Below the pieces are notes generated by a model. It ran no database searches, was not told the DNA's origin, and saw only the letters and a program-made list of their open reading frames with translations. This document shows positions 1-64,000 of a stretch of 64,000 nucleotides of DNA, one piece after another. Source of the DNA: Eledone cirrhosa (taxonomy: Eukaryota). The position numbers and the translations under genes were made by a program. The stretch covers positions 18,166,001 through 18,230,000 of the forward strand of contig OZ024759.1 of assembly GCA_964016885.1 (NCBI GenBank), in the 5' to 3' direction. The stretch's first letter is position 1. The number at the start of each line of letters is the position of its first letter.

Positions 1-1426
1 GGTGGTGTTAAAATGCAGTATTTCGTTTATGCATGCTTTGTTAAATGGATGGCTAGGAATGTTCTGCACTGACCAATTTATTAATTTTGGGCTGTTTTTT
101 TCTTTTATTTAGTAGCTCACCAAACTCATCATCACAAGCACAAATACTGTTTTCTTTCACGCACTAACATTATTCATTATAACCATTTATAACTGCAAAA
201 CTTCTGTCTAATAAGGAATCAAAATTTCACAGCAAACAACCTATAGAAATGACAAAATTAAATTAATTAGCACTAAGAAGACATGAACAATATCTAAGGA
301 AGACAGTTAAACATGTTTGTATAAAACAATAAATACCCAAACCATTTTCAATTAATAAGGAAAATTGATTTTGAAAATTGAAGTCTCTATTTTAATAAAT
401 ATCTATGCTACATAAAATGAAATGGGTGTGTAAATAAAATCAGCCATCCTTTACATTACATAGAACATTATCATGTCCACTATATTACAGCAGTAGTAGT
501 AGCAGCAGCAGCAGTAGTAGTAGTAGCTGTAGCAGTCTCTCATTTATTGCCAGCCAATCATATCATATTATAATAGGTACTACTTGTGAATCTGCCCTAA
601 AACTTGTCCTGAAGTATGTCTTCCCACTGTAGTAATACCAGTATTGGTGATGAAATGGCTGGAGTCATCAGAAGATCAACTAGACTGCATTGCTGCAGCT
701 TTTGTTCCAACTCTTTGAGCTCTTTGAATTCAAATCCCACTGAGGTCAACTTTAAATTTAAAAAAGTCTGTCCCAAGCTCGGAGATTTGTCAGGCTGGTG
801 CTTCTCCTGATTTCCATGTTATGAAGCGACTGAGAGTACAAGAGTTCTCCCTGTACAATATGTCAATCTATCGCAGGGTTAAACCCTACCTACTACTGTT
901 GGTGGTACTCATTTACAGCTGAGTGTACTGTAGCTAAATTAAGTATTTTGCTCAAGAACACAACAAACAGCCCAGCCTAGGAATCAAACCCATGACATTA
1001 TGATCATAAGTCCAACACTTTTACCACTAGGTTAACTTTGTCTTTCATCATTTTGAGGACAATTATATCAAGTAGTAGCCCAGTTGCTTCTTTCTTTCTC
1101 TATATCGCATTCTCATTTCCTGTGTTGGTCAGTCATACTACATGGTGATGTTAACAAAGTATATTGTAGAAGAGTTAATTAATATACTAGTTTCAGCCAT
1201 TGGACTTTGGCCATGCTGTAGCACTATCTGTTATTATTTTCACTGACTATATTGCTATAATTAAGATGGTGAATTGGCAGTCATTAGAACATCGGGTGGA
1301 ATGTTGCAGTATTCATTCCAGCTCTGTGTTTAAATCCATGGAGGTCAAATTTGCCTTTCATCTTTTCAGGGTTGGTAAAAAATTTACCAGTCCAGTTTAG
1401 TTCTGAGGTCAATTCTTTCTCTATAA

Positions 1427-1795
1427 GGGCAGGTGATTGGCATTATCGGTAGAGTGTCAGACGCCATGCTTTGCAGCATAGAGTTACGGCCCTTTACGGT
1501 CTTCAGTTCAAATCCTGGTGAAGTCAAATTTGCCTTTCATCTTTTCAAGGTTGATAAAAAATTTACCAGTCAAGTCTAGTTCTGGGGTCAATTCTTTCTT
1601 TATAAGGGCAGTGGATTGGCATTATCGGTAGAGGGTCGGGTGCCATGCTTTGCAGCATAGAGTTGCGGCTCTTTATGGACTGAGTTCAAACCCCGCCGAG
1701 GTTAACTTTGCATTTCGTCCTTACGAGGTTGATAAAATAAAGCACCAGTAATGTACTGGGGTAATTGCTGGCCTTGTGCCAAGAGTAGAAACAAT
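1427..1795 (+). mobile_element. Tandem SINE family A copies (tRNA-derived, Meta/MESC-like core)
   Basis: A box tggcattatcgg, B box gttcaaa, core tttgcctttcatc...gataaaa...accag, and tail gctggccttgtgcc...gtagaaacaatt. Confidence 0.8.
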
Positions 1796-2001
1796 TCTTT
1801 CTCTATAACTCTTTCTCGTGCCCTCCTTCTTTGACACCACTGAAGGGTCCGCCCAAACCTGTTTGGCACGCTTTCTATGGTTGGACGCTTTCCTTATCAC
1901 CAGCCACTTTACAGCATATTGGGTGTGTTTATCACATAAATCACCAACACTTGAGTCTGGTCACAGCATGGGGTGACTGATGTGTCATCTAAATTCTTTT
2001 T

Positions 2002-2058
<57 letters not shown>

Positions 2059-2113
2059 TTAATGTATAAAGGAACAAAGAATCAGTGTTACATCATATAC
2101 ATATTTATTATAT

Positions 2114-3212
2114 ACTAGCAGAGATACCCGGCGTTGTTCGGGTATTAAATAGCAGTTGTGTATACCATTTATGTCAATACTTCAGTGCTACTTCGAAAAC
2201 TATACTTTTACAAAATCATCGGCTTTTTCCAAAAGAGTGTTCCTACCCCCAGGGGTCCCCTACTCAATATGTGCCAGTTCTGAGAGTTCACATTCATCTG
2301 TAGGACAAACGTAGCCTATGTGTCAAGTTTTGTGAAAATCGGTTGCGAACTCCAGAATTTATGACGTTTTGTTGCATTGCACTTCAGTTCTTCAGTCGAC
2401 TCCAAGGAAGTGGTTAAAGGGGGTTATCTGCCGGGAGGCCCTATAATCAATATCTGTAAAAATGAAAGTGCCCATGACCATCTGGAGTACATAAGTAAGC
2501 TATGTCTTAAGTTTGGTGAAAATACTGTAGAAATGAATAAGGTTTATACACGCACACGCTCGTGTGTGTGTGGGGGGGGGGGTATGTATTTGTGTGTGCG
2601 TATGTATGTGTATGTCCGTCAAGGCATATGTATGTACTGGCCTAAATCTTCACTATTTACTTTTACTATTTTAATAACCTCTGTCATTTTCGTTTTCAAT
2701 TTTATTTACATCATTCTAAAACTCCGGGGCTGGAAATCATTCTATTATGTTAAATAGAATATTAGTCTAACGACTCCATTTATACCATGAACTTGGTCTT
2801 GTCTTTGCATGAAATTGTTCTTCTCGCTCCACATAATGACGTATTATCCTCGCTTTTTTTCCCATTCATTGCCAGGGAACGTCTTCACGAACCAAAATAT
2901 CGTCTTCCTGTTTTCATTTGGTTGGAACATTTCTCGAAATTTTGACTTCTGCGTTCACAGATTACTCTCAGTTCAAGACACTACGCTAGACACTACGGCT
3001 TAATACGGGATGTTTGTTTACAAACACACCGACCATTATAATAAATGTTCGGTGAATCCATATGTACATATATATATATATGTGTGCATGTATGTATATA
3101 TATATACATACTACTGTACGTCTGTATACATATATGTATGTACGTATACATACTTATATTTAAGTAACAGCCGTACTAAGAGTGGGAAATGAAATTTTGT
3201 TTCATTTTTTCC

Positions 3213-3220
<8 letters not shown>
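2114..3220 (+). mobile_element. Non-autonomous Helitron/Helentron-like element
   Basis: Starts tactagcagagatacccggcgttgttcggg (hairpin-forming), has internal microsatellites and ends ttttatatata. The architecture resembles HINE-type elements. No coding remnant was recognised. Confidence 0.4.
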
Positions 3221-3277
<57 letters not shown>

Positions 3278-3325
3278 TATAAGAATACACACACAGACAA
3301 ATATATATATCTATATGTGTGTGTG

Positions 3326-3610
3326 TGGAGGCACATAGCCTAGTGGTAAGGGTGTTGGACTTACGATCATAATGTCGTGGGTTCGATTCCTGGGTTGCGT
3401 GTTGTGTTTTTGCGCAAAACACTTCATTTCACATTGCTCCAGTATACTCAGCTGTAAATGAGTACCAGCAATAGCTGGAGGTTTAACCCTCCGATGGACT
3501 GGCATCCTGTCCAGGGGGAGTCTTGTACTCTCAGTCGCTTCACGCCATGAAACCGGGATAAGCGCCGGCCAAATGACCCTTCTGGCTTAGGACAAACTTT
3601 AGACTTTTTT
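3326..3610 (+). mobile_element. CORE-type SINE, alternative tail subfamily
   Basis: tRNA-like head and CORE-like segment with a different 3' part. Relatives lie at about 770-1030 (-) and 60150-60545 (+). Confidence 0.72.
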
Positions 3611-4506
3611 AGACTTATGTATCATATATTTTTTTGTGGGGGTATTGGTCTCTATTATGCTGTAGGAATGTCACCAAGCACACTCCTACTTAGTACTGTG
3701 ACAGTGTTGTCAGAGTGACCTCTGAAACTTACAATGTTGAAGACAGCAATAGAAGCAATGTGGTTTGTAAGTAGGGGAGAAAGTTTAAAACAGTGAGAAA
3801 ATTAGAGTTGGTGGGAGAGAGAGAGGGAGGTGAGAAGATAATCTTGAAGGGAGAGAGAGAGAGATATGGGTGAAGGATTATCTTGAAGGGGAACGAAAGA
3901 GAGAGATGTGGGTGAAAGGATTAACTTGATAGGGAAAGATAGAGAGAGAGAGGTTGTGAAAAACAATGAATGAAAGAGTGTTCAATAAGTTTAAATAAAA
4001 AACAAAGAAAATCAATGATAGGGAGAGTTAAATAAGTAAGGAAACAGGGAAGTAGTTTGATATAGTGAGAAAAACAAAAGATAAAAGAAGCAATAAAAAG
4101 AAAATGGAAGCTGGCTATTGAATATATTCATAGCTAAAATATAACTCAATTTCTGAGAAAGCAAATAGGTGTTAGATCAATACATTTCTATATATAAAAG
4201 GTCAAGTCACATGTCACTTGTTTTTGCTGTGTTGGTTTCTGTCAAACTTTAAGAATGTCCTTTGAAGAATGAGGTGTTATATTGGATGGAAGAAAGAGAG
4301 GAAGGAGAGAAAGAAAGAGTATAGAAAGATAAAGAGAGAGGGGAAAAGAGAGGGAGGAAGTACAAAGAGAGAGTGTGAGAGAAAGAAACATTAAAGATAG
4401 CTGAAAGACAAGGTTTTTAGCCAGAATGCTAACCTCAGAAACTACTCTGCTTATAAAAAATTTGATTTTATGATCCATTTTCAATATAGCTTCTCACAAC
4501 ATACAC

Positions 4507-4550
<44 letters not shown>

Positions 4551-4978
4551 TTGTTTGCCCTCCTCACAAAACACTCTTCACCCTCTATATCATACATTCA
4601 CTGCCATCCTTCTAATTTTAGTGTTATTTTACGTTTATTGCTGCTGTCATTCTCTGTGATTTTTAGTGGGGTGACAGCACTGTCCACAGACTACAGGTGA
4701 ATCTCAGAATCTGTGTTTACTGAATTCACAGTTATTCATTGAAATTTTCTCTAGGTCACAGTCACTTACCTTGTGGTATATTTTTAGCATTCTCTACAAA
4801 GGTGTCTGTTCTTTCATTAGTTTAAAGATGATTTAAATTGAACGGAAAATAAACTGTCATTATCAAGAATATCGTTATCAAATATTATTTTATATTTATA
4901 TTAATATTTATATCTGCAAAAATTACTCCATAATCAAATAAACCCAAAATCCCCATCACCTTTTCTGAGAACTTACAC

Positions 4979-5036
<58 letters not shown>

Positions 5037-5040
<4 letters not shown>

Positions 5041-5287
5041 AGTGTAATTTTCTACACAAAACGAAGGTTATAGAGAAAATTGAGGTTGGTAATGGCACAT
5101 GGAATATATAAGAGACAGAATACTTTTTTGTGAAAAAACATATAATTTTATAAGGTAAGGAAATAATAAAGGGTATAAAAAATCCTTTATTATTTCCTTA
5201 CCTTATAAAATTATATGTTTTTTCACAAAAAAGTATTCTGTCTCTTATATATTCCATGTGCCATTACCAACCTCAATTTTCTCTATA
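5037..5287. repeat. Perfect fold-back insertion in (TA)n
   Basis: 104-bp arms at 5069-5172 and 5184-5287 with an 11-nt loop. Confidence 0.9.
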
Positions 5288-5300
5288 TATATATATATAT

Positions 5301-5677
5301 TTAAGTTAATGAGGTATCATTTAAGGCAATCCAAGTAGAGGTGATGAGTATTCTGTATCGAGGATAGTTCTAACGTTCGGCGTTGTTTGACTCAACAAGA
5401 TGTTTACTTAGTTGTGGTGTTCGGGTGGCCGATTCCAGACAGTTCCTAGGTAAGCGGTTCCTGGAGTATTAATAATAACAGAGTGAAGAATAACATGGAT
5501 CGGCTGTACAGTAGGGTTTATTTCAAGTATTAACAAATGTTTAATTAGTCCGGTGTGTCTAAAAACTGCTATCTGGCATTCTGTGGATAGCGGTTTTTAG
5601 ACACACCGGACTAATTAAACATTTGTTAATACTTGAAATAAACCCTACTGTACAGCCGATCCATGTTATTCTTCACT
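5301..5677 (-). repeat. Fold-back insertion in (TA)n, related to 19837-20049
   Basis: 92-bp arms at 5482-5573 and 5586-5677 with one mismatch. The unique part shares gactcaacaagatg.ttacttagtt and ggagtattaataa with the 19.9-kb copy. Confidence 0.85.
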
Positions 5678-5849
5678 TCTATATAAATATATATTTATTA
5701 AAATAGCAGATTAAAGTTTAAGCAAAGAATGGCTGCTTTCACCCTTAGTGGATCTTCTTAAACTTTAATCTGCTATTTTAATAAATATTTGCTCTAGGGC
5801 TCTTATATATTTGATATATATTTATCCTTATCAAGCCGCATGGCTTATG

Positions 5850-6185
5850 AAGGCGCATGGCTTAGTGGTTAGGGCATTGGCCTTGCAATCGAAAGGTTGT
5901 GAGTTCAATTCTCAGACCGGGTGATGTGTTGTTTCCTTGAGCAAGACACTTTATTTTACATTGCTCCAGTTTACTCAGCTGTAGAAATGAGATGATAGGG
6001 ACTGGGGTCCCTATCATTCCACTGTAAAGTGGTCGTGGAGGTGCCATGGCAAAAAAGCACCCAGCACTCACTGTAAATGAGGTTGGTGTTAGGAAGGGCA
6101 TCCAGCTGTAGAAATCAAGCCAGAATCAGTTCCCGTCCCACCCTTGTAAGCAGGGAATAGTGGACGTAAAATGAAATGATGATGA
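5850..6185 (+). mobile_element. SINE family B (tRNA-derived CORE-type SINE with RTE-like tail)
   Basis: A box tggcttagtgg, B box gagttcaattc, CORE-like ccttgagcaagacactt...ctcagctgtagaaatg, and tail ggaagggcatccagc...ggacgtaaaatga(tga)n. Confidence 0.82.
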
Positions 6186-6425
6186 TGATATATATATACA
6201 CATGGCATAGACACATATATTGCTATATATATTATTATCTTATTATTATTTTATTTAGACATTTATACATTTATACATATAGTGTATTCATGACTGAATA
6301 ATAATTGTTCCTACTTTTGGCACAAGACCAGCAATTATTCCAGTGTATTACTGGTACTTTATTACACTGGAATAATTGCTGGCCTTGTGCCAAAAGTAGA
6401 AACAATTATTATTCAGTCATGAATA

Positions 6426-6477
<52 letters not shown>

Positions 6478-6742
6478 AGTAAAATTATGTTGTTATAAGT
6501 CTAAATGGGTTATTCATTCTTAATTTATTAAATATTTTTTAATTAAACATACGGTATATTGCCAAATATACTATACATACGTTCATGTATACATCGCTAT
6601 TTCAGAGTATATTGCCAAATATACTATACATACATTCATGTATACATCGCTATTTCAGAGCATATATAAATATATAAAATATATATATATATATATATAT
6701 ACGATATTAAACAAATGGAAACTATATTTATAAAACCATATT

Positions 6743-6808
6743 TATTTCATTATACATATTTCAGGGATACCATATTAAAAATATGGCATGCCTTCGTCAG
6801 ATAAAATA
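6743..6808 (-). ncRNA. Type I hammerhead ribozyme (inverted copy of 6899-6964)
   Basis: Reverse complement of the same fold with intact CTGACGA and GAAA. Confidence 0.78.
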
Positions 6809-6898
6809 CAATATATAAACAGTTAGCCGGCCTCCTATCTTAATGGTCGCTTATATGTATGGTACGTCAAAATTATTTATAAAACTGTTTATATATTG

Positions 6899-6964
6899 TA
6901 TTTTATCTGACGAAGGCATGCCATATTTTTAATATGGTATTCCTGAAATATGTATAATGAAATA
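6899..6964 (+). ncRNA. Type I hammerhead ribozyme (minimal stem III)
   Basis: tattttat-CTGACGA-AGGCATGCCATATT(ttt)AATATGGTATTCCT-GAAATATGTATA-atgaaata. Stem I has 8 bp including one G-U. Confidence 0.8.
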
Positions 6965-7689
6965 AATATGGTTTTATAAATATAGTTTCCATTTGTTTAA
7001 TATCGTATATCTACTCCAAAAACTTGTTGAGTGCTTTATATCGGTTATAAAATATTTACTTGTTGTAACCCAACAATTTTAAATAAAACTTTTGCATATA
7101 TATATATATATATATGTATGTATATATATGTGTGTATATATGCATATATATATAGTGTGTGACATTATGCATATGCTAATGTATCTACTTGTATGGATTC
7201 CCTAATCTCCATATTTTTACACTGATATATTCTATATACTAAAATATAAAGAATCATTACTGTGTCTTCTATATATTCTTTAAACAGCCACTGAACTCAC
7301 CATAGGAAAGTAAGACAGCTTTCATAATTACCATTTCATGGATTTCTTTCATATTATTTTCAAAATTCATTTTAATATCCACCATTTTCTTTTTTCAATT
7401 TTCTTTACCATTGTATTATATTTATGAATTCAAAAAAGATATTTCTTTTTTCAACATATCTTCGGTTATTTTTGAATTTTTCCAATTTTGTAGTAGCTAG
7501 CCTATCGTTAATGAGACATTAATTAATACTCTGTATGTTAATAGTTAATAATGAATAATTAATTACTATAACTGATATCGTCTGGTTCTTCTTTGTATAG
7601 TATCACACTGCAATGTAGTAATATGTCTTCTTTTATCAAAATAATATCTATACATATACGACAACAATGAGACCGACAACAGCTACAAA

Positions 7690-8460
7690 GTTGGTGACAA
7701 CAACAACAACAACAACAGCATCGGTGATAACAACAACAACATCTGTGATAACAATACATAATAACTTCATCATCATTGTCATCATCATCAAGAACAACAA
7801 CTACAACAATAGCAATAGGTGACAACATCAGTGACAACAACTTCATCATTATCAACAACAACAACAACAACAAAACACATAACTTCATTATCAACAACAA
7901 CAACAACACACATAACTTCATCATTATCAACAACAACAACAACAACAACAACACATAACTTCATCATTATCATCAACAACAACAACAACAACACATAACT
8001 TCATCATTATCATCAACAACAACAACAACAACACACATAACTTCATCATTATCAACAACAACAACAACACATAACTTCATCATTATCAACAACAACAACA
8101 ACAACAACAACACATAACTTCATCATTATCATCAACAACAACAACAACAACACATAACTTCATTATTATCAACAACAACAACAACAACACATAACTTCAT
8201 CATTATCATCAACAACAACAACACATAACTTCATCATTATCAACAACAACAACAACAACACATAACTTCATCATTATCATCAACAACAACAACACATAAC
8301 TTCATCATTATCAACAACAACAACAACAACAACATAACTTCATCATTATCATCAACAACAACAACACATAACTTCATCATTATCAACAACAACAACAACA
8401 ACTTCATCATTATCAACAACAACAACAACATCAACAACTACGAAATTGGTGATAACAACA
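7690..8460. repeat. (CAA)n-based compound repeat
   Basis: Units of cataacttcatcattat(caa)n. Confidence 0.92.
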
Positions 8461-8461
8461 A

Positions 8462-8705
8462 AAAGGTGCGTGGCTGAGCGGTTAGAGAGTTGGATTCGCG
8501 ACCGTGAGATTACAAGTTCAATTCTCAGGCCGGGTGATGTGTTGTGTCCTTGAGCAAGACACTTTATTTCATGTTGCTCCTTCTCCCATGAGTTGTGACC
8601 GGTAGACAGTATCAGCAATGGAAAGACCAATGGAAACATTGTTTCCTTGGTCCGATTTGACGAGGTCCACCCTACTTGGCAAGCAAATGAGGTCTGGGAT
8701 CTCGT
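8462..8705 (+). mobile_element. CORE-type SINE carrying the 62-bp unit once
   Basis: Head and CORE followed by gtagacagtatcagcaatggaaagaccaatggaaacattgtttccttggtc. Confidence 0.75.
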
Positions 8706-8729
8706 CGATCGATCAGAGCGAGGGGTGAT

Positions 8730-9100
8730 GTAGTGGGGATGGAGGTGGGGATGGTGGTGGTGATAGTGGTGGTGGTGGTGGTGATAGAGGTGGTGATGGT
8801 GGTGATAGAGCTGGTGGTGGTGGTGATGGTGGTGGTGGTGGTGATAGTGGTGGTGGTGGTGATAGCTGTGGTGGTGGTGATAGTGATAGTGGTGGGGTTG
8901 GGGGTGATATTGGCAGTGGGGGTGGGGTGATAGTGGCGGTGGTGGTGATAGTGGTAGTGGTGATGATAGTGGTGATAGTGATGGTGGTAGTGGGGGTGAT
9001 AGTGGTGGTGGTGGTGATAGTGGTTGTGGTGGTAGTGATGATGATAGTGGTGGTGGTGGTAGTGGTGGTGGTGGTAGTGGTGGTGATATAGTGGTGATGG
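8730..9100. repeat. (GGT/GAT)n microsatellite
   Basis: Read directly from the sequence. Confidence 0.92.
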
Positions 9101-9529
9101 TGTTCGCGAGAGTAGTGGCAGTGTTGCAGGTGGATGTAGTGGTGTTTGTGTGTGTGCTGGTAGATTTGGGTGGGTAGAGCGCATGAAGTGGCAGTGGTGG
9201 TGTCAGGGATGTGTATGTAGTGGTAGTGGTGGAGATGTAGCGGTGTTTATGTAGGTTGGTTTTGATGGTTGATTAGTCTAAATTGAGTGATTTGAGTGCT
9301 TGTAGGTATGGTGATAGTGGTGGGGTGGATGTAGTGGCGTGTGTATGTGTGTGTGTTCTTCTATACATGTGTTTATTTAGATTATAGGGTATGTATATAT
9401 AAAAGTGGGTGGGGTGTATATTTGTTAAAGACTGAAGGAATGTATGTATACAGAAATAATTTATTGTTAGGAAAAATCATTTTCGAATTTGGCTTTATTC
9501 AAACAATTCAATTGTATTTTGGTTAATAT

Positions 9530-9721
9530 ATATCATCATCATCATACGTCCGCTTTTCCCTGCTTGCAAGGGTGGGACGGGTCTTATTCAGCACAGCATC
9601 TCTCCACTCGTCACGGTCCTTCGTCATCTCCACCGTGAGCTTCAATGATCTGAGGTCTGTTCTCACCACCTCCGCCCATGTTTTTCGTGGTCTACCTCTA
9701 CCACGTCTTCCTTCAACTGGC

Positions 9722-9727
<6 letters not shown>
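9530..9727 (-). mobile_element. RTE-clade LINE 3' end
   Basis: Encodes EMPVEGRRGRGRPRKTWAEVVRTDL...DRDEWR, a typical RTE C-terminus, followed by a (TGA)n tail. Confidence 0.85.
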
Positions 9728-9763
<36 letters not shown>

Positions 9764-9878
9764 GGGGGGGTGGGATATATACATACATATGTGTATTTAT
9801 ACATATATAACTTTAATAAATAAATACATATATATATATACATAATGTATATATATATCTATATCTAAGAACTGACTA

Positions 9879-9934
9879 ACTGCCTGATGAGGTCATAGCC
9901 ATTCAATGGCTATCATCGAAGTATATATAGCAGT
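9879..9934 (+). ncRNA. Type I hammerhead-like fold with one core variant (GAAG)
   Basis: actgc-CTGATGA-GGTCATAGCCAT(tca)ATGGCTATCATC-GAAGTATATATA-gcagt, with AATAAA at 9936. It lies in a TA-flanked insert of about 115 bp. Confidence 0.68.
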
Positions 9935-10182
9935 AAATAAAGGATTATGAGTTCATGCAATTGACTTATGTTTCGTCACTATATATATATATATATGTGT
10001 AAATGTATATATATGTTTACATATGTCTGTAAATGTATGTATATGTGTATATGCTTATATATGTATATGTGTATATGTTTGCATATGCTTGTATATGTAT
10101 ATGTGAATATGTCTGTGTGTGGTAGCATTTGAACCTAGAATGTGAAGAAATTTATATGTATATACTGTAAGACATTTTCTTA

Positions 10183-10392
10183 TCACCACCACCTCCAACA
10201 CTATACATTACTACAACCACCATCACCACCACCTCCAACACTATACATTACTACAACCACCATCACCACCACCTCCAACACTATACATTACTACAACCAC
10301 CATCACCACCACCTCCAACACTATACATTACTACAACCACCATCACCACCACCTCCAACACTATACATTACTACAACCACCATCACCACCAC
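10183..10392. repeat. 40-bp tandem repeat, 5 copies
   Basis: (catcaccaccacctccaacactatacattactacaaccac)n. Confidence 0.92.
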
Positions 10393-10822
10393 CAAATCCA
10401 GCAGCAATCGCCACATCCACTTCCACTACTATCACCACCACTAGATCCCTCACCACATCCACCACCACTACATACCCAACCACCACCACCACTACATCCC
10501 TCTCCACCACCAACAACCATTACCACTACATCTTTCACCTCCTCCACCACCACAACCACCGTCATCATAATAATAAAGATCTCCTCACATCTGGCACACA
10601 ACCAAACAATTGTTGGGATCAGGAATTAATATAATAAGAAATCAAATCTTCTGCTTTAGTATGTCTTCCATCAGTGGATATATTAATTGTTTCTATCATA
10701 GTATATAATGCCAGAGATTTACTAGGAAGGCAGGGAATATTTGATTATATCAGCCCCACTACTTGGCTGCTACATATACTGTTGGCCAGAGGCAGACTGG
10801 GTCTTAAAACTGGCACTCATGC

Positions 10823-10887
<65 letters not shown>

Positions 10888-10939
10888 ATAATAATTGTAT
10901 TAATATATATATATAATTGCATTAATATATATATATATA

Positions 10940-11150
10940 ACGAAGGAGGTGTGGTAAGGAACAAGATGGACCATAATGCACCAGATTACTCAATACTTAG
11001 GGTAGTAGAGTGGGTAATAGGAAAATGTTTAACCCCAACGGCAGAGCTCAAGCCGTTTCGGTGGCTATTTCTGGACTAAAACAATCCAAGTTTTAGTCCA
11101 GAAATAGCCGTTGAAACGGTTTGAGCTCTACTGTCGGAGTTAAACATTTT

Positions 11151-11155
<5 letters not shown>
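10940..11155 (-). repeat. Fold-back insertion in (TA)n
   Basis: 66-bp imperfect arms at 11017-11082 and 11090-11155. The unique end recurs inverted at 54121-54200. Confidence 0.8.
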
Positions 11156-11179
<24 letters not shown>

Positions 11180-11183
<4 letters not shown>

Positions 11184-11553
11184 TCATCATTATCATACGT
11201 CCGCTTTTCCCTGCTTGCAAGGGTGGGACGGGAACTGATTCTGGCTTGATTTCTACAGCTGGATGCCCTTCCTAACACCAACCTCATTTACAGTGAGTGC
11301 TGGGTGCTTTTTTTTTCCGTGGCACCTACATATCCACTTTACAGTGTGGGCTGGGTGCTTTTTTGCCATGGCACCTCCACGACCACTTTGCAGTGGAATG
11401 ATAGGGACCCCAGTCCTATCATCTCATTTCTACAACTGAGTAAACTGGAGCAATGTGAAATAAAGTGTCTTGCTCAAGGAAACAACACATCACCCGGTCC
11501 AAGAATTGAACTCACAACCTTTCGATTGCAAGCCTTACCACTAAGCCATGTGC
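11180..11553 (-). mobile_element. SINE B
   Basis: Reverse complement of the family B consensus. Confidence 0.83.
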
Positions 11554-11669
11554 CTATATATATATAATTGTATTAATATATATATATATAATTGTATTAA
11601 TATATATATATATATTTATGTCCAAACCCATACTAGCGTGGAGGATGGATGTTGAACAATGATGATGAT

Positions 11670-12065
11670 ATAATGTGGGTAATATTAAATATTATCCAAT
11701 CACTAGTATGAGGGTAGCTCAATGTAAAATAACAAATATAATACAGAGCCGAAATACTTTATAAATAACAATCGAAGAGTATTTAAGAGCATTTAATTAC
11801 TAACAATCGTTTTATCCAAGCATAAGGCTGGAATCATCAGAGTATAAATCAAAAGTTAAAACAGATAAAATGGTCATGGAACATTCAGGGGATACCACAT
11901 ATGGAAAGAAAGCAAAAATAATAGATATTAACATTGATATAATAAAGGAAAGCAAGAAGATTATGAAAAGCATGATCATATAAATATAATTAAGATTAAG
12001 CAACTAGAATCATTAAAAACTTAAAAACAAGCTGGTATAAAGAATTTAAGCATAATGGAAGGCAT
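11670..12065 (-). mobile_element. Old Penelope-like 3' fragment with degenerate hammerhead
   Basis: Reverse complement of 11798-11844 reads tact-CTGATGA-TTCCAGC(cttat)GCTTGGAT-AAAACGATTGTT-agta (GAAA changed to AAAA). Element boundaries are uncertain. Confidence 0.5.
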
Positions 12066-12067
12066 AT

Positions 12068-12710
12068 CATATAATAATTGTTTCCACTTTTGGCACAAGG
12101 CCAGCAACTATCCCAGTGTATTATCATATAATAATTGTTTCCACTTTTGGTACAAGGCCAGCAACTATCCCAGTGTATTATCATATAATAATTGTTTCTA
12201 CTTTCGGCACAAGGCCAGCAAATAGCCCAGTGCATTACTGGTACTTTATTTTATCGACCCCTTAAGGATGAAAGCAAAGCTACCCTCAACGGGATTTGAA
12301 CTCAGAACATATCATATCATATCATATAATTGTTTCTACTTTAGGCACAGGGCCAGCAATTACCTCAGTGCATTACTGGTACTTTATTTTATCGACCCCT
12401 TAAGGATGAAAGGCAAAGCTACCCTCAACGGGATTTGAACTCAGAACATATCATATCATATCATATAATTGTTTCTACTTTAGGCACAGGGCCAGCAATT
12501 ACCTCAGTGCATTACTGGTACTTTATTTTATCGACCCCTTAAGGATGAAAGGCAAAGCTACCCTCAACGGGATTTGAACTCAGAACATATCATATCATAT
12601 CATATAATTGTTTCTACTTTAGGCACAGGGCCAGCAATTACCTCAGTGCATTACTGGTCCTTTATTTTATCGACCCCTTAAGGATGAAAGGCAAAGTCAA
12701 CCTCAGCGGG
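12068..12710 (-). mobile_element. Tandemly amplified SINE A 3' ends
   Basis: About 58-bp tail units followed by about 140-bp units of core plus tail, separated by (atatc)n. Confidence 0.8.
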
Positions 12711-13127
12711 ATAATAATAAATTTATACTCCACCCAATGTAAGCCTCTTTATTGACAAGGATGGTATGGCTGAATGTTTGACAGTTTAGTGTAGATATCA
12801 TAAAACTCTCCCAAATCATCTTGGTGACACTGACAAACAAGCTGCTGACTGCTGATAGCCAAGAGTGTATATATGACAGTTCATCTATGCTGACAGTAAC
12901 TAACAGACTGCTGTGAACCACAGGTGTGTTTTCATTGCTCAGCTGGGGTGAAACTGACTAACAAATAGACTGCTGTGAAGCAGAAGTGTGTTTTCACAGC
13001 TTAGCAAAGGCATATTCAATCATTTATTTAATCCAGAGGTTCTCAAACTTTCGCCCCTGCTTCACAACCATTTACTACCCTCAGCGCCTCCAACCCTATT
13101 TCCAGAGAGACTGTTCACTTTCCTGAT

Positions 13128-13760
13128 ATTTGTACATTATTCTATGTACTATACATGCATTTGTACATTATTCTATGTACTATACATGCATTTGTACATT
13201 ATTCTATGTACTATACATGCATTTGTACATTATTCTATGTACTATACATGCATTTGTACATTATTCTATGTACTATACATGCATTTGTACATTATTCTAT
13301 GTACTATACATGCATTTGTACATTATTCTATGTACTATACATGCATTTGTACATTATTCTATGTACTATACATGCATTTGTACATTATTCTATGTACTAT
13401 ACATGCATTTGTACATTATTCTATGTACTATACATGCATTTGTACATTATTCTATGTACTATACATGCATTTGTACATTATTCTATGTACTATACATGCA
13501 TTTGTACATTATTCTATGTAGTTCGGACGCCATGCTTTGACGCATAGAGTTACGGCCCTTGCCATTCTGAGTTCAAATCCCGCCGAGGTTAACTTTGCCT
13601 TTCATCCTTACGGGGTCGATAAAATAAAGTACCAGTAATGTACTGGGTAATTTTCTGGCCTTGTGCCAATAGTAGAAACAATTATTCTATGTACTATACA
13701 TGCATTTGTACATTATTCTATGTACTATACATGCATTTGTACATTATTCTATGTACTATA
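13128..13760. repeat. 31-bp minisatellite interrupted by a SINE A (about 13521-13683)
   Basis: (atttgtacattattctatgtactatacatgc)n. Confidence 0.92.
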
Positions 13761-14010
13761 CGATGCAGTGTGGAATCATTCAAATTGCAGCTGGATAGAT
13801 ACTTAAGCACCATTAGAGATGAACCCCATCTCCCAGGATATACACAACGAGCACAAACTGACTCAAACTCGCTCCTACACATGTCAAGATTAAACAGAGA
13901 ATCCAACCTGGCAACCACACCAGACTCTGAGAGTGGAGTCTTCGACTTGGCCTGAGCATGGACTCAAACTCAAATGAAATGAAATGAAATGAAATGAAAT
14001 GAAATGAAAT
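13760..14010 (+). mobile_element. CR1/L2-group LINE 3' end
   Basis: Encodes SVESFKLQLDRYLSTIRDEP...SNSL, followed by a (GAAAT)n tail. Confidence 0.72.
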
Positions 14011-14494
14011 GCACCTTTGCTGAGTTGTAGTGCACCTGAGCACTGTACACAATAATTTTCAATATTATTTTTATGAATATAATAATTGTTTCTACTTTTG
14101 GTACATTTATTTTATCAACCCCATAAGGATGAAAGGCAAAGGTAACCCCAGCGGGATTTGAACTCAGATCATAAGGGACCGTAACTCTTTGCTGCAAAGC
14201 ATGGCATCCGACCCTCTACCGATACTGCCAATCCACCACCCTTTTATTAATATAATAATAACATCACTCAAAGAAAATATAACATTACATTGAAAAATAT
14301 ACATTGCAAGATTAGAAGGAAATTCAGATTCAAAGTAGATGATCGAAGTTAACATCCCTAGCCTAAAGCTGTTTTTTGAAAAATGACTGTTGTATGAATG
14401 TGTGTGGGGTCTCTTGGTGCAAACTGAACATGTAATAGAGGAGCTTAGGAGACAGTGTATGCAAGTAACAGTGGACAGGAGATTAAAAGAAGGA

Positions 14495-15659
<1,165 letters not shown>

Positions 15660-15986
15660 CATTGATCTTGCTATATGATATGATGATAATAGAGTAGAAG
15701 TAAGGAAGATGTGAAGAGTTAGGTAACTTTTTAGTGTGGATCAGGCTTGAGGAAGGTGATATCAGAGAAAGTGAGATGTGAGATGTATTGTTGTGAAAGG
15801 GGGAGTAGAGATATCAAACTTGCTTAAGAGATTCAGAAATATATATATATATATATGCAAAAGTTTTATTTAAAATTGTTGGGTTACAACGAGTAAATAT
15901 TTTATAACTGATATAAAAGCACTCAACAGGTTTTGGAGTATTTTACGATATAAAACAAATGGAAACTACATTTATAAAACCATATT

Positions 15987-16052
15987 TATTCCATTATATA
16001 TATTTCAGGGATATCATATTAAAAATATGGTATGCCCTCTTCAGATAAAATA
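15987..16052 (-). ncRNA. Type I hammerhead ribozyme (P1)
   Basis: Reverse complement reads tattttat-CTGAAGA-GGGCATACCATATT(ttt)AATATGATATCCCT-GAAATATATATA-atggaata. Confidence 0.75.
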
Positions 16053-16163
16053 CAATATATAAACAGTTTTATAAATAAATTTGACTACCATAACAACTTT
16101 TTAAATGGAAGTTGTAAAATTCTAAGGTATGTCAAATTTATTTATAAAACTGTTTATATATTG

Positions 16164-16229
16164 TATTTTATCTGAAGAGGGCATACCATATTTTTAATAT
16201 GATATCCCTGAAATATATTTAATGAAATA
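16164..16229 (+). ncRNA. Type I hammerhead ribozyme (P1)
   Basis: tattttat-CTGAAGA-stem II-GAAATATATTTA-atgaaata, with one stem III mismatch. Confidence 0.68.
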
Positions 16230-16299
16230 AATATGGTTTTATAAATTTAGTTTCCATTTGTTTTATATCGTATATATATATATATATATTATTATTCTG

Positions 16300-16860
16300 C
16301 TGCTGATGATGATGATGATTCTTCTTTTTCTTCTGCTGCTGATGATGATGATGATGATGATGATTCTCCTCCTCCCTCTTCTTCCACTTCTTCTTTTCCT
16401 TCTTCTTCTTTTCCTTCTTCTTCTTATTCTTTGCCTTCTTCTTTGCCTTCTTCTTCTTATTCTTTGCCTTCTTCTTTGCCTTCTTCTTCTTTGCCTTTTA
16501 CTTCTTCTTCTTCTTCTTCTTCTTCTTTTTCTTTTTCTTCTTCTTTTTCTTCGCCTTCTTCTTCTTCTTCTTTGCCTTCTTTTCCTTCTTTTTCTTCTTC
16601 TTCTTCTTTGCCTTCTTTTCCTTCTCCTTTTCCTTCTTCTTCTTCTTCTTCTTCTTTTCTTTCTTCTTCTTCTTCTTCTTCTTCTTCTTCTTCTTCTTCT
16701 TCTTTTCTTTCTTCTTCTTCTTCTTCTTTTCTTTCTTCTTCTTCTTCTTCTTCTTTTCCTTCTTCTTCTTCTTCTTTGCCTTCTTCTTCTTTTCCTTCTT
16801 CTTCATCTTCTTCTTCTTCTTCATCTTCTTCTTCTTCTTTTCCTTCTTCTTCTTCTTCTT
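16300..16860. repeat. (CTT)n microsatellite
   Basis: Read directly from the sequence. A similar tract lies at 62305-62750. Confidence 0.95.
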
Positions 16861-16949
16861 CTCCTCCCCACCCCTCACCCCTCCTGCTGCCGCTGCTGCA
16901 TCTTCTTATCGTTGCTATTTTGCACGTTACCGGAGGTTTATCAACATCA

Positions 16950-18270
16950 TTGGTAGTGTGCTGGACAACATGCTTTGCAGCATTTAGTTACATGCCCTTA
17001 TGTTCTGAGTTCAAATCCCACCGAGGTCAGCTTTGCCTTTTATCCTTATAAAATAAAGTACCAGTAATGCACTTTGGTCGATTTAATTGACTTTTCCCTC
17101 CCCAAAAAAATTGTTGGCTTTGTGCCTAAATCAGAAACCATCATTAATGATAATAATAATGTTTCTACTTTTGGGACCTGGCCAGCAATTATCCCAGTAC
17201 ATTACTGGTACTTTATTTTATCATCCCTGTAAGGATGAAAGGCAAAGTGAGCCTCAGCGGGATTTGAACTCAGCCCATAAAGGGGCGTAACTCTATGCTG
17301 CAAAGCATGGCGTCTGACCTTCTACTGATACTGATAATAATCCTGATAATAATGATAATAATAATATTAATATATTTGAGGCACAAGGCCAGCAATTTGG
17401 GGCAGGCGAAATTTGATTAAATCAACCCCATTGCATTACTGGTATTTTATTTTATTGACTCCGTAAGGATAAAAGGCAAAGCTTAGCTCAGTGGGATTTG
17501 AGCTGAGAACATACAGGTCCATAACTATATGCTTTGAAGCATAGTGTCTGACCCTCTACTGATTCTGCCAATGCACCACCTGTAATTAATGATAATAATT
17601 GTTTCTACTTTTGGCACAAGGCCAGCAATTGCTCAGTGTATTACTGGTACTTTATTTTATTGATCCCGTAAGGATGAAAGGCAAAGTTAACCTCGGCGGG
17701 ATATGAACTCAGACCATAAAGGGCCGTAACTCTTTGCTATAAAGCATGGCGGGATTTGAACTCAACCCGTAAAGGGACGTAACTCTGTGCTGCAAAGCAT
17801 ATTGTCCAACCCTCTACCGATACTGCCAATCCACCGCCTTATTAATGGTAATAATGATAATAATAATGATATATTTGAGACACAGATAATGAAGTAGTTC
17901 CAGAAAACTGATCTTTTAATCTGTCAGAATATTGCCCCCCCGCAAAGGTCTCTGGTAGTTTTAGTTAAGTCGAGTTGAATGGAGACTGTTTCTTCCTTAA
18001 TCTCAGACATTGATATGTTCTCCAGGGTACTTTGAAGGTGATCTTTATCATCATCATTGTCATGATGATGATGATAACAATAATTGTTTCTACTTTTGGC
18101 ACAAGGCCAGCAATTACCCAGTGCATTACTGGTACTTTATTTTACCGACCCCGTAAGGATGAAAGGCAAAGTTAACCTCGGCGGGATTTGAACTCAGAAT
18201 GTAAAGGGACGTAACTATGCTAGAAAACATGGCGTCCAACCCTCTACCGACACTGCCAATTCACCGCCCT
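16950..18270. mobile_element. Cluster of about five SINE A copies, mostly minus strand
   Basis: Repeated family A consensus separated by (TAA/TGA)n. Confidence 0.8.
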
Positions 18271-18326
18271 AATGATGATAACAATAATGACATTCTATAG
18301 GTTTAGCATATCTCTGTGCTTGTGTG

Positions 18327-18358
<32 letters not shown>

Positions 18359-18803
18359 GTTATAGTTCAGTTGAAGCATTGTGTAATGAGGTATAAACGT
18401 TTGAATTTGTAAAGCCAAACAATGCAGGTCTAGACATAGAATTAAAAAAATACAAATGCAAAAGATATTGTTGACAATTAGTCAACCTTAGATTTATTTA
18501 AATGTGCTTATTTAAATGTCATAATGACTTGGCAAGCTATTTAGGACACTAATCTTAACTCTTTGATATTAGAGTTAGAACAGATACTCTATACCATTTC
18601 CTTTCAGCATGACTTGGCAAGCTATTTAGAACACTGGTTTAACCACTTTACTTCCCTCCGAAGAAGAGATATTATCTCGAAAATTAAGGACATTTAAATA
18701 AATCTAAGGTAAAAGACTAATTGTCAACAATATCTTTTGCTTTTGCATTTTTTTTATTCTATGTCCATACCTGCATTGTTTGACTTTACAAATTCAAACG
18801 TTT
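18359..18803 (-). mobile_element. Penelope-like fold-back insertion with degenerate hammerhead (family P5)
   Basis: Inverted arms at about 18395-18505 and 18690-18803. cct-CCGAAGA-AGAGAT(att)ATCTC-GAAAATTA-agg lies at 18655-18689. A diverged relative is at about 36885-37110. Confidence 0.6.
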
Positions 18804-18815
18804 TTTTATATATAT

Positions 18816-19469
18816 AATTGAATAAATTCAATAAACACATGTATGTTTATATTAGTGTTCATCTCTCTTGTTTATTCAATTATATTGTACGACTCGGAAA
18901 AGCTTTTCTCTTAGAGCTATTTAATTGTAAGAGACTACCCTGAGTTCTTAACTCAATATATATTTGTCGGCTCCATCATGTAGAGCTAATTTTTAATGTC
19001 CTGACAGCCAGGCTGCTATTTTTAGTGGCAGGGAATTTCGAGACAAGCTGGGTTCCAAATGACACGTGCGATAATTCATATCGTACACAATTCATTCTCT
19101 AATATTTTTAGAAGTGAAAGGATCACTAATTTCTCAACAACTACTGAGGAGCAGAGAAACGTGAGAACTTCACTTAAGTGGTTGCGAAACAGTCTGCAAC
19201 ACTGTCTAGTTGTTACCAGGCATTTTGCCCAATATAGGTCTGTTATTTTTCTTAATTTTTCTTAATTTAATATTTAAAGTTAAGGATAACAAACTATATT
19301 ACTGTAGTTAGTATTTTTTCACTCTAGCAAATTTGGTCCTTACAATTCGAACACATGTATGTTTATATTAGTGTTCATCTCTCTTGTTTATTCAATTATA
19401 TTGTACGGCTCGGAAAAGCTTTTTTCTTAGAGCTATTTAATTGTAAGAGACTACCCTGAGTTTTTAACT

Positions 19470-19476
<7 letters not shown>
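18816..19476 (+). mobile_element. Non-coding partial-tandem Penelope-like pLTR / retrozyme-like element
   Basis: 127-bp direct repeats at 18834-18960 and 19350-19476 (period 516), an internal hammerhead, an 11-nt inverted 5' piece (aattgaataaa) and (TA)n flanks. Confidence 0.75.
19136..19214 (+). ncRNA. Type I hammerhead ribozyme, canonical core
   Basis: Stem I aacaacta/tagttgtt (8 bp), CTGAGGA, stem II closed by GCA/TGC, GAAA, stem III ACAGT/ACTGT with a 7-nt loop, and a GTC triplet. Predicted cleavage is after C19206. Confidence 0.88.
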
Positions 19477-19526
<50 letters not shown>

Positions 19527-19571
19527 TATATATATAGCTTTACTGTGGCTACAACTTCAGTTGATACCTGT

Positions 19572-19599
<28 letters not shown>

Positions 19600-19603
<4 letters not shown>

Positions 19604-19810
19604 TTTTTCATTCGCACCGTTTCCTTTTGCTATATGTCTCTCCACCACTCCCCTACACACCTTTTGAACTCTGTTCCCACACACTTCTCACCTGAAGAAG
19701 GGCTTATGCCCGAAACGTCGTCCCCCACCTACCCCCCACTCTCCTGAGCGTGAATTTAATAAACATTTATTGTACTGCCTCTCTGTTCTGTCCCTGTTCA
19801 ATTTTTCATT
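19600..19810 (+). mobile_element. Penelope-like pLTR fragment with minimal hammerhead (family P3)
   Basis: CTGAAGA-AGGGC(ttat)GCCC-GAAACGTC at 19692-19719, AATAAA at 19758, TA-flanked. Stem I is only 2 bp. Confidence 0.68.
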
Positions 19811-19836
19811 ATATATATATATATATATATATATAT

Positions 19837-20049
19837 CAAAGTAACCGAGATATCATTTGAGCTTACCTAAGCTCAGGTTTTGAGTAATCTGTACCAAGGA
19901 ATATTTCAGCGTACAATGATAGTTGACTCAACAAGATGCTTACTTAGTTCGGTTTTTGGGGGGATAGATTTCTAAAAGTTCCGTGGTTAGTAGTTCTTGG
20001 AGTATTAATAACAGGTAAAAGGATGATTAATCATCCTTTTACCTGTTAT
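19837..20049 (-). repeat. Diverged relative of 5301-5677 ending in a perfect 42-bp palindrome
   Basis: Palindrome at 20008-20049, ataacaggtaaaaggatgatt|aatcatccttttacctgttat. Confidence 0.75.
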
Positions 20050-20865
20050 ACATATGAGTTGATTAAATTACAGGTGATAAACGTGAGTTTTTAACTCCGT
20101 TTTTTAATTTGATATATATATGTATATATATATATATTAGGAATGTAACACTTCATCATACAAATGAAACAGTTCTAAGCTTATAGAAATTATTTCGGTA
20201 TAACATAAACAATGCCTATACTTTACCAGTGCATTGAGTACTTTTTTCATCTCTGTTTACTCCCCGACACAACTAAGGAATTTACATTTTACATATCATC
20301 ATCATTATCATCACCGTTTAATATCCATCTTTCCATGCTACCTTAGGGCAGAGCAAGATTTAAACTATATGTTGATATGCTCCAGGAAGTAAGTAACCAA
20401 TGTATGAAATTTGAACAAAATCAGATGGAAACTGTGGAAATGCATTGACTACATATGGACAGACAGACATTTTCGTTTTTATATATCTCTATATATATAT
20501 AGATGACAATTGTTTTGATATTGATTTGATCAGGGTTCAATTATTGCCTTCTATTTCTTTATTATTTTTATTTTATATCTTATATTATACATTTTTATTT
20601 TATATCTTACCCATCTGTCTGTCCTTTTATCTACTCATCTCCTTACCCCCACACCCCCAAATAAGTGTGTATAAAAGAATCGCTTGACTTCTTTTAACAG
20701 ATAGAATACGTTCTGCGTCTATGAACGCATGTCTGATGAGATGTTGATGCATAGTCGGGCCCTGAAAATTTTGATTGAACCCTGAGCTGATCGATATTAA
20801 AATAATTGTCATATAGTTATAAAGTTTATATATGGTGGAACTTTGATTTCATTCCTGCTTACTAG

Positions 20866-20917
<52 letters not shown>

Positions 20918-21185
20918 ATAAGTATGTGTAATATATATTATATATATATATATATATATAATTATATATATATATATAATTATATATATATATATATAAA
21001 TTATATAATTTATATATATTGTTACATTATATATATATACATATATATTATATATATTTTTTAGAAATATATTCGTATATATATGTACGTTCATATTATG
21101 TGTGTGTTGATATTAGATATATATATACATATATATATATATTAGACACATCTATACACACCCATATATATATATATATATATTA

Positions 21186-21230
<45 letters not shown>

Positions 21231-21589
21231 TATATATCATATATATATCAGATATATATCATATATATATCATATATATATCATATATATATATATATAT
21301 TAGACATATCAATAGATATATATATATATGTATATATATATAGAGAGAGATTTTATTGTATTTTATCATTTATTGAACAATTTCTGTGTTCATTGTTCGC
21401 AAGAAAACATCAGCTTTGTTTTACTTCAAATGTGAGGGTGTCTCAAAAAATTTACTTTGTAAATTGATGTAATTACACTGCATCATTAGTGATTACCATT
21501 TTAATAACTTTTCTCTTTATTAATATGATAATTACAGTGAAATCATTGTACTAATAGCAGTACTGCTTTAGCACACACACATACTCTCA

Positions 21590-22860
21590 CACACAAGCTT
21601 ACTGACACATACACACTCACGCATAGACACAAGCATACAAGTATATAGGCATATACAGACATATAAAGAATTACAGACACAAGCATGCATATAAACACAC
21701 ACACAAGCTTACTGACAGATACACACTCACGCATAGACACAAGCATACAAGTATGTAGGCATATACAGACATATAAAGAATTACGGACACAAGCATGCAT
21801 ATAAACACACACAAGCTTACTGACAGATACACACTCACGCATAGACACAAGCATACAAGTATGTAGGCATATAAAGACATATAAAGAATTATAGATACAA
21901 GCATGCATATAAACACACACACAAGCTTACTGGCACATACACACTCACGCATAGACACAAGCATGCAAATAAACACACACACAAGCTTACTGACACATAC
22001 ACACTCACGCATAGACACAAACATGCATATAAACACACACACAAGCTTACTGACAGATACACACTCACGCATAGACAGAAGCATACAAGTATGTAGGCAT
22101 ATACAGACATATAAAGAATTACAGACACAAGCATGCATATAAACACACACACAAGCTTACTGACACATACACACTCATGCATAGACACAAGCATGCATAT
22201 AAACACACACACAAGCTTACTGACACATACACACACACAAGCTTACTGACACATACACACTCACGCATAGACACAAGCATACATATAAACACACACACAA
22301 GCTTACTGACACATACACACTCACGCATAGACACAAGCATGCATATAAACACACACACAAGCTTACTGACACATACACACTCACGCATAGACACAAGCAT
22401 GCATATAAACACACACACAAGCTTACTGACACATACACACTCACGCATAGACACAAGCATGCATATAAACACACACACAAGCTTACTGACACATACACAC
22501 TCACGCATAGACACAAGCATGCATATAAACACACACACAAGCTTACTGTCACATACACACTCACGCATAGACACAAGCATGCATATAAACACACACACAA
22601 GCTTACTGACACATACACACTCAAGCATAGACACAAACATACAGATATTAAGGCATATACAGACGCGCACACGCATATAAGCAACACAAAAGTTTACTGA
22701 TGCATACACACTCATGCATACTGATACATATACACTCACGCATAGACACAAGCATACAGGTATACAAACACTGATATATATATATATACGCACATACCCA
22801 CCTACTGACAGATACACACTCACACATAGACACAAACATAGAGGCATACAGACACACACA
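21590..22860. repeat. ~60-bp CA-rich minisatellite
   Basis: (acacacacaagcttactgacacatacacactcacgcatagacacaagcatgcatataaac)n. Confidence 0.9.
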
Positions 22861-23068
22861 CCATCACCATCACCACCATCATCATTATCCTCACTATCAC
22901 CACCACCACCACCATCAATATCCTCACCACCATCATCACCACCACCACCATCGCCATCACCATTATCACCTTCACCACCATCATCATCATCATCACCATT
23001 ATCACTATCTCCACCGTCTTCATCAACACTATCACCTTATTCATCACCATCATCTATATCTACACCAC

Positions 23069-23101
<33 letters not shown>

Positions 23102-24360
23102 TATCATCAGAATTATCTCTGTCTCTACCATTGTCACCATCATCATCATCTTGATCAACCATTATCACCATTACCACCTTCATCATTATCGCCATCATCA
23201 CCATCTTCATACCATCACCATCACCACCACCACCATCACCATCTTCATACCATCATCACCACCACCACCATCACCATCACCATCACCACCACCACCACCA
23301 TCACCATCTTCATACCATCACCATCACCACCACCATCACCGTCTTCATACCATCACCATCTTCATACCATCACCATCACCACCACCGTCACCATCTTCAT
23401 ACCATCACCATCACCACCACCACCATCACCATCACCATCTTCATATCACCATCACCACCACCACCATCACCATCACCACCACCACCATCACCATCACCAC
23501 CACCACCATCACCATCTTCATACCATCACCATCACCACCACCATCACCGTCTTCATACCATCACCATCACCATCTTCATACCATCACCATCATCACCACC
23601 ACCACCATCACCACCACCACCATCACCATCTTCATACCATCACCATCACCATCACCACCACCATCACCATCTTTATACCATCATCACCACCACCACCATC
23701 ACCATCTTCATACCATCACCATCACCACCACCACCATCACCATCTTTATACCATCACCACCACCACCACCACCATCACCATCTTCATACCATCACCATCA
23801 CCACCACCATCACCATCTTTATACCATCACCACCACCACCACCATCACCATCTTTATACCATCATCACCACCACCACCATCACCATCTTCATACCATCAC
23901 CATCACCACCACCACCATCACCATCTTTATACCATCACCACCACCACCACCACCATCACCATCTTCATACCATCACCATCCTCACCACCACCACCATCAC
24001 CATCTTCATACCATCACCATCACCACCACCACCATCACCATCTTTATACCATCACCATCATCACTATTATCATCATCGCCATCATAACCATCACTATCAT
24101 TTTCATTATCATTTCCACCAACCCCTTCATCAGTATCATTCACCACCATCATCCCCATTTTAACCATCATCATCATCATAATCATCATCACCACCACCAC
24201 CACCACCATCATCCCCATTTTCACCATCATCATCATCATCATCGTGATCTCCAACATCAACAACACCACCACCACCACCACCATCTTCATCATCTTGATC
24301 ACCTTTATCACCATTACAACCATCACGTTCCCCACCATCTTCACCATCTGTCATCAACAT
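22860..24360. repeat. (CAC/CAT)n compound microsatellite
   Basis: Read directly from the sequence. Confidence 0.95.
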
Positions 24361-24566
24361 CATTAATATATATTAATAACCACCATTATGACAAAGTTAT
24401 TAGTGTAATGCCAATGAGTTAGCAGAGGTGACAAATGGTATGATAAATGGCTAGCACCATTTATTTTAATGAAATTTATATTATTTTTTTTATTCCTCAT
24501 TCAATGTCAATAAAAACCCAACACTTGATATAACTTATCTTTGTAATGCCTCCTCATTCAGGTCCC

Positions 24567-25040
24567 TTGTGTTGATGAAGATCACACCGCTGTCCTCCTT
24601 TAGGGGGCAAGGACTGGCAGTTTTTATCTGCCTGGTGGCCATCGCGAATGAGTGGTGGACGCATTTGAAAGGGTTGAAGACAGCCACTTTCCTCTTTGGT
24701 GAAGCCCTGATTAACTTTTTCAGATTTCACTTGAAGAGTAAAGTCAGGGTGGAGAAGGAAGTGCTGCCTTCCAGCTAGTTTGTTGAAAGGTGGGTCCGTG
24801 TTGATGGGCTTGCCTTGAGCATATGCCTGTAGATTGGAGTAGAAAAACTGGGCGAGGGCACTTTGCCCTAGCGGACAGAGTGACCGTAGGTTTTGTGGGA
24901 TTTCTTCATGAGTGACCCTTAGAATCTCCTCACCTTTGGAGAATTGTTATGTTTGTTTTGAATGTTTATTTTCTTAGTCTCTTTTATAAATTTTATTTTA
25001 TGTTCCTTAATGTGAGCCCTGTGTGGCTAATAAAGAAATT
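24567..25040 (+). mobile_element. Tx1/L1-like LINE 3' end, decayed
   Basis: Encodes LVAIANEWW...LINFFRFHLKSKVRVEKE...FVERW, with a 3'UTR ending tgtggctaataaa. Related ends lie at 33895-34258 and about 25400-25560. Confidence 0.62.
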
Positions 25041-26084
25041 ATTATTATTATCATTATTGTACATTATCATTATTGTACATTATTGAACATTATCATTATT
25101 ATTATCATTATTGTACATTATTGTACATTATTATTATCATTATTGTACATTCATTCAGCTTCTAACATCCATTATTTTTCGAGTACTCTCCGGAGTATTC
25201 AAGCTCGTCCAAGCAATGCTTTCTCTTCTAATTATTTCATCCATATTGCAATCCCTATTTGATTTATGTACTTCTCAAGATCTTTACTCACTGTTCACAC
25301 GACTCTAACTATTATTGGTATTACCACCACCTATTTCAAGGACCACCCAAGCTAACCTGTCATTTCTATCAATTTTTTCAATTTGTCTCCTACTTTATCA
25401 CATGCTATTATTGGGGAATTTTCCTTTGTTTCATTTTTTTTGTTACATCCTTTGTTTTTGTTTTATATTTTTTTTTTACACACAGAAACGCCCATTTGTA
25501 CCAACCTGTGCTGTCCTTCATGTTATACTTTCTGTCAACCCTTGTGGTTAATAAAGGAAACATTATTATTATTATTATTATCAATAGAAGACCCGCCTTA
25601 CCTAAATATATATAGTAAAACCTACTCCAGCCAGTAGGCATCTCTAACAAAATACACCCCGTCCCACCACCCCCACCCCCACCCCATCCACACCACCCCG
25701 TTCTATGTAAAGTTATGTTGGTGCCGCGCCATCCAGGCCGAAACAAATGAGATCGTGTAGGTGTCACGACAAAAAAACACACAGTCCACGCTGTAATGTG
25801 GCCGTGTAGGCAACACGGTAAAAACCTCCCAGACCCACACTGTAAATGTGGTTGGTGTTAGGAAGGGCATCCAACTGTAGAAAACCTGCCAGACAGTCCT
25901 ATGCGAGCAAGACAATCACTCTTGCCTCAAGTGGGACTACCCCCGTCCAAACCCATGCGAGCGTGGAACACGGACGTTAAACGTTGATGAGGATGATGAT
26001 GATTAGAGTGCTGGATTGGGAGTATTGGTAGGGCATCGGACAACATACTTTGCAGTATACAGTTACATCACTTTATGTTCTGAT

Positions 26085-27770
26085 ACTATCTGCTGATCAT
26101 CAGATCTGACCAAGGAAACTATGTTTCCCTTGGTCTTTCCATTGCTGATACTGTCTACCTGTCATCAGATCAGACCAAGGAAACTATGTTTCCCTTGGTC
26201 TTTCCATTGCTGATACTGTCTACCTGTCATCAGATCAGACCAAGGAAAGTATGTTTCCATTGGTCTTTTCATTGCTAACACTATCTGCTAATTATCAGAT
26301 CAGACCAAGGAAACTATGTTTCCCTTGGACTTTCCATTGATGATACTGTCTACCTGTCATCAGATCAGACCAAGGAAAGTGTGTTTCCATTGGTCTTTTC
26401 ATTGCTAACACTATCTGCTAATTATCAGATCAGACCAAGGAAACTATGTTTCCCTTGGACTTTCCATTGATGATACTGTCTACCTGTCATCAGATCAGAC
26501 CAAGGAAAGTATGTTTCCCTTGGACTTTCCATTGCTGACACTATCTGCTAATTATCAGATCAGACCAAGGAAAGTATGTTTCCCTTGGACTTTCCATTGA
26601 TGATACTGTCATCAGATCAGACCAAGGAAACAATGTTTTCATTGGTCTTTCCATTGCTGACACTATCTGCTAATTATCAGAGATCAGACCAAGAAACTAT
26701 GCTTCCATTGGTCTTTCCATTGATGATACTGTCTACCTGTCATCAGATCAGACCAAGGAAACAATGTTTTCATTGGTCTTTCCATTGCTGACAATATCTG
26801 CTAATTATCAGATCAGACCAAGGAAAGTATGTTTCCCTTGGACTTTCCATTGCTGATACTGTCTACCTGTCATCAGATCAGACCAAGGAAACAATGTTTT
26901 CATTGGTCTTTCCATTGCTGATACTGTCTACCTGTCATCAGATCAGACCAAGGAAACAATGTTTTCATTGGACTTTCCATTGCTGATACTGTCTACCTGT
27001 CATCAGATCAGACCAAGGAAACAAGGTTTTCATTTGTCTTTCCATTGCTGACACTATCTGCTAATTATCAGATCAGACCAAGGCAACAATGCTTCCATTG
27101 GTCTTTCCATTGATGATACTGTCTACCTGTCATCAGATCAGACCAAGGAAACTATGTTTCCCTTGGACTTTCCATTGATGATACTGTCTACCTGTCATCA
27201 GATCAGACCAAGGAAACTATGTTTCCCTTGGACTTTCCATTGATGATACTGTCTACCTGTCATCAGATCAGACCAAGGAAACTATGTTTCCATTGGTCTT
27301 TCTATTGCTGACACTATCTGCTAATTATCAGATCCGACCAAGGAAAGTATGTTTCCCCTTGGTCTTTCCATTGCTGACACTATCTACCTGTCGTCAGTTC
27401 TGACCAAGGAAACTATGTTTCCCTTGGTTTTTCTATTGCTGATATTGTCTGCTGGTCATCATATCAGACCAAGGAAACTGTTTCCATTGGTCTTTCTATT
27501 GCTGACACTATCTGCTAATTATCAGATCAGACCAAGGAAAGTATGTTTCCCTTGGTCTTTCCATTGCTGACACTATCTACCTGTCGTCATATCAGACCAA
27601 GCAAACAATGTTTCCCTTGGTTTTTCTATTGCTGATATTGTCTGCTGGTCATCATATCAGACCAAGGAAACTGTTTCCATTGGTTTTTCCATTTCTAATA
27701 CTATCTGCTGTTAATCAGATCAAACCAAGGAAACAATGCTTCCATTGGTCTTTCCATTGCTGATATTATA
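26085..27770. repeat. ~62-63-bp minisatellite (about 27 units) derived from a SINE body
   Basis: Unit cagatcagaccaaggaaactatgtttcccttggtctttccattgctgatactgtctacctgtcat. The array is contiguous with a SINE head at 27780-27915 (-). Confidence 0.9.
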
Positions 27771-28079
27771 TTATCTACTGGTCACAACTCCTGGCAGAAA
27801 GAGTAATGTGAAATAAAGTATCTAGCTTTGCTCAAAGACATAACACATCGTCTGGTCCAGGAATCAAACTCGCAACCTCATGATTGCGAATTCAGTTCTC
27901 TAACCATTAAGCTACATGCTACTGTTTATAGATATATTGTCAGTAGTGAAATACTGAGTGGCTATCACACTGTTTGATGGAACTTTAAGAACATGAGAAA
28001 CAGCAGGATATAAATAAACATCATGCCTATTTACAACTAGCTGGACTAAAGTAGTTAGTGGCAGTGAATCATCTTTGAT

Positions 28080-28295
28080 CAGTGTATATATATATATGTA
28101 TGTGTGTGTATGTGTATGTGTATGTATGTATATATATATATATATGTGTCTGTGTATATATATATGTGTGTCTGTGTGTGTATGTATATATATATGTGTG
28201 TATGTATGTATGTATGTATGTGTGTATGTATATGTGTGAATGTGCATGTGTATGTATGTATGTGTCTATGCATGTGTGTGTATATATGTATATGT

Positions 28296-28331
<36 letters not shown>

Positions 28332-28384
28332 AGTGTCTGTGTATGTGCATGTATTTATGCTAAATGTTTATATATTTATATATA

Positions 28385-28437
<53 letters not shown>

Positions 28438-28487
28438 TCATTGTTTAACATCCATCTTCCACGCTAGCATGTATATTTATATATATA

Positions 28488-28539
<52 letters not shown>

Positions 28540-28808
28540 CGTTTAACATCCATCTTCCACACTAGCATGTATATTCGTTTATATATGTATACATCTATAT
28601 GCATTTATGCTCTACGTATATGTCTATTTATCTATATATATGTATCTATATGTATTTTTGTATGTATGAATTTGTAACTTCACATTTATTTTCCCATTTA
28701 AGTATTAATGGATGCTATTTGGTTTAAACCTATTCTACCCCATTCAAACATGTCAAATTCTCACTGAAATTTCATTCACTATTCTCTATTATATATGTAT
28801 GTAAATAT

Positions 28809-28865
<57 letters not shown>

Positions 28866-28926
28866 TATATATATATATATATGAATGTACATATATGTTT
28901 GCATGTAAATAAACATACATATATAT

Positions 28927-28992
<66 letters not shown>

Positions 28993-29129
28993 GTATGTTT
29001 ATTTACATGCAAACATATATGTACATGTATATATATATACATATGTATGTATACTCCCAGACATGCATATGTGTATATATATATATATGTACACGTATAT
29101 GCATATGTACATATGTTTTTTTATATGTG

Positions 29130-29182
<53 letters not shown>

Positions 29183-29285
29183 TCATATATATATATATGT
29201 ATATATATACATATGTATGTATACACCTACACATGCATATGTGTATATATATGTACACGTATATGCATATGTACATATGTTTTTT

Positions 29286-29340
<55 letters not shown>

Positions 29341-29344
29341 CCTC

Positions 29345-29390
<46 letters not shown>

Positions 29391-29426
29391 TCATATATAT
29401 ATATATGTATATATATATATATCCTC

Positions 29427-29476
<50 letters not shown>

Positions 29477-29577
29477 TCATATATATATATAGATGTATGT
29501 GTATATATATATTTATATATATATGTATATATATATGTATGTGTATATATATATTTATATATATATATATGTATATA

Positions 29578-29641
<64 letters not shown>

Positions 29642-29665
29642 TATATATGTATGTGTATATATATA
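28080..29665. repeat. (TA/TG)n compound microsatellites upstream of the exon
   Basis: Read directly from the sequence. Confidence 0.93.
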
Positions 29666-29691
29666 AACATCATTTATTAAACTCTTTTCAG

Positions 29692-29812
29692 GGTTGACAG
29701 TAAGGGCAGCATCTGTGACCAGAAAGGTGTATTTCGAATCAACTGTGTTGACTGCCTTGACCGCACAAATGTTGTACAAACAGCCATTGCCAGGGTTGTG
29801 ATGGAGACTCAG
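29692..29812 (+). CDS. INPP5F: Internal coding exon of a Sac-domain phosphoinositide phosphatase, Sac2/INPP5F type (catalytic motif exon)
   Basis: Acceptor ctcttttcag and donor CAG|gtaagc. The first base completes a split codon (probably TG|G = W), then [40 protein letters not shown]. This contains the Sac signature RxNCxDCLDRTN. The flanks (VD..G.IC.Q.G.FR and [12 protein letters not shown]) match my recollection of metazoan INPP5F better than SAC1, FIG4 or synaptojanin. Confidence 0.92.
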
Positions 29813-30783
29813 GTAAGCATGGCACATTCACTTCTTCTTTGATATGTATGGAGGGGGAGGCGGGATCGATGAGGGGTGAGCAGGTATTGTGTGTGTTTGC
29901 TAGATATATTTTGTTTGCATTTTGGTTTGATTTTGCTTTTCTTAATTTACGTATCAGGTATCAGAGTGCAACCTGTTTAGCAAATTGCTTGATCTAAGAT
30001 TATATGTTGGAACTGATACAATTAACCTTTTGGAAATGTTATAATAAAGAAATTTCAAACATCTACTTACTATTATATTCACTTTTGGTTTATTTTGTAA
30101 TAATAGTATCATTGTATTTTCCAAATAATGTGATTTGACTGAGTGCTTCTGTTTCGTAGTCGCCGCTTGTGAGATTTCCTGTATTGTTGGTCCCCTAACT
30201 GCTGTTTTTCATCTACAAAATTGGAAAGAGTGCATCATGCCTGAGGAAGGATCCCCATGAGGTGGTGTGGATGATGTAGCATGTGTCACTGGCTGTTCTC
30301 CGCAGCAATGATTTTGCCATTTTGTCTGCAGGGAGCAGTTGAGATATACTGGCTAGACTGTGTTGTAGAGACTGTTGTTCTGTGTGTAATGGTAGTGCAA
30401 GTGTCTGACAAAGAGAAGGTGGGTGTTTGCATCCCATAGGCAACACCGGTCGCTTGTTTTTCCAAATTTAGGTGTTTATATGCTCAACACCCCAGCAGCA
30501 CAAAAAATAAGAGCTGTTAACATGGCAGATGATCTCCTCAGAGTCAACAGCCATCCACCCCAACTATAGATTATATGAACTTACCAACCCACAATTGTCC
30601 AAGACTGGAGAGTATGGCTACATATCTGACATGACCAAAACCAAATAAAAAGCAGTGTAGGTCAACCAGGCAGGAGTTCCTCCAACAGGCATGAGAAGAC
30701 CCTGGATTAGATGATCAACTTATTTGACTATTTTTATAGTCAAATGCCTGCATTGTAACATTATTTTAAAATACAACAATTTA

Positions 30784-30972
30784 AGGGCGGTGGATTGGCA
30801 GTATCGGTAGAGGGTCGGGCGCCATGCTTTCCAGTATAGTTACGTCCCTTTACGATCTGAGTTCAAATCCCGCCGAGGTTGACTTTGCCTTTCATCCTTA
30901 CGGGGTCGATAAAATAAAGTACCAGTAATGCACTGGGTAATTGCTGGCCTTGTGCCTAAAGTAGAAACAATT
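30784..30972 (+). mobile_element. Full-length young SINE A
   Basis: gggcggtggattggcagtatcgg...gagttcaaatcccgcc...gtagaaacaatt. The flank attattttaaaatacaaca is duplicated on both sides (target-site duplication). Confidence 0.88.
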
Positions 30973-31129
30973 ATTTTAAAATACAACATTCACTGAATGC
31001 TTTGTAAATTATGATTCAGTTTTGTTCATATATATATATACACACACACATACACATATAGTAGAAGAAATACCACAGAGTTGCAAAATCACAATCTTAT
31101 TAGGATCACACTTATTAGCAAGCGAGCTT

Positions 31130-31520
31130 AGCAGTCTTGGGTCTGGTAGACTTGGGCCTGGCATATTTAGGCCTAGAAAACTTAAACCTGGAAAACTTTG
31201 ACCTAGAAGTCTGGGTTCTGGTAGACTTGGGCTGGTTAAATTTGTGTCTGGTAGACTTGTGTCTGGAAGACTTAGGCCTGGATGAATGGGCCCTGGTAGA
31301 CTGAGGTCTGGTAGATTTGGGCTGGCAGACTTAGGTCAGTATGAATAGGACCTAATAGAGTGGGGTCTGGAGACTTGGGCTGGTTAGACTTGTGTCTGGT
31401 AGACTTCGGTCTGGTAGACTTGGGTCTGGAAGATGTAGGGCTGGATGAAAGGACTTGATAGACTGGCGTCTGGTAGACTTGGGCTGGTTAGACTTGTGTC
31501 TAGAAGACTTAGGTCTGGCC
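31130..31520. repeat. Degenerate ~15-bp tandem repeat
   Basis: (ctggtagacttgggt)-like units. Confidence 0.75.
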
Positions 31521-32397
31521 TAGAAGCAGACCAATGATAGAAGTTCCAACCATGCTGTATAGTGATCTCTCATCGTCTGTTGCAGTACAGGAAGCAAAAT
31601 AACTAATGAGGAAGAAAAGAAAGTTTATCTGGTTGGGTGTTAGGGTATTTATCTGTGTGGAAATTTATTTTGTTATACATTTTAAAAAAATGTTCATTCC
31701 TTAATTTCATTTCTATTTAATTACTAATGTGATTAATAACTTTACATGTCATTTATAATCTGATAATAAAAAAAGAAGCATGAACATAAAATACTAATTT
31801 AACGTTTTTAGTTATACAAAATGTATTGGTTAAAAAAAGCATTGCAATTCTTTCATTTTTTATATGTAATGGCATGGCTACTTATTTAAGGAGTTTGTTT
31901 ACAACCATGAGATTTCAGGAGGAGTTCAACTATCTGGCACCTTGAGAAAGTGTCTCTATTGCTTTAGGTTGACTAATACCTTTTGAGTGAAATGAGGTAG
32001 ATAGAAATTATAAGGAAACCCATTGTGTATAAATATATACTCACATATGTGTGTGGTATGTATATACACTTGTATGTTTGACGAAGTTAAATGAGTTATC
32101 TTGTGAGCAATGCTAGGTCTGGTGACCATGTCATGCTCATACAGAACCGATTTTGGCTTGGTTTCTACAGCTGCATGCCCTTCTTAATGCCAACCTCATT
32201 TACTGTGAGTACTGGGCGCTTTTTGTCATGATGCCTGAATGACCAATTTACAGTGTGGACTGGGTGCTTTTTGCCGTGACACCTACACGACCACGTTACA
32301 GTGTGGACTGGGTGTTTTTTGCCGTGACACCTACATGACCACTTTACAGTGTGGACTGGGCACTTTTGCCGTTTGAAACCACTTGATGATAATGATG

Positions 32398-32461
<64 letters not shown>

Positions 32462-32775
32462 TAGATAGATAGATAGCTTCAGTGGTTGGTGTAATTATTT
32501 ATAGCAACCATGTTTACTTTTTTGTTTCTGTGTCCGACATTACTAGATTTTCTATGAATTTCATAATTCCTCAGTGCTTCAAAAGTTTGATACTTTGGGT
32601 ACAATGTTGTTTATACATTTGCATGTGCATGCGTGAATGTATGTGTGAATGTGTGGTCTTTGTGTGTGTTTGTGTACACAGACATTTGATGAAGTATAAT
32701 ATTGGTATCCTATCAGCATTGTCTACTAAATTTTGTCTGTATTACTTCTCATAATCTTTTTGTAACAAGCCAATT

Positions 32776-32822
<47 letters not shown>

Positions 32823-32885
32823 TATATGTGTGTGTGTATATATATATATATAGATATATGCATATTTATACATATATATACATAG

Positions 32886-32944
<59 letters not shown>

Positions 32945-32976
32945 TTTTACATATATTTTTACATATATATACATAC

Positions 32977-33014
<38 letters not shown>

Positions 33015-33043
33015 TATATATATTTATACATATATATACATAC

Positions 33044-33120
<77 letters not shown>

Positions 33121-33189
33121 TTATACATATATATACATATACGTACATATATATGCATATATATAATAACCACTTAGATGTGCAATCAT

Positions 33190-33224
<35 letters not shown>

Positions 33225-33683
33225 CATACACGTATATACATTCATAGGTGTGTGAGTGTGAATATGAATGGTGATATGATTAGTTATGAGTGTGAGTGTG
33301 AAAGAGATAGTAATGTCCCTGCTGTGTAATGACTATCATGCTTGCTTAGTTCAGGTGACTTACGGCTGATTAAACTCTTGTCATGAAGTTTATCATTATT
33401 TCCACTTACACTATGGAGTGGTGAGTGATGCCAGCTCTGTAATGCTAGACTAAGTGTCCAAAAATATTTAGTTCCATCTCTTTACTGCATCAACTTCACC
33501 TTGAATTCCTTTCCAGTCGATAAAATAAGTACCAGCTGTGATATACTGTCTAGCCGAGAGGGTCTAGGTAGAATTTAACTCCCTTTTTCTACTCTCCAAC
33601 TGTATTTTTCTTTCCCTTCATTGTCTGTTTTTTTCTTCCTAATTTTGTCATTGTTATTCTAAATGTATTTTTCAATTATTTTC

Positions 33684-35250
33684 CCTTTACGATCTGAGTT
33701 CAAATCCCGCCGAGGTTGACTTTGCCTTTCATCCTTACGGGGTCGATAAAATAAAGTACCAGTAATGTACTGGGTAATTGCTGGCCTTGTGCCTAAAGTA
33801 GAAACAATTATTATTGTTGTTATTATTATTATTATTACTATGGAAAGGAAGGTGAGGGTGGAGAGAGAAGTGCTGCCCCCCCCCCCCCCCCCACAGTACA
33901 TTTGCTGAAAGGTGGGTGAATGTGGCGAGAATGGCCCGTGTGAGTGGGCTTAGTCTGATCGTGCGCCTGTAGGTGGGTGAATTTGAGGAGGAGAGGGGGT
34001 GCCCTTCCCGGGTGCTCTCGAAGCATCGGGTCGTTCAGGATTGGTTGGGTACCTGAGTCACCCCTGGGTCGTCCACCCCTCCTATAGGGGAATTTATTTT
34101 GTTATTTTCATGCATAGTTTATTCTATATTTTTTATATCTTCATTGTTAAATTAGTCTTGCCATTGTGCACTTTAACTCGGTCTTATTGTAAACCCCCCA
34201 CTGTCCCTGTCTTTGTATTGTCCCCTACATGTCGGCCCTTGTGGCTAATAAATGAAATCATTATTGGCAGTATCGGTAGAGGGTCGGACGCCATGCTTTC
34301 CAGCATAGTTACGTCCCTTTACGATCTGAGTTCAAATCCCGCCGAGGTTGACTTTGCCTTTCATCCTTACGGGGTCGATAAAATAAAGTACCAGTAATGC
34401 ACTGGGTAATTGCTGGCCTTGTGCCTAAAGTAGAAACAATTATTATTATTATTACTATTATCATCATCATCATCATCATCATCATTATCATTTGTGCTTT
34501 ATGTCATATAATTACGGCTCTTTACATTCTGAATCCTTCTGAAGTTAGCTTTGCCTTTTATCCTTATGGATTTGATAAAATAAAGTACCAGTAATGCCCT
34601 GGGGTCAATTTAATCAGCTTTCTCCATCTCACAATATTGCTGGCCTTGTGCCTATATAAGAAATCATTATTATTATTATTGTAAGGACGGTGGATTGGCA
34701 GTATCGGTAAGGGTCGGACGCCATGCTTTCTAGCATAGTTACGTCCCTTTACAGTCTGAGTTCAAATCCCGCCGAGGTTAACTTTGCCTTTCATCCTTAC
34801 GGGGTAGATAAAATAAAGTACCAGTAATGTACTGGGGTAATTGCTGGCCTTGTGCCAAAAAGTAGAAATAATTATTATCAGATGGATAAATGCTTAGTAG
34901 TATTTGTTCTGACTCTTCATTCTGAGTTTGAATCTCGCTGAGGTTAACTTTGCCTTTCATCCTTATGGGTTCGATAAAATAAAATACCAGTAATGCACTG
35001 AGGTCAATTTAATCGGCTTTCCCCTCCCCCAAAATTGTTGGTCTTATGCCTAAATCAGAAACCATTATTCTGTCTTTGTGGCACAGAGTTATGTCCCTTT
35101 ATGTTCCGAGTTAAAATCCCACCAAGGTCAGCTTTGCCTTTCAACCTCACAGGTTCAATAAAATAAAGTACCAGTAATACACTAGGGTTGATTTAATCGT
35201 CTTCCCCCCTCCCCCAAATTGTTGGCTTTATGCCTAAATCAGAAATTATG
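33684..35250 (+). mobile_element. Head-to-tail cluster of SINE A copies with an intervening Tx1-like fragment
   Basis: Six family A cores of differing divergence. Confidence 0.8.
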
Positions 35251-35633
35251 AAGTTATAGGGTAGTTAATTAGAAGAATTGATAGAGCATTGAAATAAGAG
35301 GCATTAACCCTTTCATCACCATATTTCTAATTAATGACACTGTGTATGGTTTTTATATAGTTTTAAAAATAAAAATTGGAATGTATTCAGTAACATAACT
35401 ACCTTTCTCATTATTAAGGTGATGTTTAGAATATTAAATAGTTCAAACAGGTGATGTTTAGAATATTAAACAGCTCAAACAGGTGATGTTTAGAATATTA
35501 AACAGCTCAAACAAATAGGAGTAAAAAATATATATATATATTACATTCAAAGTTATGGATGCCATGATTGAGATAATCTCGAACATGTTAAATATGTTTA
35601 GAGGTTGGTCTGCTGTTTCTAGTTGGCCTAAAC

Positions 35634-35924
35634 CAGGGGTGTGCAAAAGGCGGTTCATGGGCCACAATCAGAGTGGCCTGCAATGACTGTTACCTTGTAG
35701 GCTTATTTAGAATTCTTTTCGTAACCGTAATACAATTTTCTGTTAATTGACCTATACTAAAGGGCTTTACTGATAGGGTTATGTGTGTTAGAATTTCCCA
35801 GTTCCATGTTATGGAAAGAAGTTGTGGTGAATCTTTGGAATAGTGCTTAATAAATATTAATGGCCCTAATAGTTGTTCCAATGTTCAAACATGGCCCGCC
35901 AATGGAATATGTTGCACACCCCTG
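35634..35924. mobile_element. hAT-type MITE
   Basis: 13-bp TIR CAGGGGTGTGCAA/TTGCACACCCCTG and 8-bp flanks gcctaaac/gcctagat (6 of 8 identical). Confidence 0.8.
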
Positions 35925-36409
35925 GCCTAGATTCTTTCATGTCATTGCAGGCATTGAATGCATGCATTGGTTTTTTTTAAATATGATACCATCTGCTTTT
36001 CTCGTCGCCTTCAGTTCTGTATGTCAAAGGGTGTAAATTTAGATAGATCAATTTCCCTCACTGACGATCCAAAATCGATTATCTAACTTCACCGATATTT
36101 GGTGAAATGTATTCATGTTTTGTGAAGGATACATACGAGGGAGATATATATGATTTTTATCAGGTATCTATGTTTTAAATTTTTGTTAAATTTTAATAGG
36201 ATACTCTAACAAACTATGTATTCTTACATTCTATACAGATTGTCACTTGTTAAAGTTTGATATGTCTTATTATACATTTATATCATTGGATATTTATGTG
36301 TATATATATATATGTCATTCACTATTTTATAATGATTAAATGCTTGGATTTATTCTTTGGATTTGGTCTTCATAATTATTATTACTATATATATATATAT
36401 ATATATATA

Positions 36410-36733
36410 AGTATTAATAAAATAGATGTTCTTTTGATCAATTACATTTTATTATATATATTTCGAATGTAAAACAGTACGTCCTCATCAGACAAAATAT
36501 AATGATACATGACATACCCTGAGATGTTAAATGGTTATATTTTGTCTGATGAGGACGTACTGTTGTACATCCAAAACATGTATAATAAAATGTAATTGAT
36601 CAAAAGAACATCTATTTTATTAATACTTATATTAATAACTCCTGAAAATTATTTTACCGTTGAGTGCTTCCAATCTACTGTAAAAATCATTCTTTGACAT
36701 AATCATCGAATATTGTTTAACATTTTAATACTT
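36410..36733 (+). mobile_element. Penelope-like insertion with inverted duplicate and paired hammerheads (family P4)
   Basis: Inverted arms at about 36410-36502 and 36535-36627, TA-flanked. Confidence 0.7.
36442..36502 (-). ncRNA. Type I hammerhead ribozyme (P4)
   Basis: Reverse complement ttatattttgt-CTGATGA-GGACGTAC(tgtt)TTACATTC-GAAATATATATA-ataaaatgtaa, with an 11-bp stem I. The + copy at 36535-36595 has GAAA changed to AAAA. Confidence 0.75.
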
Positions 36734-36751
36734 ATATATATATATATATAT

Positions 36752-36858
36752 AATGGAAAAATTTGAACAGGAACAAAACAGAGAGGCAGTACAACGAATG
36801 TTTATTAATTTCACGCTCTGGAGAGTGGGGTGGTGGTGGGGAACAACGTTTCGGGCAT
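36752..36858 (-). mobile_element. Truncated family-P3 copy
   Basis: Reverse complement tgcccgaaacgttgttcccc...gagcgtgaaattaataaacatt..ttgtactgcctctctg matches 19707-19810. Confidence 0.7.
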
Positions 36859-37429
36859 ATATATATATATATATATATATATAAGGAATTTGTAGTTTAC
36901 TTGAAGCATTGTATATAGTATAAAGAATTCAAAGCTTGAAAGCCACGACAATGCAGATTGGACGGAAAATAATCAAGTCATAAGAAACAGGAGGTGTTTT
37001 ATTTTACTTTAGTTTATTTATATGTCGTGATATTTTGAGATAAATATCTCTCCTTCCGAGGAAGATAAAGAAACTATTCCAGTATCCGATGCAGCTTGCT
37101 ATAGCATGCTGGTATATATATATGAATGAAAAGTCGACCACAGTACTGGGATGATACGTTTTTATTGAGCTCAAAAGGATTAAAAGCAAATGCTTGAATT
37201 AGAAACCATTATTATATGATCTTAAAAATAAAATGTTTCATTGTGGGCTATGTTCTAACACCCATATATCAATTATAAAGTGGCAGGGAATTGGCAGAGA
37301 AGTTAGAATGTTGGATAGAATGCTTTGCAGTATAATTTTAAGTGAAATTGCCAACAATCTCAAGCAATCTCATATGATTACTTTAAAGAAAAAATAATGC
37401 ATTGAAGAGAAGGGAAGCAAAACAAAATA

Positions 37430-37467
37430 CATACATATATGTCTGTGTATATATGTATGTATGTATG

Positions 37468-37516
<49 letters not shown>

Positions 37517-37634
37517 TTTTTCCCCATATATATATTTCTCTCTCTCTCTCTCTCTGTATATATATGTGTGTGTGTGTGTATATATCTATATATCTATATT
37601 TATATATATATCTATCTATATATATCTATATATA

Positions 37635-37674
<40 letters not shown>

Positions 37675-37824
37675 GTATGTATGTATGTATATATATATAT
37701 AAATGTATGTATATATATATATGTATGTATGTATATATATATATAAATGTATGTATATATATATATAAATGTATGTATATATATATATATATATGTATGT
37801 ATATATATATATATATATATGTGT

Positions 37825-37873
<49 letters not shown>

Positions 37874-37894
37874 GTATATATATATATATGTATG

Positions 37895-37926
<32 letters not shown>

Positions 37927-38012
37927 TATGTATGTATATATGTATGTATATATGTATATATATGTATGTATGTATATATATATATGTATGTATATATATA
38001 TATATATGTATG

Positions 38013-38044
<32 letters not shown>

Positions 38045-38170
38045 TATGTATGTATATATGTATGTATATATGTATATATATGTATGTATGTATATATATA
38101 TATGTATGTATATATATATATATATGTATGTATATATATATATGTATGTATATATATATATATATGTATG

Positions 38171-38201
<31 letters not shown>

Positions 38202-38270
38202 ATATATACATTGTGGAAATTATATACATATAACTGACACTCACACACAGAAATATATATATGTATATAT
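37430..38270. repeat. (TA/TATG)n compound microsatellite
   Basis: Read directly from the sequence. Confidence 0.95.
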
Positions 38271-38479
38271 TTTAGGCAGAGAATTTAATATGTAATATAT
38301 AAAAGAAATTGTCAACAATGACATCATATTGTATCATTACAAACAGAAAAAAAATATTTTTCTCCGTAATTATGTACCGTATTTCAGGGTGTAGTTGGCA
38401 GTACAGAAGCCATTTTGTCCAGCACATAATTCTATGATAATTATATATATGTTTGTGTGCGTGTGTGTATATATACATA

Positions 38480-38680
38480 TAAGTTTATCCCAGGTTCAAT
38501 CAGGGGTAACCACAGCAAGTAAGGTACTGAATACAAAGCAGAGTATAAATATTTAATATAGAAAAGGCTTAAACAGGACTAGAACTGTTTCATTCGTGAG
38601 AAATCATCAGGGCTTCCTGATGAATTCTCCCGAATGAAACAGTTCTAGTCCCGTAGAAGCCTTTTTTATATTAAAAATAT
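38480..38680 (-). mobile_element. Penelope-like fold-back insertion with back-to-back hammerhead cores
   Basis: Arms at about 38550-38611 and 38616-38678. The + arm reads CTGATGA-ATTC(tccc)GAAT-GAAACAGTTCTAGTC and the - arm has the same core. Stem I is poorly formed. Confidence 0.62.
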
Positions 38681-38728
38681 ATATACATAATCATCAGCAC
38701 TGTTTTATGTCCATTTTTACACACGCAT

Positions 38729-38776
<48 letters not shown>

Positions 38777-38962
38777 GCATACACACACAAACTCTTACAC
38801 ATACATATAACATTGGGTAGAATACTCTGCTGTATCTATTATGGCTCACTGCTCTCTGAATAAAAATCCCACTAGGGTCAAATTTAGCTTTCATCCTTTC
38901 AAGGTCAATAATAAAAGTACCAGTCTAGTACTGAGGGAGTTTAGAGACATGTTTGTGTTGAG

Positions 38963-39888
38963 CAGAAGTTCTCAAACTTTTGGGCCACCACCCCCTCCTC
39001 ATGGCCATGTAAAACCCAACAACCCTATATCCAGAATGATCTGTCTTCACGTAAATTGTAAAAAATATATAATAAATAAAATTGTTCATTTATATATAAT
39101 AAATAATTGTTTCTACTTTTGGCACAAGGCCAGCAATTACTCCAGTGTATTACTGGTACTTTATTTTATCGACCCCGTAAGGATGAAAGGCAAAGTTAAC
39201 CTCGGCAGGATTTGAACTCAAAATGGCAAGGGCCGTAATAAATAATATAATATATACTATGTTTAAATAAATATTATATTATTTTTATTTTTCATTTATA
39301 TATAGCTAGCAGAAAACCACCCAAGGGTGGTTTTCTGCTAACATGTGTTGTGTGCATATTGATATTATATGCAAATATACATGCATGTAGATATGAAACA
39401 TCAAATAAAATTGACAATATGCACAGAAATTGAATGAAGTCTGCGTTACACTCTCTTATGTAATCAGTAAAGTAATCCATGATTCATTAAAAAAAGATGA
39501 TATTATATATAAACTACATTAGGAGAAAATTAGTGACGGAAATATATGAATGTTTATTTAAGTGATCTCTAACTGGAAGTATTGACATTTGAAAATTTTA
39601 AAGAAGTGAATCTTTAAATAAAAACAATAAAATATATTTAATCAAAAGTTACGAAATTTAGTCGATAAATTATGTAATATTCATTCATTATTTATTCAAA
39701 GTAATCCAACTTATTTTACAAACGGGATAAAAATATATATTCTGGACGCAGTCCCACACTCCTTTCTTTATTATAGTTAAGATATGTATTATTTTATATT
39801 TTATATACTATTATATCAACTCTAGCACCCCCTTAGACCCCAGCGCACCCTGGAGCTTCTCAACGGCTCCTTGGGGTGAGAACCTCTG
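38963..39888. mobile_element. Old non-autonomous hAT-like element interrupted by a SINE A (39103-39237)
   Basis: Ends cagaagttctca and tgagaacctctg. No recognisable TSD. A similar left end lies at 13034. Confidence 0.55.
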
Positions 39889-40364
39889 GCTTAAATATCA
39901 GCTTTTGGAGAGGACTCCTGTAGCATGTGCAAGCATGGCAAACCAGATGTAAAACCTGTGAGAGGCAATGCTGAGACTAAGGAGGTTGGTAGCGGTGAAG
40001 GAGTTTGTAGTTTCAACAGCGATGGTTGAGGCATGCTAAATATCAATTATTAAAATGTTTCTTGAGTAATCGAATGCAAATAGGTAGGGGAAATGTATAA
40101 AATATTTTTATAACTTCAGTAGTATAACCAATCGTTATCTAAAGTAATTTATGGCGTAATTTGTAGACAAACAATTTAACAAAATGGTAATTTCAAATGT
40201 TGCTAACATTTTTATTGTTTTTTTAGTAATTTGTAATTAGGTGGACTTAATTAAACATCAGACGAAGACTTATCATCCATAACTATGTCCTTCTACCCAT
40301 AAAATAGTTTCACTAGGGAATCAACTAATGGGAATGTCGCAGAACCATATATATATACATATAC

Positions 40365-40433
<69 letters not shown>

Positions 40434-40462
40434 TACATATATCATTCTGCGACAACAATATG

Positions 40463-40516
<54 letters not shown>

Positions 40517-40967
40517 TATATTATATTATGTATATATTATGTATATAAGCAAGCAGAAATGTGTTTGTATATATGTGTATGTGTCTATATACATTATATA
40601 TATATTTATATATATGTATTTATTTATATATATATATATATAGACAGACTTAATTTTATGTTTGTGTGCATGTGTGTTTATATATATGATAGCATGGAAA
40701 GTGGACATTGAACAATGATGATGATTGTAAAAAAAAAAATACACACATACACACGTTTTTACATATATTTGTATTACAGACACATGTATAGTCAAACTTA
40801 TATACATACACACAGATACACACACATAACTCTGCATCATATCACATTTAAATATCTATATGTATTATATATTATATATTTTATGTACAATAAAGCAGCT
40901 CACGCCACACGGAAAGCAGCTGTAAATTAGTGATGATGATGATAATGATGATGACGTAATGTATATG

Positions 40968-41018
<51 letters not shown>

Positions 41019-41020
41019 AT

Positions 41021-41439
41021 CTAAGGCGGGTAAAATTCCCGAGATCTATGGACGAGTTCTCTCCAGCGGTCTCCGTCCCTCATTATCGCTGCCATGTCCT
41101 GCGTCTCCAACAGACCAGTGTCTGTTCTTAGGGCATCAACATACGTTAACCTTGGTCTTCCTCTTCTAGTGTGTCCATGTAGGGGCTCCCACAGGAGCAC
41201 TGAGTGCAATGTCAACTCTGGATGTCGGTGAGCATGTCCAGCTAACCTCAGTCTCCTCTGTGAGACTAAAACAAAATATCTGGTAGAGAATGTTGTGAAG
41301 CCAGAGGGGATCACTAATGTAGGCGGGAAGCCGCTAGAATTGGTTGAGGGCTTCTTGTATTTGGGAGCAAAGATTGGGAATACGGAAGATGATGTGGTTG
41401 AGAGGAAGAGCAAAGCCTGGGCGGTGTGCCACAGCTTGA

Positions 41440-41440
<1 letters not shown>
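41021..41440 (-). mobile_element. RTE/RTEX-like LINE fragment with 5' inversion
   Basis: The minus part encodes RRLRLAGHAHRHPE...LLWEPLHGHTRRGRPRLTYVD...DRWR. The plus part (from about 41268) encodes KTKYL...LELVEGFLYLGAKI...ERKSKAWA, an upstream portion of the same kind of ORF. Confidence 0.82.
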
Positions 41441-41475
<35 letters not shown>

Positions 41476-41639
41476 CGTGTGTGTGTGTAATATTTTATAT
41501 ATTTACATTTTTTAAATATTTTTATGCAGCTACAATAAAACCAGTTTGAAAGATGATGAAGTGTTTTCAAATTAACCAAAATTTATCGAACTCATGTAGT
41601 TTAATGGTTAAAGTCTTTTACTCATTTCCTATTGTTTCT

Positions 41640-43330
41640 CATGATAGGATTAAGGTTCTTATTATTAAAACACAGAAGAAACTTCTGTAAGCTACAACCT
41701 AATACGAAGCCTGCTAACCATGCATAGATATGAGCTTTAATAACATGATAGGACTGGGACTTCCATCATTAAAACATGGCAGAAACCTCGTATGAGGTCC
41801 AGCCTCATACAACCATTGGTCAATCAATGATAAGCATTGATTGCCAAATAAATTAACTATGGAGATATAAAAGATACAGAAGCGAAAACCAACCAAACAG
41901 TGAGTGTGTTCTGTTGTTATTTCTGGCAATATTATTACAACAATATGACCCTCCCCAAGTATATATATATATATTATACACATGTTATTAAGGTTAAAAA
42001 GTGAGTCTTGTTACGATGACTTTAGCCTAATACTCGAGTTTTATTGGTCTTAGTATCAACTCATCCAGTCCTTCATTTTGGCATTTGAATGACTACAAGT
42101 TATTAAAGCCTACGAAACTCGAGGGAATTTCCTGATGCCAACGTTGAGAACTGATTGTACATAACTACTTGTATATTTTATACCAAGTTTGTAATATATA
42201 TATATATATAGTAATAATAATAAATATGAAGACTAAAATCAAAAGAGGGCTCGATAAGGATGAATATATATCAAATAGGTCCAGCCTCATACAAGGCCAG
42301 CTAAACCTGCATAGATGTGAGCTGTAATAACATGATAGGACTGGGGCTTCCATCATTAAAACATGGCAGAAACCTCCTATGAGGTTCAGCCTCATACAAG
42401 GCCAGCTAAACCTGCATAGGTGTGAGCTGTAATAACATGATAGGACTGGGGCTTCCATCATTAAAACATGGCAGAAACCTCCTATGAGGTCCAGCCTCAT
42501 ACAAGGCCAGCTAAACCTGCATAGGTGTGAGCTGTAATAACATGATAGGACTGGGGCTTCTATCATTAAAACATGGCAGAAACCTCCTATGAGGTATAAC
42601 CTCATACAAAGCTGTAACAACATATATATTATACTGTAACCAGACAAACATCCAATACAGTCATTTTCTCTTTTACCTGTCTTCTCTCATCATCTGTTTA
42701 CCTGGGCGAAGCTGGGTACATCAGCTAGTATATATTAATGTGTGATATGACTACAGTGTCTATCTTAAAACACACAGAAAACATTGTATGTGATGCAGCT
42801 TTGTAGGAGGGCAGCTAAACCTGCATTGATCTGAGCTTCAATAACATGATAGTACTGGGGCTCCTATCATTAAAACACAGAAGAAACCTCCTTTGAGGTA
42901 CAACCTCATACAAGGCCTGCTTCACCTACACATGTGAGCTGTAGCAACATATATATTTGTGTGTGATAGAACTGGGACTCGTGTTATTAAAGCACCAAAG
43001 AAACCTTTTATGAAGTACAACCTCATACAAACCCTGCTAAATCTGCAACGTATATATTAAAGGACAACAGCTACTGTCATTAAAACACCCAGAAAGCCTC
43101 GTGTGTGATGCAGCTTTTGCAGGAGGGCAGCTAAACCTGCATAGGTGTGAGGTGAAACGACATATATATTCATATGTGATAAGACTGGTGTTCTTATCAT
43201 TAAAACACCAAAGAAACCTCCTATGAGGTCTTACCTCATACACAGTTTGCTACACCAACATAGGATTGACCTATAACTACATGCTTATTCGTGTTTAATA
43301 TGACTGGGTCTCCTATGAGTAAGACACTAT
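41640..43330. repeat. ~106-bp satellite: three young copies (42277-42610) within older diverged copies
   Basis: Unit aggtccagcctcatacaaggccagctaaacctgcatag...aaacctcctatg. Confidence 0.82.
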
Positions 43331-43689
43331 CAATCCTTGTTTGGTAAACCCCTCATTATGGGACATAAGTAAATATAGATGCAAAACCCCATCTTCACAC
43401 ACACTTCCATCCACACAAACTCACATCCACATGCACACTCACATAGCCTGTTCATACAAATTTATACATTCACACAGACACATACCCTCACACATCCCCC
43501 CCCCCCACACACACATACCCCCCCCCCCCACACACATAGAATGGGTTTTCACACAGTTTCTGTCCAATGAAATTTACTCGCAAGGAATTGGTCAAGCTGA
43601 TGCCATGCAGGAGGATCAAACCCAGAACCTCACAGCTGGTGACTGGGAAAGAACTCTTTAACCATGCAATGGTGCCAGTTAAGGAAGTG

Positions 43690-44157
43690 AAGTTCCCCAC
43701 ACACTGCCTCCTTCAGCTTGATAACACCCTGATGCCAAATTTTGTCCATTTTCAAGAGAAGTCACTACTAGTTACTTTTGAAGTCTTCTTTGAACAGTCG
43801 TATGTCAGTTTACCCGAAGAAAAAACAAAAAGCAATGCAGTTATTAAGAAGAAGAGTTGTAATTAATGCCAGCAAATTTTGACAGCTCTAACATTACTAC
43901 TTCATAGATAGCCTTTGATCATAGACAGCCTATGATCTATATGTGTGTGTGTGTGTACCCAGGGTGGTGAAAAAGTTCATAGGCTGACCAAGATACTCTC
44001 ATGGAATGGCCAAATGAGATTTATTATTCAACATAGTGCCAGGAAAGAAACAATGCAGTTATTAACAAGAAGTATTGAAATAAATGCATGCAAGATTTCA
44101 CTGCTCTAGCATCACTCCTTCATAGTCAACCTAAGAACTTTTCAGCCGACCCTCATA
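43690..44157. mobile_element. mariner-derived remnants
   Basis: Element of about 200 bp at 43957-44157 with imperfect TIRs (agggtggtgaaaaagttc / gaacttttcagccgaccct) and TA ends. An adjacent minus-strand MDKIWHQGVIK resembles a mariner transposase N-terminus. Confidence 0.6.
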
Positions 44158-45094
44158 CTTCAACCAGACAAATTCTCTATTCAGTACATCAAAAGTGAGC
44201 TCAATACAGTAGATGCATTGTTGAAATCTCCCAATATCTTAAACATAAATATTGAAAACAATACTATTGAACGATTCATAAATTATATAAGCGTCAATAG
44301 TGTTCTTAATATGTTTGTCGGAAATAATGCTAGTCTGAATAGGTGTTAGTGAAAAGACCAGGCTACACAAAAGACTGTTCTCAACATCAACTGGAATAAT
44401 ATTTAAAAAGAATTAGCAAGGTGTATTAAAAAAAAAGAAGGCAAACTTAACCAACAAAAGGAACTTTATAGTAAAGTATGGCTGTGGTGGGAGGTCTGGT
44501 GGGTGGGAAGAAGGAGTGAGAGGGAGAGAGAGTCAAAGTGAAAGAGAGAGCGAGAGAGAGATAGTGTCAGAGTGAGAAAGTAAGCAAGAGAGAGAGAGAG
44601 AGAGAAAGTCAGAATATGTCAGAGTAAGAGAGAGAGAGAGATAATCAATGTGAGAGAGAGTGAGGGAAAGAGAGAATGTTTGAGAGTGAGAGAAAAAGAA
44701 TGTGTCGAAGTGAAGTGAAAGAAAGAGAAAGAGTGTCCGAGTGAGCGAATGAGAGAGACTGAGAGAAGGAAAGGGAGATAGCATACACAAAAGCTATCTG
44801 GGCATTGATAGAGATAGAGAGAGAGACAAAGAAATTAATTTATACAGCCTTTAATAGCCTAAAATCAATGAAAATAGTGAAGAATTAATCAAATCTTGCT
44901 TGTCATATGTTTCAGCCATATTTACTGAAAAGCTTTCTTACGAAGGTTTGACACCTTCACAATAGAAATAATAATAATATGATTAGTCTTTCTCTTCCTA
45001 ATATTAGTTATATGTTATAATACCTATTATGATGGTCTTAGAAAAATGCCCTCTTCCTCCCAACCCGCCTAATCACTGAATTTATATGTAAAGG

Positions 45095-45516
45095 ATTTGT
45101 TGAAGTTTGGCAATGAATGGAGTATTCATATCTGCAACATAGCTCCATATTATTCTACAAGCAAATTTGTTGAAGTTTGGCAATGAATGGAGTATTCACA
45201 TCTGTAAAATAGCTACATATTATTCCACAAGCAAATTTGTTGAAGTTTGGCAATGAATGGAGTATTCACATCTGTAAAATAGCTACATATTATTCCACAA
45301 GCAAATTTGTTGAAGTTTGGCAATGAATGGAGTATTCACATCTGTAAAATAGCTACATATTATTCCACAAGCAAATTTGTTGAAGTTTGGCAATGAATGG
45401 AGTATTCACATCTGTAAAATAGCTACATATTATTCCACAAGCAAATTTGTTGAAGTTTGGCAATGAATGGAGTATTCACATCTGTAAAATAGCTACATAT
45501 TATTCCACAAGCAAAT
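45095..45516. repeat. 70-bp tandem repeat, 6 copies
   Basis: (atttgttgaagtttggcaatgaatggagtattcacatctgtaaaatagctacatattattccacaagcaa)n. Confidence 0.93.
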
Positions 45517-46666
45517 TCAGAAATAGAATTTAATTTCAAAACAGTTGTGAATCTTGTTTGGAGTAGCAAAGGTATTAACAAATTGAATTCAGATAAATTT
45601 TCTGACAAAATAGCTTTTAAGTCATTAAAGAAAAGGATATGTTACCTTCATTGTTAGCAGAGGAGTTATGATAATAAAGAGTCAATAGAACAATGTGTGG
45701 TGCTTATTAAAGTACATGTATGTTAGGCAACGAATTGGCAGAGATGTTAGAACAGTGGATAGAATGCTTTGCTCTCTGCTCACTGAGTTCACATCCAACT
45801 GAGGTCAAGTTTGCTTTTCATCCATTGGAGGTTGAAAAAAGAAAAAGTACCAGTCTAGTACTGGGGTTGATTCTTCCTCTATATTTCTTTCTCACTTCCA
45901 TTCTCTCACTCTCTCTAGCCTTCTCTGGAGGAAATCTGCTGTCCTCAGGCTTGGAGAGGAGATAGGTTCTGCTAGGTTTAAAAGTGCCCTAAAAATGCTG
46001 TGTTAATAATGCACTCCTATGACTCCCACAGGAGTTATGAAGAAACCAAGGAAACAATGTCGCCATTAGTTTTTCCATTACTGATACTATCTGTTGGTTT
46101 CAACTCTTGACAGAAGAAAGGAAAGAAGCCTATTATCAGATAAGACCAAGAAATAATGTCTACATTGGTCTTTCCATTACTGATACTATCTGTTGGTTTC
46201 AACTCTTGACAGAAGAAAGGAAAGAAGCCTATTATCAGATAAAACCAAGGAAACAATGTCACCATTAGTTTTTCCATTGTTCGTACTATCTGCTGGTTGC
46301 AGCTCCCGGCAGAAAGAGCTATGTGAAATAAAGTATTTTGCACAAAATAACACAATGTACCTACCAATCCTGCAATCAAACCCACAACCGTATGATCAGG
46401 TGTCCAACTCCCTAACCTCTAAGCCACTGATAATTCTTTCAATGTCAAGTTGCTGTCATGTCATAGTATTTTAAATGAAAAATAACAACCTCTAAGAAAG
46501 AAATACAAGAAAACCAATTGTCAGTCTTGTCTTTCATGATGACTGTCGGATGAAAAAAATTTTTGAATTCTTATTTTTTTAAAGTCTTGTGATCATATTC
46601 TCCATATTGTATGTATGTTGATTTATAATTTTTAGTCTAGCGATTATCTTACCCATATAGTGTGTG

Positions 46667-46712
<46 letters not shown>

Positions 46713-47131
46713 ATGTGTATATATATATATGTATGTATATATATATATGTATATATTTATATATATATGTATACATATATATGTATATATTTATATATAT
46801 ATGTATATATATATATATGTATATATTTATATATATATGTATATATTTATATATATATGTATGTATATATATATATATATATATACGTATGTGTATATAT
46901 ATATATGTATATACATAATTTTAGTCTAATATTCATCTTATACATATTGTATATATATATATATGTTAATATATAATTTTTAGGCTAGTATTCATCTTAT
47001 ACATATTGTATATATATATGTTGATATATAATTTTTAGTTTAGTATTCATCTTATACATATTGTATGTATATATATATATGTGTGTATGTGTGTGAGTTG
47101 ATATATAATTTTTAGCCTAGTATTCCTGTAT

Positions 47132-47234
<103 letters not shown>

Positions 47235-47320
47235 TTTACGCCCACCTTCCTCTGATGACAGCAATAGCATTGAGTGTATTTAACCCTTTAGTATTTTCTA
47301 ATATTATTCAATATTATTAC

Positions 47321-47703
47321 GTGGATTGGCAGTATCGGTAGAGGGTCGGACGCCATGCTTTCCAGCATAGAGTTACGTCCCTTTACGATCTGAGTTCAAA
47401 TCCCGCTGAGGTTGACTTTGCCTTTCATCCTTACGGGGTCGATAAAATAAAGTACCAGTAATGCACTGGGATAATTGCTGGCCTTGTGCCAAAAGTAGAA
47501 ATAATTATTACAACAATAGTGGATTGGCAGTATCGGTAGACGGTCGGACACTATGCTTTGATGAATAGAGTTACGCCCCTTGCCATTCTGAGTTCAAATC
47601 GCGTCAGGGTTAACTTTTGCCTTTCATCCTTACGGGGTCGATAAAATAAAGTACCAGTAATGTACTGGGTAATTGCTGGCCTTGTGCCAAAAGTAGAAAC
47701 AAT
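47321..47703 (+). mobile_element. Two tandem SINE A copies
   Basis: Near-consensus copies at 47321-47505 and 47519-47703. Confidence 0.85.
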
Positions 47704-47794
47704 TATTTCAACTATATGACCCTCCCCAAGTATAACAATATATATATATATATATCTACATACATATGTATATATATATACATACATATACATA

Positions 47795-48135
47795 CATCAT
47801 CATCATCATCATTTTACGTCCGCTTTTCCCTGTTTGCAAGGGTGGAACGGAAACTGATGCTGGCTTGATTTCTACAGCTGGATGCCCTTCCTAACACCAA
47901 CCCCATTTACAGTGAGTGCTGGGTGCTTTTTTGCCGTGGCGCCTCCACGTCCACTTTGCAGTGGAATGATAGGGACCCCAGTCCCTATCATCTCATTTCT
48001 ACAGCTGAGTAAACTGGAGCAACGTGAAATAAAGTGTCTTGCTCAAGGAAACAACACATCACCCGGTCTGAGAATTGAACTCACAACCTTTCGATTGCAA
48101 TCCCAATGCTCTAACCACTAAGCCATGTGCCTCCA
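47795..48135 (-). mobile_element. SINE B
   Basis: Full-length reverse-complement copy. Confidence 0.85.
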
Positions 48136-48140
48136 TACAT

Positions 48141-48187
<47 letters not shown>

Positions 48188-48198
48188 CATATACATAA

Positions 48199-48235
<37 letters not shown>

Positions 48236-48258
48236 CATACATATATATATATATATAT

Positions 48259-48350
<92 letters not shown>

Positions 48351-48353
<3 letters not shown>

Positions 48354-48488
48354 AAATAAATATGATTTTATAAATATAGTTTCCATTTGTTAATATCGTA
48401 TTTTTACTCCAAATATTTGTTGAGTGCTTTATATCAGTTATAAAAATATTTGCTTGTTGTATCCCAACAATTTAAATAGAACTTTTAC

Positions 48489-48490
<2 letters not shown>
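48351..48490 (+). mobile_element. 5'-truncated family-P1 fragment
   Basis: Matches the 3' part of 6958-7097 and sits between (TA)n tracts. Confidence 0.7.
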
Positions 48491-48519
<29 letters not shown>

Positions 48520-48909
48520 AACACATGTGCTGTATTATAGTTAATTCCATGTCTATGGAGGTTGACAAGTTCTTCACGTTCTTTGAATCTTGGCTATATT
48601 TGTTGTCATTGTTGTTGTTGCTGCTTTTACTGTTGCTGTTGTTTTCGTTGTTGAATTGTTATTGGTGTTGTTTTTAAGGTCAGACCAGTTTGGATTAAAT
48701 ACCATCAACTATTTGACGTGGATTATTGTCACAATCTGCTGATTCCAATTTATTTTGGCAGAACAGAACAAAACACAAAACCGTCTGACTATTTTTCTCA
48801 ACTACACTCCTCTACTATTTATTCACAGCGCACTTTTTCACCCCAGCTCACCAATCAAGTCCTCATCTTTCCATAACAGCATTCCTATCTTTTCTGACCA
48901 CATTTTCCA

Positions 48910-49338
48910 CCTACCCACACTCTCAGCTAACTTCCACAGCCTGACCATGTTTCCTGCTCCTCTCTGACCCCCCACACTCTCAGCTAACTCCTACAGCATA
49001 GCTATTTCTCCTGCCCTCTCACCTACACTCTCAACTAACCCCTACAGCAAAGCCATCTCTTCTACCCTCCTACCCACACTCAGCTGACCTCTACAGCATG
49101 GCTATCTCTCCTCCCTCCCACACTCTCAGCTAACCCCTACAGCATGGCTATGTTTCCTGCCCCTCCCTGATCCCCACACTCTCAGTTAACCCCTACAGCA
49201 TGGCCATATTTCCTGCCCCTCCCTGATCCCCACACTCTAAGCTAACCCCTACAGCATGGCCATGTTTCCTGCCCTTCCCTGATCCCCACACTCTCAGCTG
49301 ACCCCTACAGCATGGCTATCTCTGTTGCTCCCCCACAC
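48910..49338. repeat. ~55-bp tandem repeat
   Basis: (cccacactctcagctaacccctacagcatggc...)n. Confidence 0.85.
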
Positions 49339-50697
49339 GTCAATATGTGTGGGGGAGCAAGATGGCAGTAATTTTGATTATGGGTTGATTTTGGTTTGAA
49401 ACGACCCATCCAATCCATACCAGCATGGAAAAACTGTTGTAAAATTATGATCATGATCATGATCGTGGTGGTGGTGGTGATGGTGGCTATTGTTCTTGTT
49501 GTCCCTACAACTCTCAGACCCTCTCGTTCTAACTAATTAGACTTTTTCCTTGTGTTTTCATTAATGTTTTAGCACCAAGAAAAAAGCAATGATTTTTGTT
49601 AATCCTTGATTGTTTGTAATAAAATTGTGTTTAAACCAACATGGTTGGCATTGTGGTGCTCACCATTAATTCACATGTTGCTTTGTTGCCAGACTCTGTC
49701 AAAATTGATTGTGCTGAAATTACTTCCTTCATTTAATTAAAAGTTTTGTGGCTAGTGTTATTATTATTATTATTATTTTGTTTTACTAGTTGTCATTCTC
49801 CATCCATTTTTCATCAGCTTTTGTCTGTAGGTGAAATTTCAGTTTTTGTTACTAAACATAGAATGAATTGTGTCCAGTAATTTAGTAATCACAGAATCTG
49901 TGCAATTCACAATTCGCAATTCAGTTTCCTTCATCGGATACACTTGAGCTGTTTAATTTCTCCGGCTATTGAAGAGTTAGATTTGAAGTCATATGCTGAG
50001 ATTAAAAAGTGACTTTCACCAGGCAGCTTTTATAATCTAATGTGAGTCATCATTATCATCGTTATAATCAACATCACCAGCATCATTTTTCCATGGTTTA
50101 GCTGAGTTCTCTCCATCTCCTTTTCCCTTTGTCATCTCCTTTGTGAGATTTATTGTCCATTTTTGTCCATGCCTGTATGGGTTATACAAGTCCTCTCCAC
50201 CTACCTCTTTCCTTTGTCATCTCCTTTGTGAGGTTTAGTCTCCATTCTTCCATGCTTGCATGGGTTACATAAGTCCTCCCCATCTACCTCTTTCCTTTGT
50301 GAAGTTTAGTGTCCATTTTTTCCATGCTTGCATAAGTCCTCTACATCTGTCATTTCCTTTGTGAGGTTCAGTGTCCATTTTGTTTTCAATGTTTGCATGG
50401 GTTTTGTGGCTAGTGTTTCTCTCTTACAGCATCTTTCTCCGTCTGTCTCTTTATTTGTTATCTTGTTTAGGTTGTCCAGCTTCCTGAGAACTGCTTTCAC
50501 AACTTCTACCCTTGTCTTTCCTCAGCCTACCTCTATCACTCACTTCCTTCCACTTGGAACTCCTCGCAGTTCTTCACCAAACAATCAACATAGATACACA
50601 TTACATGTCCATACTTGTGCAATCTTATGTTAACTCTGATATGAAGTCCTAAATAACCAGCAGTAACCCCCAAGGCTGTAAAAAGGAGATAATAATA

Positions 50698-51208
50698 ATA
50701 ATTGTTTCTACTTTTGGCACAAGGCCAGCAATTATCCCAGTGCATTACTGGTACTTTATTTTATCAACCCTATAAGGACGAAAGGCAAAGTTAACCTCGG
50801 CGGGATTTGAACTCAGATTGTTAAGAGCCGAAACTCTATGCTGCAAAGCATGGCTCCCAACTCTCTACCGATTCTGCCAATCCATTATCATTAATATATC
50901 CCGCCGAGGTTAACTTTGCCTTTCATCCTTACAGGGTCGATAAAATAAAGTACCAGTAATACACTGGGATAATTGCTGGCCTTGTGCCAACAGTAGAAAC
51001 AATTAATATATTATTAGGGCGGTAGATTTGTAGTACCAGTGGAGGGTGAGACGGCATGCTTTGCAGCATAGAGTTTCGCCCCTTTATGGTCTAGGTTCAA
51101 ATCCCGCTGAGGTTAACTTTGCCTTTCATTCTTACAGGGTCGATAATATGAAGTACCAGTAATGCACTGAGATAATTGCTGGCCTTGTGCCAAAAGTAGA
51201 AACAATTA
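50698..51208. mobile_element. SINE A copies in inverted arrangement (one minus, two plus)
   Basis: 50698-50885 (-), 50897-51003 (+) and 51016-51208 (+). Confidence 0.83.
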
Positions 51209-51239
51209 TCATTTGTAATGCGTTACTCTGGTAGATGTT

Positions 51240-51388
51240 ATAGAGACACTATACCAAAAGAACAATCCATAGCCAATAGCCAAAGGTCCTTTCGGTCATT
51301 CCTCTTCTTCAATTTTCTTAACACCTTCTTTAGAATCCTTGCTGTTCCTAGCACCTAGCAAAGCTATTTTCTGCAATAACCCCATTCA
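51240..51388 (-). mobile_element. R4/Dong-like (RLE) retrotransposon 3' end
   Basis: Reverse complement encodes LLQKIALLG/TARILKKVL, frameshifted by a short gctagg duplication. A second decayed copy (KALLGRA*ILRRVL) is at about 25170-25330. Confidence 0.65.
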
Positions 51389-51389
51389 T

Positions 51390-51862
51390 TTCATTTTCAT
51401 TTCATTTTTACGTCTGCTTTTTCCCTGCTTGCAAGGGTGGGACGGGAACTGATTCTGTCTTGATTTCTACAGCTGGATGCCCTTCCTAACACCAACCTCA
51501 TTTACAGTGAGTGCTGGGTGCTTTTTTGCCATGGCACCTCCACGACCACTGTGTTGATGTGTTGTTTCCTTGAGCAAGACACTTTATTTCACTTTGCTCC
51601 AGTTGACTCAGCTGTAGAAATGAGATGATAAGGACTAGGGTCCCTATCATTCCACTGCAAAGTGGTCGTGGAGGTGCCACGGCAAAAATGCACCCAGCCC
51701 ACACTGTAAGGTGGACGTGTAGGCGCCACAGAAAAAAAGCACCCAGCACTTACTGTAAATGAGGTTGGTGTTAGGAAGGGCATCCAGCTGTAGAAATCAA
51801 GCCAGAATCAGTTCTCGTCCCACCCTTGCAAGCAGGGAAAAGCAGATCTAAAATGATGATGA
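51390..51862. mobile_element. Inverted pair of SINE B 3' parts
   Basis: About 51400-51550 (-) directly joined to 51555-51862 (+). Confidence 0.82.
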
Positions 51863-52136
51863 TACATACACACATACTCATGAAAACACTAACACACACA
51901 CAAAAATATCACAATTACACATACATGTACATGCACACAAAAATAAACCCAAACCACATGAAGATACAAAAAAACACACACTCACACATGGACACATACA
52001 CACATACACATGAAGACACAAACACACACACGCACACACAAATACATAAAGACACATATATCCACATGCAAACAGAAATTAACCCAAACCTACAAGGAGA
52101 TACAAAAAAACACGCACACATAAAAACACAACAGCA

Positions 52137-52177
<41 letters not shown>

Positions 52178-52525
52178 ATACACACATTATGAAAACAAAA
52201 TTTAATATGAATAAAAATGAAAAGATTTTTTTTGTTTTCTTCAAATTCGAGGAATTATTTTGATTGAGAGACTTCAACTGTTGCAAAATAATTATGGGAA
52301 ATGAAAACTAAAATATTTCTTAACTGTTAATGAGTACTTACTTGGAAAATGCTGATCAGGTGTAACCTGCCAGTATGTACTGAATGTGGATGTTGTGTTG
52401 AGTGTGTGTGTTGAGGTGTGTGTGTGTGAGTTAGTCTGCAGTGTGTTTGTTTTTTAATTATTTTTTATTACAATTTAATATTTTATTTGTTACTGTAATG
52501 TATATATATATTCTAATATCTTTCC

Positions 52526-52588
<63 letters not shown>

Positions 52589-52703
52589 CATCGTTATCGT
52601 GATATATATATATACACACACATATATATATGTATATATACACACGCACATATATATATATGTGTGTGTATATATATATATATGTGTATAATATATGTAT
52701 ATA

Positions 52704-52751
<48 letters not shown>

Positions 52752-52757
52752 TATATG

Positions 52758-52812
<55 letters not shown>

Positions 52813-52838
52813 GGGCAGATTCACACACACACTCATAG

Positions 52839-52869
<31 letters not shown>

Positions 52870-53228
52870 AATTCACACACACACATAGATATATGTATAT
52901 ATATATTTATATATTTATTTATTTATCTTCTCCAGTAAACCGTGTTCCTCCTTTTTAACAGAATCTTGTCAAACTAATTTTACTAACTCATCCCATAACC
53001 CCCCCCCCCCCAACACACACACACACACACTCACACACACATATATGAATACACACACACAGGTGTGTGAAAATAGACAACTTACATGTCTAAAAACAAA
53101 AATAAAACAAAAGAAAAACACAGAAAAAATCAAATCAAAACTACAAAAAAAAAAACAACTACAGAATAAAGACCCACAAACAATATTAATAAAGTGGGAA
53201 GGAAATACTGATGATGGTGATGGTGATG

Positions 53229-53264
<36 letters not shown>

Positions 53265-54627
53265 GTAATAATAATAAACTATATTAAAATGAAACTAAAT
53301 GTATAAATAAAACAGAATATAATGCAAGAAGAAGAAGAAGAAGAATATAAAAGAAGTAGTAGAAGAAGAAGAATATATAACAGAAGAAGAAGAAGGATAT
53401 AAAATAATAAGAAGAAGAAGCAGAAGAAGAAAAAGAAGGCAAAGAAGCAGAAGAAGAATAACCAGATAAAACAACCAGAAGATACCATGTGCTTTTTACC
53501 CTCTTGTTATTACACAATAACCAACAGGCCTCTTGAAAAACTTCTAAATTTGACCAAAAAAAGATTAAAACAAAATAGTGAAATACTTATTAAGGGAACC
53601 AACTATCTTTTCTGTATTTCAGTTTTGTTTTCTGATAGGATTTTTGCTTGTGGGTACATCAAAAACACCCAAACTACCCATTCTTGACTGACTGATTAAC
53701 TGACAAATTTTCTATTGATTATTTAGTTTACTCAGTGACTGGTTTTCTTGTGGATTTTATTCTGGTTTTCTTCATTAAATAATTGCTGTCATTTAATTAG
53801 CTCCGAATGTAAAATTCCCCCGAGGAACTTGTGCAAACGATACGTTCGCATTTACTTTCACCTTCACAACGCAGCGAAATTGTTTGAGTGTTAGTTAGTG
53901 TGGGTGTTTGTGTGTGTGTGTGTCTGTGTGTTATACAAATGTGTCTGTCTGTGTTAGAATAATGACATATACCTGTGTATGTATATATATGTGTGTGTGT
54001 GTATATATATTATATATTATATATATATATTGTATATATATGTTGTAGATATATATTATATATACATATTGTATATATATATATATATATATCATATATT
54101 ATGTATATCTATTGTAGATATATTACCCACTCTACCACCCTAAGTATCGAGTACTCTGGTTCGTTATGGCCCACCTGGTATCTTACCACACTTTCCTTGT
54201 TATGGTCTGAGTTCAAATCCCGCCGAGGTTAACTTTGCCTTTCATCCTTACGGGGTCAATAAAATAAAGTACCAGTAATGTACTGGATAATTGCTGGCCT
54301 TGTGCCAAAAGTAGAAACAATTATATATATATATTTATATATATACATTCAGTTAAATTATTGATGTATTGTTTTATTGATATTTTTTATCTGTTTGTCC
54401 CGAATCTTCTATTATCGATTTTTTATCGTATGGTTGATTTTAGACTTGTTCTATGTGTGACGGTATTTTAACGATAGTTATAGCTCTGATTCATCTGAAT
54501 TATTGAGCCCTCTGCCGCTCATTCCGAATATTGTTTATCGTGAACTCGTGCGCCGATTTTTCGATACTCGATCTTTCTAATATATATATAATATATATAT
54601 TATATATATATGTATTATATTTATATA

Positions 54628-55360
54628 TCATCATCATCATCGTTTATCTTCCACGCTTGCATGGGTTTGGACGGGAGGCAAGATTGGTTGTCCTGCTCGT
54701 ATAGGACTGTCTGGCGGGTTTTCTACGGCTGGATGCCCTTCCTAACACCAACCACGTTTACAGTGTGGACTGGGAGGTTTTTACCGTGTTACCTACATGG
54801 CCACATTACAGCGTGGACTGTGTCTTTTTTTTGTCGTGACACCTACACGACCTCATTTGTTTCGGACTGGATGTTGTGGTACCAACATAACTTCACATTT
54901 ATTTATATATATATATTATATATACGTATATATCATCATCATCGTTTAACGCCTATCTTCCACCCTAGCATGGGTTAGATGGGAATTATCCTACTTGAGG
55001 CAAGATTGATCAGGTGACTGTGTCTCGCTCATATTGCCAGAAATAATAATAAATATATGTTTCCTTGAGCAAGACACTTTATTTCACATTGCTCCAGTTT
55101 ACTCAGCTGTAGAAATGAGATAATAGGACTGGGGTCCCTATCATTCCACTGCAAAGTGGTCGTGGAGGTGCCACGGCAAAAAAGCACCCAGCCCACACTG
55201 TAAAGTGGACGTGTAGGTGCCACGGAAAAATAAGCACCCAGCACTCACTGTAAATGAGGTTGGTGTTAGGAAGGGCATCCAGCTGTAGAAATCAAGCCAC
55301 AATCAGTTCCCGTCCCACCCTTGCAAGCAGGGAAAAGCAGACGTAAAATGATGATGATGA
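54628..55360. mobile_element. SINE B-related copies (54630-54890 minus, 55058-55360 plus)
   Basis: Both share the ggaagggcatccagc tail motif. Confidence 0.78.
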
Positions 55361-55542
55361 TTATGTGTGTGTATATATATACTCTTTTACTCTTTCATCT
55401 GTTCCAACCATCCGTCTATTTTCTTGCTATCAATCTGCCCCAAACCACCTCTGGTTCTACAAAACAAATCAACCCATTTTAAAGAGGTCTTATTTAGATT
55501 AAAACTTTCTAACATAGTTTTATATAAGAACATTGTGATAAA

Positions 55543-55730
55543 TAATTGTTTTTACTTTTGGCACAAGGCCAGCAAATACCCAGTGTATTACTGGTACTTT
55601 ATTTTATCCACCCCGTAAGGATGAAAGGCAAAGTTAACTTCGGCGGGATTTGAACTCAGAATGGAAAGGGCCGTAACTCTCTGCGTCAAAGCATGGCGTC
55701 CGACCCTCTACCGATACTGCCAATCCACCG
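55543..55730 (-). mobile_element. Full-length SINE A
   Basis: Consensus match. cattgtgataaataat is duplicated at both flanks. Confidence 0.85.
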
Positions 55731-55978
55731 CATTGTGATAAATAATGTAAGCAATACTGTCTTAATTATGAAATAATTAATAATTTCAGTAAACACCCCT
55801 CAAATTCTTGATTGATTAATTAATTGAAATGCAGTGTATTTCATTAGAGATATGATAATGGAGGAGGTGTGAAAGGTCACTGACAGTAGAGAATATTTTC
55901 CAAGTGATTGTTTATTAGTGCACGTCTGGCAGAGAATATATATATCTATGATATATGGAAGTGGCTTTTCTCTATTAA

Positions 55979-56081
55979 CCCTTTAGCATTTAAACCGGCC
56001 ATTTCTGGCCAGAATTCTCTCAACTCTTTCTGTTCAAACTGGCTGTAACCAGCCACTCCCACTGATGTAAATGTTAAAGGG
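55979..56081. mobile_element. 103-bp TTAA-flanked MITE (piggyBac-like ends)
   Basis: TTAA|CCCTTTAGCATTT...AAATGTTAAAGGG|TTAA. Confidence 0.78.
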
Positions 56082-56110
56082 TTAAATTTCACTGAGGAGC
56101 CAATGGTGGG

Positions 56111-56745
56111 CATCATCATCATCATCATCATCATTATATTCACCATCATCATCATTATATTCATCATCATTATCATTATATTCATCATCATCATCACCTT
56201 CATCACTATCATCATCATCATCATCATCATTATATTCATCATCATCACCATCATCACCATCATTATATTCATCATCATCACCTTCATCATCAGCATGATC
56301 ATCATTATATTCATCATCATCACCATCATTATATTCATCATCACCATCATCATCACCATCATCATCGTCACCATCATCACCATCATCATTATCATCATGA
56401 TCATCATTATATTCATCATCACCATCACCATCATCACCATCATCACCATCATCATTATCATCATATTCACCATCATCATCATTATATTCATCATCATCAT
56501 CATCATTATATTCACCATCATCATCATCATCATCATCATCATCACCATTATTATATTCATCACCATCACCATCATCATCATCATCATCACCATCATCATA
56601 TTCACCATCACCTTCATCACCATCATCATCATCATCATCATCATTATATTCATCATCACCTTCATCACCATCGTCATCATCATCATCATCATCATCATCT
56701 TCCTCAAAGTCAACATCACCATCACCATCCTCCTCATTGTCAGCA
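56111..56745. repeat. (CAT)n compound microsatellite
   Basis: Read directly from the sequence. Confidence 0.95.
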
Positions 56746-56967
56746 TCACTCATAACTCCGGATGCAGTTATAGTTGTGCTGTAGGGACATACATCATGTT
56801 GTGGGCATTTAAAAAAAATATTTGATTGCGTCCATCCAACCTCTCCAGGACCGAACACAGGCGATTTCTTCTAGAGAAGTTGATAGAGTGATAGAGAAAA
56901 AGTGAGAAAGAGATATAGAGGAAGAATCGATCTCAGTACTAGACTGGTACTCTTTTTTTTATCTACC

Positions 56968-57790
56968 TTAACCCTTTAGCATTTAAACTGGCCATATCTG
57001 GCCAGAGTCTCTCACCTCTTTCTGTTCCAACCAGCTGTAACCAGCCACTCATACTGATGTTAAATTATCGTTCTTAAAATAAATATCAAAATCTCATAGA
57101 TTCAATATTATGTGAGATAATTATGTAAGATAAAACCTTTACAATGAAAATACAATAGTATATATAGAGTAATGAAAATGTTAATGGCTTAACGCTTTAG
57201 CATTTAAACTGGCCATATCCGACCAGAGTCTCTCACCTCTTTCTGTTCCAACCAGCTGTAACCAGCCACTCATACTGATGTTAAATTATCGTTCTTAAAA
57301 TAAATATCAAAATCTCATAGATTCAATATTATGTGAGATAATTATGTAAGATAAAACCTTTACAATGAAAATACAATAGTATATATAGAGTAATGAAAAT
57401 GTTAATGGCTTAACGCTTTAGCATTTAAACTGGCCATATCCGACCAGAATTCTCTTACCTCTTTCTGTTCCAACCAGCTGTAACCAGCCACTCATACTGA
57501 TGTTAAATTATCGTTCTTAAAATAAATATCAAAATCTCATAGATTCAATATTATGTGAGATAATTATGTAAGATAAAACCTTTACAATGAAAATACAATA
57601 GTATATATAGAGTAATGAAAATGTTAATGGCTTAACGCTTTAGCATTTAAACTGGCCATATCCGACCAGAATTCTCTCACCTCTTTCTGTTCAAACTGGC
57701 AATAACTGGCCCCTCATACTGACTTTAAGGTATTGTTTTTAAAATAAATAATATCAAAATCTCATAGATTCAATATTATGTGAAGGCTTA
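56968..57790 (+). repeat. Head-to-tail array of the same TTAA MITE family, ~221-bp period, 3.7 copies
   Basis: Units start at 56972, 57193, 57414 and 57636. An inverted copy lies at about 58200-58356. Confidence 0.85.
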
Positions 57791-59454
57791 AAATGTGAAG
57801 GCTTAAAAGGATGAAAGGTTGAGTTGAATTTGGCAGGATTTGAATTCAGAGTGCAGAAATCCAGAACAAATACCATAAATGAATTCTATTTCACGTTGAA
57901 ACAACTCTGCCAATTCACCACCTACTGTATATACTCAAATATATGCCAAGAAGTATATGACCAAAGAATTGGGTCAGCTTATATTCGGGGTCAATATATT
58001 GATGATTTCCACCAACTTCAAATTCTATGTAAATAAGGTTTGGATTTTGGCCCATTTCTCAGACATAAAATAGTGGAGTTAGATTATTTCCTATGAATAT
58101 TCTTATACTAATACTGCTCAGGCTGGCATGTGGCGTAGTAGTTAGGAAGTTTGACTGACATTTGTGAGGGCGCGAGTTCGACTGTATTTTCACAGTAAAG
58201 GCTTTATCTCACATAATATCAAATCTGTGAGATTTTGATATTTTTTATTTTGAGAACTATACCTTATCATCAGTATGAGTGGTCAGTTATGGCTGGTTTA
58301 AACAGAAAGAGGTGAGAGAATTCTGGCCAGATATGGCCGGTTTAGATGCTAAAGGATGAAGTTATGTTCCAAACACCAATTTGATAGTGAGGAAGTTATA
58401 TATTTTACTATATCCTACCACAATTCTTGATTATTTTCAAAATGTTTTCGAAAAACATATGGCGTATTTTTTATGAGATATATGGGAACAAATGGGTAAA
58501 AGAGTTCAGAAAGATTTTTTGTGGTTAGAGAATCTCTCTGACTACTTTGAATTCATATGTTGTATGTAATAATGTGCCTGCCGTTTATCTCAATATAAAC
58601 CACAATGTAAATGATTAAATTTATTATGTAATAAACGTCACATATAAAAACCAATAAGCTCACAAATTTCCAAAGAGTCTAGGCTAGTAATCACTCACTC
58701 AGAAGAATTACCATATTTCTTTAGCTTGAGATCGTTATCGAACGAAAGCAATGATCAGCTTGCAGGCATGATTATTTTTATAATAAGAATCTCTGATTGG
58801 ACTATAATTCTTGAATAGAACTAACGCTTTTTGGAGCAAAGATTTAATTATCGAAGGATGAAAATTTGGTTATATCAAAATGGGATTATGTCAAGCTAGA
58901 TACCTATTAGAACTGATACTAGTGAACCAATTAATAACTAAGATACTGTTATTCCATTATTCCATAATGGTAAATTGATTGTTACTTGATTTCTGGGGAT
59001 AGTAGTGTCTTATGTACTTTTATTAATTATATATAATTTGCTTTTCATTGGATTTAGATTTAATTAGCTACAAGGTGGATTATTAATTAAATTAATGATT
59101 TTGTTCCTTAAATGTATAACATATATATATATCATCATCAACGTTTAACGTCCGTGTTCCACGCTTGCATGGGTTTGGACGGGGGTATTTCCCACTTGAG
59201 GCAAGAGTGATTGTCTTGCTCGCATAGGACTGTCTGGCGGCTTTTCTACAGCTGGATGCCCTTCCTAACACCAACCGCATTTACAGTGTGGGGCTGGGAG
59301 GTTTTTACCGTGTTGCCTACACGGCCACATTACAGCGTGGACTGTCTGGCGGGTTTTCTATGGCTGGATGCCCTTCCTAACACCAACCACATTTACAGTG
59401 TGGGGTTGGGAGGTTTTTACTGTGTTGATGGCCTTCCTATCACTATATATATAT

Positions 59455-59640
59455 ATGTGTGTATGGAAGGAATATATTAGGTTAACACTTGAAATAGCAG
59501 GAAGAGGGTCTTAACGTTTTGGATGCTAGTCCTTCATCTGAAGAAAGATTGAAGGGTTGGGTGGGGTGGAATTGGAAAAAATGTTTTTAGAGAAAAATAA
59601 CAGGTCCATTAATGTTGCCATCTCATGGAAGACTGTTCAT
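59455..59640 (-). mobile_element. Penelope-like pLTR fragment with decayed minimal hammerhead
   Basis: Reverse complement of 59510-59543 reads ctt-CAGATGA-AGGA(ctagca)TCC-AAAACGTT-aag, with two core changes. TA-flanked. Confidence 0.55.
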
Positions 59641-60639
59641 ATATATATATATGCTTGTATATGTATGTTAAACAGTAATGATGATGAGATATATCATTTG
59701 AATTGATATTAAATATTAATTTGAGGCAGTTGAATAACAGAAAATGTCAGATGAACAGAATACTAATTACAACAGCCTGCATCTGTGTATTTAATGATGT
59801 GGTCAGCCAAGAAATGCTTAATATATAGTTACATCAGTAGTGTTTGTTACTCTTTCCTGTTTGAAATTACTTCCTATAATCTTCCACACCAATTTACATA
59901 TATCATATCTCTCATTATTCATCACACAATATAGTTTTAGGTTGTTTCTTTTAGACAGAGCGTATAGTATAAGACTGTATAGGATAATGACTTTGTTGTT
60001 TAGCCCCATGTCTGCTCTAACTTAATATATAACATATAGTTAGCAGTGGTTACAGATTCATACATACATACAAGCATAACAGACCAGATATAATGATATG
60101 GGACAGGGAAAAGAAGGCATGCACAGTAGTAGAAATGGGCTGCCCAGCAGATGCTGGGGAGTTAAACCTGTGATAGAGCAGTATCTTATCCTAGGAGAAT
60201 CTTGTACTCTCAGTCATTTAACACCAAATAAACTGGGGTTAAGCACCTTTGGCTTAGAGTGAGTACTAGCAGTAGTTGGGGAGTTAATTCTGCAATAGAC
60301 CAGCATCTTATCCAGGGAGAGCCTTATACATTCAGTCGCTTAACACAAAGGATACTGAGGTTAAGCACCAATCTGATGAGCCTTCAGCTTAGAGTGAGTA
60401 CAAGCAGTAGCTGGAGAGTTTGTCATGCAATAGACTGGCATCCTATCCAGGGAGAGTCTTAAACTCTCAGTCACTTAACGGCAAGGAAACCAACGATAAG
60501 AACTGGCCAGATGAATCTTTGGCATAGAACTGACTTCAACTTTCTGTATCATAAAACCAGGGGTAGTTTCAGGCAGTTTGCTACCAGAAGATTTAAGGTA
60601 ATTGTTATACTGGTGTGTCTCACCTATTAGTGTATCTGT

Positions 60640-60902
60640 TTAATGGGCTTAAAATCTGCCCTTCTAAAATCCCGGAGAGCTCAATTTGCTGGCCACTGTC
60701 ACTGTGCCAGCAATGAAATCATATCCGCTCTCTTGCTCTGGAACCCTGACTCCAGCCTAACTAGGAGTAGGAAGCTGTCATTCCCTGACGTTATCTCTAG
60801 GGATACGGGAATCAGCAGTCAGGACCTGGGGGACAGGGGATTCTGGGGCATGAGAGTGAGATCCATCATCTCGACAGTAGTCGACGAGTGATGATGATGA
60901 TG
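60640..60902 (+). mobile_element. RTE/RTEX-like LINE 3' end
   Basis: Encodes RRAQFAGHC...LLLWNP...KLSFPDVISRDTG, followed by a (TGA)n tail. Confidence 0.8.
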
Positions 60903-60967
60903 TATCTTTACAAATGAAGGTAAAACCAAAGTATTCACCAGGCATAATTTCGAACTACCAACGAGAT

Positions 60968-61245
60968 CACTACAACGTGACTCCGTATACACAGTCTACT
61001 GACAGTTCACTACAACGTGACTCCGTATTCACAGTCTACTGACAGTCCACTACAACGTGACTCCGTATACACAGTCTACTGACAGTCCACTACAACGTGA
61101 CTCCGTATTCACAGTCTACTGACAGTTCACTACAACGTGACTCCGTATACACAGTCTACTGACAGTCCACTACAACGTGACTCCGTATACACAGTCTACT
61201 GACAGTCCACTACAACGTGACTCCGTATACACAGTCTACTGACAG
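60968..61245. repeat. 40-bp tandem repeat, 7 copies
   Basis: (cactacaacgtgactccgtatacacagtctactgacagtc)n. Confidence 0.93.
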
Positions 61246-61299
61246 ATCACTTCAGTTATTATCTATTAATGTTTATAGACATTTACGGATACAAACCGA

Positions 61300-62072
61300 A
61301 GCCCCACTGTAAAGTGGTCGTGTAGGTGTCACAATAAAAAAAGCACCCCCCTCCCACTGTAAAGTGGTCGTGTAGGTGTCACAATAAAAAAGCACCCCCC
61401 TCCCACTGTAAAGTGGTCGTGTAGGTGTCACAATAAAAAAGCACCCCCCTCCCACTGTAAAGTGGTCGTGTAGGTGTCACAATAAAAAAAACACCCAGTC
61501 CACGTTGTAAAGTGGTTGTGTAGGCACCACGGTAAAAAGTGCCCAGTATTCACTGTAAATGAGGTTGGTGTTGGGAAGGGCATCCAACTAGATATCAAGC
61601 CAGAATCAGTTCTGTGTGAGCAAGACTTGGTCACCCAACCTGACATTGCCCACAACAGGACAACCCGTCTAACCCGTACTAGCATGGAAGAATGGACATA
61701 AAACAGTGATGATGATGATGTTTTCACCTAGTCCACTTTTAGTTATGCGAGGGTGTTCAGGGTTTTTTCCCTACAACAGTGGAGGCACATGGCTTAGTGG
61801 TTAGAGCATTGGCCTTGCAATCGAAAGGTTGTGAGTTCAATTCTCAGACCAGGTGATGTGTTGTTTCCTTGAGCAAGACACTTTATTTCACATTGCTCCA
61901 GTTTACTCAGCTGTAGAAATGAGATGATAGAGACTGGGGTCCCTATCATTCCACTGCAAAGTGGTCGTGGAGGTGCCACGGCAAAAAAGAACCCAGCACT
62001 CACAGTTCCCGTCCCACCCTTACAAGCAGGGAAAAGCGGACGTAAAATGAAATAATGATGATGATGATGATG
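61300..62072 (+). mobile_element. Two SINE B-related copies, the first with an internal 49-bp tandem expansion
   Basis: (cccactgtaaagtggtcgtgtaggtgtcacaataaaaaagcacccccct) x4 then the tail. The second copy spans 61780-62072. Confidence 0.8.
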
Positions 62073-63061
62073 AACAGTAATACAGAGGGGTCATGCGCTT
62101 CCCTGAAGACTGTCAATAATATCGAAGTCATCTGTTCTCTCAACTGTAACATTTCAACATAGGAGAAATAAATTAGGATAACACCGGCGCTAGTTAACAT
62201 CTGAAGAATATGGAATAATAGCAGAATTGCTTAGATGATAATATTGGAAATATATATCTTTTGTTGTTGTTGTTGTTGTTGTACCCATCGTATAGTTTTC
62301 ATAATTCTTCTTCTTCGCCTTCTTCTTCTTCTTCTTCGCCTTCTTCTTCTTCTTCGCCTTCTCCTTCTTCTTCTTCTTCTATAGCTTCTTCTTCTTCTTC
62401 GCTTTCTTCTTCTTCTTCGCCTTCTTCTTCTTCTTCGCCTTCTTCTTCTTCACCTTCTTCTTCTTCTTCTTCTTCGCCTTCTTCTTCTTCTTCTTCGCCT
62501 TCTTCTTCTTCTTCGCCTTCTTCTTCTTCGCCTTCTTCTTCTTCGCCTTCTTCGCCTTCTTCTTTGCCTTCTTCTTCTTTGCCTTCTTCTTCGCCTTCTT
62601 CTTCTTCGCCTTCTTCTTCTTCACCTTCTTCTTCTTCTTCACCTTCTTCTTCTTCTTCTTCTTCTTCGCCTTCTTCGCCTTCTTCTTCTCCGCCTTCTTC
62701 TTCTTTGCCTTCTTCTTCGCCTTCTTCTTCTTCGCCTTCTTCTTCTTCTTCTCACCATCCTCATTCCCATCAACATCACCGCCACCAGCACCATCACCGC
62801 TGCCACCACCACCACCACCACCATCATCATCATCATCCTGATAGGGTTCTATGTGAAGGTATGATCCTTACTGAGATACACCTTCCATGATGTGGCAATA
62901 TATATACCATATAAATGTCATTATGGTGAGTAAATTACATATTGATGGGAAAGTTAGAACCAATAAATTTCTGCCTCTATCATAATCTTTTCTCTGGAAA
63001 TGCCTGAAAAATGCTTAAGGCAATACTATTGTTATGGCTAAAGAAGTCTTCCCTTCTTGAC

Positions 63062-63740
63062 CATCACCATCACCATCGTCATCGTCATCCTGTGGCCTCA
63101 GCCGAAATCTACTCAACAATTGATCTCCAAGTGGGTCTGTCGTTCATTGCTGTTGCCAAGTCCTGGATTTCAAATACCAGAACCTCTGGAGATGACATCA
63201 GGATAGGAGAGCTTGCGCCCCCTGTTATTAGTAGTGACTGCTTGTGGTTGCCAAAGCACTAATGGGGACACAGCCTCGCAGGTGGCTCGATGGCAGTGGC
63301 CAGCAAATCGGGATAGGAGAGCTAGCCCCCCCCCCCCTGTTATTAGTGACTGCTTGTGGCTTCCAAAGCACTAATGGGGACACAGCCTCACAGGTGGCTC
63401 GATGGCAGTGGCCAGCAAATCGGGATAGGAGAGCTAGCCCCCCCCACCCCCCTGTTATTAGTGACTGCTTGTGGCTTCCAAAGCACTAATGGGGACACAG
63501 CCTCACAGGTGGCTCGATGGCAGTGGCCAGCAAATCGGGATAGGAGAGCTAGCCCCCCCACCCCCACCCCCCACCCCCCTGTTATTAGTGACTGCTTGTG
63601 GCTTCCAAAGCACTAATGGGGACACAGCCTCACAGGTGGCTCGATGGCAGTGGCCAGCAAAACTTATTCTCATTTTACGTACAATGACAGATCTGCGTGG
63701 GAGGCCGGCATATATTTCTTTTAAAGTCTTGACCACTTGA
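63062..63740 (-). mobile_element. RTE/RTEX-like LINE 3' end with internal ~112-124-bp tandem amplification
   Basis: The FAGHCHRATCEAVSPLVLWKP unit is present four times, then LSYPDVISR and a (TGA/TGG)n tail. Confidence 0.8.
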
Positions 63741-64000
63741 CCCTGTGAGGGTGGTGGTTTGGCAGAATCAGTCGAGCATCAGACAAAATGCTTTGTCGCA
63801 TTTAGTTATGGTTGTTTATTTTCTGAGTTCAAATCCCACCAAAGTCAACTTCGCCCTTCATCCTTCCAGACTCGATAAAACAAAGTACCAGACAAATACT
63901 GGGGTCAATATAAACAACTTCTTTCTCCTCATACATTGCAGGCTTTGTTATCATTATTATTACTACAAGGGCGGTGGATTGGCAGTATCGGTAGAGGGTC

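What the first reader, a model, noticed from the sequence alone, without database searches (positions are those of the whole stretch)
18816..19476. Canonical hammerhead ribozyme inside a 516-bp partial-tandem non-coding unit (retrozyme-like)
Seen: a complete type I fold at 19136-19214 (8-bp stem I, CTGAGGA, GAAA, 5-bp stem III, GTC) between 127-bp direct repeats, inserted in (TA)n, with no credible ORF. Known: Penelope-like pLTRs and metazoan non-LTR retrozymes are tandem units carrying type I hammerheads, and retrozymes give circular RNAs. PLE hammerheads usually have a minimal stem III, whereas this one could fold as a monomer and has a large stem II insert. Inference: this is a copy of a ~516-nt circularisable retrozyme or pLTR family, and it lies sense to the host exon.
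Basis: partly seen in the sequence, partly recalled or inferred. Interest (0 to 1): 0.85.

Follow-up and report, generated by a model that had tools for sequence, protein, structure and literature searches.

The report
Penelope-parasite repeat with clamped hammerhead
This is one copy of an abundant non-coding jumping repeat whose ends carry the signature of Penelope-type retrotransposons, and whose predicted self-cutting hammerhead RNA has an unusually long extra helix that likely both supports and restrains cutting.

Summary
A type I hammerhead lies at 19136-19214, inside a 516-bp unit followed by a 127-bp partial repeat that ends in (TA)n. It belongs to a non-coding superfamily (units about 495-560 bp, at least ten sequence variants, about 67-90% alike, at least 923 hammerhead-bearing copies). 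All 8 stem I pairs show compensatory changes. Copies end at two fixed sites 75-82 bp apart, and 5' inversions use the other site (11 of 12; 17 of 17). This is the Penelope-like (PLE) 'tail' signature, so a PLE enzyme likely moves them; no coding parent was found. The new feature is a 14-22-bp pairing of the large stem II loop with the 5' flank (17 of 21 independently picked relatives). Its inner part is a pseudoknot of known type. Its outer part likely cannot coexist with stem II and may act as a brake. Rfam misses this ribozyme. The window copy has one hammerhead, so it cannot release a unit-length circle alone, and it is predicted to misfold. Cleavage and circles are untested. It lies sense within a SAC-phosphatase gene, probably by chance. 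Verdict: a new variant of animal retrozymes.

The parts
18812..18826 (-). 15-nt inverted 5' piece, the reverse complement of unit positions 38-52 (the short fixed end), next to a short TA run
   Evidence: Direct reading; the same arrangement with longer inverted pieces in relatives
18834..19349 (+). One full non-coding unit, 516 bp (family majority length 520 bp), 34% GC
   Evidence: 2.1% from the column majority of 30 copies
19112..19118 (+). 5' strand of the outer flank helix P3, predicted to pair with 19169-19175
   Evidence: present in most relatives; covariation not established on an alignment
19123..19126 (+). 5' strand of the middle flank helix P2, predicted to pair with 19161-19164
   Evidence: the equivalent 9-bp segment is 91.6% paired with 3 double changes in 16 sequences
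19130..19135 (+). 5' strand of the inner pseudoknot P1, predicted to pair with loop II at 19154-19159
   Evidence: 2 of 3 counted pairs change on both sides; CTC/GAG, CTG/CAG and CAG/CTG variants
19136..19214 (+). Type I hammerhead: stem I 19136-19143/19207-19214, core 19144-19150, stem II 19151-19153/19183-19185, GAAA 19186-19189, stem III 19189-19193/19201-19205, predicted cut after 19206
   Evidence: Direct reading; covariation; cleavage not tested
19154..19182 (+). 29-nt loop II: 22 nt partner of the 5' flank plus a 7-nt linker (10 nt in most subfamily-A copies; this copy lacks 3 nt)
19350..19401 (+). Start of the second (partial) unit, up to the short fixed 3' end at unit position 52
   Evidence: 10 of 27 subfamily-A insertions end here; loose ends at the equivalent place in public contigs
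19402..19476 (+). 75-nt 'tail' up to the long fixed 3' end (unit position 127-130), likely the second reverse-transcription start
   Evidence: 14 of 27 insertions end here; 1698 exact matches to a tail motif against 0 control; interpretation after PMC11167929
19472..19518 (.). (TA)n target run into which the 3' end merges
   Evidence: TA runs beside most fixed ends
29692..29812 (+). Context only: exon with the CX5R(T) motif of a SAC-domain phosphoinositide phosphatase, the likely host gene
   Evidence: AG/GT bounded; E 2e-6 to yeast Sac1; upstream Syja_N exons on + of the same contig

Best explanation
This is a single-hammerhead copy of a non-coding, about 520-bp tandem-forming repeat family that likely borrows the reverse transcriptase and GIY-YIG endonuclease of a Penelope-like retrotransposon to insert into (TA)n runs. 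Shown: family, copy structure, two fixed 3' ends, alternating ends in 5' inversions, TA targets, covarying hammerhead stems and flank pairing. Inferred steps: (1) A tandem master locus is transcribed. (2) The PLE protein binds near the tail, nicks AT-rich DNA and starts reverse transcription at two internal sites 75-82 nt apart; priming on both DNA strands gives head-to-head insertions with one short and one long end. (3) The template usually carries an intact cut site, so it is either uncut multimeric RNA or a cut and religated circle. (4) The hammerhead can cut multimers to unit length, with the inner flank helix as the usual stem I-stem II brace. (5) The outer flank helix forms first during transcription and must open before stem II can close, so cutting is likely slow or protein-assisted. 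The window copy is likely a dead-end insertion in an intron.
For: Fixed ends: 24 of 27 subfamily-A insertions and 28 of 29 subfamily-D insertions. Opposite ends when both sides reach a fixed end: 11 of 12 and 17 of 17. This matches the PLE tail, partial tandem and 5' inversion in PMC8557442 (passages) and the two internal starts in PMC11167929 (parts 1-2 of 4). The unit closes head to tail without an ORF in variants A, C, D and G. The genome holds 150 scored GIY-YIG matches and long RT-bearing ORFs with a C-terminal GIY-YIG-type region (3 of 3 tested match RVT_1, 1 of 3 also GIY-YIG). Hammerhead under past selection: 14 of 19 pairs change on both sides, 92.5% of cells paired, slid controls 25-41%. 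Flank duplex beats loop shuffles (<=6 of 300) in 17 of 21 related hammerheads picked on loop II alone. Read-through of the cut site in 16 of 29 insertions picked on the 3' end. Units fold as circles better than shuffles (z -3.8, -4.6, -4.3 on 30 shuffles).
Against: No coding element shares the unit or its tail: none among 53 GIY-YIG-bearing loci, and tail alignments to 4 coding families were no better than shuffles (28-300 of 300). No Rfam hammerhead model matches. The core departs from consensus in whole variants: U4A in 19 of the first 30 pattern hits and GGAA for GAAA in 13 of 61 subfamily-A/B rows. Flank-loop duplex energies are not specific to cognate pairs: for the whole duplex the best partner was the own variant or a close sister in only 5 of 11 rows. 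The outer helix gave no covariation signal at the register tried (52% paired). The tail is about twice the published 30-40 bp. Cleavage and expression were not observed.
Confidence: 0.8

Rival explanations
1. Classical retrozyme cycle: multimers are cut efficiently, monomers are ligated to about 520-nt circles, and the circle is the template that the PLE enzyme copies more than once round. This is a variant of the best explanation that fixes the template as a circle.
For: Insertions are mostly under 1.5 units and up to about 2.6 units long, with fixed 3' ends. Most read through an intact cut site. Units are highly self-paired as circles, with the hammerhead unfolded. Coral, mussel and axolotl retrozymes give circles (PMC7229834, passages).
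Against: An uncut linear multimer explains the same insertions, and uncut RNA was the main substrate of the one PLE tested in vitro (PMC11167929). In the vertebrate preprint 8 of 9 retrozyme dimers did not cleave.
Confidence: 0.45
2. The copies are only 5'-truncated pseudo-LTRs of a coding Penelope-like element that was not sampled.
For: All insertion signatures are those of PLEs, and depth of public contigs is about ten times higher at the 3' end than over the hammerhead. Only 53 of at least 150 GIY-YIG places were examined.
Against: In four variants the unit joins head to tail with no ORF between hammerheads (spacing 491-560 bp). No examined copy runs upstream into coding sequence. The sampled coding families have minimal hammerheads and unrelated ends.
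Confidence: 0.07
3. The hammerhead is a weakened relic, and selection now keeps the fold as a binding or packaging signal for the PLE protein rather than for cutting.
For: U4A core in the abundant C/E variants; stem II of only 2-3 bp; few 5' ends at the cut site (3 of 202 within -3..+5, 3.4 expected by chance); cleavage was dispensable for PLE insertion in vitro.
Against: The core layout, GAAA, the GUC triplet and all three stems are kept over about 30% divergence. The C3-G8 pair changes together to U3-A8 in variant G, a known functional covariation (PMC3088659 section 8). All 3 starts near the cut fall at offset 0 or +1.
Confidence: 0.15
4. This particular copy has been recruited to regulate its host phosphatase gene by cutting the pre-mRNA.
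For: It lies sense between exons of a SAC-domain gene and its core is intact.
Against: It is one of about a thousand or more dispersed copies, 2.1% from the family majority, with private changes predicted to favour a competing hairpin. No orthologous conservation could be examined.
Confidence: 0.03

Closest known systems
Animal non-LTR retrozymes (Cervera and de la Pena 2020, PMC7229834, passages seen; Li, Clavereau and Pollet 2026, bioRxiv 10.64898/2026.07.22.740005, parts 1-3 of 5 read)
   Same: Non-coding, low-GC, tandem-forming units with one type I hammerhead each; dimers and trimers; highly self-paired; co-exist with PLEs and are proposed to be their non-autonomous derivatives.
   Different: Unit 495-560 bp (170-400 nt in the 2020 paper, within the 51-972 bp of the 2026 preprint). 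Mostly dispersed near-monomers with explicit PLE marks (two fixed ends, alternating inversions, TA target) that the passages read do not describe. Hammerhead with a 26-36-nt loop II paired to the 5' flank. No pLTR homology to a coding element found. Circles not shown.
Penelope-like elements, EN+ clades Neptune/Naiad, and non-autonomous PLEs such as MRC1 (Craig et al. 2021, PMC8557442, passages; Frangieh et al. 2024, PMC11167929, parts 1-2 of 4)
   Same: Partial tandems, inverted 5'-truncated piece, tail at one end only, (TA)n bias, hammerhead upstream of two internal 3' ends.
   Different: No ORF. Tail 75-82 bp instead of 30-40 bp. Full stem III of 5-6 bp (or a large branched one in variants D and G) instead of the minimal palindromic one of metazoan PLE hammerheads (PMC4209133, part 1 of 4).
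Pseudoknot-braced hammerheads (Perreault et al. 2011, PMC3088659, passages and section 8)
   Same: A helix joining loop II to sequence next to stem I; about 40% of hammerheads are predicted to use one.
   Different: The examples in the passages read are 4-6 bp. Here the pairing runs 14-22 bp in up to three segments, with only 2-15 nt left to reach stem II.

Membership tests
Type I hammerhead ribozyme | CUGANGA and GAAA core, NUH cut site, three stems in type I order | tested here: met
   Direct reading; 10 variants
Type I hammerhead ribozyme | Compensatory changes in the stems | tested here: met
   Stem I 8 of 8, stem II 2 of 3, stem III 2 of 5 pairs
Type I hammerhead ribozyme | Match to an Rfam hammerhead model | tested here: not met
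   likely because of the long loop II
Type I hammerhead ribozyme | Site-specific self-cleavage | not testable with these tools
   Needs in vitro transcription
Animal non-LTR retrozyme | Short non-coding low-GC unit, no ORF | tested here: met
   516 bp, 34% GC, longest frame 79 aa
Animal non-LTR retrozyme | Head-to-tail units each with a hammerhead (family level) | tested here: met
   L002, L017, L027, L050; D and G dimers
Animal non-LTR retrozyme | At least two consecutive hammerheads in this copy (the 'active' criterion of the 2026 preprint) | tested here: not met
   The window copy has one; it is a solo copy
Animal non-LTR retrozyme | Accumulates as unit-length linear and circular RNA | not testable with these tools
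   No RNA holder listed
PLE-mobilised non-autonomous element | Two fixed 3' ends (tail), present at one end of an insertion | tested here: met
   24 of 27 and 28 of 29 at fixed ends; opposite ends in 11 of 12 and 17 of 17
PLE-mobilised non-autonomous element | Partial tandem, 5' truncation and inverted 5' piece | tested here: met
PLE-mobilised non-autonomous element | Insertion bias to microsatellite (TA)n | tested here: met
   no genome-wide background was computed
PLE-mobilised non-autonomous element | 3' end or pLTR homologous to an autonomous PLE | tested here: inconclusive
   None in 53 GIY-YIG loci or against 4 coding tails; sampling incomplete
Autonomous PLE | ORF with RT and GIY-YIG endonuclease | tested here: not met
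Type-SGC (non-circularly permuted) hammerhead | Core blocks in non-circular order | tested here: not met
   Order is the ordinary type I order; compared with passages of PMC10085705

The most novel reading that the evidence does not exclude
The family carries a self-clamping hammerhead. A 14-22-bp helix between the 5' flank and loop II forms first and presents stem I, the CUGANGA core and stem II in an 18-nt loop. With as few as 2-5 nt of linker, the 3' half cannot close the ribozyme in cis until the outer helix opens. Cutting would then be switched on by a protein, or completed in trans by the 3' half of a neighbouring unit. That would be a second way to make a dimer-dependent hammerhead, and an answer to how retrozyme RNA stays uncut long enough to be copied.
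Probability: 0.3. Interest if true: 0.65.

Novelty: new variant of a known kind. Interest (0 to 1): 0.42.

Why it matters
The enzyme that moves animal retrozymes has been argued from co-occurrence and pLTR similarity. Here the copies themselves carry the PLE two-start signature, and young variants (D, 95-99% alike) give ready templates for an in vitro PLE assay. The ribozyme architecture is missed by Rfam, so such families are undercounted. The long flank helix is a concrete, mutable candidate for the block that PMC7229834 says must keep hammerheads in animal circles from cutting. The class of element is already known, and the window copy itself is probably inert.

Tried and rejected
Rfam: no hammerhead model hit. 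Parent search: 30 top GIY-YIG loci, 3 long-ORF loci and 20 further GIY-YIG places. Matches to the unit beside them (L063, L081, L088, L191, L198, L207, L208) were read as separate nested insertions, because they are inverted or set off by TA runs; I inspected L063, L081 and L088 base by base and the others from BLAST coordinates only. A partial tail resemblance to one Neptune-like family was not significant. Sequencing runs: no RNA holder listed; the four runs laid are DNA or unlabelled, so the 516-nt 'goes back' joint only reflects genomic tandems. Cross-variant duplex energies did not single out cognate pairs. The outer-helix pair count failed because the alignment register shifts between variants (52% paired at the register named, 76% one column on). 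5' ends at the cut site: 3 of 202, not enriched over a 9-nt window; sets A, D and G were picked for carrying the hammerhead and are biased against such ends. Two of the 20 loci fetched (L231, L232) were unrelated and were left out of the 17-of-21 count. Nested folding programs cannot model the pseudoknot, so their low stem probabilities with the flank present are not evidence of inactivity. Literature searches showed no paper describing this family or a flank helix of this length; most hits were seen as listings only, subscription papers and Repbase/Dfam were not searchable, and supplements were not read.

Full report
Observation. Two direct repeats, 98% identical, lie 516 bp apart. The longest frame inside the element is 79 aa and the two longest frames have no convincing Pfam match. 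Rfam finds no hammerhead in the window. The element merges into (TA)n at its 3' end; at its 5' end 18812-18826 is a 15-nt inverted piece of the element.

Family. The genome (G000, 3.0 Gb) gave 2655 candidates for the element, of which 40 were scored, at 90-100% identity. A 23-nt core pattern has 121 exact matches and 0 for the reversed control. Thirty near-complete copies differ from their column majority by a median of 3.2%, the window copy by 2.1%. Diverged relatives turned up beside unrelated loci and were followed. They form at least ten sequence variants with units of about 495-560 bp, about 67-90% alike. Two hammerhead patterns match 871 and 923 places and a tail motif 1698 places, each with 0 controls; the first two sets overlap and cannot be summed. 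Variant D is young, with copies 95-99% alike.

How the copies insert. In subfamily A, 30 pattern-picked loci reduce to 27 insertions after dropping 3 duplicates. Of these, 14 end at unit position 118-145 and 10 at position 40-57; where both sides reach a fixed end, 11 of 12 use opposite ends. In variant D, 30 loci give 29 insertions: 14 end at position 139-140, 14 at 56-62, and 17 of 17 inversions that reach a fixed end use the other one (counted from its table). Most ends run into TA. The window copy follows the rule: long end at 3', short end inverted at 5'. This is the partial tandem, 5' inversion and one-sided tail described for Penelope-like elements (PMC8557442, passages). The tail was shown in vitro to be the stretch between two internal reverse-transcription starts (PMC11167929, parts 1-2 of 4). 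The tail here is 75-82 bp, longer than the 30-40 bp reported. That a PLE enzyme made these insertions is inference, but a strong one.

Partner. The genome has 150 scored GIY-YIG matches out of 10597 candidates. Many have a CxxxxCxxC linker of the Neptune/Nematis type and TA-merged double ends, and three long ORFs match RVT_1. None of 53 loci examined continues into this unit on the coding strand, and tail alignments to four coding families are no better than shuffles. The partner is not identified; a Neptune-type element is the likeliest by target preference, which is inference.

The ribozyme. Across 10 sequences from different variants, 14 of 19 pairs change on both sides, including all 8 of stem I; 92.5% of cells are paired, against 25-41% for slid controls. 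Related sequences can beat the shuffle control without structure, so the slid control and the full turnover of stem I carry the weight. Core variants exist: U3-A8 in variant G, a known covariation (PMC3088659 section 8), and U4A in 19 of the first 30 pattern hits, which may lower activity.

The flank helix. Loop II is complementary to the 24-27 nt upstream of stem I. In the window this gives three segments: 19130-19135 with 19154-19159, 19123-19126 with 19161-19164, and 19112-19118 with 19169-19175. In 11 representatives the predicted duplex is 17-22 bp and beats loop shuffles in 10 (<=2 of 500; the eleventh 26 of 500), but some of these were found with a pattern that fixed the outer segment. 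As an independent test I fetched 20 loci picked on loop II alone; 2 were unrelated, and 17 of the 21 hammerheads in the other 18 show a 14-22-bp duplex at <=6 of 300 shuffles. One more was marginal (16 of 300) and the 3 failures have a truncated or altered flank. On an alignment of 16 sequences the 9-bp middle segment is 91.6% paired with 3 double changes. The outer segment could not be scored because the register shifts, and duplex energies are not specific to cognate pairs. A 4-6-bp pseudoknot at this place is a known brace (PMC3088659, passages). What is unusual is the length, and the 2-15-nt linker left between the duplex and stem II. From recalled helix geometry (about 2.8 A per pair, under 7 A per single-stranded base), 18-20 bp cannot be spanned by 2-5 nt, so the outer segment and stem II likely exclude each other in cis. 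Nested folding predicts the flank hairpin in nascent RNA with probability 0.6-0.95. I read the outer segment as a likely brake; this is untested.

Template. Among 29 variant-C insertions picked on the 3' end (30 loci, 1 duplicate), 16 run through the cut site and none starts at it. Over four sets, 3 of 202 5' starts lie within -3..+5 of the cut, all at 0 or +1, against 3.4 expected in that window; three of the four sets are biased against such starts. So the copied RNA mostly carried an intact site: uncut multimer or religated circle. Units fold as circles better than shuffles (z -3.8 to -4.6, 30 shuffles each), and the hammerhead is not formed in the circular fold of the window unit. Head-to-tail hammerheads occur in 4 of 52 distinct subfamily-A places. 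No RNA data were available, so circles remain open.

This copy. It has one hammerhead and cannot release a unit by double cleavage. It lacks 3 nt of the linker and has G at 19196 where 59 of 61 rows have C. Without the flank, stems II and III have nested probabilities of 0.0 here, 0.15-0.19 in a typical A copy and 0.75-0.86 in L158 and L245. It lies on the + strand between Syja_N exons upstream on the same contig and a catalytic SAC-phosphatase exon at 29692-29812. The gene model is inferred from colinear exons. Nothing points to a host role.

Comparison and novelty. The class is known: animal non-LTR retrozymes (PMC7229834, passages), recently argued to be non-autonomous PLE derivatives (bioRxiv 10.64898/2026.07.22.740005, parts 1-3 of 5; supplements not seen). 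It works like a non-autonomous PLE and meets the DNA-level retrozyme features at family level; expression, cleavage and circles could not be tested. Eight literature searches showed no description of this family or of so long a flank helix, within the limits of that library. Earlier unchecked notes of this scan report similar PLE-marked hammerhead repeats in the same genome and call it octopus-like; I did not test the taxon, and these notes are not independent support. Verdict: new variant of a known kind, interest 0.42.

Noticed in passing
window 19602-19812: A second, unrelated TA-flanked insert right after the finding, with a minimal hammerhead core at 19692-19720 (+): short stem II and a palindromic stem III region, like PLE pLTR hammerheads.
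   Followed up: no
window 6759-6948 and 16003-16213: Two inverted pairs of a CTGANGA...GAAA motif with a long hairpin between; probably another TA-inserted PLE-type family, possibly the reordered hammerhead of earlier notes.
   Followed up: no
window 38588-38639, 36461-36491, 20733-20767: Further hammerhead-core-like motifs, one as an inverted pair.
   Followed up: no
window 18395-18803: Element with 89-bp inverted arms, 93% complementary, directly upstream of the finding; MITE-like.
   Followed up: no
window 29692-29812: Catalytic exon of a SAC-domain phosphoinositide phosphatase whose upstream exons spread over about 750 kb of the contig; INPP5F/Sac2 by recall, not tested.
   Followed up: partly
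L186:3809-6622 (-), L187:988-3519, L188:275-3562: Long open frames of Neptune-like PLEs (RT plus C-terminal GIY-YIG region); L186 and L187 have minimal hammerheads with altered cores and double TA-merged ends.
   Followed up: partly
L122:1565-1721, L162:1498-1665, L063:151-315: Variants D and G of the family carry a large branched stem III of about 60-75 nt in place of the 5-bp hairpin.
   Followed up: partly
L231 and L232: Two loci with CTGANGAGCA...TGCGAAAC around a different 43-nt loop, unrelated to this unit; possibly another large-loop hammerhead family.
   Followed up: no
window 26124-27397: Tandem array of about 65-bp units containing CTGATGA on the minus strand; no hammerhead stems checked.
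   Followed up: no
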